Shown: piece by piece, positions 1 through 28,077 of the stretch
Position numbering within the stretch: position 1 is the first letter of the stretch
How the letters are laid out: each line of letters opens with the position of its first letter
Virus genome (UHGV): UHGV-0119843
From: a virus
Direction: 5' to 3' (one strand)
DNA: 28,077 nucleotides
Position numbers and translations under genes: made by a program
Notes under the pieces: generated by a model
What the model saw: only the letters and a program-made list of their open reading frames with translations
The model's database searches: none
What the model was told of the DNA's origin: nothing

Positions 1-98
1 CCTAGCTATGATATGCTTGTCGAATGATATTCGTTCCTCTACATAATCCTGCGCGACCTTATGATTTCACGAATTTTTTGTTTAATGGGACCAACAGC

Positions 99-953
99 AT
101 GAAGATTATCACATTGTTTTTCCTACTTTTATTTTCATTTACTTCATCAAATGCTAAGGAGGTTCGCAATATGATAATAATTTGCTGGGGTGACTCATTA
201 ACGTATGGGGTTGGTTCACAAAGTGGCAACAGCTATCCTGATCTTCTCAGAAAAAATGGTTACGACGTGATAAAAAAGGGGTATCCCGGACAATCTTCAA
301 GCGATATAGCGATGAGGCAAGGGGGCTATTCTCCAATAATCAAAACATTACTTATATCGACTGGCGTTTATAAAGTTACATCTATGGAGCCATCAGGTGA
401 CTTCCGTAAATATAAAGAGATGAGTTTCTATGGGACATTGGAAGGAAAGCCTGTCATCCTATCTCGAGGAGTCGATGGGTCATGGTCAGTTAACTCCTCG
501 ACAGATATAAACTGTGGAAGTGGATGCCGATTTATTACAAAAGAGGGTTCAGAGGCTAAGGATGCTGTAAACATTATTTGGGTTGGCAGAAATAATAATC
601 TCGCATTTCCTCGGTTCGCCGAGAGAGATATTGATTTGATTGTAACTTCTCTTCCCAGAGGGAATAGATTCATTATCGTCGGAATAACGCCATCAAGAAC
701 TGACTCAGAAGAAAACATTAAGGCAATAAAAACTATTAATTCCAGACTAAGCATGCGTTATGGGTCAAGATTCATCGATATGTGGCGTATTCTTAGCTCC
801 GAAGGTATCAAACTTGCAGGAATTTCCCCTTCTCAAGATGACAAAGATGCGTCATCAAATGGGTTAATTCCCCCATCTTTATACAGTGATGGGATACATT
901 TTAATGACAATGGGTATAAAGCAATATCTCTGATTATAGAAAGATATATTTAA
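99..953 (+). CDS. Secreted SGNH/GDSL-family hydrolase (esterase/lipase-like), probable prophage cargo gene
   Basis: GDSL block I motif CWGDSLTYG near N-terminus, GRNNN block and C-terminal DGIHFN (Dxx H block V); signal-peptide-like MKIITLFFLLLFSFTSSNA from ATG 99; alternative ATG 171 preceded by AAGGAGG (156-162); visibly AT-rich relative to neighbouring phage genes. Confidence 0.6.
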   Translation: MKIITLFFLLLFSFTSSNAKEVRNMIIICWGDSLTYGVGSQSGNSYPDLLRKNGYDVIKKGYPGQSSSDIAMRQGGYSPIIKTLLISTGVYKVTSMEPSGDFRKYKEMSFYGTLEGKPVILSRGVDGSWSVNSSTDINCGSGCRFITKEGSEAKDAVNIIWVGRNNNLAFPRFAERDIDLIVTSLPRGNRFIIVGITPSRTDSEENIKAIKTINSRLSMRYGSRFIDMWRILSSEGIKLAGISPSQDDKDASSNGLIPPSLYSDGIHFNDNGYKAISLIIERYI

Positions 954-959
954 CAAAAA

Positions 960-975
960 GGGCGGAATACCGCCC
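960..975 (-). terminator. Intrinsic terminator hairpin (GGGCGG-AATA-CCGCCC) between convergent GDSL gene and tailspike; T-run on minus strand
   Basis: Perfect 6-bp GC stem 960-965/970-975 flanked by A-run 954-959 on plus strand (U-run for the minus-strand tailspike transcript). Confidence 0.55.
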
Positions 976-979
976 ATCA

Positions 980-3193
980 TTAAAGAATGCTTGTAATTAC
1001 TCCAGATATAGAGAATTTAGTAGTTTGCCCGCCCGCGTCCTCGCCGCGGCATGTGACAGATGCCCTAGATGCTGTAGCGCCAAACAGTACATCAACACCT
1101 GTTGTGGCGTTGTACTGAGGGTAGCTATTCACAAGAGAAACAGTGTCAATTGATTGATTGGTCATGTCTGTAGACGCCCTTCCAACTCGCTTCAATATTC
1201 CTGGAACAACGCCTGATTGTCTACGGCAAACAATGTTTAAATCGAATATATATCCGTCATAACCAAAAGCAGATGGTACAAGAGCAAGGCGAAGTGCATC
1301 AGCTGCTGCTGCGCCGGCTGCCAGTTCGAAATATAAACCGGTAAACTCCATACGAGCAAAGTTTTTATCAGTTAATGTTGTATCGTACGTTCTTGATACA
1401 AAGAGAGATGACAATGAAAATGCACCATTTAATGTGATTTTGTTTTGCGCCCTTGTGCTTTGGTGGATCTTAATATCAGGACAGTTGTACAGGTCAAAGC
1501 TTGTATTTACTGCACCAGCCTTATCAAAGACGTTAACTTGAATGGAGAAGTTAGTGTTGTTGTCATGGATAGAAATTGTTGATGCTCTGTCAGCATAATC
1601 TACCTGAACGGTGGGATTAGATTGAATTATGCTGCAACCATGCACTTCAACGCCCATGACAAGTCCTGTTATGAAAACCTTAGATTGCTCAGCATATAAT
1701 CCGTGTATTTCAGTGCCACTACTATTACCTACATATATAATTCCAACCTCGACTGTACCTGAGAGCTCAGTTCCATACACCTGAAGATATGCTGCTCCCC
1801 CCATAGTATGGGCATAAACCAGAGCAGAGTCGAGGGTCAATGTATTTCCTGAAATTGCAGTTATGTATTTAGCTTCAAGAGTTCCACCCTCAATTGCAAT
1901 AACGTCAAATATTGAAAGCCCAGCTGCTGATGTTACTTGTATAGTGGTATCGCCAGCCGAAGCGGCAGCGGAAAGAGTTGTTCTTGGGCCATGAATAGAT
2001 ACAGAAATCTGTTTATCATTGGATCCTCCTATATATCCCTTAAGCTTGGCAGCATTGTTCCTTACCCTTACCGAATTTTTGGTAACGGTAGTTCCATTAG
2101 TTCTTCCTTGCGTGTGGCCATGCCAATTACAAACAAGCCCGCAGATATCTACATTAGAAAGCCTATGCCCTACAGATTTATATGACAGGTCAGCATAGTG
2201 AGCAGTAGATACAGTTCTTGAAGATGCTGAATCACCCTTGTTAGCTATATCACCATCGATAAGAAAACCTCCTACGCTTTGGTAGAAATGCTCACGGTCT
2301 TTCGTTCTATCCCTAGGGTCGATTCCAATGTGATGCATAGATATCCCGGTTGTTGTGGAGATCAGGGTTGTTAAGTCCCAACCGGCGCCGCCAAAGGAAA
2401 AGTAGCGCTTATCAACATCGAGGGTAAATGCACCAATACTATACTTCCCTGCCGGGAATGACAGACTACGTACATTTTCCTGCGCACGAGCAACGCGGTT
2501 CCCCTCATCAACTGCAGCTACGTTTTCAACATCAGTGCCGCCGAACTCGAATGATGCATAGTTCATGTCAGGGAAACATACCAGATTGGCGTATTTACCT
2601 GCGGGCAACGTCAGGCTAAAAGTATTCAGATCCTGATTGGAGGAAATAACCCATTCTGATACGTTTTTTACTCCTTTCCCGTTCACGTACGTTCTGACGT
2701 GCATTCCATCTGGTACGCCACTAAAGTCTGTTTCCAGTAACTGTGTTACAGTTTCTATAGTGTAAATACGTCGAGACAAGGCGTTAGCAACGGTAGCGTC
2801 TAATGGGTCACCAACAAGAATTGATCCTGTACTCTCTCCGAGTCTTTGCTCAAGGCGATCAGGGTCATACTTCAGCACATTAGGAAAATAGAACTGCTGC
2901 GAACCATACGCATCATAAACAGCCATAGAATGGCCTTGCACGGTAACGAATTTGGCAATCTGTCCGTTATGTACCGGATATCCAGCAGCGTTAATGATTA
3001 TTGGTTGCGAAACAGGGACGTGAGAACCGTCTTCGTTCTCTACATAAACCTGAATCTGGTTTTCAGGATTTACTGGGTCAGTGTCAATTTTTCCGATATA
3101 AATTTTGCCATTGGCTACGGCTTTAAAAGAACGCGCCATAGTGAAGAGTTGCGAAGGCATGCTTACCACAACATTGGCTGTAATGTCTGTCAT
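980..3193 (-). CDS. Tailspike protein (P22 gene 9 family) with conserved N-terminal head-binding domain and divergent receptor-binding domain
   Basis: 737-aa ORF; N-terminal ~110 aa ([11 protein letters not shown]...[31 protein letters not shown]...[15 protein letters not shown]...NVLKYDPD) matches the P22 tailspike head-binding domain from memory; remainder not P22-like; ATG at 3193 with GGAG upstream. Confidence 0.9.
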
Positions 3194-3250
3194 TTAATTT
3201 GCTCCAGATACAAGGAATCGCCGCAGCGTGGCCACGGTGAATTTTGGGCA

Positions 3251-3275
3251 TAAAAAAACCCAGCCGAAGCTGGGT
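3251..3275 (-). terminator. Rho-independent terminator downstream of ant
   Basis: Hairpin ACCCAGC-CGAA-GCTGGGT (3258-3275) followed on the minus strand by a 7-nt U-run (plus-strand A-run 3252-3258). Confidence 0.6.
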
Positions 3276-3293
3276 CGTTGCGTTGGTTATCTG

Positions 3294-4172
3294 TCAGTAG
3301 TTATGTACTGAAGGAGGTAATTCTTTATTCTTAAGTCTCATCCATGCGGAAAGATTCGTTGGTCCGTCTGGCTCATTGATATCAACATCTCGTGTGTGGT
3401 TTATTAAAACGTCTCTCGCCATTCCAATAACATACGAGAACTCATGACCGTAGTCGTAGCATCTGCCGGAATAGTTCGATTGAATTTGTTTTAATGCCGG
3501 ATACAGTTCGCTGAATAATGCCTGTGAACGGTTAGCATAATCCCATAGCCATACAAGGCTGTTTGCTTCTTTTGCAGAAAGCTCGTTGGTTTTCTTCTCT
3601 TGTTTGCCAATGAACTCACCTTCAAGCACTACCCTGTGGATGTACTCTACGGCCAGCGGGATTTGTTCAATTGAAAGTTCATCAATGCTGTCAATACCAA
3701 AACGCTGATGAACCATATTGTATGCATCGTCATAGCGAAGTCCTTTCTTTCCTACCAGCATGTTTACTGCATCGCGTAGCGGTGTTCTTTCCTCAACAGT
3801 GGTTTTCTTTCCTTTTACATACTCGCCATGTTTGCGAATTGAAGGCAGAACTTCTGCTGTTACCCACTTGCGGAATTTGTGCGGGACTGAACCTTTATTG
3901 ACTGCATCGCGGCAGCGCAGAACCAATGTATACATACCTGATTCGCTCACAATGCTTAGATTCTGCTCACCACCAAGGGTGTAACTTAAAGTTACTCCCT
4001 TTTCATCGTCATCAAGTGCAGTAAGCGCCTTGCGTGAGTTAGTCAAATCTAAAGCATCACAAACATCTTTAGCTACAAACCACGGCTCACCGCACTTGTT
4101 GATGACGCGGATTTCACTGTCGCCGAATTTGAAGATGGTGAAATCGTTTTGTGCCTTTGCTATACTTTTCAT
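3294..4172 (-). CDS. ant: Antirepressor Ant (BRO-N domain N-terminus)
   Basis: 292-aa ORF directly downstream of arc on the same strand; N-terminus contains the BRO-N/AntA hallmark ...[16 protein letters not shown]...; position matches P22 immI arc-ant operon. Confidence 0.8.
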
Positions 4173-4242
4173 GTCAATATTTCCTAATCCGATTTGTTGA
4201 TGCCGAAGCCCTGACTGTTACAGCAGTTGGGGCTTCAACTTT
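4173..4242 (+). ncRNA. sar: Candidate sar-like antisense RNA (antisense to ant RBS/arc-ant spacer)
   Basis: Plus-strand extended -10 TGcTATACT at 4158-4166 inside the ant 5' end, followed ~70 nt later by hairpin GAAGCCC...GGGCTTC (4205-4236) and AACUUUA; size matches the ~69-nt P22 sar RNA; boundaries inferred, not verified. Confidence 0.35.
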
Positions 4243-4402
4243 ACGCACCAATGCGCCCTTCCTTCTTAAAGCTTTCCATTACTCGCTGATAAATCTCAGA
4301 ATTAACAGACCGACCATTTTCTTCCGCCACCTTGCGTACCAAATCCAAAACTTCTTTAGGCCACCGCAAATTGAACTGTGGCATTTTGCTCATTCCTTTC
4401 AT
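4241..4402 (-). CDS. arc: Arc repressor (ribbon-helix-helix)
   Basis: 53-aa product MKGMSKMPQFNLRWPKEVLDLVRKVAEENGRSVNSEIYQRVMESFKKEGRIGA is essentially the P22 Arc sequence; ATG at 4402 with GAGGTG SD; the ORF-track N-terminal extension runs into the operator and is not used. Confidence 0.95.
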   Translation of the reverse strand: MKGMSKMPQFNLRWPKEVLDLVRKVAEENGRSVNSEIYQRVMESFKKEGRIGA

Positions 4403-4418
4403 GTTCACCTCACAATAT

Positions 4419-4435
4419 AGGTCCACGGTGGACCT
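4419..4435. promoter_or_regulatory. Mnt operator (Omnt), perfect 17-bp dyad AGGTCCACGGTGGACCT
   Basis: Exact palindrome read in sequence; matches the P22 Mnt operator as recalled; positioned at the predicted Pant transcription start. Confidence 0.8.
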
Positions 4436-4470
4436 ATTGAGAATATAGTAGAGTGCTTCTATCATGTCAA
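4436..4470 (-). promoter_or_regulatory. Pant-like promoter (-35 TTGACA at 4470-4465, 17-bp spacer, -10 TATATT at 4447-4442) driving arc-ant
   Basis: Consensus -35 and 5/6 -10 on minus strand with 17-bp spacing; Arc operator lies between/over the hexamers and Omnt at the start site, as in P22 immI. Confidence 0.5.
4445..4465. promoter_or_regulatory. Arc operator (Oarc), 21 bp ATGATAGAAGCACTCTACTAT (read on minus strand)
   Basis: Plus-strand ATAGTAGAGTGCTTCTATCAT is the reverse complement of the P22 arc operator sequence as recalled. Confidence 0.8.
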
Positions 4471-4492
4471 TACACTAACTTGGAGTGATGGC

Positions 4493-4744
4493 ATGGCTAG
4501 AGATGATCCGCACTTTAACTTCCGTATGCCTATGGAAGTAAGGGAGAAATTAAAATTCAGGGCGGGGGCGAATGGGAGATCAATGAACTCCGAGTTGTTA
4601 CAAATCGTCCAAGATGCTCTATCAAAACCATCGCCTGTGACTGGATATCGCGACGATGCAGAACGACTCGCTGATGAGCAGTCAGAGCTTGTTAAGAAGA
4701 TGGTGTTTGATACGCTGAAGGATTTGTACAAAAAACCCACCTGA
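4493..4744 (+). CDS. mnt: Mnt repressor (maintenance of lysogeny; represses Pant)
   Basis: 83-aa product MARDDPHFNFRMPMEVREKLKFRA.ANGRSMNSELLQIVQDALSKPSPVTGYR.DAERLADEQSELVKKMVFDTLKDLYKK.T matches P22 Mnt; GGAG 7 nt upstream of ATG 4493; divergent from arc. Confidence 0.95.
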   Translation: MARDDPHFNFRMPMEVREKLKFRAGANGRSMNSELLQIVQDALSKPSPVTGYRDDAERLADEQSELVKKMVFDTLKDLYKKPT

Positions 4745-4751
4745 AGGTGGG
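4736..4751. terminator. Bidirectional terminator hairpin between convergent mnt and lipoprotein gene
   Basis: CCCACC-TGAA-GGTGGG stem-loop (mnt stop codon in the loop) flanked by A-run 4730-4735 and U-rich TCCTATTTATT 4752-4762. Confidence 0.65.
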
Positions 4752-4760
4752 TCCTATTTA

Positions 4761-5180
4761 TTAGTCTTGCTTTGTTGATGGTATAAGAGATGCGTTTGCC
4801 TCTTTTGGCTTCAAGGTATACATCCCACCATTAAAAGGATCTACAGCAAGCCAACCAATTAACCCACCAAACACAAGGTTTCCACCAATATACCAACCAT
4901 TAGCATTGGCTTTGATTGGCAGGGTAACTGGTTCGTACCCATCCTTTTCCATAGTGATCTGGTAGCTCTTTTTGCCAAAATAACTACCATCTGACTTGGC
5001 AAGAGTTACTCCTTGCGGGGTCTTGCCTTGCGCAACAATCACGCCTGATTCGTCTTTTACTTTAAAGCTCGCACCGGAAGGATTGCTGTTCACTTGCACG
5101 AGCTGTGTTTCGTCACCAACAATAGTTGCGCACCCAGATAACAATATAGCGCCAGCAACAACGCCGATAATCCTCTTCAT
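4761..5180 (-). CDS. Lipoprotein with PEGA-like beta domain and C-terminal glycine-rich hydrophobic segment; occupies the sieA position (candidate superinfection-exclusion/cargo protein)
   Basis: Signal peptide plus lipobox MKRIIGVVAGAILLSGC from ATG 5180; NPSGASF...GKTPQG...EKDGYEP pattern resembles PEGA domains; GWYIGGNLVFGGLIGWL glycine-zipper-like tail; function inferred from locus only. Confidence 0.6.
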   Translation of the reverse strand: MKRIIGVVAGAILLSGCATIVGDETQLVQVNSNPSGASFKVKDESGVIVAQGKTPQGVTLAKSDGSYFGKKSYQITMEKDGYEPVTLPIKANANGWYIGGNLVFGGLIGWLAVDPFNGGMYTLKPKEANASLIPSTKQD

Positions 5181-5298
5181 ATCAATTTCCATATTTGAAA
5201 AAACCGGAAACATCCTAATGACAAACCATTCAAATGTGAAGTAGGCAAAAGATGTTTACTTTTTTCATGGTATCCTGCTCAAAACTAAGGAGGTTGGT

Positions 5299-5622
5299 GT
5301 GTATACAACAGTTATCGTGATAGCTATCGCACTCATTGTGGTTCAGTACCAACTGGCATCTTTAAAACAAAAGATATCTGACCTCAAGACTGAGAACGAA
5401 GCACTTAAAAACTCAATAAAAGATGAGAAGAACAAACTATCATTCACTATATCTGATGTTGAGCAATCCATTGAAATTATTGAGAATAATATTAACAGAC
5501 TAAAAAAAGAAGATATTCATGAAATCAATGACAATATCAAGGATTTGAAATCTTGGCTTAGGAATGTAGGACAAATCGCCACATCAACACGAGATAAGCT
5601 CAATCCATCCATGGATGATTAA
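5299..5622 (+). CDS. Small single-pass membrane protein with long coiled-coil (hypothetical; moron in the sieA-position locus)
   Basis: 107-aa ORF with GTG start 5 nt after AAGGAGG (5287-5293); N-terminal hydrophobic helix YTTVIVIAIALIVVQY then heptad-like K/E/N-rich segment; very AT-rich; stop codon abuts gp16 stop. Confidence 0.55.
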   Translation: MYTTVIVIAIALIVVQYQLASLKQKISDLKTENEALKNSIKDEKNKLSFTISDVEQSIEIIENNINRLKKEDIHEINDNIKDLKSWLRNVGQIATSTRDKLNPSMDD

Positions 5623-7734
5623 TTACTCCTGTGCTATTCCGCTTAGCGACGCTACAATGCCAGCCCTCGCTAAGCGATTGAACTCTTCGTTTCCAACTGC
5701 ATCACGTATTGCTTTTACGGCGGCTTTATTTGCCATAAATCTGCGTTCCGCCGCCGCTAATGCTTCTTTACTTCCGCCAGCTCTTACTGCTTTCGTGGCT
5801 TCCTGAACTGCTTTCTCTATCGCATATCTGCCGCTACGCGTGGTGGCAATTTTAGATACAGCACCTTTTAACCCGGCGCCAACTAAAGCACCTGCGGCAG
5901 CGCCTGCAATGCCCCCTCCTGCTCCACCAACAATGGCACCTGATGTTGAGTTGGCAATTGCATTTAACACTGTTGATGTGACGTTGGATAAACCGGCATC
6001 CAGATCGCGTAGTACATTGGCAGTTCTCCCTGTTCTTTCAATATACTGCTGAGGTTTCACTGCTGCTCTTGCAAGAGTGCCATATGCATCAGCAATTCTT
6101 CCGAGTTCTGAGGAATATCTGCTAATGGCTTTTACATTTTGTGGGGTAAGTATCCCTGCGATATGGTTAATTCCTGCTGCATCAGCTTTGCCACCACGTA
6201 CACCATGCGAGATAGCATCTTGCAACATTGATGATATAGCAGGAACACGCTCTGATTCTGGCAGCGCGCGGATCATAGAATGGAACCCAGCAGGACCATT
6301 AAGACCTTTAGCTGACGATGATTGAAGGGATTTTACTCCATTCGTAATCAGTGCATCTGTTGCCAAATCACGCCCGAAAACAGACTCTGCACTCTCTTGT
6401 GCTGATAACCTCGCTTTAGACAGATCATTAGCTTTCTGCCAGTCATCAAGAAATCCGCCGTTTTCCGCCATTGTGCGCATATCATCAGTAATTGCCCGGC
6501 GTATTTCCCCTGCTCTCCTTGCCGCATTTGCCTCTCCGCTACGCTTATATTTTTGCTCCGCATCAGCAAATTTCGCTCTCCATGCTTTCATGCCATCAAA
6601 TGTTACTCCACCTTGATTGTTTGCCTGAACAAACTGTTTCATTTCAGGAGTAAGCGGTATGCCAGCAGATCGCTCTGCCTGAATAACGGCATTACCATTT
6701 AGCATTCTTGCTTTTTGATTTGGCATTGTTGACCGCACGTCATCCCATGCCGCGCGCTCGGCATCCTTCATCTGATCAAGATTTTGAAGAATCCTTTGTT
6801 TTATAGCCGCACTTTTTTCTGATGCCGTTCCAGATGCGGCCCCAAATTCATCAAGGTTTCGACTTAACTTTGATGATATTTCGTTAAATGCTGCCTGATG
6901 GGCGTCCTGAACAATTCCTGGCGTTGATGCCAATGCGCCTTCGGCTTGTGCAATTCCACGACTTCCAGATCGCATTCCTGGTGTTAATGCGTTTATATCA
7001 ATTCCAGCAGACTCAGCCGCTTTTGCTACATCTTCGGACACATTAGCGGCCTGACTGGCAATTGACTGACGCCCAGCACCTGACTTTGCCATCCTGGAAA
7101 CATCATTAGCAGAATTCAGTGCTGCACCACCAAGAGCCTGTGAAACCCTTGGCGCAATAACGCGCCCGACACCTGAAAGAACGCCTTGAGCACCAATATT
7201 GATACCACCGTTAATGGCAGCATTTTGTGCAAAGTCTCCCTCCTGATTTGCAGCATCAGCAAGAGAACCTGCAATCATGTTTCCTGCGGAACCGATATCT
7301 CCAGCGAGCTTTGCTGGCGCACCAGCAGCTTTTGCCGCTGTGCCAATTGGCAGGAGATACCCACCAATTGTTTCACCGGCTTGCGCATAAGGGTCTGTCG
7401 GTCGATCGACTGGACGATAGACATCATCCAAAACCTTTGGGCCACCAAGCCCCTGGCTGATTGCATTAATCAGACTTGCGCCACCCTGCAATACGTCAAA
7501 TGGTATGTTTACCAGACCACGACCAGCCTGTTCTGCAATTTGCCCTGCGCTTTGACCACCAGTGAGCCAGTCAGTGGCTTTTCCTACCAGAGATTGTTCT
7601 TCTGGCTGCGATTGGTTTTGAGTGGATTGATCACCAGAAGACAGCATCTGAGCAATGCGACGTGCTCCTTCTGTATCGCCTGCCGCATCAGCGTTCCTTA
7701 ATGCTGTCATCAACTGTTCACGACTATAGGCCAT
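5623..7734 (-). CDS. Ejection/DNA-transfer protein gp16 (P22 gene 16 family)
   Basis: ~700-aa Gly/Ala-rich ORF in the position of P22 gene 16 after gp20; ATG at 7734 overlaps gp20 stop (ATGA); ORF-track GTG one codon upstream. Confidence 0.85.
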
Positions 7735-9008
7735 CACTGCCCTCCGAGATATTTATTAATCAGGTCATCATCAGAAAGCTGCTGTTGAGACGGTTGTATG
7801 TCCTTCCCGTATTTCTGTTGCATACGTTTCTGAGCCATCTCAGTGGTTTTTATGATTGTTTTGATAGCTGCTCTGGCTGATTTTTCAGACTGATTTGGGG
7901 ACAAACTACCAATAGCATCCATTACCTTTTGCCCCTCGGCATTACTTAAAGCCCCCATCCCTTTCATCTGCTGAATGCCAGATAAGAATCCCTGAGATTT
8001 CAGTGTGTCAACCAGAGTTTCTGTATCAGCAGCCTCTGTTCCTGGAATGAATCTACTCGATAGTGGGTTTAGGTTTGTTCCGAAATATCCCGTGAATCCT
8101 GGGCTATTAAGAACTTTTGTAGCCGTCTCTATCGTTCTGGAGAGATTATCCATTCCAGAGTTGTACGCATCGGCCTTATCTCGCTTTGCCTGCTCCATAG
8201 CTTGCTGATTCTGCAATCTCTTGTCCTGCAATTCAGCAAGTTTTAAGGCATTAGTTTCATTTGCGATGAGTCTGTCGTATTTCTTGTCCTCTAATTCCAT
8301 CCGACGAAGATTGACATTTTGTTGCGCAATATTGTTGCTTGCCCACCCTCTGGCATTTGTCATGTCATTATTACGGATTGTTTCGTTAATTCTTTGCTGC
8401 TCCTGCTGGCGACCAACCATCTTATCCTGATAATCCAGCATTTTATCCGGACCAACAGCCCCTAGCGTCATAGTAGTCAGCATGTGTGATAGCTGCTCTG
8501 GATTCTGAATACCTGTCTGAATCATCCAGTCAGCATTCGCCCCCACGCGATTTAACCTGTCCTTGTTGTCAGTAATGAATTTACTGTAGGCTTCCGGTCC
8601 CTGAGAAAGAGCGACGTTAGCCCTCATGGCTAAATCGCCCATATCGTTGCGTTGCTGCTCATTAAGACCGGAAAACGCCTGTTGTGCCTGTGCAACAAAC
8701 GCTGGATTTTCCTGGGCAAACTTAAATAGTCCCGATGGATCACCAGAAGCCCATGCATCAGCGTGAACCTTATTGAACGCACTAATAGCTTTCTGTTGCT
8801 GTTCCTGATTGTAAATATCAGCAACTCCAGCCAGACCACGTAACGCGGTCTGGCCAACGTTATTTACACCTGAGCGAGCCAGTTCATTGTTTTCGCGGAT
8901 CAGACCAAGCGTTGCGTTAATGTCGCTTGCCTTTGGCGCATTCTCATTTTGCGTACCGATGCCAGCCAGAAAACCACCAGAATTAATACCCTGTTGCCAC
9001 GTAGCCAT
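7734..9008 (-). CDS. Ejection protein gp20 (P22 gene 20 family)
   Basis: 424-aa ORF, N-terminus [18 protein letters not shown]..., conserved order 7-20-16. Confidence 0.85.
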
Positions 9009-9018
9009 TGATTAACCC

Positions 9019-9711
9019 TTAAAACAGTGAACCAAGCAGACCAAGACCAGCACCAATACCAGCACCCCACGGAGTTGATAGCTCGAGAGCACTGGCTATG
9101 CCACCACCCAAAAGCGCACCGGATGCAGCACCACTAACCCCCTGCTGCAATGCTGACGGTCGGTTGGCGTTTGCCGCAGCCAGCGCCGCGCTTTGCTGTG
9201 AAATCTGACTCATGTTGTTGGCATATGTTTGCCCGGCGTTTGCCTGCCCCTGAAGAGCGCCAAGACCGATATTTGCCAGGTTGTTGTAATTGTTCATTTG
9301 TCCAGATAGCCATTGCTGACCAAGCGTTGGTGCGATTGTTGCTAACTGATTACTGGTTGCGGTGGAACCCAATCCACCTGTTGCTTCCGCTGCCGCCAGA
9401 CTCTGATAGCGAGCCTGACCTGCAAGGTCTTTATACTGCTGAGAGTTGTAATACTGGTTAAGTGCCTGACCTTGCCCATCCAGAGACGATAAGTTCTCGA
9501 GGCTGCCGACATACTTCTCAGCCAGAGGAGTAAACGGCTTCAGGTTATTCATGATGGTGTTTAACTGCTGATTTTGCAGGTCTGCGGCATACTTCTGAGC
9601 TTCTGCGGCATACTTTGCACTTTTATCAGAGCTGCCACCTTTCCCGCCTTTTTCAGGGCAATAAGGTTCCTCGCCGCGCAGTTTGCTGCCCAGCTTAAAT
9701 GCATATAACAT
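9019..9711 (-). CDS. Ejection protein gp7 (P22 gene 7 family)
   Basis: 230-aa ORF starting MLYAFKLGSKLRGEEPYCPEKGGKGGS, matches P22 gp7 N-terminus as recalled; size matches. Confidence 0.85.
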   Translation of the reverse strand: MLYAFKLGSKLRGEEPYCPEKGGKGGSSDKSAKYAAEAQKYAADLQNQQLNTIMNNLKPFTPLAEKYVGSLENLSSLDGQGQALNQYYNSQQYKDLAGQARYQSLAAAEATGGLGSTATSNQLATIAPTLGQQWLSGQMNNYNNLANIGLGALQGQANAGQTYANNMSQISQQSAALAAANANRPSALQQGVSGAASGALLGGGIASALELSTPWGAGIGAGLGLLGSLF

Positions 9712-9713
9712 GG

Positions 9714-10169
9714 CTATCCCCCGTGATTCAGGAAGTCGATTAGTTCTTCGCGTGTGGCGCTGTAAAACGTCACGTCATCCACGCCTTTGAAGTATTTCTT
9801 GATGGTTCCTACACGATTAAGGCCAATCATTGCGCAGTACATCTGCCCGTGGCGGAATTTGCGTGCAGCGAACGATGTGACACACTGAACAGTGGTGTTA
9901 GTCAGAATGTATCGCCAGAACGCCAGCCCGATTTCCTTGCTGAATCCACGAACCTCTGGCAGGTACATGGCGTGGCAATCAAAGGTCAAAGGCTGAATCT
10001 CCTGATAGTAAACAATGCCGCCGAACTGCCCGTGCACGTTCACCTCAAAGTAACGGCAATCAGGTTTGTAGTCGTATCCATCACCGTTGTTGCTCCCGGC
10101 GATAATGTCAGGGTGATTTCCGACTGCTTCGATCAGGTCGATGTTTCGCGTTGGTTTGAACTGAATCAT
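9714..10169 (-). CDS. Head-tail/ejection-associated protein gp14 (P22 gene 14 family)
   Basis: 151-aa ORF between tail needle and gp7, start overlaps gp26 stop by 1 nt; synteny with P22 26-14-7. Confidence 0.8.
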   Translation of the reverse strand: MIQFKPTRNIDLIEAVGNHPDIIAGSNNGDGYDYKPDCRYFEVNVHGQFGGIVYYQEIQPLTFDCHAMYLPEVRGFSKEIGLAFWRYILTNTTVQCVTSFAARKFRHGQMYCAMIGLNRVGTIKKYFKGVDDVTFYSATREELIDFLNHGG

Positions 10170-11017
10170 TACTGCTCCGCGATTATCTTGATGGTTGTGG
10201 CAGTAAACGCCGCACCATTCGACTGAATGGTTAACGTACTGCCATTTGTGGCAAGAAAGCCGTCTTTATCCACGCTGAAGAATGTAGCTAACAGGATGTT
10301 GTCGGTTGTTGTCGCCGCATTACGACTGCTGACCAGCGTATCAGGAACAGAGCCGGAAAAGGTTAGCTGCATTGACCTGTTGGCGGTTCCGCTGGGCCAC
10401 GTCCCGACGATCGACAGCTTGAAGAACAAGGTTTTGTTCTCGTTGAACACAACCATCTTGTTGTTAACAGTGTCGAAGAATGGTGCCAACGTCCCGGATG
10501 ACGGCGTGAGCGTTTTCAGCAGGCTAACAAGGTTGGTCGGCGCTGTCGGGATGGTTACAGATACGCCAGAGTAAACAACCTCTGACTTCTTGCGAGTAGT
10601 GGCATACTCCAGAGCATCGATGCGCGTTTCATGGTCTGAAACCTGCGATTCCAGCGACTGAACTCTGGTATCAAGCGACGCAATATCGCTTTCATTCTGA
10701 GCTATTCGTGTTTCATGTTCCTGAAGAGTTGATTCTGCCTGGCTGATTCGCTCCTCATGATTAACAAGCGTTTCTTCCGCAGCAGAAATTCGCTGCTCAT
10801 GGTCAGCGAGAATCACATCCTGCTCATCGTTCCTGACCTGTGCATCATAAGCGCCCTGTCCGGCCTCGTTGGCCTTGTTAGCCACGTTACCAACATCAGT
10901 ACCCTGTGCGATAACGTACAGCAGATATGACTGCGAGAAGATATTGCGTGGAAGGATTGATGTATCGAGCCGCGTCGCCTGGATAGTTACTGGCACGTTG
11001 AGATTGGGATCAGCCAT
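10169..11017 (-). CDS. Tail needle protein gp26 with extended C-terminal knob domain
   Basis: N-terminus [65 protein letters not shown] matches P22 gp26; heptad-rich helical core; 282 aa versus 233 aa in P22, with extra C-terminal beta-rich domain as in Sf6-type needles. Confidence 0.9.
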
Positions 11018-11555
11018 TCACATGCCTCCATGTCTTCCCTTTTTTAATGGCGTGTATGGCCTGAACAGTCACATTATATCTTGCAGCTAACTCGCTAATT
11101 GGCGTAATCAAATCATTTTTTATGACCAGCACTATATCTTCATTTAATTTGGACGATGGATGTTCAGAACCCACATAATGAGGTATTTTCACCCTACCGC
11201 TTCTAGAGCAATGCTGCATGTTTTCATGTTGCGTACACCATTCAAGATTTTCTACATTATTATTTTGATTATTATTATCTATATGGTTGATGAATGGTTT
11301 AGATTCTTTGTTTTCAATAAATGCCTCAGCAACAATTCGATGTATTTTTTTTGGTTTAACCTCTCCATCCTTACAGAGACCAACAAATAGATATCCGCCC
11401 CCATCCTTTGCTGGCTTCAGCCATCTACCCTTCATTAATCGAGTAGCCCCATGGCATGTATTTATTATCCTTGAGTGAGAGTAAACTCTACCATCACGAG
11501 TTACCGCATAAAGCCCCTCATAACCAACTACATCTCTAATATCTTCACTTAACAT
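11010..11555 (-). CDS. Free-standing HNH homing endonuclease (NUMOD4-like N-terminus + HNH_3-like domain) inserted between gp10 and gp26
   Basis: N-terminal [16 protein letters not shown] (NUMOD4-like) and [11 protein letters not shown]...INHIDNN...[10 protein letters not shown] (HNH); AAGGAG 5 nt upstream of ATG 11555; strongly AT-rich; 3' end overlaps gp26 start by 8 nt. Confidence 0.75.
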
Positions 11556-11576
11556 ATCTACTCCTTAAGTTTCGAT

Positions 11577-12995
11577 TTATGTTGTACGAATAGACAGTCC
11601 GGATAATGTAACCGGGCCTTTTGCAATAACTCTGAATTTAAAACCGATGAGACGTCTAACTCTTCCAATCCTGCGCCATAAGACTCGATTGTCATATACA
11701 AATGGAGATTGCAATACGACCATTTGTTCCCTGCCGTAATTTATTCCATCTGTTGTTGCTGATATAAATATTTTATCTATTCTATCACACACGCCGCCTG
11801 ATGTTTCTAATTCAAGGTCATTAATAATGACATTATCTGCCTTTATTAATGGTGAAAATAAAATATGTTCCTGTTGAAGCCCATACTGGCTGCTGATATC
11901 GAACTGCAATTTCCCGGTCACGGACTCCAGCTTATCGCCGCACGTTATCTGATTGCCTTCGTAAATGAAGTCGATAGCGCGGTACACATCGTTATACAGG
12001 CCAGTTTTCAACACACACCATTGCGGACCATTGGCGCTTGAAGATGCGTCGTACACGAGAACATGGCGCGGAAGGTGGATAATCAGCAACTCATGCGCAT
12101 CAAATCGCAGAGACTCCATCACGCCATCAGCCAGTTCATCAGCAGTGTAGGAGCGTAGTATTTTCTCAATGCTCGCGCTGGCGATTGGTGATACCTGACC
12201 GGAGCCGATGATGTATACAGACGGCGCACCCGTTGCCGGATTGCTGATGAACGCATACGAATCAGCAAACGGCGTTTTGCAGTAAGTCCCGGCGATGCCT
12301 TTTTGCACCATCAGCGATGGCTGTGCGACATACAACGCGGCACCAACAGTGGTTGCACCAGTGAGGGAAAAATATTCAATCGTCGATGAACCAAAGCAGA
12401 CGATGAAGTCTCGCCATGTTCCTATGCCGATGATGCCGTCAGGCTGCGATTCTGCGCGATATTGTGCGCTGTAACGGTCAGGATGCGATTCGTCTTCAAG
12501 GTCAGTGATAAACCATGAATCAGTGCCGTCTTTTGACCACGCATAACGCCCACGTAAGCGCGTAATGTCGCGGACTGAGCCTAACTCATACTGCGTGAAT
12601 CCGCTGTCTGTAGGCCAGTTTGAGACGGTTTTAATCGTGCCATCATAGCGATACTCGACCAGCTGACCATTAACGCCTACCGCCTGAGATGTTCGACCAT
12701 GCGCCATTGATACGCGACCACTTCCGGCAACATCACCGACCTCGCTTTCTCCCTTATACAACTTGCCACCGCAAACGCGATAAACAGCATTCTGCGCCAT
12801 GTTGTACTCGACACCGCGCGATACACCATTCACATCAGAACGTTTGGCAATGCCCGGGAATGAGCGAAGATATCCGCTGCTGTTGAGTATTTCTTTGGGT
12901 GTAGCCAGCATATTCACTGGCAGATAGTCGATGTAGTCGGCGTTTCGAAAGTCTTTGCCGACACCTTTCATAAGCGGAAGTTGCTGAATCGGCAT
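11577..12995 (-). CDS. Tail accessory protein gp10 (P22 gene 10 family)
   Basis: 472-aa ORF (same length as P22 gp10), ATG overlaps gp4 stop by 1 nt; conserved 4-10-26 order. Confidence 0.9.
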   Translation of the reverse strand: MPIQQLPLMKGVGKDFRNADYIDYLPVNMLATPKEILNSSGYLRSFPGIAKRSDVNGVSRGVEYNMAQNAVYRVCGGKLYKGESEVGDVAGSGRVSMAHGRTSQAVGVNGQLVEYRYDGTIKTVSNWPTDSGFTQYELGSVRDITRLRGRYAWSKDGTDSWFITDLEDESHPDRYSAQYRAESQPDGIIGIGTWRDFIVCFGSSTIEYFSLTGATTVGAALYVAQPSLMVQKGIAGTYCKTPFADSYAFISNPATGAPSVYIIGSGQVSPIASASIEKILRSYTADELADGVMESLRFDAHELLIIHLPRHVLVYDASSSANGPQWCVLKTGLYNDVYRAIDFIYEGNQITCGDKLESVTGKLQFDISSQYGLQQEHILFSPLIKADNVIINDLELETSGGVCDRIDKIFISATTDGINYGREQMVVLQSPFVYDNRVLWRRIGRVRRLIGFKFRVIAKGPVTLSGLSIRTT

Positions 12996-13495
12996 TATTC
13001 GCTCCCGTTATCGCAAGGTTCCTTTCGGTGGAAGTAATTCCAACCGTTCCACTTCGCCAACTGGTTTCCACTGCCAACAGGCATACGGTTTGGATAACCG
13101 GACTTACATTTAGCGGCTTTTGCTCTGTCCATTGCAGACAGTTTGACGAGTCGCTCTTTCCCGTATCTGGCAGTGGTTATAAGTTTTGCTGACGCTTCCA
13201 GCGCATAATCTGGAGCAATGCGGCAGGCAAGGTTGAAAATGACGGCATTTATAGCGTTATTTGATAATCCGTGCTCATCTCCCGGATCTGGAGCGACATC
13301 TGCATCAGCAAAAATGTAGCCAACGTTGATACCAGGTGACACATCACCGCCAAGCCATTCAGCCATCATCATTTCAAGGTCGTTGACGCCATCTTCCATG
13401 GACTGCGGTTCGACATCGGTTAACGTGGCATTTGATGCCACACCGAGCTTACGTAATGCCGCAAGAACTAAATCACCCTTCGTTGTCAGGTTCAT
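12995..13495 (-). CDS. Tail accessory/adaptor protein gp4 (P22 gene 4 family)
   Basis: 166 aa from ATG 13495 ([32 protein letters not shown]...) matching P22 gp4 length and N-terminus as recalled; ORF-track TTG extension rejected. Confidence 0.85.
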
Positions 13496-14066
13496 CTGCT
13501 GCCGCCTTAGGTTTTCGACCAGGCTTTTTACGCTGTTTTTCTTCTGGCTCTGGCTCTGCAATAGCCGGACGCAAACTCAGGAGTCGTCCAAGAACATCAT
13601 TTGCTTCATGACCATCCCACTCTTTCCCGAACTCAAGCTCAGTACCTTCAGGAAGGAACTCGATTTCTTCAACAGGTAGGTGATAAGTGATTTCGCCTTC
13701 TGGAGTGGTGATACCAGCAATGATCCAGCCATCCCACTCTTCACCGTCACTGTGTTTGCGAGACCACCACGAAAGCTCAGCGTAAGCATGCATCAGCGAT
13801 GAGAAGAGGCGCACTCGGTGAGCGTAAAGCTCGTTAAAAGTGTGATAACCGTCGGACACTTCGCCCATATCAACTGGGGAAGTTTCACCTCCGCCAACAC
13901 TCCTAATGTGATCACCAACAAGAGGATCATCAGGAACATCGTCAGGGTGCTTATACCAGCCATTTGCTAAGTGCACAGCTACATCATCAGGATCAACGGT
14001 TTTCGTTTTCAGCTTGCGTCCCCAGATTTTGGTATCTCCGCCAGCCTGAAAAATCATTACGCTCAT
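13473..14066 (-). CDS. Hypothetical acidic protein encoded between coat and gp4 (no P22 gene recalled at this position)
   Basis: ATG 14066 with GGAG 6 nt upstream, immediately after the coat terminator; 197 aa, acidic with Lys/Pro-rich C-terminal tail; overlaps gp4 start by 23 nt; start choice uncertain. Confidence 0.5.
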
Positions 14067-14075
14067 TGGTATCTC

Positions 14076-14101
14076 CAATAGAAAAGGGAGCCGAAGCTCC
14101 C
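14076..14101 (-). terminator. Intrinsic terminator/attenuator immediately downstream of the coat gene
   Basis: GGGAGC-TTCG-GCTCCC hairpin (14086-14101) followed on the minus strand by UUUUCUAUU; 9 nt after coat stop. Confidence 0.6.
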
Positions 14102-14109
14102 TCTGGTTA

Positions 14110-15405
14110 TCACGCGGTCTGGTTAGGCAGACCAACACCAATTGCCTCTGGTCGTACAGCACATGCTGAATACCACACAGCAATACGGCACTTACCAGAC
14201 AGAGTGTTGATATCACCCTGCGTTGCGAAGATGCCGTTAACACCAATGCCTGGAATGCTGAAGGAAGACGTTTTCATACCAGCAAACAGTTCATGGGTTA
14301 CCGGGATCGGCTGAGACAGTAGGCGGATTGAGTCATCAGCCCAGAACACGTTAGCGGTGGTTGTTGCCACGTTCAGAACGTTTACCGGAGTGGTATCAGC
14401 AAGAGAGGTGTTTACGTTAGCGTAAGCCTTCTCTTCTTTTGTCAGTGACGCGTCATCCAGTGCAATCGGTTTCGGCGTGATTTCGATGTGAGTACCATCG
14501 ATCACACGGGTGATTGAGAAAGTCGCATCATCAGTTAGCACGTTCTTCGCCATCTGAGACAGGAATTTCACACCAGTGAAACTGATTTTGTCGCCGCGCT
14601 TAAATCCGGTGGTGGAGGATACGGTCACCGTTGCAACACGGTTGTCGACGTTCTCTTTGTTACCATCGGTATCAAGGGTGTATGCCTGCGGCTTAAACTT
14701 CTGCGCGCCAGAAACAGTTACACCAGTAGCGGTTGACTTGGTAACTGCCGGAAGTTTCGGTGAGCGAAGAATTTCATCAAAGCCAGCAATCTGACGCTGA
14801 ATAGTACCGTTGCGATACGTATCTTCAGGAACGCGCCCGAAGATGTCACCATCTACAAGATTGCGGCCTGCTTTGCGGTAATCGTCAGGGTTCAGGAAGT
14901 AACTGATACCCATGTCGCGGTTGAGTTCGCGGGAGAACATCAGTCGCTCTGCATCAGACACAAAATCCCAGCCAGACAGGCCAGTAGATGGACCAATTGC
15001 GCGGGTATCGTGAACAACAAGTGAGCCCATTTCGGTTGCCTGTTTGGCAATTGCTGACTCAATGTTATTCGCCAGTTTTTTGGCGGATGCCTGGATGCGG
15101 CGACGGTAAGAACGCTCATCACGCAGGTCATCTGCACGAAGCTCGAAGAAATCGTTATCCGGATCGCCCATGTTGCACTTCACGGAGAGTTCCAGAATCC
15201 CGGTTGCGTTGCCAGTTAAATCCCAGCCAGTCTGAGTTGGCGCTTCCTGCTCAACAGGCATCCACACGGTGTTGCTTGAACGTTGCATGGATTCTGCCGG
15301 AGGGGTGTATTTTGTCACTTTGGACGCCATTGGCGTCAGGTTCTGGACGGTTTCGATGATTTCATCCAGAGCATACGTGACCAGTTGACCTTCATTTAAT
15401 GCCAT
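14110..15405 (-). CDS. Major coat protein gp5 (P22 gene 5 family, HK97 fold)
   Basis: 431-aa ORF; MALNEGQ.VT.A.DEIIET...MPVEQE.PTQ.GWDLT...ATQGDI.TLSG.CRIA.WY...[13 protein letters not shown] matches P22 coat as recalled. Confidence 0.95.
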
Positions 15406-16316
15406 TATCGAATTCCTTTATTCAGTTGCGCCTTGAGCTTGCGGTACGTCTCTACATCCCCTTTGTTTGCTGCCGCTTCCATCTGCTTTTCAATCGCAGA
15501 GATATTTGCAGCAACAGCGTGTCCCTGAATGGGTTCATCAGGTAGCGGGGCTTCTGAAACAGGTTTGGCTCGAGGCTTGAGAGTTAAACGTTCTGACAGT
15601 CGAGTGAGTTCAATCAGCGCTGATTGCCCGTCCATCGCCAGCAACTGGCGTGTTTTCTCGGGATTAGCACCAAGGTGATACATGAGTGCAGCGGATTTCT
15701 CCGGGAAGAGGCGCATGATGTCGGCACCGACTGCAGGCGGCACCAGTTGCATGAATGCGTCCTCTTTCTCCTGATAGTCAGGGATATTGAGCTTTTCCGC
15801 TGCGTCGTAGTGCTTACGGGCTGCCTCGACGTATTGCGCTGATTGCTGGGTGAACTCCTGAGTTTTGCGACCCTGCTCGGCGACAGCCTGGCTTCGTGCG
15901 TCCATAGCCTTGATCTGCCATTCACTGTTTGCCTGCTGGAAGGCAGCCAGTGCGCGGCTCTGGTCATAGTCGTACTTAGCCAGTGCATCTTCGGAAAGAT
16001 AATCGTTAGGGTCTGGTTGTTTTGGTAACTCAGGGTTCACCCGCAGGTGCTCCGGCAACTCTCCACGCTTAACCGCTTCCATCTGCTGCTCAAGCTCACG
16101 CTGGCGTTTGCGTTCAATGCGGCGACGGGCAAATTCAGCATTAGTTGCCGGGTCTTGTTTTGGTTTCTCATCGTCTTTCAGGACAATCTCGAAGCCTTCT
16201 TCCTGACCTGCGTTGTCGTTGGCATTATCGACAACTAAGCCATCAGCAGATGCCGCTGCATGATTGCCGGGCAGGGTTAATTCTTCAGAAGCCTGAATGT
16301 CGGTGGTTTGGTCCAT
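15405..16316 (-). CDS. Scaffolding protein gp8 (P22 gene 8 family)
   Basis: 303-aa acidic, helical ORF between portal and coat; same length as P22 scaffold; stop overlaps coat start. Confidence 0.9.
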
Positions 16317-16329
16317 GATTAACTCTCTC

Positions 16330-18495
16330 TTATTGAGGTGTCTCGGCTACTCCGCCGGAGGGGATTTGAACTTGACGCATAAGATTCGCGAAATCCATGC
16401 GTTGTGAATGAGTCTGGTCTGCATCTTTAAGAAGCAGCTCAGCGTTAGCACGAGCATCTTTGCTGCGCTGTTGCTGGAATTGACCTACGAGCTTGAGGTA
16501 CTCACGCAGTTCTGCCTGCTTGTCGAGGTCCATATTGTTGAAGATTTCTGCAATCTTCGCGGCGTTGAGTTGGTTTTGGGCTTCAACCTTGGCGGCTTCA
16601 ACCTGAATCTGCGCCTGTTGGTTCTCTGCCTTGAGCAATTCAGCCTGACCTTGCAGAAGGATGCCCTGCGCCTGAATTTGCTCTGCTGATGGCTGCTGCG
16701 GCTGTTGTTGTGCCTGCTGCACCATCTCCATCTCTTCAGGTGTTTCTGGTTTCTTCAGCCCCATCATCACCAGTTGCTTGTTCGCGTACTCTCGCATCAT
16801 CTCGACGCCTTTACCGTCAAGCAGCGTGAAGTATTGCAGCATCAGCATCTGGAACTCTGGAGTACCTTGTGGAACCTTGGTGAGTAACTCCTGAATCTCT
16901 GCGCGGTTCTGTTCCTTCATACTCTGGAAGGATGGTCCAACGTCTGTATAGCACTCATAGCGACCGCGAATGTCGTTGAGTGTGACCACATTGCCGGACT
17001 GGTAATCTACAACTTGCGCGTAGAGTTGAACGTCTTTCTCGCTTCCGTCTTCAAGAGTCAGCGTTACATGGCGAGGAACGTCATAAATATCGTTGACCAT
17101 TGAGGCATAAATCTCGCCATCACGTCGCATTGCGGTAGCCAGGTTATCCTGAAACACATATGTCTCAAGGTCTGCCCGCATGTTCAGTTGATTGACAGTA
17201 TCGAAAGCGACCTGAGAGTTTGCTGCCTGCGCATCCACGCCAAGACTAGCCACCTCTTTCACTGCGTTGGTGGCAGCCTCAAGCATGTAAGCGTTGGCTT
17301 GCGGCACTTCAGGGTTTTCCATGTAGGAGATTGGACCAATCGGCAGGTCGTTACCGTTTTCATCGGTCCTGTTCTGCAGATAGTACGGATAGTCATCATT
17401 TCCACCGTACATGTATTCGTAGCCTTCGATTTGCTCAGGGAAGAAGGTCGGTTTCTTCTTCGGTGAACGAGCAACAATATCGGCGTTGAACGACATGATC
17501 ATGTTACGAAGGCGTTGACCGTCTTTCGTCAGCCTTACCACTCCTTCGTAGCACTCCTTGTCACCAGCGAATGACCATTCACCATACACTGGAACGATTG
17601 GAATATGCTCTCCGGCTATCTTCTCGCGGTCTTTCAGTATCTGCGTACAGGTGATGATCGACTTATACACACGCCGACGCTTCACCTTGCGCTCTGCTAC
17701 CTTAATGAATCCACGATTAGCCAGGTCGTCGATGACGTCTTTGATATCCTGCTGGTAATAGCTTACCGGCTCACCTGTCAGCGGGTCGCGGTAGATGAAG
17801 ACTTTCTCTTTCTTCTCTTCGACCTCGTAATACTCAGCGACGTAGACGACATCATTCGATACCCACGGAAACAGCCATGTATCGTTCGGATTCTGGAAAG
17901 ATGGCAAGGTGTCCGGATCAATACCGTAATCCTCTGCGAACTCTTTCCAGCCATTGCGCGACAAGGCGTTAATCACCGTGCAGTGCTTAGCGTCGCTCTT
18001 ATCCATCTGCTTGCTGTTGGCGTCCCATATAACGTGTGAGCAAGCTTCATGGATTGGCAGTCGTCGAATTACCTGGTTGTTGCTTGTTGGATCGTTGTCT
18101 TCGTACTGTGTGACCAGACGCCATGCACCAACGCCGGACTCTATCTGCTCACGAACGCCAACGTTAACGGCAATTTTTGCCGTGTTATGGCGCATATCGG
18201 TACGATACATTCCCATCAACACATCGGCAGCATCAGGATTAGCTCCGGCTTTTGGTCTGAAGAGAACGTCGATAGGGTTACGGCGCATCTCTGCGACCAG
18301 CTTCCTGACCACCGGGCGAACAACATCGAATTGTCCGCGATATTGCAGGGTAGTGTAGTTTGATAGCCAGTCATCCCATTGCGACACTCGGCTAAAATAC
18401 AGGTCATTTGTCGCCTCGGTTCTGGCTTCATCGCTCGCCATCCAGTCCGCGTCAAACTTACACAGAATGGAATTGAGTCTGTTTTCGTCGGCCAT
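16330..18495 (-). CDS. Portal protein gp1 (P22 gene 1 family)
   Basis: 721-aa ORF; [71 protein letters not shown] matches P22 portal as recalled; Gln-rich C-terminal barrel region. Confidence 0.95.
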
Positions 18496-19995
18496 TTAAG
18501 TTCTCCGTGCGATGGGCCTGATTGGGGCTGGTATCTTTTTCTCTTTTGGTTTTTTGATGTCGCGCATCATTTTGGCGAAGCGGCGCATCATGTATGCATA
18601 GCGAACGGCGGATAGCACGTCGTCGTTAAGCTTGACGATCTTCCCGTTTTCATCACGGTGATAGAGGCGGAACTCCTCAAAGAATGGCTCACAGGTGTTG
18701 AATACTTTGAAGCGACCATCAAGCATCATGTCGCGCAATTCAGTGATTCCAGGCTCCACAGCGTTACCGCCATCAGGCCATGTCGCATGCTCCTGCAACA
18801 TCATAAAACCAGCGTCCGCGTACTGCCCTTTGAGCTGCTCACCGCCGCCCTTCTCATGCTGGTTTCCGTCATGAGGCCATGCGGTTGGCACTTTATGCGC
18901 CCATGATTTAACAGCTCCCCATGCCTGAACAGCTGTTTTTTCTTTCGCCTTCCACACGCGTGAAAGGTAGATTATGTCTGCGTCCTTATCCCACCAAAGC
19001 TGAACCTGCGCCTGCGGGTGATCCCATCCGAAATCCATACCGCCAATTACGTAGAAGTGATCAGGACACTCGAACGGCTGACACTTAATCGTCTCTTCCG
19101 GTATCTGGAAGATTCGACCGCTACCCATCGTAGGAATACCGCGAGCACGCGCCTCTCTCTCATGCTCGGGATAGGATGCGATGATTTGCTCTTTCTGCTC
19201 GTCGGTGTAGTGCTCTGCGTCATAGATGGTCATGTTGACCACTTTCTGCGACTTGCTGGGATTCTTCAGGAACTTGGTAACAACGTCAGACATCCCCATC
19301 AGCGGGGTAAACGTCAGAATTGAGAATTGCCCGTATTTGTTGGTACGGGTAAGCCCTTCGCCATAAATGCTGTATGGTGGTTCTTCGTCAAACCACACGC
19401 CATGAATTGTGTCACCCTGCCAGCGAGCGCGGCCTTGTGAGTATGGTTTGAAGTAGCAGATTGAAATGCCATCTTCAACGCCATCAGCCGTGTGATGCTT
19501 AACCAGAAGGTGATCAACAAGATTCGGAAAGAAAGGAGACTTCTTCCAGCTAATGATGTCCTCTTTCGGTATGGAACCGTAGCCTGGCTCACCATTCTCT
19601 TCTATACGACCGCACAGGATGCGTTGAGTCGTTTTGGTTACAGTCTCGTTTGTCTCTCCGCCAATCCAGAAGACAACAGGCTCATAGAAACGCTTCCCCT
19701 TCCACTCACCGCCATATTTACCATCAGCAGGATAGCCTTTTGTGCCCGGATAACGCCCTGTAAGGTGAAACGCGACTTCGGCAGCACCGGTAAATGACTT
19801 ACCAAGCTGGTTACCAGCCATAAAACAGCGCTCTGGATAGTCATGCCCGGCGTCGATGAACTCACGCTGTTTGCTGTATGGCGTAAATTCATATAGCAGG
19901 TGTGTGTTCCGGTAGTTCTCTTCTTCTTCGAGTAGCTCGAGCAACTCGATTTGCTCTTCGTCGCTCAGGTTATCAAGAATCGCGTCCAGTTCCAC
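18496..19995 (-). CDS. Terminase large subunit gp2 (P22 gene 2 family)
   Basis: 499-aa ORF immediately upstream of portal, GTG start; matches P22 TerL length and position. Confidence 0.9.
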
Positions 19996-20461
19996 GGTTG
20001 AATAGCTCCTTGATACGAGAGCGCCGCTTATCGCGATCTCCCTTATCAGGTGTCACGTCTTCAACTTGCGACTGCTCTTTGAGGCCCAAATCACGGGCGA
20101 TGATGTTAGCGTTGAGAAGGTCAGCGGCAGCGCCAGAGAATTTCTGGTCGTAGATGATGTCTTCCGCTCGTGATGTGACGTCAGAAAAACCTTCCATTGA
20201 CCGGAAGGTTCCCCATGTTTGCCTAGTGATATCAAGGAAGGTGCACAATCCTGAAATAGTCATGGCTCGCATCTTAGGGACATTAGCCTTAATTATTTCT
20301 CCCTGATATGAAAATACCTTACCCTCCCATAGCGGGTTATCATCAGCCCACTCGAAGTATTCACAACAAGCAGCCCACAGCGCCTCAGGCGATTCGAATT
20401 TAGGGTTTCGCCCATGACTACTGCGGGCCTCCCAAAATCGGTTGCCCTTTGGTGCTGCCAT
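19973..20461 (-). CDS. Terminase small subunit gp3 (P22 gene 3 family)
   Basis: 162 aa, [45 protein letters not shown]... and C-terminal [38 protein letters not shown] match P22 gp3 as recalled; overlaps TerL start by 23 nt. Confidence 0.95.
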
Positions 20462-20540
20462 ATTGATTATTTCCCTTCTGCTTGCTTATCCCATTCATCG
20501 CGGAATTTGGATGGGTTGTCGAAACCTTGAGTTGCCATGT

Positions 20541-20783
20541 TTATGTTCCGGTAGTGAACAGGTCTAACGCTTCCTTCGATTTACGCACCGCTTCGAATGT
20601 GCGGATCGTGATATCTGAATTAGCGCCGCCTGACTGGAAGTGAATTTTGAATAGCTCAAGCTTCAACTCGTCAGTGCCAATGAACTGAAATGCTTCCTCT
20701 GCGGCTGCGTTCTGGTTCATGACCAGTTTGTAAATCTCTAACTGGAATTTCTGTTCTTCAGTCATGGGAATAATCTCTGCCAT
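20541..20783 (-). CDS. Small hypothetical protein (P22 orf80-like position)
   Basis: 80-aa ORF with GGAG 7 nt upstream of ATG 20783, between rha and small terminase. Confidence 0.55.
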   Translation of the reverse strand: MAEIIPMTEEQKFQLEIYKLVMNQNAAAEEAFQFIGTDELKLELFKIHFQSGGANSDITIRTFEAVRKSKEALDLFTTGT

Positions 20784-21010
20784 TGTTGGCTCCGTTTATC
20801 CGTTAAAAGGGATATCAGTTAAGTTATCCCGTGCAGGGTATAAGTCATTGTCGAGACCACTTATTGAATGGCCTCTGCAATAACCGATGTCTTTCCATCA
20901 GTCCGCCACCACAAAGAATCTTTTTTGCCATAAGGCAGGAGGTTCATCTTTCAGTGGCTGCCAGTGTTATTTCCCCACTTACTGGCTTGGGTTGTTTCGC
21001 TGTACTGCTG

Positions 21011-21553
21011 TTAATTAGTGAGTCCGGGGATTACGGTTTGCCCGTGCTGTTCAAGGCGTTCAATTCTCGCCAGTAGCTGAGGCTTCTTAATTTTTCCCCA
21101 GCGATTAAGCAGGCGACCTGACATGCTGGCAACATCCTTCTCTTTCATGTACTCCAGCATTACGGCATTTCTCTCTTCTTCAAATTGACGATGACCAACC
21201 TGAAGCATGGCGTACATCCAGTTAAATGCGTTGATGTAAGCAATTTTGATACGCATTGCTTCTTTTTTGGTGTAGGACATAACCAAAAGCATCAACCCAT
21301 CCTTGCGGAGACGGTAGAATTTTTGCGGCTTACCATTCTGTAACTCATTGTTTTTATAGCAAAGCTCAAAGTTGAGCTTTGTATCAAACTCAGGAGGGCA
21401 AGCTTCTATGGTTCGTTCAATGTCACGAACCACGTTCTTCGGCAGCTTTCCAAATGCTTTTGCCACCATAAAAGAATCTGTAACCGGATCGTTGTTTGCT
21501 ACAAAAATTAGGTCTCTGAAATCTATATCGTTAACAACGGTTGGGTAGTTCAT
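21011..21553 (-). CDS. rha: Rha-family phage regulatory protein
   Basis: 180-aa ORF in the rha position between lysis genes and terminase; N-terminal region ...VAKAFGKLPKNVVRDIE... resembles Rha N-terminal domain. Confidence 0.7.
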   Translation of the reverse strand: MNYPTVVNDIDFRDLIFVANNDPVTDSFMVAKAFGKLPKNVVRDIERTIEACPPEFDTKLNFELCYKNNELQNGKPQKFYRLRKDGLMLLVMSYTKKEAMRIKIAYINAFNWMYAMLQVGHRQFEEERNAVMLEYMKEKDVASMSGRLLNRWGKIKKPQLLARIERLEQHGQTVIPGLTN

Positions 21554-21700
21554 TGCGTCTTTACCTTTTAGAAAGATGAGCCTGTTCGCACAGAAAAGCC
21601 GTCCCCGAGATGGTCGCCACCATATACGGCAATTCTCAGGCTCAGCTTTCTGAAAGACTCGGGATTGTTACGCGCTGCGATGCGCGGTTTACTGCAGATG

Positions 21701-21725
21701 TAAAAAAGCCCCGCAAATGCGAGGC
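21701..21725 (-). terminator. Intrinsic terminator in the Rz-rha spacer
   Basis: Minus-strand hairpin GCCUCGC-AUUU-GCGGGGC (one G-U pair) followed by UUUUUU; ~175 nt downstream of Rz stop. Confidence 0.5.
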
Positions 21726-21899
21726 TAAATCCTGGTATTTGTAATGACTGGCTCTTATCTCAACGCAGCCCCTTACCGCGCGCAAGATGCTCAATATCAA
21801 GCATCAGCAATGAGATATTTAATCTGCATTCACTCCAGAAGTGATCACCACCCTGTCTACAGAGCCAGATGTGAAGGATGATGAGTAAAATTATCGCTA

Positions 21900-22361
21900 T
21901 CATCGAAGGCATTGCGTCCTGATGTATTCCTGCAGGTAGTTAACCTGCGCGGTTATCCTGTCGATTCCACTTCGGAGACGGTAATAATTGAGTTCAGCAT
22001 CTGCTGTAAGTCCTGGGCTTTCTCCATCGCCCATGCTGCTGGCTCCGGTCGTTGACTTTGCACAGGTGGCGGCGACTTGCAGGCGCTTACGCCCAGCAGA
22101 AACATCAGCACGGAGGCTTTCGATAGTCGCGTTAGCATCAGCAAGCTCCTTTGTGTATCTGGCGTCGAGTTCTGCTACATCACGTTGACGCTTCTGCATA
22201 TCAGAGATCGTCGCCATAGCCGAATCTAATGCCATAGCGTTTTCGTCGCGCTGTTTTTTGTATTCAATGGCTTTATTGTGGTAATGATTAGCTGACCAGA
22301 CAAGACCACCAGCGACACAAGCAATAAACGTTAAAATGAGCGCCCAATAACTCATCTTCAT
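21900..22361 (-). CDS. i-spanin Rz
   Basis: 153 aa (same as lambda Rz); N-terminal TM helix, ...NHYH.KAI.YK.QRDENA...ATI.DMQ.RQRDVAELDA.YTKELADA... matches lambda Rz; start overlaps endolysin stop (ATGA). Confidence 0.9.
   Translation of the reverse strand: MKMSYWALILTFIACVAGGLVWSANHYHNKAIEYKKQRDENAMALDSAMATISDMQKRQRDVAELDARYTKELADANATIESLRADVSAGRKRLQVAATCAKSTTGASSMGDGESPGLTADAELNYYRLRSGIDRITAQVNYLQEYIRTQCLR
21953..22138 (-). CDS. o-spanin Rz1 (embedded in Rz, +1 frame)
   Basis: ATG 22138 with AAGGAG 7 nt upstream; lipobox-like LLGVSAC followed by Pro-rich KSPPPVQSQRPEP, as in lambda Rz1. Confidence 0.7.
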   Translation of the reverse strand: MLTRLSKASVLMFLLGVSACKSPPPVQSQRPEPAAWAMEKAQDLQQMLNSIITVSEVESTG

Positions 22362-22972
22362 ACCAGCAGCGCCGCCCGCGCCTTGTTGTATCGGACCTTA
22401 CGATCCTCAATACCGTTCAAACCGCCGTTAATGATGCGCGTAACACGGTTAATATCGGCACCGTAGATCATGCAACCTTTAGAGGTGTAGAACCATGCAG
22501 CTGAGCGCGCAGCCTGTAGTTCCTGTTCCAGTTGTTCAGGTGAAGTCACCAGATCTAACTTCAGCGCCGCGCCACAGATGCGATAATTATGGAGGCCAGT
22601 GATTTGAATTAATCCTCTACCACGATATTTCCAGCCATCACCTGGTGCTTTGTTACCCAGTCGGTTGCTATACACCAGATTGGCAATAGCATCCTGACGA
22701 GCTGCATGTCCGGATGTTCTGCCAAGGGCATCAGCCTGCTGCTGTGTGATCCTCTTTCCGAACGTCGCCACAAGCGCAGATGGTGTGTAGTTAAGATTTT
22801 CAACTACGGCGCTAAACCCCATCGACTCATGGCCTACCTGAGCGATAAACATTGCCTGATCCGCTGGTGCTGTAATGCCGAATTCCTTCATCGCCGCATC
22901 AATGTGCGGAAACCAGCGCGCAGCCAGCCCGGCGCTAATACCAGCCGCCTTTTGAAATAATTGTTGGTTCAT
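22358..22972 (-). CDS. Endolysin, glycoside hydrolase family 19-like (chitinase-type lysozyme)
   Basis: 204-aa ORF between membrane proteins and Rz; motifs ...FIAQVGHESMGF...NRLGN...GDGWKYRGRGLIQITG..NY... typical of GH19-type phage endolysins. Confidence 0.8.
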   Translation of the reverse strand: MNQQLFQKAAGISAGLAARWFPHIDAAMKEFGITAPADQAMFIAQVGHESMGFSAVVENLNYTPSALVATFGKRITQQQADALGRTSGHAARQDAIANLVYSNRLGNKAPGDGWKYRGRGLIQITGLHNYRICGAALKLDLVTSPEQLEQELQAARSAAWFYTSKGCMIYGADINRVTRIINGGLNGIEDRKVRYNKARAALLV

Positions 22973-23253
22973 TAGTGCCTCAGATGATCAACCAGACGTG
23001 CAACGTTGCCTCTGACAGCCACCAGCACGGAAAGAAAAATAGTGTTCGCCACGATAATGGGCCATGAGGAATGGGGATAAATCCCACAGAGATAGGCCAA
23101 CGGAACAGCACTGTATGTAACAGTAATCAGCCAGGCTAAACGTGAAACCCAAGGACGATGCCGCGAATCACCACGACGATAAAACATCAGAGTAATAACA
23201 ACACAAGCACATAACAGCGCATTTATAGTTGCTGTCGGGTCATTTAGCTCCAC
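22972..23253 (-). CDS. Small membrane protein, putative holin/antiholin partner
   Basis: 93-aa ORF with 2-3 predicted TM segments; GTG start preceded by GGGGAGG inside the 3' end of the upstream membrane-protein gene; stop overlaps endolysin start. Confidence 0.5.
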   Translation of the reverse strand: MELNDPTATINALLCACVVITLMFYRRGDSRHRPWVSRLAWLITVTYSAVPLAYLCGIYPHSSWPIIVANTIFLSVLVAVRGNVARLVDHLRH

Positions 23254-23626
23254 CTGAACCTCCCCGGCGCGTTATGAGCGCCACCAGGGAGCCGATATCC
23301 TGATTATTCAGGAACGTCAGGATTTTAACGGCTAAAGCAGAGACGATTACGGCACCAATAGCATCCAGAGGTTTATCACTGTATCCGGTCAAGTTCGCCA
23401 GCTTGGAGCCAACCAACCCAGAGCAAAGAATCCCGGCAATATATGACACGATAAAATATGCCAGTCGGCGCGATGCACTCAGATCTGCAGCTGTTGCTAT
23501 GTAGAATACAGCCCCTGCAAATGCGCCAAATACAACGCCGTAATCAGTTCCGGTCAGCAGTCCATAAACACTGGCACCCGTCAGGGCACCACCAGCCAGC
23601 CCAGTACCGGAAATCGGATCGGACAT
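23240..23626 (-). CDS. Putative holin (multi-TM small membrane protein, first gene of lysis cassette)
   Basis: 128-aa Gly/Ala-rich hydrophobic protein with several TM segments and charged C-terminus; GAGGGGG SD before ATG 23626. Confidence 0.55.
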   Translation of the reverse strand: MSDPISGTGLAGGALTGASVYGLLTGTDYGVVFGAFAGAVFYIATAADLSASRRLAYFIVSYIAGILCSGLVGSKLANLTGYSDKPLDAIGAVIVSALAVKILTFLNNQDIGSLVALITRRGGSGGAK

Positions 23627-23670
23627 TTAGCCCCCTCTTAATTGCTGTTGGTCCTCTCAGAACGAGGGGA

Positions 23671-23699
23671 AACAAAAAAGGCCGCATTAAGGCGGCCTT
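23671..23699 (-). terminator. Rho-independent terminator between moron ORF and lysis cassette
   Basis: Minus-strand hairpin AAGGCCGC-CUUAAU-GCGGCCUU followed by UUUUUUGUU (plus A-run 23671-23679). Confidence 0.65.
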
Positions 23700-23716
23700 G
23701 GTAAGGTATAGTTTTT

Positions 23717-24313
23717 TTAAGATAAACTTTGATTGATATACTCATGACACCCAAAAATAAAGGCGTTTTGTGCATCAATAAATGACTTTTTTTCTTCCGG
23801 AGTAAAATACCCTTTTGTAAAACATACTTTTAGCGCTTTTTGAAGATCTGCCGTCAGGGTTATCAACTTACAACCTTCCTCATCAGGCCTTATTAATAGA
23901 AGTAATTTATTTTTACTTATTTCAGCGGCCTTTATTGGAACTTGAATCTCCTCAGGGAAAACACCCTTAGCCAATATATCCATATTCTTATTTCCGACCA
24001 GATGCCATTGCTCAAATGTGCTGGCCAACATAATTACGTCTGTCACATGCTCAGCGCCAGCAAAACGTATTTGTTGCGCCAATTCTTTATTAGTATTCAA
24101 GTGAGCCTGTAATGTGGCTAAGGCAAAATTTTCTTTGATTGCCCTGTATGCAACCCAACCAGTTATTCCTGCGGCAATAACGCCTGCAAGAGCAGTAATG
24201 AGTGTTTCAAAAGGAAAGGAAGAACTGATTTCAATTGGCGGTAATTTTTCTATTACCAAGGTCAACTCGCCAGTAGTTTTTTCGAAAGCGTACGGTACGT
24301 TTTGCCAAGTCAT
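23717..24313 (-). CDS. Hypothetical membrane-anchored protein (AT-rich moron between Q-like gene and lysis cassette)
   Basis: 198-aa ORF, AGGAGG 4 nt upstream of ATG 24313, one predicted TM helix (LITALAGVIAAGITGWVAY); AT-rich; no recognisable catalytic motif. Confidence 0.6.
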   Translation of the reverse strand: MTWQNVPYAFEKTTGELTLVIEKLPPIEISSSFPFETLITALAGVIAAGITGWVAYRAIKENFALATLQAHLNTNKELAQQIRFAGAEHVTDVIMLASTFEQWHLVGNKNMDILAKGVFPEEIQVPIKAAEISKNKLLLLIRPDEEGCKLITLTADLQKALKVCFTKGYFTPEEKKSFIDAQNAFIFGCHEYINQSLS

Positions 24314-24343
24314 GAAGCCTCCTGAGTTTCAGAGGAATCATAA

Positions 24344-24368
24344 CAAAAAAACCCGCTCAATGGCGGGG
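24344..24368 (-). terminator. Intrinsic terminator just downstream of Q-like gene (tR'-like)
   Basis: Minus-strand 5-bp GC stem CCCGC-CAUUGA-GCGGG followed by UUUUUUU (plus A-run 24345-24351); short stem, moderate confidence. Confidence 0.45.
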
Positions 24369-24419
24369 TCTTAATGTTGTGTTGCTCAGTTCGCTTTAAC
24401 GTCCCGAGCCTACCACAAT

Positions 24420-24998
24420 TTAAGCACTTTCTTGCTCACTCTGCAACTTAAATCTGTCGCTATTTGTGCCGAATGCGTCACAAACTGGAGCGTACAGGAT
24501 CGATTCTGCAAGACTTAGCCAAGTGTCAATGCGTCGACGACAGGTGATCAGCGGCCAGTCAGGATGTTTAGCCTGCAGTTCATTGGCCATCTGCAACTTG
24601 CTCTTACGAAGACGATACCGGTCAACAATCACGCTATAGAGCGATCGGTAGTCATCATTCATCAGTACTGAAGCAATGACACCGTCCACTAACAACCCTT
24701 CTTCATCTGAACAGAACGCCAGGCCGCTTTTATTTTTGCTGTTGAGAATTTCACGCAGGTACGCTTCAAGTTCAGGCTTGGTGATACCCGCTATCTTCAT
24801 CCGGCGTAGCGCTTCATTGATAGCTGTCTTGGTGATTTTCCCGGATGCCAGAAGCTGGTTAAACATGTTTCCACCACTACCACCGCCGATATAAGACCAG
24901 CGGCCCCACATGCGCAACTTGCCTTGTATCCAGATACTTTCCAGAGTACGAAGGCGAACCATTTCACCTGATTTGCCAACTTCAGAAGGATTAATCAT
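24420..24998 (-). CDS. Putative late-gene antiterminator (Q-like, by position)
   Basis: 192-aa ORF immediately upstream of a terminator and the lysis cassette and downstream of a DUF968-like gene (as quuQ/ydfU in E. coli Qin); no sequence motif confirmed. Confidence 0.4.
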   Translation of the reverse strand: MINPSEVGKSGEMVRLRTLESIWIQGKLRMWGRWSYIGGGSGGNMFNQLLASGKITKTAINEALRRMKIAGITKPELEAYLREILNSKNKSGLAFCSDEEGLLVDGVIASVLMNDDYRSLYSVIVDRYRLRKSKLQMANELQAKHPDWPLITCRRRIDTWLSLAESILYAPVCDAFGTNSDRFKLQSEQESA

Positions 24999-25012
24999 TT
25001 AGCATTCTCCAC

Positions 25013-26008
25013 TTACGCCAGTACGCCTATTGCCAGCGCACGATCGATAAAACGAAATATCAGCTCCAGCTGGGAGCCATACTTCTCTTCAAATGCCACG
25101 GTATCCGCATGCAGCTCGTCGTGATGCTTTCTGCACAAAGGCAACACAAAGAGGTCATGCGCTTTTGTACCCATTCCACCCTGACCGTGGCCTATCAGGT
25201 GGTGGGGATCATCAGCAGGCTTTCCACAACATGCACACGGCTGTGTCTTAACCCAGCGCGTGTACTTTTCATTAACCCAGCGGCGACGTTTCGGGCGTAA
25301 CATAAAAGACTCCGGCGACTCCGGATCCACTTTCAGCGCCAGCACCTTTTTCGCTTTATCCTGGATGATGCTGGTGGCAGGAACCAAAGGCACAAGGTCA
25401 CTTTCCCGGGTGACAGACGGCACAACAGGCTTCGGTAATCTCAGAGCCTTACGGGCTGCACTTTCCGGTAAGGCATCCGCCAGGTCATTACGAACCAGCC
25501 ACCAGCACAGTTCCGGCATTGTCATAACGTGACTATCATCAAAACCGAGATCCCGACGCACGACAGACAACACCCAGCGAGCACAGTTATCCGTTGCCAT
25601 TGATTCCAGCCGTTCCGTGAACTGATCGCGCAGCTGGTTATCGCAGTGCCAGCACAGACGGATTGCGCCCGGAGCGTGTCGCATTGTGGTCATGTTCTCG
25701 CTGTGCCAGTCGGAATGAGGCCACTGGCAGCCTTTTTCACGAAGTAACCAGCTTTCAAGACATTCCACGCCACCAGCACGACGGATCACTGCCTCATTGC
25801 GGAACACGGCCCGAACGGCAGGATCATCCGCCAGCGGTTGTGATGCAGCCGGAACGGCACCACTGGCGAAAGATGAATAACGTTCCGGCTCAGGCTCCAG
25901 CAGGACACGCCCCTGCATAAACAGTGGCATCAGCTCTGAACCTGGCCTGAACAATACGATCCCCATACGCGGGGCAATTTCAGGGGTCAGTAGTGCTCTC
26001 ACGGTCAC
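25013..26008 (-). CDS. DUF968 (YdfU-like) protein with C-terminal Cys/His cluster (HNH-like)
   Basis: 331-aa ORF; C-terminal CACCGK...DPHHLIGHGQGG...PLCRKHH.ELH motif; nin-region location; start codon (GTG 26008 versus internal ATG) uncertain. Confidence 0.65.
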   Translation of the reverse strand: MTVRALLTPEIAPRMGIVLFRPGSELMPLFMQGRVLLEPEPERYSSFASGAVPAASQPLADDPAVRAVFRNEAVIRRAGGVECLESWLLREKGCQWPHSDWHSENMTTMRHAPGAIRLCWHCDNQLRDQFTERLESMATDNCARWVLSVVRRDLGFDDSHVMTMPELCWWLVRNDLADALPESAARKALRLPKPVVPSVTRESDLVPLVPATSIIQDKAKKVLALKVDPESPESFMLRPKRRRWVNEKYTRWVKTQPCACCGKPADDPHHLIGHGQGGMGTKAHDLFVLPLCRKHHDELHADTVAFEEKYGSQLELIFRFIDRALAIGVLA

Positions 26009-26009
26009 C

Positions 26010-26819
26010 TCAATGAACGGTATCGAGCAGCTTTAACAGCTCAGGGAATCGGGATTCGAAGAAATGCGGCTGCGTCTCGCGCGGATTTGCGGGACTGGTG
26101 ATGTTCTTGCCGAACATGCAGCCTTTCGCCGTCAGCGACCAGAATTTTTTGATGTTGTTAATCGCAGTGCGGCTGTATCGTTCACGTTGTTCAACGATCC
26201 CCAGCTTCGCCATCTGGTGATATGCCTGATTAGCTGTCAGGCGGATACCATACTGCTTCAGCAGTGCACTCAATGATAGCTTGGGGCGGCTTGAGCCATC
26301 AGGCGCGTCAGCAGGAGCATCAATGGCATAGCGCGGTGCCAGATTCGGTAAGCCAACAGCCTCCTGGAGTTTCTGACAGGCACCAAGCACTGAAGAGTTA
26401 GACAGGTTTAACTCCCGGCGCATAAAGTCCAGCAGGATCACGCCAGCCTGCATCTTGTCAGCAGCCTGTCCGGATAATTTTTCCGGTGCGCTGGTTACCA
26501 TATCGAAAGTACGGATCACCTTCAGATGGAATGACGGGCTGATCCACATTGCATAGGCATACACCAGTTCCTTGCAGACATACGTTCCCCGTTCATTTCC
26601 CCCATGAATCACACTCACCGGGTCAACACCCAAATTCTGGGTGTTGGTCAATTCATGAACAAGCTCAACAGTTTGTTGGCTGGAAAGAAACTTTCCCGGC
26701 TCCTTGGTTCTGGCATTTGCACCAGATGCTACTGCTGCGCGATGCAGATCGTTCAGGCTGTAACGCCCATAAGCATCACGACGAACTTCAATACCATCAA
26801 TGACCATCAGATTATTCAT
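26010..26819 (-). CDS. KilA-N domain protein (antirepressor-like)
   Basis: 269-aa ORF; N-terminal VIDGIEVRRDAYGRYSLNDLHRAA...PGKFL resembles KilA-N/APSES DNA-binding domain. Confidence 0.65.
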   Translation of the reverse strand: MNNLMVIDGIEVRRDAYGRYSLNDLHRAAVASGANARTKEPGKFLSSQQTVELVHELTNTQNLGVDPVSVIHGGNERGTYVCKELVYAYAMWISPSFHLKVIRTFDMVTSAPEKLSGQAADKMQAGVILLDFMRRELNLSNSSVLGACQKLQEAVGLPNLAPRYAIDAPADAPDGSSRPKLSLSALLKQYGIRLTANQAYHQMAKLGIVEQRERYSRTAINNIKKFWSLTAKGCMFGKNITSPANPRETQPHFFESRFPELLKLLDTVH

Positions 26820-26838
26820 ACTTCGTTTCTCCTCTTAA

Positions 26839-27228
26839 TCAGGCGGCTGCACCCGCCGGTTTCTCATACTTACTGATAGTGATCTCGACCTTCCCTTTCG
26901 GGATAACCGGTCCCCACTCAACCAGCATTCTTTTCACCTGACTGTCGTCCTCCCACACACCCGCGTGGGTCAGGGCGTCAAACAGCGCCTTGTTATAGTT
27001 GTCCAGATCGCGGATCCGGTTATCCGGTGGAAACAACACGATCTCCACTGAAGCAGGTGCCGACGTTGGTTTTGGCAGACGACGTAACTGCTCAACTATT
27101 GCTGCACACGCCGCGCTCTGGAATTTTCGCCCCGCCGCGCTTATCAGGCTCTTACCTGCAAACGCCCCTTTGTTGGGGTGTCGCCAGTACGTGTTCACGC
27201 TGGGCGGAAAAGGCAGGATCAGCTTCAT
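26839..27228 (-). CDS. rusA: Holliday junction resolvase RusA
   Basis: 129-aa ORF; ...LPFPPSVNTYWRH...RDLDNYNKALFDALTHAGVWEDDSQV... matches RusA conserved motifs (DLDN, FDAL); start overlaps upstream stop (ATGA). Confidence 0.9.
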   Translation of the reverse strand: MKLILPFPPSVNTYWRHPNKGAFAGKSLISAAGRKFQSAACAAIVEQLRRLPKPTSAPASVEIVLFPPDNRIRDLDNYNKALFDALTHAGVWEDDSQVKRMLVEWGPVIPKGKVEITISKYEKPAGAAA

Positions 27229-27551
27229 GCTTTCAGGCCTCTCTCATGTAACCAGTGGGTTGCACGCAGCCTTGCGTTTTCCTCACCGGCAAGCAGTGAG
27301 CGGATAATCCCGACCGCCTCGCTGTCGTCGTCCTTCACCGCGGTATGAAGCGTTATCCCCCGGGCCACGCCACGCTTTATCGTGATGACGCCTTTTTTCT
27401 CCAGTGCGCGAAGATGCTCCACCGCTGCATTCACCGAACGGTATCCCAGCATGGTTGCCACCTCCTGATTGGTTGGCGGGAAGCCACGTTCTTTCTGATA
27501 AGAAATCAGCATATCCAGCACCTGCTGCTGGCATTGAGTTAACGTCGTCAT
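27225..27551 (-). CDS. LexA N-terminal DNA-binding-domain-like protein lacking peptidase domain
   Basis: 108 aa; MTTLTQCQQQVLDMLISYQKERGFPPTNQEVATMLGYRSVNAAVEHLRALEKKGVI.I..G.ARGI.L aligns by eye with the LexA winged-helix N-terminus (MKALTARQQEVFDLI...[46 protein letters not shown]); no S24 Ser/Lys motifs. Confidence 0.7.
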   Translation of the reverse strand: MTTLTQCQQQVLDMLISYQKERGFPPTNQEVATMLGYRSVNAAVEHLRALEKKGVITIKRGVARGITLHTAVKDDDSEAVGIIRSLLAGEENARLRATHWLHERGLKA

Positions 27552-27895
27552 GCCGCCATCTCCCTGACCAGTTTTTCTGCCTGCTGGCGAACCTGCGCCA
27601 GAAACGCCTCACCACATGCCTCAAGTTCATCGCGCCCGATGTAGCTGATTGCCGGTCCCTTCCAGGTCTTGTCGAAAACAGCAATAGCACCAGCGAAGAA
27701 AGCGCCTGTCGGCACCTGCTTCTCGTCCTTCGGGATAAACCAGGCAGGCAGTTCAAAACCAATACGCCCGCGAATAAAAGCAATATGATCTGCATCTTCC
27801 GGCCACCACACTTCGCTGGTGGCAGCTTTGATCAGGAAAACATAGCGTCCGCCCTTATCACGCATGGCACTGGCATGCTTCATGATGTAACGCAT
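27548..27895 (-). CDS. nin-region hypothetical protein
   Basis: Downstream part of ORF-track ORF 27548..28069; start set at ATG 27895 (GAAGGG upstream); N-terminal part of the track ORF is better explained by an overlapping methyltransferase gene in another frame; start uncertain. Confidence 0.45.
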   Translation of the reverse strand: MRYIMKHASAMRDKGGRYVFLIKAATSEVWWPEDADHIAFIRGRIGFELPAWFIPKDEKQVPTGAFFAGAIAVFDKTWKGPAISYIGRDELEACGEAFLAQVRQQAEKLVREMAA

Positions 27896-28076
27896 GCCGC
27901 CCTTCATGCTGACTGGCGCGGCTGTACGGGGGATTACCAAAGGCAGCACCTTTAAGCTCCGCAAGACGTTCAGACCAGTCATGCGCCAGCGCGTTGTCTT
28001 CCGCAGTGTAATAAGCGGCACATTTGGCGTTATCACCATCAGTGAACAGATCCAGAACAAATGGGCCAAACAGGGT
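27858..28076 (-). CDS. DNA methyltransferase, C-terminal fragment (gene start lies beyond the window edge)
   Basis: Own translation of the minus strand in the frame ending with TGA at 27860-27858 gives ...TLFGPFVLDLFTDGDNAKCAAYYTAEDNALAHDWSERLAELKGAAFGNPPYSRASQHEGRHALHHEACQCHA, containing an NPPY (motif IV-like) signature; not in the supplied ORF track because it is 5'-truncated. Confidence 0.4.
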   Translation of the reverse strand, partial: TLFGPFVLDLFTDGDNAKCAAYYTAEDNALAHDWSERLAELKGAAFGNPPYSRASQHEGRHALHHEACQCHA

Positions 28077-28077
28077 G

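Follow-up and report, generated by a model that had tools for sequence, protein, structure and literature searches.

The stretch of viral DNA analyzed here (UHGV virus genome UHGV-0119843, 28,077 nt, hereafter the window) begins with a predicted SGNH/GDSL hydrolase gene that runs toward a tailspike gene on the opposite strand (Table 1). As the initial annotation had stated, the two genes are convergent: the tailspike gene ends 26 nt from the stop of the hydrolase reading frame. That frame, described earlier as 24..953 on the plus strand, is present, with candidate ATGs at 99 and 171 read from the sequence. ATG 24, however, is not a start: because positions 1-54 are the remnant of a UmuD-like gene on the minus strand, the extension of the frame up to ATG 24 is spurious. 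Homology with an 82%-identical relative starts at window position 96, 3 nt 5' of ATG 99, and the 98 nt upstream of that ATG are unalignable with the same relative (22% identity).

Table 1 Features of the hydrolase and tailspike locus, in window coordinates.
Feature	Position	Strand	Remarks
Decayed UmuD-like (Peptidase_S24) gene, tail end	1..54	-	Intact counterpart in L003
Candidate sigma-70 promoter, TCTACA-16 nt-TATGAT	38..65	+	Consensus scan; 34 nt upstream of ATG 99; L002 1735-1762
SGNH/GDSL hydrolase gene, 284 aa	99..953	+	Stop codon 951-953; true coding part of the reading frame
Predicted Sec signal peptide MKIITLFFLLLFSFTSSNA	99..155	+	Possible cleavage after S-N-A (residue 19)
Internal AAGGAGG (156-162), 8 nt, then ATG 171 (Met25)	156..173	+	Possible second start; 260-aa form without signal peptide
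SGNH block I, WGDSLT	186..203	+	Putative nucleophile Ser33 at 195-197; W30, G31, D32, S33, L34 and T35 invariant in 13 sequences
Block II region, GYPGQSS	279..299	+	Putative oxyanion-hole Gly64 at 288-290; G61, G64 and Q65 invariant in 13 sequences
Beta-rich insertion in SGNH core, about residues 80-147	336..539	+	Cys139 at 513-515, Cys143 at 525-527
Block III, GRNN (Gly163, Asn165, Asn166)	585..596	+	G163, R164 and N166 invariant; N165 at least 90% conserved
Block V, DGIH (Asp264, His267)	888..899	+	D264 invariant; His267 (897-899) in 11 of 13 sequences
GC-rich hairpin GGGCGGAATACCGCCC (GGGCGG-AATA-CCGCCC)	960..975		Between the convergent genes; terminator scan, minus strand, T-run after
Tailspike gene, 737 aa	980..3193	-	P22-type head-binding domain (aa 1-113) and receptor-binding domain

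The decayed gene can be followed in two related loci. Window position 1 corresponds to position 1698 of the locus L002, whose positions 1337-1751 are 65% identical to an intact 129-aa S24 gene in the locus L003. The L003 gene matches Pfam Peptidase_S24 (1.2e-9), and CTGTATATACATACAG upstream of it fits the LexA (SOS) box consensus. The promoter call in Table 1 is weak evidence, since the scan found 2 sites where 3.8 are expected by chance. An Rfam search of window positions 1-3300 gave no match. The region is AT-rich, as first noted: its GC content is 0.38-0.40 in positions 1-1000 versus about 0.50 across most of the phage.

Residues 1-113 of the tailspike match the P22 Head_binding domain (6.5e-66), and PDB matches to the protein are limited to residues 1-118. 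In the receptor-binding domain, identity to tailspikes of E. coli phages is 41-48%; one of these is AV101 TSP4, specific for O159. The intergenic hairpin likely terminates the tailspike transcript and may do so for both genes. This tailspike carries no SGNH domain of its own, and BLASTP shows no similarity between it and the hydrolase, so the idea that the hydrolase gene arose by copying a domain from the neighboring tailspike gene was rejected. For L037 and L040, in which the tailspike gene is not listed, the suspicion of a pseudogene was likewise discarded, the reading frame being intact.

The assignment of the small protein to the SGNH/GDSL hydrolases holds. Both motifs on which it had been based are present (CWGDSLTYG at nt 183-209, DGIHFN at nt 888-905), and the protein matches Pfam PF13472 (Lipase_GDSL_2) with 36.5 bits and an E-value of 8.9e-9. 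Because this score exceeds the curated gathering cut-off of 32.9, the motifs are not a chance occurrence; PF00657 falls slightly under its own cut-off (22.6 versus 23.6). Block I WGDSLT is also common to the SGNH domains of tailspikes, and the block II region aligns with the same region of the GDSL protein 4rsh. In the predicted structure the protein adopts the three-layer α/β/α SGNH fold, its entire length being a single SGNH domain plus the signal peptide. The conserved blocks point to a catalytic triad of Ser33, Asp264 and His267, with an oxyanion hole formed by Gly64 and either Asn165 or Asn166. Two relatives, P0007 and P0008, have Asn in place of His267; lacking the catalytic His, they indicate that not every member of the family can be an esterase. 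A PDB sequence search returned marginal matches only (E 0.09), and no PADLOC defense model matched.

The signal-peptide-like N-terminus proposed for a start at ATG 99 was found, and it is conserved across the family. Its Kyte-Doolittle hydropathy averages 2.82 across a 12-mer, and residues 1-21 are modeled with pLDDT below 50. All 11 full-length relatives keep the hydrophobic segment, which ends 8-12 aa before WGDS. Codons 1-24 of the window gene differ from those of L003 by 5 synonymous and 7 non-synonymous changes, with the frame and its hydrophobicity retained.

The AAGGAGG sequence reported upstream of the internal ATG 171 is also real and lies at a spacing of 8 nt. It is the sole Shine-Dalgarno-like site in window positions 1-1000. 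AAGGAG and the Met codon are retained in L003 and L017, and gene callers chose the equivalent start for P0002 and P0003. This combination of an internal ATG and a strong Shine-Dalgarno sequence is confined to the E. coli clade, and Met25 is absent at that position in relatives of 64% identity or less. The suggestion that AAG-GAG are unusual codons selected for ribosome binding was unsupported, AAG making up 6 of the 17 Lys codons and GAG 6 of the 11 Glu codons. A second, cytoplasmic isoform could be made from ATG 171. Because the hydrophobic N-terminus occurs family-wide and the internal ATG in the E. coli clade only, we take the exported form to be the conserved product. The pair Cys139/Cys143, invariant in the stand-alone proteins and absent from the four aligned homologous tailspike or tail-fiber domains, suggests folding in the periplasm. 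We infer that the protein is exported by the Sec pathway and that its signal peptide is cleaved.

The gene lies inside prophages. L039 and L043 have yfdC, tRNA-Arg(CCT), integrase, SGNH gene and tailspike, in that order, with the tailspike on the opposite strand. The same order, from tRNA to tailspike, is seen in L002, L041 and L042. The integrase adjoins the tRNA gene argW in E. coli and also in E. albertii, the second host species of the gene. This is the slot between att/int and tailspike, with transcription toward the tailspike, in which the initial annotation had placed the gene. An att site between tailspike and gene, which would have argued for the opposite, is not what L039 and L043 contain. 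A segment of L003 (9231-9275) had been considered as a tRNA 3' half left by an att site, a reading unsupported by ARAGORN and Rfam, so the boundary argument rests on the other loci. Gene and tailspike together were found as a block at no fewer than five different chromosomal sites in unrelated host neighborhoods.

The gene is a rare, well-defined prophage accessory gene. A megablast search with window positions 1-1000 found no match in the phage collection or in 5,426 complete E. coli genomes, and a more distant blastn search of the gene against the same genomes also found none. The receptor-binding domain of the tailspike had one match among the complete E. coli genomes, over 22% of its length only. 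Plasmids gave tblastn matches of 28-31% identity only, which were useless for context, and a scan of one genome per species returned just two distant matches, in Microbacterium and Bacteroidia.

Comparison between loci indicates how the gene travels. Window positions 1-3208 are 99.1% identical to L002, versus 85-95% identity or absence for the rest of the phage; they are 81.9% identical to L003, and the flanking phage DNA there diverges or differs. On these alignments, positions 1-3208 are one mosaic block whose parts move together. The gene is convergent with a tailspike or tail-fiber gene in all 10 lineages examined, and the tail genes of the prophages in these lineages are of podovirus, siphovirus or myovirus type. 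Other neighbors recur as well. In Lelliottia prophages the gene stands in a row with an AT3-SGNH acyltransferase, a separate complete protein; elsewhere it is accompanied by a second small GDSL protein. An acetyltransferase adjoins the gene in at least three lineages. In the P0004, P0005 and Providencia prophages, the adjacent tailspike itself contains a GDSL/SGNH domain, which the tailspikes of the other lineages lack.

Outside its own small family, the best matches of the protein are esterase-type domains of tail-fiber and tailspike proteins. The best PHROG match is the tail-fiber family phrog_11419 (2e-25, residues 26-277), and 125 of the 148 library representatives are longer than 340 aa. 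From end to end, the protein is 34-37% identical to the C-terminal SGNH domains of the Providencia prophage tailspikes (BLASTP E-values of 1e-40 to 1e-43), in an alignment that takes in the beta insertion. The protein itself does not have the features of a virion component: it stands alone at 284 aa, has a predicted signal peptide and is encoded on the strand opposite the late genes. It thus shares a homologous catalytic domain with the SGNH esterases of phage tails, namely PHROG 11419, G7C gp63.1, the SGNH receptor-binding proteins of Klebsiella prophages and the Vi-phage esterases. SGNH tail proteins such as G7C gp63.1 and the Klebsiella receptor-binding proteins are esterases (PMC13123978), and characterized tail SGNH domains are polysaccharide O-acetylesterases (PMC13123978, PMC6989608). 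Loss of O-acetylation blocks phage G7C and impairs the P22-like phage Hf4s (bioRxiv 10.1101/2021.06.09.447823).

We consider the most likely explanation, which we hold with moderate confidence, to be that the gene encodes a periplasmic polysaccharide O-acetylesterase serving as a lysogenic-conversion or superinfection-exclusion factor. Jointly with this, the gene and the receptor-binding domain of the tailspike would form a two-gene mobile cassette of a P22-like prophage. The product would be a serine esterase of the SGNH type, exported by Sec and then either free in the periplasm or attached to the inner membrane on its outer side. The gene would be transcribed separately, in the direction of the tailspike and apart from the late operon, and such transcription of its own would make production in the lysogen possible. 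Once the protein was exported, Ser33, Asp264 and His267 would hydrolyze O-acetyl esters on the polysaccharide that this tailspike recognizes. The substrate would most probably be O-antigen during its assembly on the periplasmic side, possibly the heavily O-acetylated O115-type antigen. The changed acetylation would alter the serotype of the lysogen and keep this phage and its relatives from adsorbing. The initial annotation had already suggested acetyl-esterase activity on O-antigen or another surface carbohydrate; the linkage to the receptor-binding gene, the homology to tailspike domains and the co-occurrence with AT3-SGNH proteins strengthen that suggestion, and it is in this conditional sense that we read hydrolysis rather than transfer, the identity of the substrate and expression in the lysogen.

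The serotypes of the carriers are consistent with an O115-type substrate: both serotype-labeled carriers are O115, these being two strains only, one of which has the same cassette. GCA_047836685.1 (O115:H51) is a lysogen, and further assemblies with the cassette include GCA_047445515.1, GCA_047669695.1, GCA_012762055.1, GCA_001514985.1, GCA_054544555.1 and GCA_043768105.1. The O115 O-antigen is described as bearing many O-acetyl groups (PMC9912281), and E. albertii includes O115-reactive types (PMC6927306, PMC11979293).

A further elaboration, which would amount to a route of host conversion not recognized before in temperate phages, is more tentative, and we regard it as possible rather than probable. 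An exported esterase made by the lysogen would de-O-acetylate the cell's own O-antigen from inside, as part of a receptor-matched cassette moving among podovirus-, siphovirus- and myovirus-type prophages of Enterobacterales. Where it lies beside an AT3-SGNH acetyltransferase, the pair would remove one acetyl group and add another.

The acetyltransferase neighbors would suit a role in which acetyl is added or moved just as well as one in which it is removed, and the protein might itself be a periplasmic SGNH acetyltransferase, like PatB or the SGNH domains of OafA and OafB, that places acetyl supplied by an AT3 or MBOAT protein onto O-antigen and so converts by addition. We think this unlikely. 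SGNH transferases of the OafA/OafB/OatA type are fused to AT3 or co-encoded with it, which is not the case here: neither the window nor any E. coli or E. albertii locus contains an AT3 or MBOAT gene, and the AT3 proteins found nearby elsewhere already have an SGNH domain of their own. The oxyanion hole of OafA and OafB is atypical, both lacking the canonical block II Gly and block III Asn (PMC7448272), whereas these residues (Gly64 and Asn165/166) are conserved in our protein. Moreover, the long proteins most closely related to it belong to virion tails and act extracellularly, without an acetyl donor.

Slightly less probable still is a role in the lytic cycle, in which the receptor would be modified from outside, either by the cytoplasmic form started at ATG 171 or by protein set free on lysis; the enzyme might prime neighboring cells, stop progeny from sticking to debris, or even be a virion-associated second receptor-binding component. 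The perfect Shine-Dalgarno sequence 8 nt before ATG 171, retained in the 82%-identical relative, would suit such a role, as would the homology to tail-fiber and tailspike esterase domains, and SGNH genes beside receptor-binding proteins in Klebsiella prophages have been read in a receptor-binding context (PMC13123978). However, the gene lies beyond the 3' end of the tailspike gene, opposite in strand to the late operon, and its product has no particle-binding domain. The family-wide hydrophobic N-terminus, not matched by Met25, and the Cys pair that sets the stand-alone proteins apart from the four aligned tail-protein domains also speak against it.

We give the same low probability to a moron that serves fitness or virulence and has no connection with the receptor. 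It might act in the periplasm on envelope lipids, as a lipase or lysophospholipase, or release acetate from host or dietary glycans in the manner of NanS-p, whose substrates are O-acetyl sialic acids. The SGNH family offers precedents, TesA, PlaA and other lipid esterases being among the fold matches; the JGI label 'lysophospholipase L1-like esterase' (the other existing label being 'SGNH/GDSL hydrolase family protein') points the same way, and prophage-borne sialate esterases exist (PMC10462455). Against this, the only NCBIfam match, to PlaA, scores 18.9 bits versus a cut-off of 450, and at E-values up to 0.1 Pfam detects neither SASA nor DUF1737, the families of NanS-p. Such a role would also leave unexplained both the adjacency to and co-transfer with a receptor-binding gene in every lineage examined, across several phage types, and the clustering with O-antigen-type AT3-SGNH acetyltransferases. 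Finally, the alternative raised in the initial annotation, a host gene just beyond the prophage end, is compatible with the window taken alone, which starts 98 nt upstream of the gene and so hides the boundary; we reject it as having a negligible probability, because of the integrase-gene-tailspike order inside the argW-integrated prophages (L039, L043), the block's occurrence at at least five unrelated chromosomal sites, and the gene's absence from the complete E. coli genomes and the one-genome-per-species collection.

A periplasmic O-acetylesterase would have partial counterparts among known systems. P22 carries gtrABC at the corresponding place between att/int and tailspike. The slot, and transcription toward the tailspike, are shared with the O-antigen conversion genes gtrABC (P22, SfV/SfX), oac (Sf6) and the AT3-SGNH GtrC/OafB (BTP1). 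These genes resemble ours further in being AT-rich, moron-like cargo with a predicted site of action on the periplasmic side, and in the outcome to be expected, an altered receptor or serotype and the exclusion of related phages (PMC4413052, PMC9558356). They differ in adding glucose or acetyl by means of integral membrane proteins; here a single SGNH enzyme, soluble or anchored, shows the canonical motifs of a hydrolase and lacks a donor protein in the membrane, and conversion would be by removal. The phage conversions characterized to our knowledge work by addition of groups (glucose or acetyl), by a changed linkage in the polymer or by repression of an acetylase of the host, and a literature search found no characterized example of phage conversion by removal.

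NanS-p of Stx prophages is likewise an E. coli prophage-borne carbohydrate O-acetylesterase (PMC10462455). It belongs to a different family, SASA (PF03629)/DUF1737, and differs in being encoded downstream of stx in the late region, with a nutritional role after lysis. Ape1 is a periplasmic peptidoglycan O-acetylesterase encoded beside the PatA/PatB acetyltransferases; it is a chromosomal housekeeping gene product with an extra CBM-like domain, and it has no detectable sequence relationship to our protein. As far as we know, the peptidoglycan of E. coli lacks O-acetyl groups, and the enzyme must therefore have a substrate other than that of Ape1.

O-antigen acetylation determines serotype, vaccine epitopes and which phages adsorb. 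If the proposed function is correct, lysogenic conversion would gain a new tool, an exported prophage esterase that takes acetyl groups off. The strict pairing of its gene with a receptor-binding gene would provide a genomic rule by which genes that edit receptors could be recognized in prophages, and would help to predict which surface modification a given tailspike depends on.

By its motifs and fold, the protein encoded beside the tailspike is a canonical SGNH enzyme, a classification that follows from its Pfam score, its conserved blocks and its structural model together. The open reading frame and the CWGDSLTYG and DGIHFN motifs described in the initial annotation are present in the sequence, and the proposed SGNH/GDSL identity is borne out by a match to Pfam Lipase_GDSL_2 (36.5 bits against a curated cut-off of 32.9). 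Alignment of 13 homologues shows little or no variation in block I (WGDS, Ser33), the block II region (GYPGQ, Gly64), block III (GRNN, Asn165/166) or block V (DxxH, Asp264 and His267). AlphaFold models the protein with confidence (pLDDT 87.4, pTM 0.82), leaving residues 1-21 disordered and placing ~70 beta-rich residues (80-147) as an insertion within the SGNH core. Database labels of the protein read only "SGNH/GDSL hydrolase family protein" or "lysophospholipase L1-like esterase". In two Lelliottia-type relatives, P0007 and P0008, Asn replaces the catalytic His of block V (FDNVNFND and FDKVNFND in alignment A1), while the fold is otherwise kept, Ser and Asp included. Because the P0007 cluster has 12 members, this replacement is not a sequencing error, and these proteins may be inactive binding proteins or users of another base.

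Coordinates of features in the window and in related loci
Feature	Location	Strand	Remarks
UmuD-like Peptidase_S24 remnant	window 1-54	-	intact 129-aa copy in L003 at 9398-9787 (-)
Reported open reading frame	window 24..953	+
SGNH gene	window 99..953	+	284 aa
AAGGAGG	window 156-162		8 nt 5' of ATG 171
GC-rich hairpin	window 960-975		between SGNH and tailspike genes
Tailspike	window 980..3193	-	737 aa; residues 1-113 match P22 tailspike head-binding domain (6.5e-66); PDB hits too
Tailspike receptor-binding domain	window 983-2851	-	residues 115-737
150-aa protein	window 4761-5213	-	lipoprotein-type N-terminus (...AILLSGCATIV), weak PEGA match
107-aa protein	window 5299-5622	+	one N-terminal hydrophobic segment, then coiled coil
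Tail-needle gene	window 10169-11017
HNH_3 + NUMOD4 homing-endonuclease-like gene	window 11010-11555	-	181 aa; stretch GC 0.38-0.39
gp10-like gene	window 11577-12995
LexA-box-like sequence	~L003 9806-9821		upstream of Peptidase_S24 gene
Exchanged receptor cassette	L011 vs L012, 8001-11854		Providencia, one chromosomal site
Complete AT3-SGNH acyltransferase (617-658 aa) and/or second small exported GDSL protein	L007-L010 9171-11827; L044 7781-9634; L005 8898-9572; L046 359-1006		beside relatives of the SGNH gene

The enzyme might instead be an acetyltransferase. Fold scores are compatible with this reading, and the AT3 neighbours of some relatives keep it alive. A second small exported GDSL protein (215-227 aa, phrog_14008) also accompanies a relative in L005, L007 and L046, and all these AT3-SGNH and small GDSL genes lie between the prophage end and the tailspike, in what appear from gene content to be multi-gene acetylation-editing clusters. 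We nevertheless disfavour the acetyltransferase reading, since the E. coli cassette contains no AT3 or MBOAT partner and the oxyanion hole is canonical: the OafA/OafB O-antigen transferase domains have lost the oxyanion-hole Gly and Asn (PMC7448272), whereas the window protein keeps both. Its kin, moreover, are virion enzymes that operate without an acetyl donor. A profile search of 1.84 billion representative proteins returned only two clusters of the stand-alone type with E < 1e-100, the next scores being 1e-47; 125 of 148 further representatives were longer than 340 aa, with the SGNH domain mostly towards the C-terminus. The best PHROG was the tail-fibre family phrog_11419 (2e-25), which also matches these long proteins strongly, and the window protein aligns end to end, beta insertion included, with the C-terminal domains of Providencia tailspikes at 34-37% identity. 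The neighbouring tailspike itself carries a GDSL/SGNH domain beside P0004 and P0005 and in Providencia prophages; such a domain is absent in L018, L044 and L046, and a search for SGNH similarity in the window's own tailspike gave none.

The conserved product is predicted to be the exported form. Both ATG 99 and ATG 171 are present as annotated, and a hydrophobic segment follows the first of these in all 11 full-length relatives (down to 42% identity), ending 8-12 residues before WGDS. The N-terminus reads MKIITLFFLLLFSFTSSNA, then KE, and MKIITLFFLLLFSFTSSNA/KE is predicted to be a typical Sec signal with a small-x-small site. DNA homology to L003, the 82%-identical relative, begins at window 96, three bases 5' of ATG 99; the 98 nt upstream of this codon are unalignable (22% identity), and codons 1-24 differ by 5 synonymous and 7 non-synonymous changes that keep frame and hydrophobicity. 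ATG 24 was rejected as a start, the first ~54 nt of the window belonging to the end of a minus-strand gene that has decayed. Only members of the E. coli clade (window, L002, L003 and L017) retain internal Met25 and its strong SD; at this position more distant relatives lack a Met. It is this restriction, set against the family-wide hydrophobic N-terminus, that points to the exported form; a second, cytoplasmic isoform from ATG 171 is possible in the E. coli clade. The stand-alone proteins all keep the Cys139/Cys143 pair, which none of the four aligned tail-protein domains shares; this distribution would be accounted for by a disulfide that arises only upon export. A role as helper in the lytic cycle or the virion is disfavoured by the strand and position of the gene, the predicted signal peptide, the Cys pair and the lack of an attachment domain.

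Sequence comparison indicates that the SGNH gene and the receptor-binding gene move together. L002, of the E. coli clade, shares 99.1% identity with window 1-3208, whereas elsewhere the two phages show 85-95% identity or are unrelated. With L003, alignment at 82% is confined to window 96-3205; outside this stretch the two align at ~70%. Convergence with the tailspike, as initially annotated, holds in the window, where 26 nt separate the stops. A convergent arrangement with a tailspike or tail-fibre gene at a prophage end is seen in 10/10 lineages examined, all of them from the stand-alone family (41-100% identity), with the contexts of P0007, P0008 and P0009 outside the count. The phages involved are P22-like (E. 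coli, E. albertii, L003 group), carry siphovirus-type tail genes such as tape-measure, NlpC/P60 and a large tail-tip-like protein (L005/L006, Lelliottia, Providencia, L018, L046), or carry myovirus-type genes including a Mu gp48-like baseplate, tail fibre and fibre chaperone (L019). At one Providencia site, L011 and L012 hold a siphovirus-type and a P22-like prophage. Both encode the same SGNH protein and a 300-aa protein (phrog_18370), and the receptor-binding domains of their tailspikes are 74% identical; on sequence comparison, this clearly exemplifies the exchange of a receptor cassette between phages of different type. A lipase unrelated to the receptor, or a nutritional esterase, would leave this invariable linkage unexplained.

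The SGNH gene is prophage cargo; the suggestion that it is a host gene just outside the prophage is refuted, as it lies inside prophages at several chromosomal sites. A 40-kb E. coli contig encodes a 99%-identical protein in the order integrase, SGNH gene, tailspike, and 38 contigs from E. coli or E. albertii encode the near-identical P0172 (same 90% cluster). In L039 and L043, yfdC is followed by tRNA-Arg(CCT) (argW), a 385-aa integrase, the SGNH gene and the 737-aa tailspike, which places the SGNH gene ~1.8 kb inside the prophage. Elsewhere the SGNH-tailspike block neighbours dacD-sbmC (L036, L037, L040), the bio operon with effector genes (L035), hscC (L038) or, in L003, an unrelated region with MCP and EAL genes. 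An att site between the gene and the tailspike, which the initial annotation named as refuting evidence, is absent from the loci examined. Neither the SGNH gene nor the tailspike receptor-binding domain was found in 5,426 complete E. coli genomes. As annotated, the start of the window is AT-rich, its first kilobase having 38-40% GC where most of the window has ~50%. Apart from the SGNH and tailspike genes, the window consists of a P22-like late region (gp16, gp20, gp7, gp14, tail needle, gp10, gp4, coat, portal and terminase).

A UmuD-like gene separates the SGNH gene from the att/int side; L003 has it intact, and it has decayed in the window and in every E. coli/E. albertii copy. It represents a second piece of cargo, which is being lost even as the SGNH gene persists. 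Upstream of the intact copy, CTGTATATACATACAG fits the LexA (SOS) box consensus, and a fragment at the L003 boundary reads as a putative tRNA-like element. A 21,770-bp metagenome contig (JGI Ga0495776_065140 / IMGVR_UViG_3300045988_109032) carries an identical SGNH gene and ends at the same base as window position 1, which suggests that assembly broke off where a variable junction lies immediately upstream of the gene. Further into the window, the 150-aa and 107-aa proteins are encoded in an immI-like region, with mnt/arc/ant on one side and gp16 on the other; neither was assigned to a family, and both are candidates for further exclusion or envelope functions. The homing-endonuclease-like gene is inserted between the tail-needle and gp10-like genes, which abut in L002, where the insertion is missing.

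The most likely reading, drawn from sequence and from characterised analogues, is that the SGNH protein would, after export, act by hydrolysing O-acetyl esters carried by the polysaccharide recognised by the linked tailspike, thereby altering the lysogen surface and blocking adsorption of the same and related phages. SGNH tail proteins are O-acetylesterases in G7C (gp63.1), in two Klebsiella prophage RBPs (PMC13123978) and in PP99 (PMC6989608); on mutants without O-acetylation, G7C is unable to infect and the P22-like Hf4s is impaired (bioRxiv 10.1101/2021.06.09.447823). A promoter scan gave, upstream of the SGNH gene, a call no better than chance. Nothing close to the tailspike receptor-binding domain turned up in the phage collection; its best matches, tailspikes of E. 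coli phages at 41-48% identity, are those of PD205, AV101 (TSP4, which is O159-specific; PMC10791037), Ro121c4YLVW, a phage whose isolation host was O121, and ST31. Of the carriers, only two bear a serotype label, O115:H51 and O115:H10; the O115:H51 strain has the same cassette at argW. The O115 O-antigen is described, in a paper citing Fontana 2013, as O-acetylated at several positions of Rha and GalA (PMC9912281), and O115-reactive types occur within E. albertii (PMC6927306, PMC11979293). From two strains, O115 O-antigen as the substrate is only a lead, and O115 as the tailspike target is only suggested by host labels.

In full-text literature searches, no characterised example emerged of conversion by an exported esterase that a prophage encodes; the closest remark is that SGNH genes sometimes adjoin RBP genes in Klebsiella prophages (PMC13123978). 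If the proposed mechanism is true, the SGNH gene would be O-antigen conversion cargo that works by removing a group, not by adding one.

What the first reader, a model, noticed from the sequence alone, without database searches (positions are those of the whole stretch)
4761..5622. Variable locus in the sieA position: divergent lipoprotein and small membrane coiled-coil protein, candidate exclusion/defence module
Between gene 16 and mnt, where P22 carries sieA, this prophage has two unrelated AT-rich genes transcribed divergently from a ~120-bp spacer. One is a lipoprotein (lipobox LLSGC, PEGA-like beta domain, glycine-zipper tail). The other is a 107-aa single-pass membrane protein with a long coiled coil, started by GTG after a perfect AAGGAGG. 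Its stop codon abuts the gp16 stop with no spacer (TAA/TTA at 5620-5625), so late transcription must run antisense into it. Neither protein resembles SieA as far as I can recall. Composition and position suggest a horizontally acquired envelope-acting cargo, possibly superinfection exclusion or abortive infection.
Basis: partly seen in the sequence, partly recalled or inferred. Interest (0 to 1): 0.7.

Follow-up and report, generated by a model that had tools for sequence, protein, structure and literature searches.

The report
Two independent prophage envelope-protein morons
Between the DNA-injection gene and the immunity genes of this P22-like prophage lie two separately mobile add-on genes of untested function, already catalogued in phage epsilon34; one is a small membrane protein in the expression slot of P22's exclusion gene sieA, the other an outer-membrane lipoprotein that lysogens transcribe.

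Summary
The described sequence features are real. The locus is not new: it is 97.4% identical to genes 14 (hkcB homologue) and 15 of Salmonella phage epsilon34, inside the published hypervariable 'ant moron' of P22-like phages. Both genes are listed there as function unknown.

The two genes are not a cassette. Of 360 complete E. coli genomes with either gene, only 10 have both contiguous.

HkcB (107 aa) has one N-terminal membrane helix, a long helix and a conserved C-tail. It is confined to P22-like prophages and always abuts gene 16 stop-to-stop. It occurs only beside the long (~700 aa) gp16 type. It starts at the same GTG, behind the same ribosome-binding site and proximal leader (48/50 nt), as P22 sieA. 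That 35-nt element precedes at least five unrelated ORFs.

The lipoprotein has its own promoter-like site and terminator. It belongs to a large uncharacterised family (>5,000 clusters). Relatives occupy the HK97 gene-15 exclusion-moron slot in siphovirus prophages. An identical copy in E. coli LF82 is transcribed about 40-130-fold above neighbouring late genes in most tested conditions.

Superinfection exclusion is the best-supported function for HkcB and possible for the lipoprotein. Neither has been tested.

The parts
4729..4752 (-). Intrinsic terminator shared by the converging mnt and lipoprotein genes. The stem is ACCCACC/GGTGGGT. On the - strand it is followed by a run of T.
   Evidence: Read from the sequence. 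The scan reports the hairpin at 4735-4752. The epsilon34 record annotates the homologous site as a Rho-independent terminator on the lipoprotein strand.
4761..5180 (-). Lipoprotein gene (139 aa plus stop), the homologue of epsilon34 gene 15. It encodes a signal peptide, lipobox LSGC (Cys17, Ala at +2), a beta-sandwich at residues 22-94, the Gly-zipper/VDPFNGGMY motif at 94-125 and a short tail.
   Evidence: phrog_6823 E 8e-86. 97.8-100% identical to proteins of epsilon34, Gally and vB_EcoP-720R6. 728 homologues and 5,081 cluster representatives. Alignment A1. AF2 model.
5212..5240 (-). Sigma-70-like promoter of the lipoprotein gene: -35 TTCACA, 17-nt spacer, -10 TAGGAT. It overlaps the upstream in-frame ATG at 5213, which argues against that start.
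   Evidence: Scan. In the LF82/Gally version (TTCACG, 17 nt, TAAGAT) both hexamers and the spacing are kept while the spacer has diverged (A3). The LF82 gene is transcribed autonomously.
5252..5301 (+). Proximal leader shared with P22 sieA. It contains -10-like TTTCAT (5263-5268), the extended -10-like TGGTATCCT (5268-5276), Shine-Dalgarno AAGGAGG (5287-5293) and the GTG start (5299-5301).
   Evidence: 48/50 nt identical to the sequence ending at the P22 sieA start codon. The 35-nt core also precedes hkcB in HK620 and SEN22 and unrelated ORFs in L018, L021 and L026. 214 E. coli genomes carry it. Promoter activity is inferred, not shown.
5299..5622 (+). hkcB-family gene (107 aa), the homologue of epsilon34 gene 14. 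It encodes an N-terminal transmembrane helix (about residues 2-20), a long helix and the conserved C-tail WLxNVGxIATSTRDKxNPSxDx. It is transcribed antisense to the late operon.
   Evidence: phrog_5962 E 3e-58. 98% identical to the epsilon34 protein and 55% to HK620 HkcB. 41 clusters, all Enterobacteriaceae. AF2 models a single helix. dN/dS about 0.29, lowest in the TM helix and the tail.
5623..7737 (-). Context: gene 16 homologue of the long CUS-3/HK620/epsilon34 type (704 aa), an ejection (DNA-transfer) protein. Its stop codon abuts the hkcB stop.
   Evidence: phrog_770 E 3e-217. 94% identical to CUS-3 gp16, 72% to HK620 gp16 and 31-38% to P22 gp16. The C-terminal tail type tracks hkcB presence.
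4174..4744 (.). Context: the immI control region, with sar RNA (4174-4240, +), arc (about 4241-4402, -), divergent Pant/Pmnt promoter-like sites (4414-4470) and mnt (4493-4744, +).
   Evidence: Rfam sar E 7.6e-13. Pfam Arc and Repressor_Mnt. Promoter scan. epsilon34 annotation.

Best explanation
The region holds two separate morons, meaning independently transcribed add-on genes, inside the known hypervariable 'ant moron' of P22-like phages.

(1) hkcB sits in the sieA slot. It is convergent with gene 16 and antisense to the late operon. It begins at the same GTG, behind the same Shine-Dalgarno and proximal leader, as P22 sieA. Its product is anchored in the inner membrane by an N-terminal helix. 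The flanking charges favour a cytoplasmic coiled coil and C-tail. I infer that the prophage makes it. I also infer that, like the unrelated SieA, it interferes with the membrane step of DNA delivery by incoming P22-like phages of the long-gp16 type to which it is always linked.

(2) The lipoprotein gene is a classical moron with its own promoter-like site, ORF and terminator. It was captured from a very large bacterial lipoprotein family. Ala at +2 suggests sorting to the outer membrane. Lysogens transcribe it. It most likely changes the envelope of the lysogen, either by blocking a phage entry step or by conferring a host-environment fitness trait.

Shown: gene reality, independence of the two genes, identity of the slot and leader, linkage to the gp16 type, and transcription of the identical lipoprotein gene in a lysogen. 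Inferred: topology, localisation, hkcB expression and any exclusion activity.
For: Known locus: 97.4% identical to epsilon34 genes 13-17. It is described as an 'ant moron' of unknown function in PMC2629481.

Independence:
- Only 10 of 360 E. coli genomes with either gene have both contiguous.
- In L015 the lipoprotein is 99% identical but HkcB 60%.
- hkcB occurs alone in CUS-3, SEN22, UTI89 and HK620. The lipoprotein occurs alone in Gally, LF82 and CFSAN004176.
- hkcB is cleanly deleted in L024.

sieA slot:
- The 35-nt element ends at the P22 sieA start codon, with 48/50 identity.
- HK620 hkcB carries the whole P22 PsieA upstream region.
- 85 bp upstream of sieA sufficed for >10^7-fold exclusion from a single copy (PMC10883804).
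- The same element precedes five cargo types, four of them membrane proteins.

gp16 linkage:
- 9 of 9 hkcB loci have the long gp16 tail.
- 154 of 155 hkcB-positive E. coli genomes have it contiguous.
- In the listed rows for about 330 genomes with the P22-type tail, only SieA or unnamed proteins lay beside it.

Protein-level constraint: dN/dS 0.29, with about 0.06 in the TM helix and about 0.1 in the tail.

Lipoprotein:
- Promoter hexamers are conserved across a diverged spacer, and a terminator is present.
- Homologues lie in the HK97 gene-15 slot between the tail chaperone and tape-measure genes, and in the I/J slot. One has its own terminator.
- HK97 gp15 is a proven exclusion protein (PMC3594210).
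- The identical gene in LF82 reads log2(fpkm+5) 9.4-11.0 in four of five conditions, against 3.6-4.2 for the gp16 gene.
Against: - No experiment has tested either protein against any phage.
- PADLOC, Pfam and NCBIfam give only coiled-coil or signal-peptide noise.
- The -35 half of PsieA is not conserved in this window: the distal 38 nt are unrelated. No hkcB terminator was found.
- hkcB expression data are lacking.
- The gp16 linkage could be plain physical linkage, because there is no spacer between the genes.
- One cargo behind the same element is a soluble 140-aa protein, so the slot is not restricted to envelope proteins.
- The lipoprotein family also has ordinary chromosomal members. Its induction in DMEM and macrophages fits a host-adaptation role as well as exclusion.
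- In overnight LB the Gally gene did not pass the authors' moron threshold.
Confidence: 0.55

Rival explanations
1. One reading: the lipoprotein and the membrane coiled-coil protein form one two-gene exclusion or abortive-infection cassette that works as a pair.
For: They are divergently arranged around a 118-bp spacer here, in epsilon34 and in 10 E. coli genomes. An outer-membrane lipoprotein plus an inner-membrane coiled-coil protein could in principle bridge the envelope. In a Leclercia prophage hkcB again sits divergent to a lipoprotein-like gene, though an unrelated one.
Against: Co-occurrence is the exception, at 10 of 360 genomes. The two genes have different evolutionary histories in L015, 99% against 60% identity. 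Each is found with many other partners, and the lipoprotein family also occurs in siphovirus prophages and chromosomes that lack hkcB. The hkcB family has 41 clusters, the lipoprotein family more than 5,000.
Confidence: 0.06
2. The lipoprotein is a lysogenic-conversion or host-fitness factor rather than an anti-phage factor. Possible roles are envelope stress tolerance, serum or macrophage survival, or adhesion, in the manner of lambda Bor or Lom. HkcB may or may not be an exclusion protein.
For: The identical gene in LF82 is low in overnight LB and 10-100-fold higher in DMEM and inside macrophages. The family is mainly bacterial, with chromosomal copies. One member is fused to an OmpA-type barrel. 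No similarity to Cor beyond the signal peptide. Llp was not compared.
Against: In phages it sits repeatedly beside DNA-delivery genes (gene 16, the tape-measure gene, J), including the slot of the proven exclusion moron HK97 gene 15. LF82 cured of Gally was not reported to show a macrophage phenotype linked to this gene (text only).
Confidence: 0.3
3. HkcB serves the phage's own cycle rather than exclusion. Examples are tuning gene 16 or late transcription through convergent antisense transcription, or acting with the resident gp16 type during injection or lysis.
For: The zero-spacer tail-to-tail junction with gene 16 is invariant, and hkcB is found only with one gp16 type. The 3' ends of both genes form the most conserved island at the nucleotide level, 5584-5763. 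P22 sieA itself is upregulated on induction (PMC10883804).
Against: hkcB is dispensable. Prophages with the same gp16 type lack it or carry other cargo (L024-L026), and roughly 130 E. coli genomes show a gp16-tail match without it. Selection acts on the protein, since synonymous changes accumulate in the conserved tail. The hairpin after the stop codon is not maintained.
Confidence: 0.1
4. The pair is a second spanin-like system: an inner-membrane coiled-coil i-spanin plus an outer-membrane lipoprotein o-spanin.
For: There are weak PHROG hits of HkcB to Rz-like spanins (E 1e-3 to 4e-2). The architecture is superficially similar.
Against: The prophage has its own holin, endolysin and Rz (phrog_13, E 2e-68) at 21900-23626. 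The two genes are divergent, lie outside the lysis cassette and are inherited separately. HkcB has no basic N-terminus and the flanking charges favour N-out/C-in, the opposite of Rz (the comparison with Rz rests on general knowledge). The lipoprotein is a 120-residue folded beta-sandwich, unlike short Rz1 proteins.
Confidence: 0.02

Closest known systems
Salmonella phage epsilon34 genes 14 and 15, and HK620/CUS-3 hkcB (the 'ant moron' of P22-like phages; Villafane et al. 2008; Clark et al. 2001)
   Same: These are the same genes in the same order. The DNA is 97.4% identical to epsilon34 over 4400-5900. HkcB is 98% identical to epsilon34 gp14 and 55% to HK620 HkcB. The lipoprotein is 97.8% identical to epsilon34 gp15.
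   Different: Nothing structural differs. This copy is a prophage whose closest match is an E. coli chromosome (99.6-99.8%). The published record lists both genes as function unknown.
P22 SieA (superinfection exclusion protein A, types A-C; Leavitt et al. 2024)
   Same: hkcB occupies the same slot: convergent with gene 16 and antisense to the late operon. It has the same proximal leader, Shine-Dalgarno and GTG (48/50 nt). Both products are predicted inner-membrane proteins.
   Different: There is no sequence similarity (E 0.05). HkcB has one TM helix plus a coiled coil, against the three predicted TM domains of P22 SieA. It lacks the FxRYPxEAxxFNK motif. It is linked to the long gp16 type rather than the P22 type. 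Its function is untested.
HK97 gp15 moron (inner-membrane exclusion protein derived from the YebO family; Cumby et al. 2012)
   Same: Homologues of the lipoprotein (68-71% identical) occupy the very slot of HK97 gene 15, between the tail chaperone and tape-measure genes, and carry their own terminator. Both are bacterial envelope-protein families captured as phage morons.
   Different: The proteins are unrelated (no BLASTP alignment). One is a lipoprotein with a beta-sandwich, the other a 62-aa membrane peptide. No exclusion data exist for the lipoprotein.
Lipoprotein exclusion factors Cor (phi80/N15), Llp (T5) and Ltp (TP-J34)
   Same: All are small prophage- or phage-encoded lipoproteins that act at the envelope. 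Cor and the present family sit among tail genes.
   Different: The only match is to the Cor signal peptide (phrog_1119, E 0.0039, residues 12-31). Llp and Ltp were not compared by sequence. The fold is a generic transthyretin/PEGA-like sandwich. The target is unknown. The resemblance to Llp and Ltp rests on general knowledge only.
Lambda Bor and Lom (prophage-expressed outer-membrane morons for host fitness)
   Same: All are prophage-expressed envelope proteins located in or near late operons. In LF82, Bor of the Perceval prophage is likewise induced in DMEM.
   Different: No relationship to Bor or Lom has been established; neither was compared directly. Function is unknown.

Membership tests
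SieA family (P22 SieA types A, B, C) | Detectable sequence similarity to SieA and the conserved motif FxRYPxEAxxFNK | tested here: not met
   BLASTP against P22 SieA gives E 0.048 for HkcB and E 0.037 for the lipoprotein. The motif is absent from both and present in SieA at residue 145.
SieA family (P22 SieA types A, B, C) | Multi-pass inner-membrane protein of about 160-200 aa | tested here: not met
   HkcB is 107 aa with one hydrophobic helix at residues 4-20. The lipoprotein has a signal peptide and no strong TM helix. The SieA description comes from PMC10883804.
SieA family (P22 SieA types A, B, C) | Gene located between genes 16 and 9, convergent with gene 16, with its own promoter | tested here: met
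   hkcB lies tail-to-tail with gene 16 and shares 48/50 nt of the sieA leader including the GTG. This defines the location, not homology.
SieA family (P22 SieA types A, B, C) | Blocks DNA injection by P22-like phages | not testable with these tools
   Requires plating and DNA-entry assays.
HkcB family (phrog_5962) | Full-length profile match, about 107-109 aa, N-terminal TM helix and conserved C-tail | tested here: met
   phrog_5962 E 3.3e-58 over residues 1-107. Alignment A2. 55% identical to HK620 HkcB.
HkcB family (phrog_5962) | Position abutting the 3' end of gene 16 in a P22-like (pro)phage | tested here: met
   Stop-to-stop with zero spacer here and in L001, L002, L003, L014, L015, L017, L020 and L023.
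epsilon34 gp15 lipoprotein family (phrog_6823) | Full-length profile match with invariant lipobox Cys and the NGWY...VDPFNGGMY motif | tested here: met
   phrog_6823 E 8.1e-86 over residues 12-150 of the long ORF. Invariant columns in A1.
Bacterial lipoprotein (Lgt/LspA/Lnt pathway, Lol sorting) | Signal peptide ending in the lipobox [LVI][ASTVI][GAS]C | tested here: met
   LSGC with Cys17. Ala at +2 suggests outer-membrane sorting; this is an inference from the E. coli +2 rule.
Bacterial lipoprotein (Lgt/LspA/Lnt pathway, Lol sorting) | Actual lipidation and membrane localisation | not testable with these tools
   Needs globomycin or palmitate labelling and cell fractionation.
PEGA domain (PF08308) | Score at or above the Pfam gathering threshold | tested here: not met
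Moron (Juhala/Hendrix definition) | Insertion between genes that are adjacent in related phages | tested here: met
   The region between genes 16 and 9 is absent in Sf6 and APSE and variable elsewhere (PMC2629481). Contents vary across the loci examined.
Moron (Juhala/Hendrix definition) | Own promoter and terminator | tested here: inconclusive
   Lipoprotein: a promoter-like site with conserved hexamers plus a terminator. hkcB: a proximal PsieA-like leader but an unconserved -35 region and no convincing terminator.
Moron (Juhala/Hendrix definition) | Transcribed from the repressed prophage | tested here: inconclusive
   Met for the identical lipoprotein gene of Gally in LF82, from published RNA-seq (S1 Table of PMC9928086). 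No data exist for hkcB or for this particular prophage.
Two-component spanin (Rz/Rz1) | Adjacent, overlapping or embedded gene pair in the lysis cassette, inherited together | tested here: not met
   The genes are divergent, lie in the ant moron and are inherited separately. A bona fide Rz lies at 21900-22361 next to the endolysin and holin.
Known anti-phage defence systems (PADLOC-DB v2) | Significant match to a defence-protein model | tested here: not met
   Lipoprotein: no hits. HkcB: only coiled-coil matches to fragments of JetC, LmuB and PbeC, E >= 4e-4.

The most novel reading that the evidence does not exclude
The position next to gene 16 is a plug-and-play exclusion-gene site. A conserved 35-50-nt adaptor (proximal PsieA leader, Shine-Dalgarno and GTG) drives interchangeable small proteins, mostly membrane proteins. 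These are SieA, HkcB, a 109-aa HkcB-like variant, a 62-aa two-TM peptide and a 140-aa soluble protein.

HkcB would be a structurally new analogue of SieA. Its conserved C-tail would be matched to the long type of ejection protein gp16, so that it blocks DNA delivery by that phage lineage.

Separately, the lipoprotein family would be a widespread Gram-negative counterpart of injection-blocking lipoproteins, recruited next to the DNA-delivery genes of both podo- and siphoviruses.
Probability: 0.3. Interest if true: 0.65.

Novelty: new member of a known kind. Interest (0 to 1): 0.4.

Why it matters
How temperate phages exclude relatives at the DNA-injection step is understood for very few proteins, such as SieA and HK97 gp15. 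If HkcB is a second, unrelated occupant of the sieA slot with specificity for another gp16 type, it would give a natural pair of inhibitors for dissecting how the P22-type ejection proteins cross the inner membrane. The conserved leader would then be a simple handle for mining further exclusion genes in hundreds of prophages.

The lipoprotein belongs to a family of more than 5,000 clusters with no known function. It is strongly transcribed by an adherent-invasive E. coli lysogen in DMEM and in macrophages, so any phenotype would annotate a large family.

If neither protein has a phenotype, the locus remains an ordinary, already catalogued moron region.

Tried and rejected
- Family scans of both proteins (Pfam, NCBIfam, PADLOC) gave only a sub-threshold PEGA hit and coiled-coil or signal-peptide noise.
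- PDB sequence search with both profiles found nothing meaningful.
- The afdb50 fold library was unavailable.
- The AF2 model of HkcB is a single helix and was not worth a fold search.
- A strong hairpin just after the hkcB stop (5640-5677, region z-score -2.95) looked like a terminator or stabiliser. In HK620 and SEN22 its 3' arm carries one-sided, pair-breaking changes, so I rejected it.
- The terminator-like site at 5829-5848 lies in a poorly conserved stretch.
- The divergent neighbour of hkcB in Leclercia might have been a lipoprotein homologue, which would have argued for a pair. It is unrelated.
- The spanin idea was rejected after finding the resident lysis cassette.
- Literature searches by gene name, accession and 'ant moron' found no functional study of either gene.
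- A 2026 preprint on the P22 translocation channel could not be opened.
Full report
**What is there.** The window is a P22-like (Lederbergvirus) prophage with its late operon on the minus strand. The gene order is:
- tailspike 980-3193 (-)
- ant 3294-4172 (-)
- sar RNA 4174-4240 (+)
- arc, about 4241-4402 (-)
- mnt 4493-4744 (+)
- a lipoprotein ORF 4761-5213 (-)
- a 107-aa ORF 5299-5622 (+)
- the gene 16 homologue 5623-7737 (-)
- gene 20 homologue 7734-9008 (-)

Every sequence detail in the finding checks out except one.
- The lipoprotein really starts at ATG 5180 and is 139 aa. The PHROG profile and all homologues begin there, and the upstream ATG at 5213 lies inside the -10 of the best promoter-like site.
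- The lipobox is LSGC with Cys17.
- AAGGAGG lies at 5287-5293 and GTG at 5299.
- The two stop codons abut at 5620-5625.
- The exception is composition. Only hkcB (33.6% GC) and the spacer (33.9%) are AT-rich. The lipoprotein gene is 44.8% GC against 48.1% for the window.

**It is a known locus.**
- Bases 4400-5900 are 97.4% identical to Salmonella phage epsilon34 and 99.6% identical to an E. coli chromosome.
- The 107-aa gene is epsilon34 gene 14, a homologue of hkcB of HK620 and CUS-3. The lipoprotein is epsilon34 gene 15.
- Villafane et al. 2008 (PMC2629481) described this stretch between genes 16 and 9 as the hypervariable 'ant moron'. They found ten types in sixteen genomes and listed both genes as function unknown.
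- I found no later functional work on either gene.

**Not a cassette.**
- Among 5,426 complete E. coli genomes, 360 match some part of 4761-5622. Only 10 carry both genes contiguously.
- hkcB-like DNA is in 155 genomes.
- hkcB occurs without the lipoprotein in CUS-3, UTI89, SEN22, HK620 and two other prophages.
- The lipoprotein occurs without hkcB in phage Gally/LF82, vB_EcoP-720R6, CFSAN004176 and others.
- In one Salmonella prophage the lipoprotein is 99% identical to ours while HkcB is only 60% identical, so a recombination joint lies between them.
- In strain EC21Z-014, hkcB has been deleted, leaving its last ~35 nt beside gene 16.

**HkcB.**
- The family is small, with 41 clusters at 90% identity. 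Members are 101-111 aa apart from truncated or 5'-extended gene calls. Named sources are E. coli, Salmonella, Klebsiella, Citrobacter and Leclercia.
- Every locus inspected is a P22-like prophage.
- AF2 models one helix from residue 2 to 101.
- The hydrophobic helix (about residues 2-20) has no basic residue before it and two to four Lys/Arg in the 15 residues after it, in all members. By the positive-inside rule the coiled coil and C-tail are more likely cytoplasmic. This is an inference, roughly 2:1.
- The gene is under purifying selection (dN/dS about 0.29 against a 60%-identical relative). Constraint is strongest on the TM helix (about 0.06) and on the C-tail WLxNVGxIATSTRDKxNPSxDx (about 0.1).
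- Synonymous changes accumulate in the tail, so the constraint there acts on the protein.

**The slot.**
- The stop-to-stop junction with gene 16 is invariant.
- In all nine sampled loci HkcB sits beside the long (691-722 aa) CUS-3/HK620/epsilon34 type of gp16. That type ends in [10 protein letters not shown]...SLSG(I/M)(A/G)Q(E/D).
- The four sampled loci with P22-type or Gally-type gp16 lack HkcB.
- In E. coli, 154 genomes have the hkcB 3' end contiguous with that tail. Roughly 130 more show a gp16-tail match without hkcB, some of them to more distant gp16-like genes.
- In the rows listed for about 330 genomes with the P22-type tail, the neighbour was SieA or an unnamed protein, apart from 17 genomes with a 109-aa variant.

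**The shared leader.**
- The 35-nt sequence ATGGTATCCTGCnCAAAACTAAGGAGGTTGGnGTG, which ends in the hkcB start codon, also ends in the start codon of P22 sieA.
- Window 5252-5301 is 48/50 identical to the P22 sieA leader. HK620 hkcB carries the entire P22 upstream region.
- Leavitt et al. 2024 showed that sieA with 85 bp of upstream DNA, in single copy, excludes P22 more than 10^7-fold.
- The same element precedes three further unrelated ORFs: a 109-aa protein with a TM helix and coiled coil that is distantly HkcB-like in its N-terminal half and lies beside P22-type gp16, a two-TM peptide of about 62 aa, and a soluble 140-aa protein.
- 214 E. coli genomes carry the element.
- hkcB is therefore a precise ORF replacement of sieA in one expression slot.
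- Caveats: in this window the distal, -35-containing half of PsieA is not conserved, and I found no conserved terminator.

**The lipoprotein.**
- It has a promoter-like site, TTCACA-17-TAGGAT at 5240-5212. Both hexamers and the spacing are kept in the diverged LF82/Gally spacer.
- An intrinsic terminator is shared with mnt.
- The protein is a confident beta-sandwich (residues 22-94) of the transthyretin/PEGA/CnaB kind. It is followed by a nearly invariant, poorly modelled Gly-zipper and the VDPFNGGMY motif.
- The family is very large and uncharacterised: 728 close homologues and 5,081 representatives at 50% clustering. Ten sampled members gave no family-specific Pfam match, and one is fused to an OmpA barrel.
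- Its genomic contexts are informative. In E. coli and Proteus, 68-71%-identical copies sit in lambdoid or HK97-like siphovirus prophages, mostly immediately upstream of the tape-measure gene. At least one has its own terminator.
- In another prophage a copy sits between tail genes I and J.
- These are the two moron slots of HK97. The first holds HK97 gene 15, a proven inner-membrane exclusion protein that blocks genome injection and was itself captured from a bacterial family (PMC3594210).
- Chromosomal, non-phage copies also exist.

**Published expression data.** Phage Gally of E. coli LF82 carries a lipoprotein 100% identical to ours. In the S1 Table of Misson et al. 2023 its gene, GALLYPH_14, has these log2(fpkm+5) values (two replicates each):

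| Condition | GALLYPH_14 |
|---|---|
| Overnight LB | 6.2 / 4.8 |
| DMEM (label B1) | 9.8 / 10.2 |
| DMEM (label B6) | 10.5 / 10.2 |
| Macrophages (label MB1) | 11.0 / 11.0 |
| Macrophages, 6 h post-infection (MB6) | 9.4 / 9.5 |

- The neighbouring gp16 gene stays at 3.6-4.2 in all conditions, and the C2 repressor reads 8.9-12.0.
- The gene is therefore transcribed on its own from a repressed prophage, about 40-130-fold above late genes outside overnight LB.
- The authors' threshold, based on LB only, did not call it a moron.
- The gene in the slot next to gene 16 in Gally, a different lipoprotein, is also expressed.

**Interpretation.**
- The best-supported reading is two independent morons.
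- HkcB is the better candidate for superinfection exclusion. The supporting points are slot identity with sieA, membrane anchoring, the strict association with one gp16 type, and a C-terminal half that differs in the variant found beside the other gp16 type.
- The lipoprotein is an envelope moron made by lysogens. Its placement beside DNA-delivery genes in two phage classes hints at exclusion, but its regulation fits a host-fitness role equally well.
- A spanin role is excluded by the resident holin, endolysin and Rz at 21900-23626.
- Neither protein is a member of the SieA family.
- All functional statements are inference. Nothing here tests activity.

**Verdict.** The locus is already catalogued, so novelty lies only in the unassigned functions and in the shared sieA leader. 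Interest is moderate.

Noticed in passing
window 5267-5301; L022 (P22) 2829-2863: The conserved Shine-Dalgarno-to-GTG junction shared by sieA, hkcB and three other ORFs supports GTG (the 164-aa form) as the true start of P22 SieA. Leavitt et al. 2024 call that start codon uncertain.
   Followed up: partly
gene 16 homologues: L002 4661-6820 (CUS-3), L023 3280-5448 (HK620): My global alignment of the GenBank records gives 78% identity between the gp16 proteins of CUS-3 and HK620. PMC10883804 states they are only 26% identical. I could not resolve the discrepancy.
   Followed up: partly
window 4174-4240 (+): Full-length match to the Rfam sar antisense RNA (RF00262, 65.6 bits, E 7.6e-13). Together with arc, ant and mnt, this makes the immI control region look complete.
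   Followed up: no
L020 2075-2494 (UTI89), L003 2039-2236 (SEN22), L026 1399-1947 (AZ146), L021 1389-2375 (AR_0118): The same moron region in other prophages carries toxin-like or defence-like cargo: a YafO-family toxin, a YcfA/HicA-like gene, a PIN-domain protein and a P63C-domain protein.
   Followed up: no
L023 2554-2919 (-) (HK620 hkcC): HkcC, the divergent neighbour of hkcB in HK620, which is said to have a homologue in P22, contains an HExxH motif (IAHECAHM). That suggests a small metallopeptidase-like protein.
   Followed up: no
L024 2441-2560 (E. coli EC21Z-014): A clean deletion of hkcB and part of the spacer leaves the last ~35 nt of hkcB beside gene 16 and the lipoprotein promoter intact. 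This shows that hkcB is dispensable for this prophage type.
   Followed up: partly
window 5584-5763: The 3' ends of hkcB and gene 16 form the most conserved nucleotide island between otherwise diverged loci (up to 100% in 30-nt windows against HK620), while the hkcB coiled-coil region drops to 36-60%. This may be a recombination boundary sequence.
   Followed up: partly
LF82 prophage Gally (PMC9928086 S1 Table); homologous to window about 980-5300: [quoted passage not shown] The cause is unknown. The lipoprotein and slot genes were missed as morons by an LB-only threshold.
   Followed up: partly
window 24-953 (+): A 309-aa ORF beyond the tailspike gene, on the opposite strand, matches tail-fibre-like PHROGs (phrog_11419, E 2.5e-25). 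Its role and whether it belongs to the prophage were not examined.
   Followed up: no

Follow-up and report, generated by a model that had tools for sequence, protein, structure and literature searches.

We propose that the gene lying between gp10 and the tail needle gene of this P22-like genome is a free-standing, I-HmuI-like homing endonuclease gene which spreads by break-induced gene conversion. Cleavage, target and mobility are what we infer here from comparison, and we put the probability of the reading as a whole at roughly 70%. Judging from the alignments, the gene is only one part of a foreign block of ~850 bp, at about 11018-11865, which joins a replaced 3' end of gp10, a 21-nt spacer and the endonuclease ORF, and which we refer to below as the cassette. 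The same block, with endonuclease genes diverged to varying degrees, is found at the same junction in phages and prophages with quite different backbones.

The window, by which we mean the whole stretch of 28,077 nucleotides that was analysed (UHGV virus genome UHGV-0119843), belongs to a phage or prophage of the P22-like (Lederbergvirus) type, whose late genes are encoded on the minus strand (Table 1). The remaining large ORFs are presumably the ejection-protein, coat, portal and terminase genes, an assignment which we made solely from their position in the P22 gene order. Most of gp10 is unremarkable, with 93-97% nucleotide identity in its backbone part to Sf6, HZ41 and 683R2. The initial annotation held that gene 10 of P22 is directly followed by gene 26, and this adjacency is indeed seen in P22 and likewise in Sf6 and HK620, where the two genes abut (with a TAATG overlap in Sf6) and no gene of any kind is present at the junction. 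It also held that in the window an ORF is wedged between the two, 21 nt past the gp10 stop and overlapping the needle start; on this the ORF list and the sequence agree.

Table 1. Features of the window discussed in the text, with coordinates, strand and basis of assignment.
Feature	Coordinates	Strand	Basis
Tailspike with P22 head-binding domain	980-3193		Pfam
Tail needle gene (gp26 homologue, Sf6-type knob)	10169..11017	-	PF16532, E 3e-117
Putative free-standing, I-HmuI-like endonuclease gene (NUMOD4 + HNH_3 + C-terminal helix-turn-helix; 181 aa, ATG start)	11010..11555	-	ORF list; Pfam, PHROG, 1U3E, AF2/Foldseek
Needle-gene Shine-Dalgarno GGAGG, in the last endonuclease codons (W-R-H-V-N-G)	11025..11029	-	
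21-nt spacer from gp10 stop to endonuclease start	11556..11576	-	Read from sequence
Replaced AT-rich gp10 3' end (last 96 codons + stop)	11577..11865	-	Sf6 comparison, linkage
gp10 (tail hub / packaged-DNA stabilisation protein)	11577..12995	-	PF11134 Phage_stabilise, E 9e-281
Backbone part of gp10 (ordinary E. coli/Shigella P22-like sequence)	11866..12995	-	PF11134
gp4	12995-13561		Pfam

The gp10 reading frame ends in TAA (11577-11579), the endonuclease ORF runs from an ATG at 11553-11555 to a TGA at 11010-11012, and the needle ATG (11015-11017) overlaps its end by 8 nt, ATGGCTGA. The spacer, which reads ATCGAAAC..AGGAGTAGAT and is kept in 9/9 cassette loci compared, contains a Shine-Dalgarno sequence (AAGGAG, 11561-11566) 5 nt ahead of the endonuclease start. 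At the other end, all NUMOD4-HNH variants retain the ending ...CATGGAGGCATGTNA ATGGCTGA while being otherwise 43-86% identical, and the GGAGG of the needle gene is therefore preserved in each of them. A consensus scan for a promoter or terminator belonging to the ORF itself gave no excess over shuffled sequence, and none was found flanking it on its strand; we thus take the ORF to be co-transcribed with the late operon. An intron-encoded form was considered and ruled out, given that the ORF is intergenic, has its own ribosome-binding site and sits between two intact neighbour genes, and that an Rfam scan of 10000-13200 at E <= 1 returned no intron and no other RNA family. A tblastn search revealed no second copy of the endonuclease family in the window.

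The domain content of the 181-aa protein is that of a NUMOD4-HNH endonuclease. An HMM search finds NUMOD4 at residues 7-60 (E 2.6e-8) and HNH_3 (PF13392) at residues 70-114 (E 9.4e-9, 35.2 bits vs a cutoff of 24.8), both above the curated Pfam cutoffs, which bears out the NUMOD4-like N-terminus and HNH motif that had first been read from the letters. The protein also matches PHROG 59 'HNH endonuclease' (E 2.9e-52), and its 2026 database homologues at E <= 1e-10 establish that the ORF is not a chance one. I-HmuI of SPO1 (PDB 1U3E) is the sole solved structure matched by sequence (phmmer, E 5e-12), and it is also the best Foldseek match (1u3e_M, 182 columns, i.e., full length, E 2.4e-8, prob 1.00) of an AlphaFold2 model built from 52 homologues with a mean pLDDT of 90.9. 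I-PpoI comes next, far behind, and matches the N-terminal sheet only. In the model, beta strands at residues 6-70, an HNH core at 88-119 and three C-terminal helices at 139-171 follow the I-HmuI arrangement. RefSeq already labels such genes 'NUMOD4 domain-containing protein' or 'HNH endonuclease'.

[quoted passage not shown] The likeness of the 181-aa protein to I-HmuI (174 aa) extends to the same three-part architecture and the same full-length fold, and the I-HmuI/I-HmuII pair offers a further parallel in that related phages have diverged variants at a single site. The present gene differs in that it lies between genes and without an intron, while the protein shares only ~26-30% sequence identity with I-HmuI, carries 13 extra residues inserted in its N-terminal domain and has an Asn in place of D74. 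Although this Asn is invariant in the endonuclease family, the change at D74 counts against the homing reading. The I-HmuI active site, D74/H75/N96, aligns with N90/H91/N112, and the 52-homologue alignment shows no variation at N90, H91 or N103 and >= 90% conservation at N112. The catalytic His (the general base) and the predicted metal-binding Asn are both retained. By its sequence and modelled fold the protein can be placed in the I-HmuI family, in free-standing form. Moreover, dN/dS against same-locus copies that are 80-86% identical is ~0.05-0.06, and the gene is therefore under strong purifying selection and not a decaying relic. Only three of the examined cassette loci have an interrupted ORF, broken in each case by IS1 or IS3; in the others it is whole.

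When the stretch from gp10 to the needle gene is aligned with Sf6, the change proves to be a block replacement rather than a plain insertion. Codons 1-375 of gp10 are 94.8% identical to Sf6 at the nucleotide level, as opposed to 53.6% (63% at the amino acid level) for codons 376-472, the fall being placed at codon 377, and ~95% identity is regained exactly at the needle start codon, where the cassette has its right edge. Its left edge falls just past the conserved QQEH codons of gp10 in every cassette locus. In AT-richness the replaced gp10 tail equals the endonuclease gene, its GC3 being 0.245 vs 0.60 in Sf6; the ORF itself has a GC of 0.379 and a GC3 of 0.30, and the whole window a GC of 0.481. 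These results refine the picture given by the initial annotation, namely an AT-rich ORF inserted between genes of contrasting composition. The ORF is indeed AT-rich and part of an insert, but the low-GC tract continues through the last 96 gp10 codons to ~11865, and the insert is not the ORF alone but the ~850-bp block. The accompanying suggestion, that such an enzyme could cause gene conversion of neighbouring tail genes, has a visible trace in the sequence, where the gp10 3' end was replaced together with the ORF.

Between the block as a whole and the ordinary gp10/needle junction there is no usable homology, and the searches for a donor of its AT-rich gp10 end did not find one. Among 50,697 phage records, tblastn returned only HZ41 (92.8%), with the rest at or below 67%, while a search of 5.8 billion proteins with the 97-aa gp10 tail yielded only short fragments, cassette-type ones at 93-100% identity and then none above 70%. 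The nearest non-cassette gp10 tails are at most ~70% identical.

Relatives of the 181-aa protein form a graded series at 99, 86, 80, 76, 56, 48 and 43% identity, and the five which could be located, down to 43% at the amino acid level, all lie at the same junction, and spacer (21 nt) and needle-gene overlap are unchanged in each of them. Their backbones are nonetheless far apart, given that the gp10 body is 66-84% identical to that of the window and the needle genes are of differing types. In these backbones the last 96 gp10 codons have a GC3 of 0.23-0.35 and are 75-86% identical to the window in nucleotides and 87-93% in amino acids, which makes the gp10 tail closer to the window than the remaining gp10. 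AT-richness is thus a stable property of the cassette. As synonymous sites are saturated between same-site relatives and the site is the same down to 43% amino acid identity, residence at this junction must be old, which leaves the 'recent insertion' that the composition contrast had initially suggested without support.

The endonuclease gene and the gp10 tail which travels with it do not share a single history either. The gp10 tails of HZ41 and of the loci L039, L047 and L119 are 96-98% identical to each other, as opposed to only 62-68% for their endonuclease bodies. Furthermore, L039 and L047, which have an E. coli-type backbone, carry an endonuclease sharing 90-95% identity with its counterpart in L120, a locus where backbone identity is only 74%. 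The pairwise matrices contain three separate histories: that of the backbone, that of the gp10 tail and that of the endonuclease body. The element's history is discordant with that of the host genome, while the flank is co-inherited with the gene, both as one looks for in a homing element. L039-type loci also carry ~30 nt of extra Citrobacter-like gp10 backbone upstream of the cassette edge, which we read, from sequence comparison, as a probable longer conversion tract of donor backbone. A separate left breakpoint at -319 in these loci was rejected, because the stretch is also present in a cassette-free Citrobacter-type gp10 (L013). Decoupled histories together with a conversion tract are the signature to be expected if a homing element co-converts its flanks and its variants replace one another at one site.

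The distribution of the cassette was assessed in two collections. Our survey comprised 111 gp10 loci (L004-L114) from species-representative genomes and IMG/VR, and in it a NUMOD4-HNH gene was present at the junction in 16/16 loci with the window-type gp10 tail and in none of the ~90 with an ordinary tail. Three ordinary-tail loci, as well as phage 683R2, have at the same junction an unrelated 164-aa gene of the HNH_3+AP2 type. Occupants of the junction thus include at least four diverged NUMOD4-HNH variants and the unrelated HNH-AP2 gene. In the set of complete E. coli genomes (5,426 in all), 967 places in 920 genomes carry the gp10 body and 44 genomes the AT-rich gp10 tail; an annotated NUMOD4/HNH gene adjoins the tail in 42 of the 44 and is split by an IS3 element in the other two. 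The cassette is a minority allele, at ~5% of E. coli P22-like gp10 copies, and the window's own variant (>= 98.5% identity) occurs in only four genomes. That the ORF is something added to the tail-gene block agrees with its far from universal occurrence in relatives, since P22, Sf6, HK620 and ~95% of E. coli P22-like prophages are without it. Sporadic presence and absence at a fixed site among close relatives is a mark of homing endonuclease genes. Many of the cassette copies lie in prophages, where vertical inheritance and ordinary recombination move modules too.

This leads to a caveat about linkage. The association of the AT-rich gp10 end with the NUMOD4-HNH gene is complete (44/44 E. coli genomes, 16/16 viral contigs and 6/6 further loci), but complete linkage is also what one expects from the lack of homology alone, irrespective of where the enzyme cuts and of whether it still cuts at all. 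Recombination has no means of splitting a block that lacks homology, and linkage is thus no proof of a target in the gp10 tail.

The scenario that we envisage is one of 'intronless homing' with co-conversion. The endonuclease gene would be transcribed with the late operon, late in infection, and translated from its own AAGGAG. Homing would be triggered once a genome with the cassette encounters a P22-like genome without it, be it a co-infecting phage or a resident prophage, and the enzyme would then nick or cut the cassette-free allele, probably either at the gp10/needle junction or within the final ~300 bp of gp10. Since 46% of its positions differ, the gp10 end that belongs to the cassette would presumably be resistant to the enzyme. 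The break would be resected and then repaired by homologous recombination, with the conserved gp10 body and the needle gene as the two flanking arms, and repair would copy the whole non-homologous block into the recipient. The cost to the host may be kept low, with the gp10 frame intact and the needle gene's GGAGG carried in the element's last codons. Such behaviour has precedents: free-standing phage endonucleases cut hundreds of base pairs from their own gene and co-convert flanks, and the HNH members MobA, MobE and I-HmuI/II nick (PMC2988022). In these enzymes and the T4 Seg enzymes, from which we draw the analogy, the gene that is nicked or cut is a conserved neighbour. For the protein described here we infer nuclease activity, a nick as opposed to a double-strand cut or the reverse, the cut position and present-day mobility from computational analysis. 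Fixed differences between 8 cassette and 20 cassette-free alleles span the whole 289 nt, with mild peaks at -222..-198 and -24..0, and no single site stands out. Finally, a frequency of ~5% implies that any drive is weak or balanced by loss.

Could the nuclease be kept mainly for the benefit of the phage, as a weapon which damages co-infecting or resident P22-like genomes with the ordinary gp10 allele or with a rival cassette variant? We consider this unlikely as the main explanation, although it overlaps with homing and is compatible with it, since the enzyme would favour its own flanking tail genes and selection would act at the level of the phage. Strong purifying selection on the gene would fit, as would the long stay at one site, where at least four diverged variants lie beside a 96-98% identical gp10 part in a manner which resembles competing endonucleases. 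Encounters should also be frequent, with P22-like prophages in 920/5426 E. coli genomes, and there are precedents in the literature, namely the PhiPA3 intron endonuclease (PMC11620839) and I-HmuI against I-HmuII (Goodrich-Blair & Shub 1996, as cited in PMC2988022). On the other hand, a population frequency of ~5% argues against a large advantage, and selfish homing alone accounts for every observation.

We think it improbable, and somewhat more so, that the gene is an inactive or immobile remnant and the block a mosaic module shuffled passively by homologous recombination at its conserved flanks. P22-like genomes are certainly heavily mosaic (e.g., needle types differ among cassette loci), linkage within a non-homologous block is automatic, and the three copies broken by IS1 or IS3 have had no obvious consequence in prophages. 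Passive shuffling is, however, hard to reconcile with a dN/dS of ~0.05, with catalytic N-H...N...N residues that are invariant or nearly so, and with an ORF that, these three copies aside, has kept its full length in the cassette loci examined. It also leaves one to explain how the cassette came to be in backbones only 66-74% identical, where unaided homologous exchange should be inefficient.

That the HNH protein is instead a part of the phage life cycle, either a terminase-associated HNH protein of the HK97 gp74 type or a tail-assembly factor, is barely credible: the gene does sit within the operon for virion assembly, with its translation tied to that of the needle gene, and HNH proteins which assist packaging exist (discussion in PMC10448857), but P22, Sf6, HK620 and ~95% of relatives assemble and package normally without it, it is ~7 kb from the ORFs assigned to terminase by P22 gene-order position, its domains are those found in homing enzymes of the I-HmuI type and other phages have the unrelated HNH-AP2 gene at the same junction, so that a packaging or assembly role is effectively refuted by the presence/absence pattern.

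Returning to homing as the preferred reading, the closest parallels in genomic setting, as opposed to protein family, are the T4-type endonucleases MobA and MobE (HNH) and SegF and SegG (GIY-YIG). There too a nuclease gene occupies the gap separating conserved, essential genes and is accompanied by a divergent segment of its neighbour, which fits distant cleavage, co-conversion and marker exclusion (PMC2988022; PMC2790892). There are also differences. The host here is a temperate lambdoid podovirus and not a virulent T-even phage; Mob proteins have the HNH domain first, then a C-terminal zinc-finger-type region, and are without NUMOD4; and what is co-converted at the flank is an unvarying 289-nt allele with sharp boundaries, not a graded tract. 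A second parallel is found in the 'HEG islands' at genetic-exchange boundaries described by Barth, Dunham & Seed 2023 (PMC10448857) for ICP1 and other lytic phages, with endonucleases of the T5orf172 and HNH-AP2 families. As in those islands, nuclease genes adjoin essential structural genes and mark recombination boundaries, and one locus takes differing endonuclease genes. The literature that we searched, with incomplete coverage, contained no description of a homing site at the gp10/needle junction or of the present NUMOD4-HNH clade.

Our results also invite speculation which goes further than homing itself. There is a slim chance that the gp10/needle junction may be a long-lived arena of competing endonucleases whose variants displace each other, and that the diverged gp10 C-terminal domain may not simply serve as a tag of immunity but be a functionally distinct tail-hub allele. 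If such a distinct allele were real, it could alter needle/hub interactions or escape host defence systems that sense gp10, and the endonuclease would then drive an adaptive structural allele through P22-like populations.

The best-documented homing endonucleases are those of large virulent phages. The cassette would represent a clean natural case in temperate P22-like phages and prophages, with a defined ~850-bp unit, a sharp co-converted segment in an essential tail-hub gene and several rival variants of the endonuclease at a single junction. It is a clear but ordinary example, given that the homing endonuclease is of a known type and no new kind of system is revealed. For annotation and phylogeny, it means that the last 96 gp10 codons in cassette genomes have a history unlike that of the codons before them. 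Direct tests are feasible, as Sf6, HK620 and P22 are genetically tractable cassette-free recipients, and it could show a selfish nuclease shaping mosaic boundaries within virion genes.

The junction between gp10 and the tail needle gene is a hotspot used by two or more families of endonuclease, since a gene unrelated to the NUMOD4-HNH endonuclease of the window, coding for an HNH_3+AP2 enzyme, lies at the identical junction in phage vB_EcoP-683R2 (see table) and in three other compared loci (L061, L106 and L112). The phages that carry it have a gp10 end of the usual GC-rich type, with changes to gp10 only in the last ~30 nt, and the last 14 nt of the inserted gene (AGGATTGAGTAATG) duplicate the normal gp10 end together with the needle start. 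This gene was found in 16 complete E. coli genomes.

The AT-rich gp10 end of the window has a GC3 of 0.25, near that of the endonuclease gene (0.30), with the phage at about 0.55. It is roughly equidistant (57-70% aa identity) from all other gp10 found, including gp10 from phages whose hosts are AT-rich (for example Hamiltonella APSE and Proteus), and no intermediate or donor lineage for it was found among the gp10 sequences compared.

In some prophages the endonuclease gene has itself been hit by insertion sequences. An IS3-family element splits it in both ETEC6333 and ETEC6334, whose prophage looks degraded.

Elsewhere in the window there are further low-GC islands, one of which, at the left end, holds a GDSL-type lipase/acylhydrolase gene that may be an accessory gene modifying surface polysaccharide. 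The protein with DUF968 is a NinG-region-type putative nuclease, distinct from and unrelated to the gp10/needle endonuclease.

Features of the window and of the compared loci, in coordinates local to each
Feature	Locus	Position	Strand	Remarks
AT-rich gp10 end	window	11577-11865		
GDSL-type lipase/acylhydrolase gene	window	24-953	+	low GC; adjoins tailspike
AT-rich stretches	window	5201-5600, 23601-24200		GC 0.34-0.40
331-aa protein	window	25013-26008	-	DUF968, weak HNHc_6 match
HNH_3+AP2 endonuclease gene	L003 (phage vB_EcoP-683R2, ON470594)	1725-2219		164 aa; gp10/needle junction
IS1	L040	4472-5169		spacer/start codon region of endonuclease gene
IS3-family element	L121 (E. coli ETEC6333)	1217-2445		splits endonuclease gene
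Second NUMOD4-HNH gene	L046	3142-3726		194 aa; between gp4 and gp10
Second NUMOD4-HNH gene	L122 (Salmonella phage UPF_BP1)	2501-3085		194 aa; between gp4 and gp10
Relative of window endonuclease	L123 (Escherichia phage N7, MH717096)	1501-2022		45% aa identity

NUMOD4-HNH genes also occur at the opposite end of gp10, in L046, UPF_BP1 and a further locus (L045), and in L046 the adjoining first codons of gp10 are likewise diverged. The first ~45 residues of this gp4/gp10 enzyme are near-identical to those of the HZ41-type variant found at the gp10/needle junction, which suggests modular shuffling among NUMOD4-HNH enzymes. Because the phage N7 relative sits between the Q antiterminator and holin genes, the endonuclease family occupies several intergenic sites in P22-like phages.

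Follow-up and report, generated by a model that had tools for sequence, protein, structure and literature searches.

The LexA protein of E. coli is the product of an autoregulated host gene. It consists of a winged helix-turn-helix (wHTH) DNA-binding domain and an S24 peptidase/dimerisation domain, and it carries a conserved Ala-Gly cleavage site. The residues of its helix 3 that contact the DNA are Ser39, Asn41, Ala42, Glu44, and Glu45 (PMC3091678). The N-terminal fragment of LexA (residues 1–84) is a free DNA-binding domain, which keeps some SOS-box binding and some repression, and the full induction of the SOS response needs the degradation of this fragment by ClpXP (PMC10584840).

Among phages, the closest studied case is the gp6 protein of GIL01, a tectivirus of Bacillus thuringiensis. 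This truncated LexA homologue is a DNA-binding regulator that binds a distinct non-LexA site over the −35 element of the late promoter P3 and activates this promoter (PMC6182141). GIL01 uses the LexA protein of its host as the lysogeny repressor, whereas the lambdoid and P22-like phages have CI-type repressors of their own.

The protein family examined in this work has been annotated for a long time and is an extremely common phage protein built on the LexA DNA-binding domain. In the NCBI annotation, it appears as “LexA family transcriptional regulator” (e.g., WP_000210170 and WP_000210171) in thousands of genomes, older records misname it “SOS-response repressor and protease LexA”, and PHROG 362 bears the label “transcriptional repressor”. 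In a survey of Stx phages, the family is pham 237 (“LexA family transcriptional regulator pfam01726”), which occurs in 15 of these phages and has pfam01726 as its only domain (PMC8136144). Our literature search returned only such catalogue mentions and no functional or DNA-binding study of the family; a paper on the Gifsy-1 genes STM14_3218-3220 proved to be unrelated to this protein. Membership in a defence system was also considered and rejected, as PADLOC gave only a weak generic wHTH match. What is new here is descriptive: the C-terminal hairpin and its conservation, the loss of Glu44 in all members, a pairing with RusA that is ancient, SOS boxes that recur around the relatives, and a Dam gene that is broken in this prophage.

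The window analysed here is a 28,077-nt stretch of DNA from the virus genome UHGV-0119843. The LexA-like gene (27225..27551, minus strand) was called as an open reading frame with an ATG start and a product of 108 aa, which is matched by Pfam, NCBIfam, and PHROG models. The match to phrog_362 extends over residues 1–107 (model positions 1–105 of 106, E = 1.5e-59). The protein is 100% identical to gp46 of the phage mEp460. Its counterpart in the phage SfV is orf42, and it shares 97–99% identity with this protein and with the homologues from SfII, SfIV, the cdtI phage, Stx2a and Stx2c phages, and others. A pN/pS of 0.16 over 109 alleles shows that purifying selection acts on the gene.

A LexA-Type DNA-Binding Domain without the S24 Peptidase

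The first-pass annotation of the window had claimed that the protein aligns with the LexA DNA-binding domain along its first ~70 residues and that the S24 peptidase is missing from it, and both claims are borne out. The LexA-type wHTH was located to residues 1–69 (27345..27551, minus strand) by Pfam, AF2, and Foldseek. The Pfam model LexA_DNA_bind (PF01726) matches residues 1–65 along its entire length (model positions 1–65 of 65) with a score of 69 bits against a cutoff of 23.7 (E = 2.9e-19). The same annotation had named an unrelated winged-helix family as the outcome that would speak against its proposal, and LexA_DNA_bind was the only one of these families to score above its cutoff. The other wHTH families of Pfam remained below theirs: HTH_Crp_2 (18.8 vs 27), Rrf2 (16.1 vs 30), HrcA (12.7 vs 21), and the MarR-type HTH_24 (11.9 vs 21.9). 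The profile searches gave no match to Peptidase_S24 in the 108-aa protein, and an S24 domain with the Ser119/Lys156 dyad was not found there. The lexA model TIGR00498 was matched only at positions 1–91 of 203, with a score of 70.8 that lies under its cutoff of 110.95.

The fold agrees with these assignments. In the AF2 model (mean pLDDT of 79), the helices of the wHTH lie at residues 6–22, 28–35, and 40–52, and the beta-wing is formed by residues 56–59 and 65–68. Among solved structures, the nearest are those of E. coli LexA and of the N-terminal domain alone, with E-values of about 1e-15 (7e-16 for 1lea). The superposition of the model on the N-terminal domain of 3jso, a LexA chain in complex with DNA, gave an rmsd of 1.3–1.5 Å over 67–70 residues at about 50% identity, and the wHTH matches found by Foldseek in 3jso, 1lea, and 1jhh had an rmsd of 1.3–1.6 Å, again at about 50% identity. 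These results confirm that the protein is a homologue of the LexA N-terminal domain without the S24 peptidase.

The recognition helix was assigned from the alignments to residues 39–52, SVNAAVEHLRALEK (27396..27437, minus strand). Along residues 2–69, where the identity to E. coli LexA is about 50%, the LexA-like protein shares with it the wHTH, the helix-3 contacts S39, N41, A42, and E45, and the RGI motif of the wing. Thus, four of the five contact residues are as in LexA, and the fifth, Glu44, is replaced by V44. S39, N41, A42, and A43 hardly vary in the family as a whole, and the wing motif R64-G65-I66 is nearly invariant. Position 44 is uncharged in every member (V, A, T, F, L, or Y), and residues 45–46 are also altered in some clades, as in the helix SPNAATDMLR. 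The helix of the member P0086 reads SVNTIAGH. As the host LexA keeps a single recognition helix, the specificity of the phage proteins may differ both from that of LexA and between the clades. The pattern of the contact residues fits either a LexA-like specificity with an altered affinity or a shifted specificity.

The second of these options leads to a different reading of the whole family, in which the LexA-derived wHTH has been re-targeted to a non-SOS operator at a phage promoter, which it activates or represses, and the protein is a phage-specific regulator similar to gp6. We consider this possible but rather doubtful. It is favoured by the precedent of gp6, the sole studied truncated phage homologue of LexA, which activates at a non-LexA site (PMC6182141), as well as by the constant substitution of Glu44 and the differences in the helix between the clades (V44, A44, F44, or T44-D45-M46). 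However, S39, N41, A42, and A43 have stayed invariant as in LexA, and several clades have helices that are only one position away from that of LexA. The remaining evidence on this reading comes from the operators and the gene order, and it is given below.

Behind the wing, the LexA-like family carries a helix-loop-helix of about 30 residues that has no equivalent in LexA. In the protein studied here, it covers residues 75–103 (helices 75–87 and 93–103; 27243..27329, minus strand), which form a block with a pLDDT of about 87 in the AF2 model. A97 and L101 of this hairpin are invariant in the family alignment, and I82, I83, L86, L87, A93, and W100 are conserved in relatives of only 38–50% identity, among them gp43 of mEp390 and the proteins of Klebsiella phages. 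At the same identity of 38–50%, the family length stays at 104–112 aa across the clades. As judged from the model and these alignments, the last 35 residues are a conserved two-helix module and not a leftover tail. The fold search of the PDB found no solved structure that matches the hairpin; beyond the wHTH, it returned generic regulators composed of a wHTH plus helices, with a poor rmsd. The helix-loop-helix is probably a dimerisation module that stands in for the C-terminal domain of LexA.

This architecture also separates the protein from its closest studied analogue. GIL01 gp6 derives from Bacillus LexA (44% identity) and ends just past the wing, whereas the LexA-like protein combines an enterobacterial-type LexA domain with the C-terminal hairpin. 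As gp6 is nearest to Bacillus LexA and the LexA-like protein to E. coli LexA, the two are likely to be of independent origin. The target and the activator role of gp6 are proven, whereas those of the LexA-like protein are predicted. A further comparison can be made with the N-terminal fragment of LexA, a free DNA-binding domain with an activity like that proposed here for the phage protein. The host fragment is removed by ClpXP, whereas the phage protein has GLKA or GVKV as its last residues and bears an additional helical module.

The question of a retained cleavage site arose from the HMMER alignment, which reaches LexA residue 86 and pairs the sequence LLAGE (residues 86–90) with the cleavage site VAAGE, so that A88-G89 of the LexA-like protein aligns with A84-G85 of LexA. 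Together with the TIGR00498 match up to model position 91, this alignment would suit a protein that is the relic of a decaying LexA/CI-type repressor of full length, or else one that takes part in RecA*-stimulated trans-cleavage as a substrate or decoy. We regard both as very improbable. The Ala-Gly pair is variable in the family (AG, AK, AN, VG, ER, TR, DD, and others): AK, AN, and VG replace it already among the close relatives, and the pair is gone in the distant ones. In addition, the segment around A88-G89 is predicted to be helical, unlike the extended cleavage loop of LexA. For these reasons, Ala88-Gly89 was rejected as a retained cleavage site or a trans-cleavage substrate, and the variation or absence of the pair across the family argues that the protein is not built for cleavage. 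A decaying gene would also be hard to reconcile with the low pN/pS and with a length and a hairpin that persist among such distant relatives. Moreover, no peptidase-coding remnant can lie 3′ of the gene because rusA overlaps its stop codon.

Position next to rusA in the Early Operon of a P22-like Prophage

The LexA-like gene had been described as lying in a prophage, directly upstream of rusA, with ATGA overlaps at both of its junctions. All of this holds. On the plus strand, tcat is read at 27548..27551, where the stop codon of the Dam remnant overlaps the start of the LexA-like gene, and at 27225..27228, where the stop codon of the LexA-like gene overlaps the start of rusA; both overlaps, like the gene itself, are on the minus strand, which the first-pass annotation had not mentioned. 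The prophage setting follows from the gene content of the window, which, outside the region discussed here, includes the P22-type coat, portal, terminase, and injection proteins, the head-binding domain of a tailspike, and a P22-type Ant.

The gene order in the window is Dam, LexA-like, RusA, KilA-N, DUF968, and Q-like, all on one strand with short gaps or none. The rusA gene (26839..27228, minus strand) encodes a Holliday-junction resolvase of 129 aa, which was identified by the Pfam model RusA (56 bits) and by PHROG 34 (E = 1e-57). It is followed on the minus strand by the genes of a KilA-N protein (26010–26819), a DUF968/HNH-like protein (25013–26008), and a DUF1133 Q-like antiterminator (24420–24998), all three assigned by Pfam. 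The scan of positions 23500–28077 for promoters and terminators gave nothing above the shuffle expectation between Dam and Q; a terminator-like hairpin 3′ of the Q-like gene (24367–24352, minus strand) stood out. By its gene content and order, this region is the rightward early (nin-type) operon of a P22-like prophage.

The gene at the upstream junction encodes a phage N6-adenine methyltransferase (Dam), of which the 3′ part lies in the window (27548..28077, minus strand) and the 5′ end lies beyond it; only positions 74–165 of the model TIGR01712 are matched. The alignment with mEp460 and E. coli EC93 showed that 11 bp have been deleted from the window, at 27900/27899, and in translation the N-terminal frame stops about 13 codons past this deletion. 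In this prophage, the Dam gene is a pseudogene. Since it is frameshifted, normal coupled translation of the LexA-like gene from a full-length Dam gene cannot take place here. Apart from the overlap with Dam, the LexA-like gene has a Shine-Dalgarno-like motif of its own, GGGAG, 8 nt 5′ of its ATG (27560..27564, minus strand), and this motif is kept in mEp460 and EC93.

A matching gene order was found in SfV, mEp460, STE15, and EC93, and the position of the LexA-like gene between the replication genes and Q is common to SfV, mEp460, SfIV, mEp390, and Klebsiella phages. The homologues recorded as SfV orf42 and mEp460 gp46, as well as those of SfII, SfIV, the cdtI phage, and the Stx2c phage, belong to the same protein family and have the same neighbours. 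In contrast to the SfV orf42 and mEp460 gp46 records, the module in the window resides in a P22-like prophage and its Dam gene is frameshifted.

The junction with rusA is the more constant of the two. All 82 close loci with downstream sequence have the same rusA junction sequence, whereas at the upstream junction the Dam ATGA is present in 60 of the 82 and a PerC-like gene ending in TAATG in the other 22. A further 82 loci are distant, with LexA-like proteins of 42–51% identity. In 56 of them, rusA is the immediate neighbour and begins within a few bases of the LexA-like stop codon; 75 have RusA somewhere downstream, and 76 have a DUF968 gene further on. The pair is conserved down to about 45% identity. 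Exceptions occur in both directions. A clean junction from Dam to RusA without the LexA-like gene is present in four loci (L271, L278, L280, and L286), and these natural variants indicate that the LexA-like gene is dispensable. Conversely, the Klebsiella phage locus L003, the locus L241, and several insertion variants have a family member without an adjacent RusA, and in the Klebsiella phage ST846-OXA48phi9.1 a small ORF takes the place of RusA. Judged by this distribution, the pairing is old, although not obligatory.

Such a pairing might mean that the LexA-like protein has no role in transcription and is a DNA-binding accessory of RusA or of the recombination module, made in a fixed ratio with the resolvase, and that it would direct, modulate, or protect the action of RusA on the phage DNA during replication. 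The stop/start overlap in 82/82 close loci, the persistence of RusA nearby in the distant ones, and the neighbours that act on DNA (Dam, RusA, and DUF968/HNH-like) agree with such a role. We nevertheless find it improbable, considering that RusA occurs without the LexA-like gene and some LexA-like genes without an adjacent RusA. Furthermore, a LexA-like recognition helix for specific sequences would be unexpected in the cofactor of a structure-specific enzyme, and adjacency in nin regions is often a mere consequence of modular inheritance.

SOS Boxes in the Window and around the Related Genes

The first-pass annotation had proposed to search the prophage and the host for LexA-box-like sites, and the idea found no support in the window. 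With up to one mismatch, CTGT-N8-ACAG matched 16 times in the 28 kb against 9.5 ± 3.2 matches expected, and 4 of 100 shuffles reached 16, which is at the level of chance; the single exact match lies within a coding region. A weight matrix trained on 26 SOS boxes of E. coli, which score 12.8–27.3 bits themselves, detected nothing of at least 11 bits in the window. The scan of positions 23600–28077 for inverted repeats gave only four short and weak pairs and no recurrent palindrome.

The related loci gave a different picture. Full flanks are available for 44 close loci, and 26 of these carry one or more SOS boxes of at least 15 bits, a score that mononucleotide shuffles reach 0–1 times per 300 kb. 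The other 18 (41%) have none in the interval searched, from −6 to +7 kb. Since the window and these 18 loci are without such a box, a linked phage-borne SOS box is not required.

The strong boxes of the relatives score 21–27 bits and occupy several different sites. The sequences TACTGTAAAAATAAACAGTG, TACTGTTTTTACATACAGTA, and TACTGTATTTATGAACAGTA are examples of phage boxes. The region from Q to the holin gene of mEp460, SfV, and STE15 holds a DNA methyltransferase gene (350 aa) with a box within its codons 3–9. Other boxes were found in the linker-coding part of a cI-like gene and at the dinI-like gene of mEp460. SfIV and several IMG/VR loci have one in the interval from rusA to the KilA-N gene. 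In the Klebsiella-type clade (L245–L249), all five loci have a box over the −10 element of a promoter located 533 nt upstream of the LexA-like gene. The sequences of these boxes have diverged, yet a box is present in every locus. The recognition helix of this clade, SPNAAAEHLK, differs from that of LexA at residue 44 only.

The LexA-like gene accompanies the methyltransferase box at 65 of 68 loci and the immunity box at 31 of 36. As the loci are closely related and the elements are physically linked at a distance of 3–6 kb, this co-occurrence is not independent evidence, and we treat it as a lead only.

These results bear on the doubtful reading introduced above, that of a regulator re-targeted to a non-SOS operator at a phage promoter. 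The window and the 41% of the close loci that have no nearby SOS box speak for it, and so does the constant position of the LexA-like gene a few genes upstream of a Q-like late regulator. Against it, the inverted-repeat scan found no palindrome that recurs in the module. Besides, the late genes are controlled by Q antitermination, and we infer that an additional activator is not obviously needed.

A Possible Early-Lytic Regulator That Escapes RecA

The explanation that we favour, although only tentatively and at somewhat less than even confidence, is that the LexA-like protein is a RecA-insensitive, dimeric regulator of the early lytic phase that acts at LexA-box-like sites. Its structural basis would be the LexA winged helix joined to a family-specific helix-loop-helix in place of the S24 peptidase/dimerisation domain. 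E. coli LexA is encoded by an autoregulated host gene, whereas the gene considered here is phage-encoded and part of an early lytic operon. It would be co-transcribed with rusA and the genes for KilA-N, DUF968, and the Q-like antiterminator in the delayed-early phase. From this nin-type position, as read from the sequence, the protein would be made in lytic growth and not in the lysogen. The LexA-type fold and contact residues, the SOS boxes near many relatives, and the precedents of the LexA N-terminal fragment and of gp6 speak for this explanation; the lack of a box in the window and in 18 close loci, the constant substitution of Glu44, and the dispensability of the gene speak against it. 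The proposal of the first-pass annotation, a LexA-like protein that could bind SOS boxes or phage operators, is a reasonable prediction. A small share of the probability lies outside the readings discussed here.

We further infer that the protein forms a dimer through the C-terminal hairpin and that this dimer binds LexA-box-like palindromes with CTGT-type half-sites. Because the LexA-like protein is predicted to be uncleavable, it could occupy such sites after the SOS response has destroyed the host LexA. It might then repress the SOS-box-controlled genes of the host or the phage, or activate them in the manner of GIL01 gp6. A stable and dimerising phage version of the domain would counteract the removal of the LexA N-terminal fragment by the host.

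A narrower proposal is that the LexA-like protein and RusA form a unit that turns the SOS response off again, the uncleavable mimic being made early in lytic growth and re-occupying the boxes once LexA is gone. We consider this unlikely. The targets of such a shut-off could be host SOS genes, e.g., ruvAB, the product of which could be a competitor of RusA at junctions. They could also be the LexA-controlled antirepressors of rival prophages or the phage genes guarded by SOS boxes, i.e., those for the late-region methyltransferase, the KilA-N protein, and the dinI-like protein. In the Klebsiella-type clade, the LexA-like protein would in addition feed back negatively on itself through the SOS box in the promoter upstream of its gene.

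The LexA-like gene is carried by Shiga-toxin phages (Stx2a and Stx2c), by cdt phages, and by the serotype-converting phages of Shigella. If the protein does work through SOS boxes and is insensitive to RecA, a large part of all E. coli strains would hold a phage-encoded factor that alters the SOS response while prophages are induced, with possible effects on mutagenesis, the cross-talk between prophages, and the induction of toxin phages. It would also be the second, independently evolved case of a phage borrowing the LexA DNA-binding domain, after gp6 of GIL01. If the protein regulates only the phage itself, its gene would be an ordinary gene of the nin region. The 327-nt gene is present in 2233 of 5426 complete E. 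coli genomes (41%), in up to four copies.

Genetic make-up of the prophage

The prophage in the window is P22-like. The genes for the coat, portal, terminase and injection proteins, a tailspike with the P22 head-binding domain and the antirepressor Ant lie within window positions 1-24400, and Ant (3294-4172) carries the Bro-N and P22_AR_C domains. The nin module of this prophage is nevertheless of the kind typical of SfV/mEp460-type phages; SfV possesses Mu-like tail genes and mEp460 lambda-like ones. The full combination of P22-like genes with an SfV/mEp460-type nin module was found in no complete E. coli genome of the collection searched.

Upstream of the LexA-like gene, on the minus strand (27548-28077), lies a gene for a phage Dam (N6-adenine) methyltransferase, the 5' end of which is located beyond the window. 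This gene has an 11-bp deletion between positions 27900 and 27899, and the deleted bases, CAATACATCAC, are present in both mEp460 and EC93. Because of the deletion, the Dam reading frame is shifted and stops approximately 13 codons further on. The Dam gene of the window prophage is thus a pseudogene.

SOS boxes in the related loci

SOS boxes were scored in bits with a weight matrix built from E. coli boxes. A canonical box, TACTGTAAAAATAAACAGTG, scoring 21-25 bits, lies within codons 3-9 of a gene for a 350-aa DNA methyltransferase located between the Q-like gene and the holin (mEp460, 41021-41040; SfV, 34170-34189; related locus L001, 16149-16168). The variants TACTGTAAATTTAAACAGTA and TACTGTAAAAATATCCAGTA of this box recur in diverged clades, which suggests that it is under selection inside the coding sequence. 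In 65 of the 68 loci with the SOS-box methyltransferase, all of them closely related, the LexA-like gene is found 3.9-6.4 kb upstream. In the window, by contrast, the slot held by this methyltransferase in the relatives is filled by a 198-aa ORF (23717-24313, minus strand), which follows the Q-like gene and its terminator and precedes the holin genes. This ORF is conserved in E. coli EC93 and had no match in Pfam or PADLOC.

A second position is the spacer between rusA and the KilA-N-type gene. SfIV, whose rusA has an internal stop, carries a perfect box, TACTGTATTTATGAACAGTA, at 4765-4784 in the 160-bp spacer 5' of the KilA-N-type gene, and five IMG/VR loci have a box at +764 from the start of the LexA-like gene. 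The SfIV layout resembles a LexA-controlled antirepressor arrangement. At the same position, the window has a gap of only 19 nt, without an SOS box.

In the clade of related loci L245-L249, the LexA-like gene is preceded, at a distance of approximately 533 nt, by a sigma-70-like promoter with an SOS box (L245, 4440-4493). In L245, the promoter consists of TTGCAT, an 18-nt spacer and ATAATA, with the SOS box overlapping the -10 element, and is followed by a 123-aa ORF, the LexA-like gene, a 67-aa ORF, the RusA-like gene, DUF968 and the Q-like gene. In this clade, the SOS response may directly induce the entire module, Q included.

A further box of 25 bits, TACTGTTTTTACATACAGTA, was seen within the cI-like repressor gene (mEp460, 31970-31989), in the stretch that codes for the HTH-S24 interdomain linker; at least 120 IMG/VR contigs contain this box.

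Natural variants and tandem LexA-type proteins

In four related loci (L271, L278, L280 and L286), RusA directly follows Dam, the spacing equals the Dam length, and the LexA-like gene is cleanly missing; the remaining module is 91-99% identical.

The representative library also contains 140-350-aa proteins that each have a tandem pair of separate LexA_DNA_bind-like stretches (P0131, P0149, P0152, P0153, P0155, P0156 and others). Each of these proteins could be a single-chain mimic of a LexA dimer.
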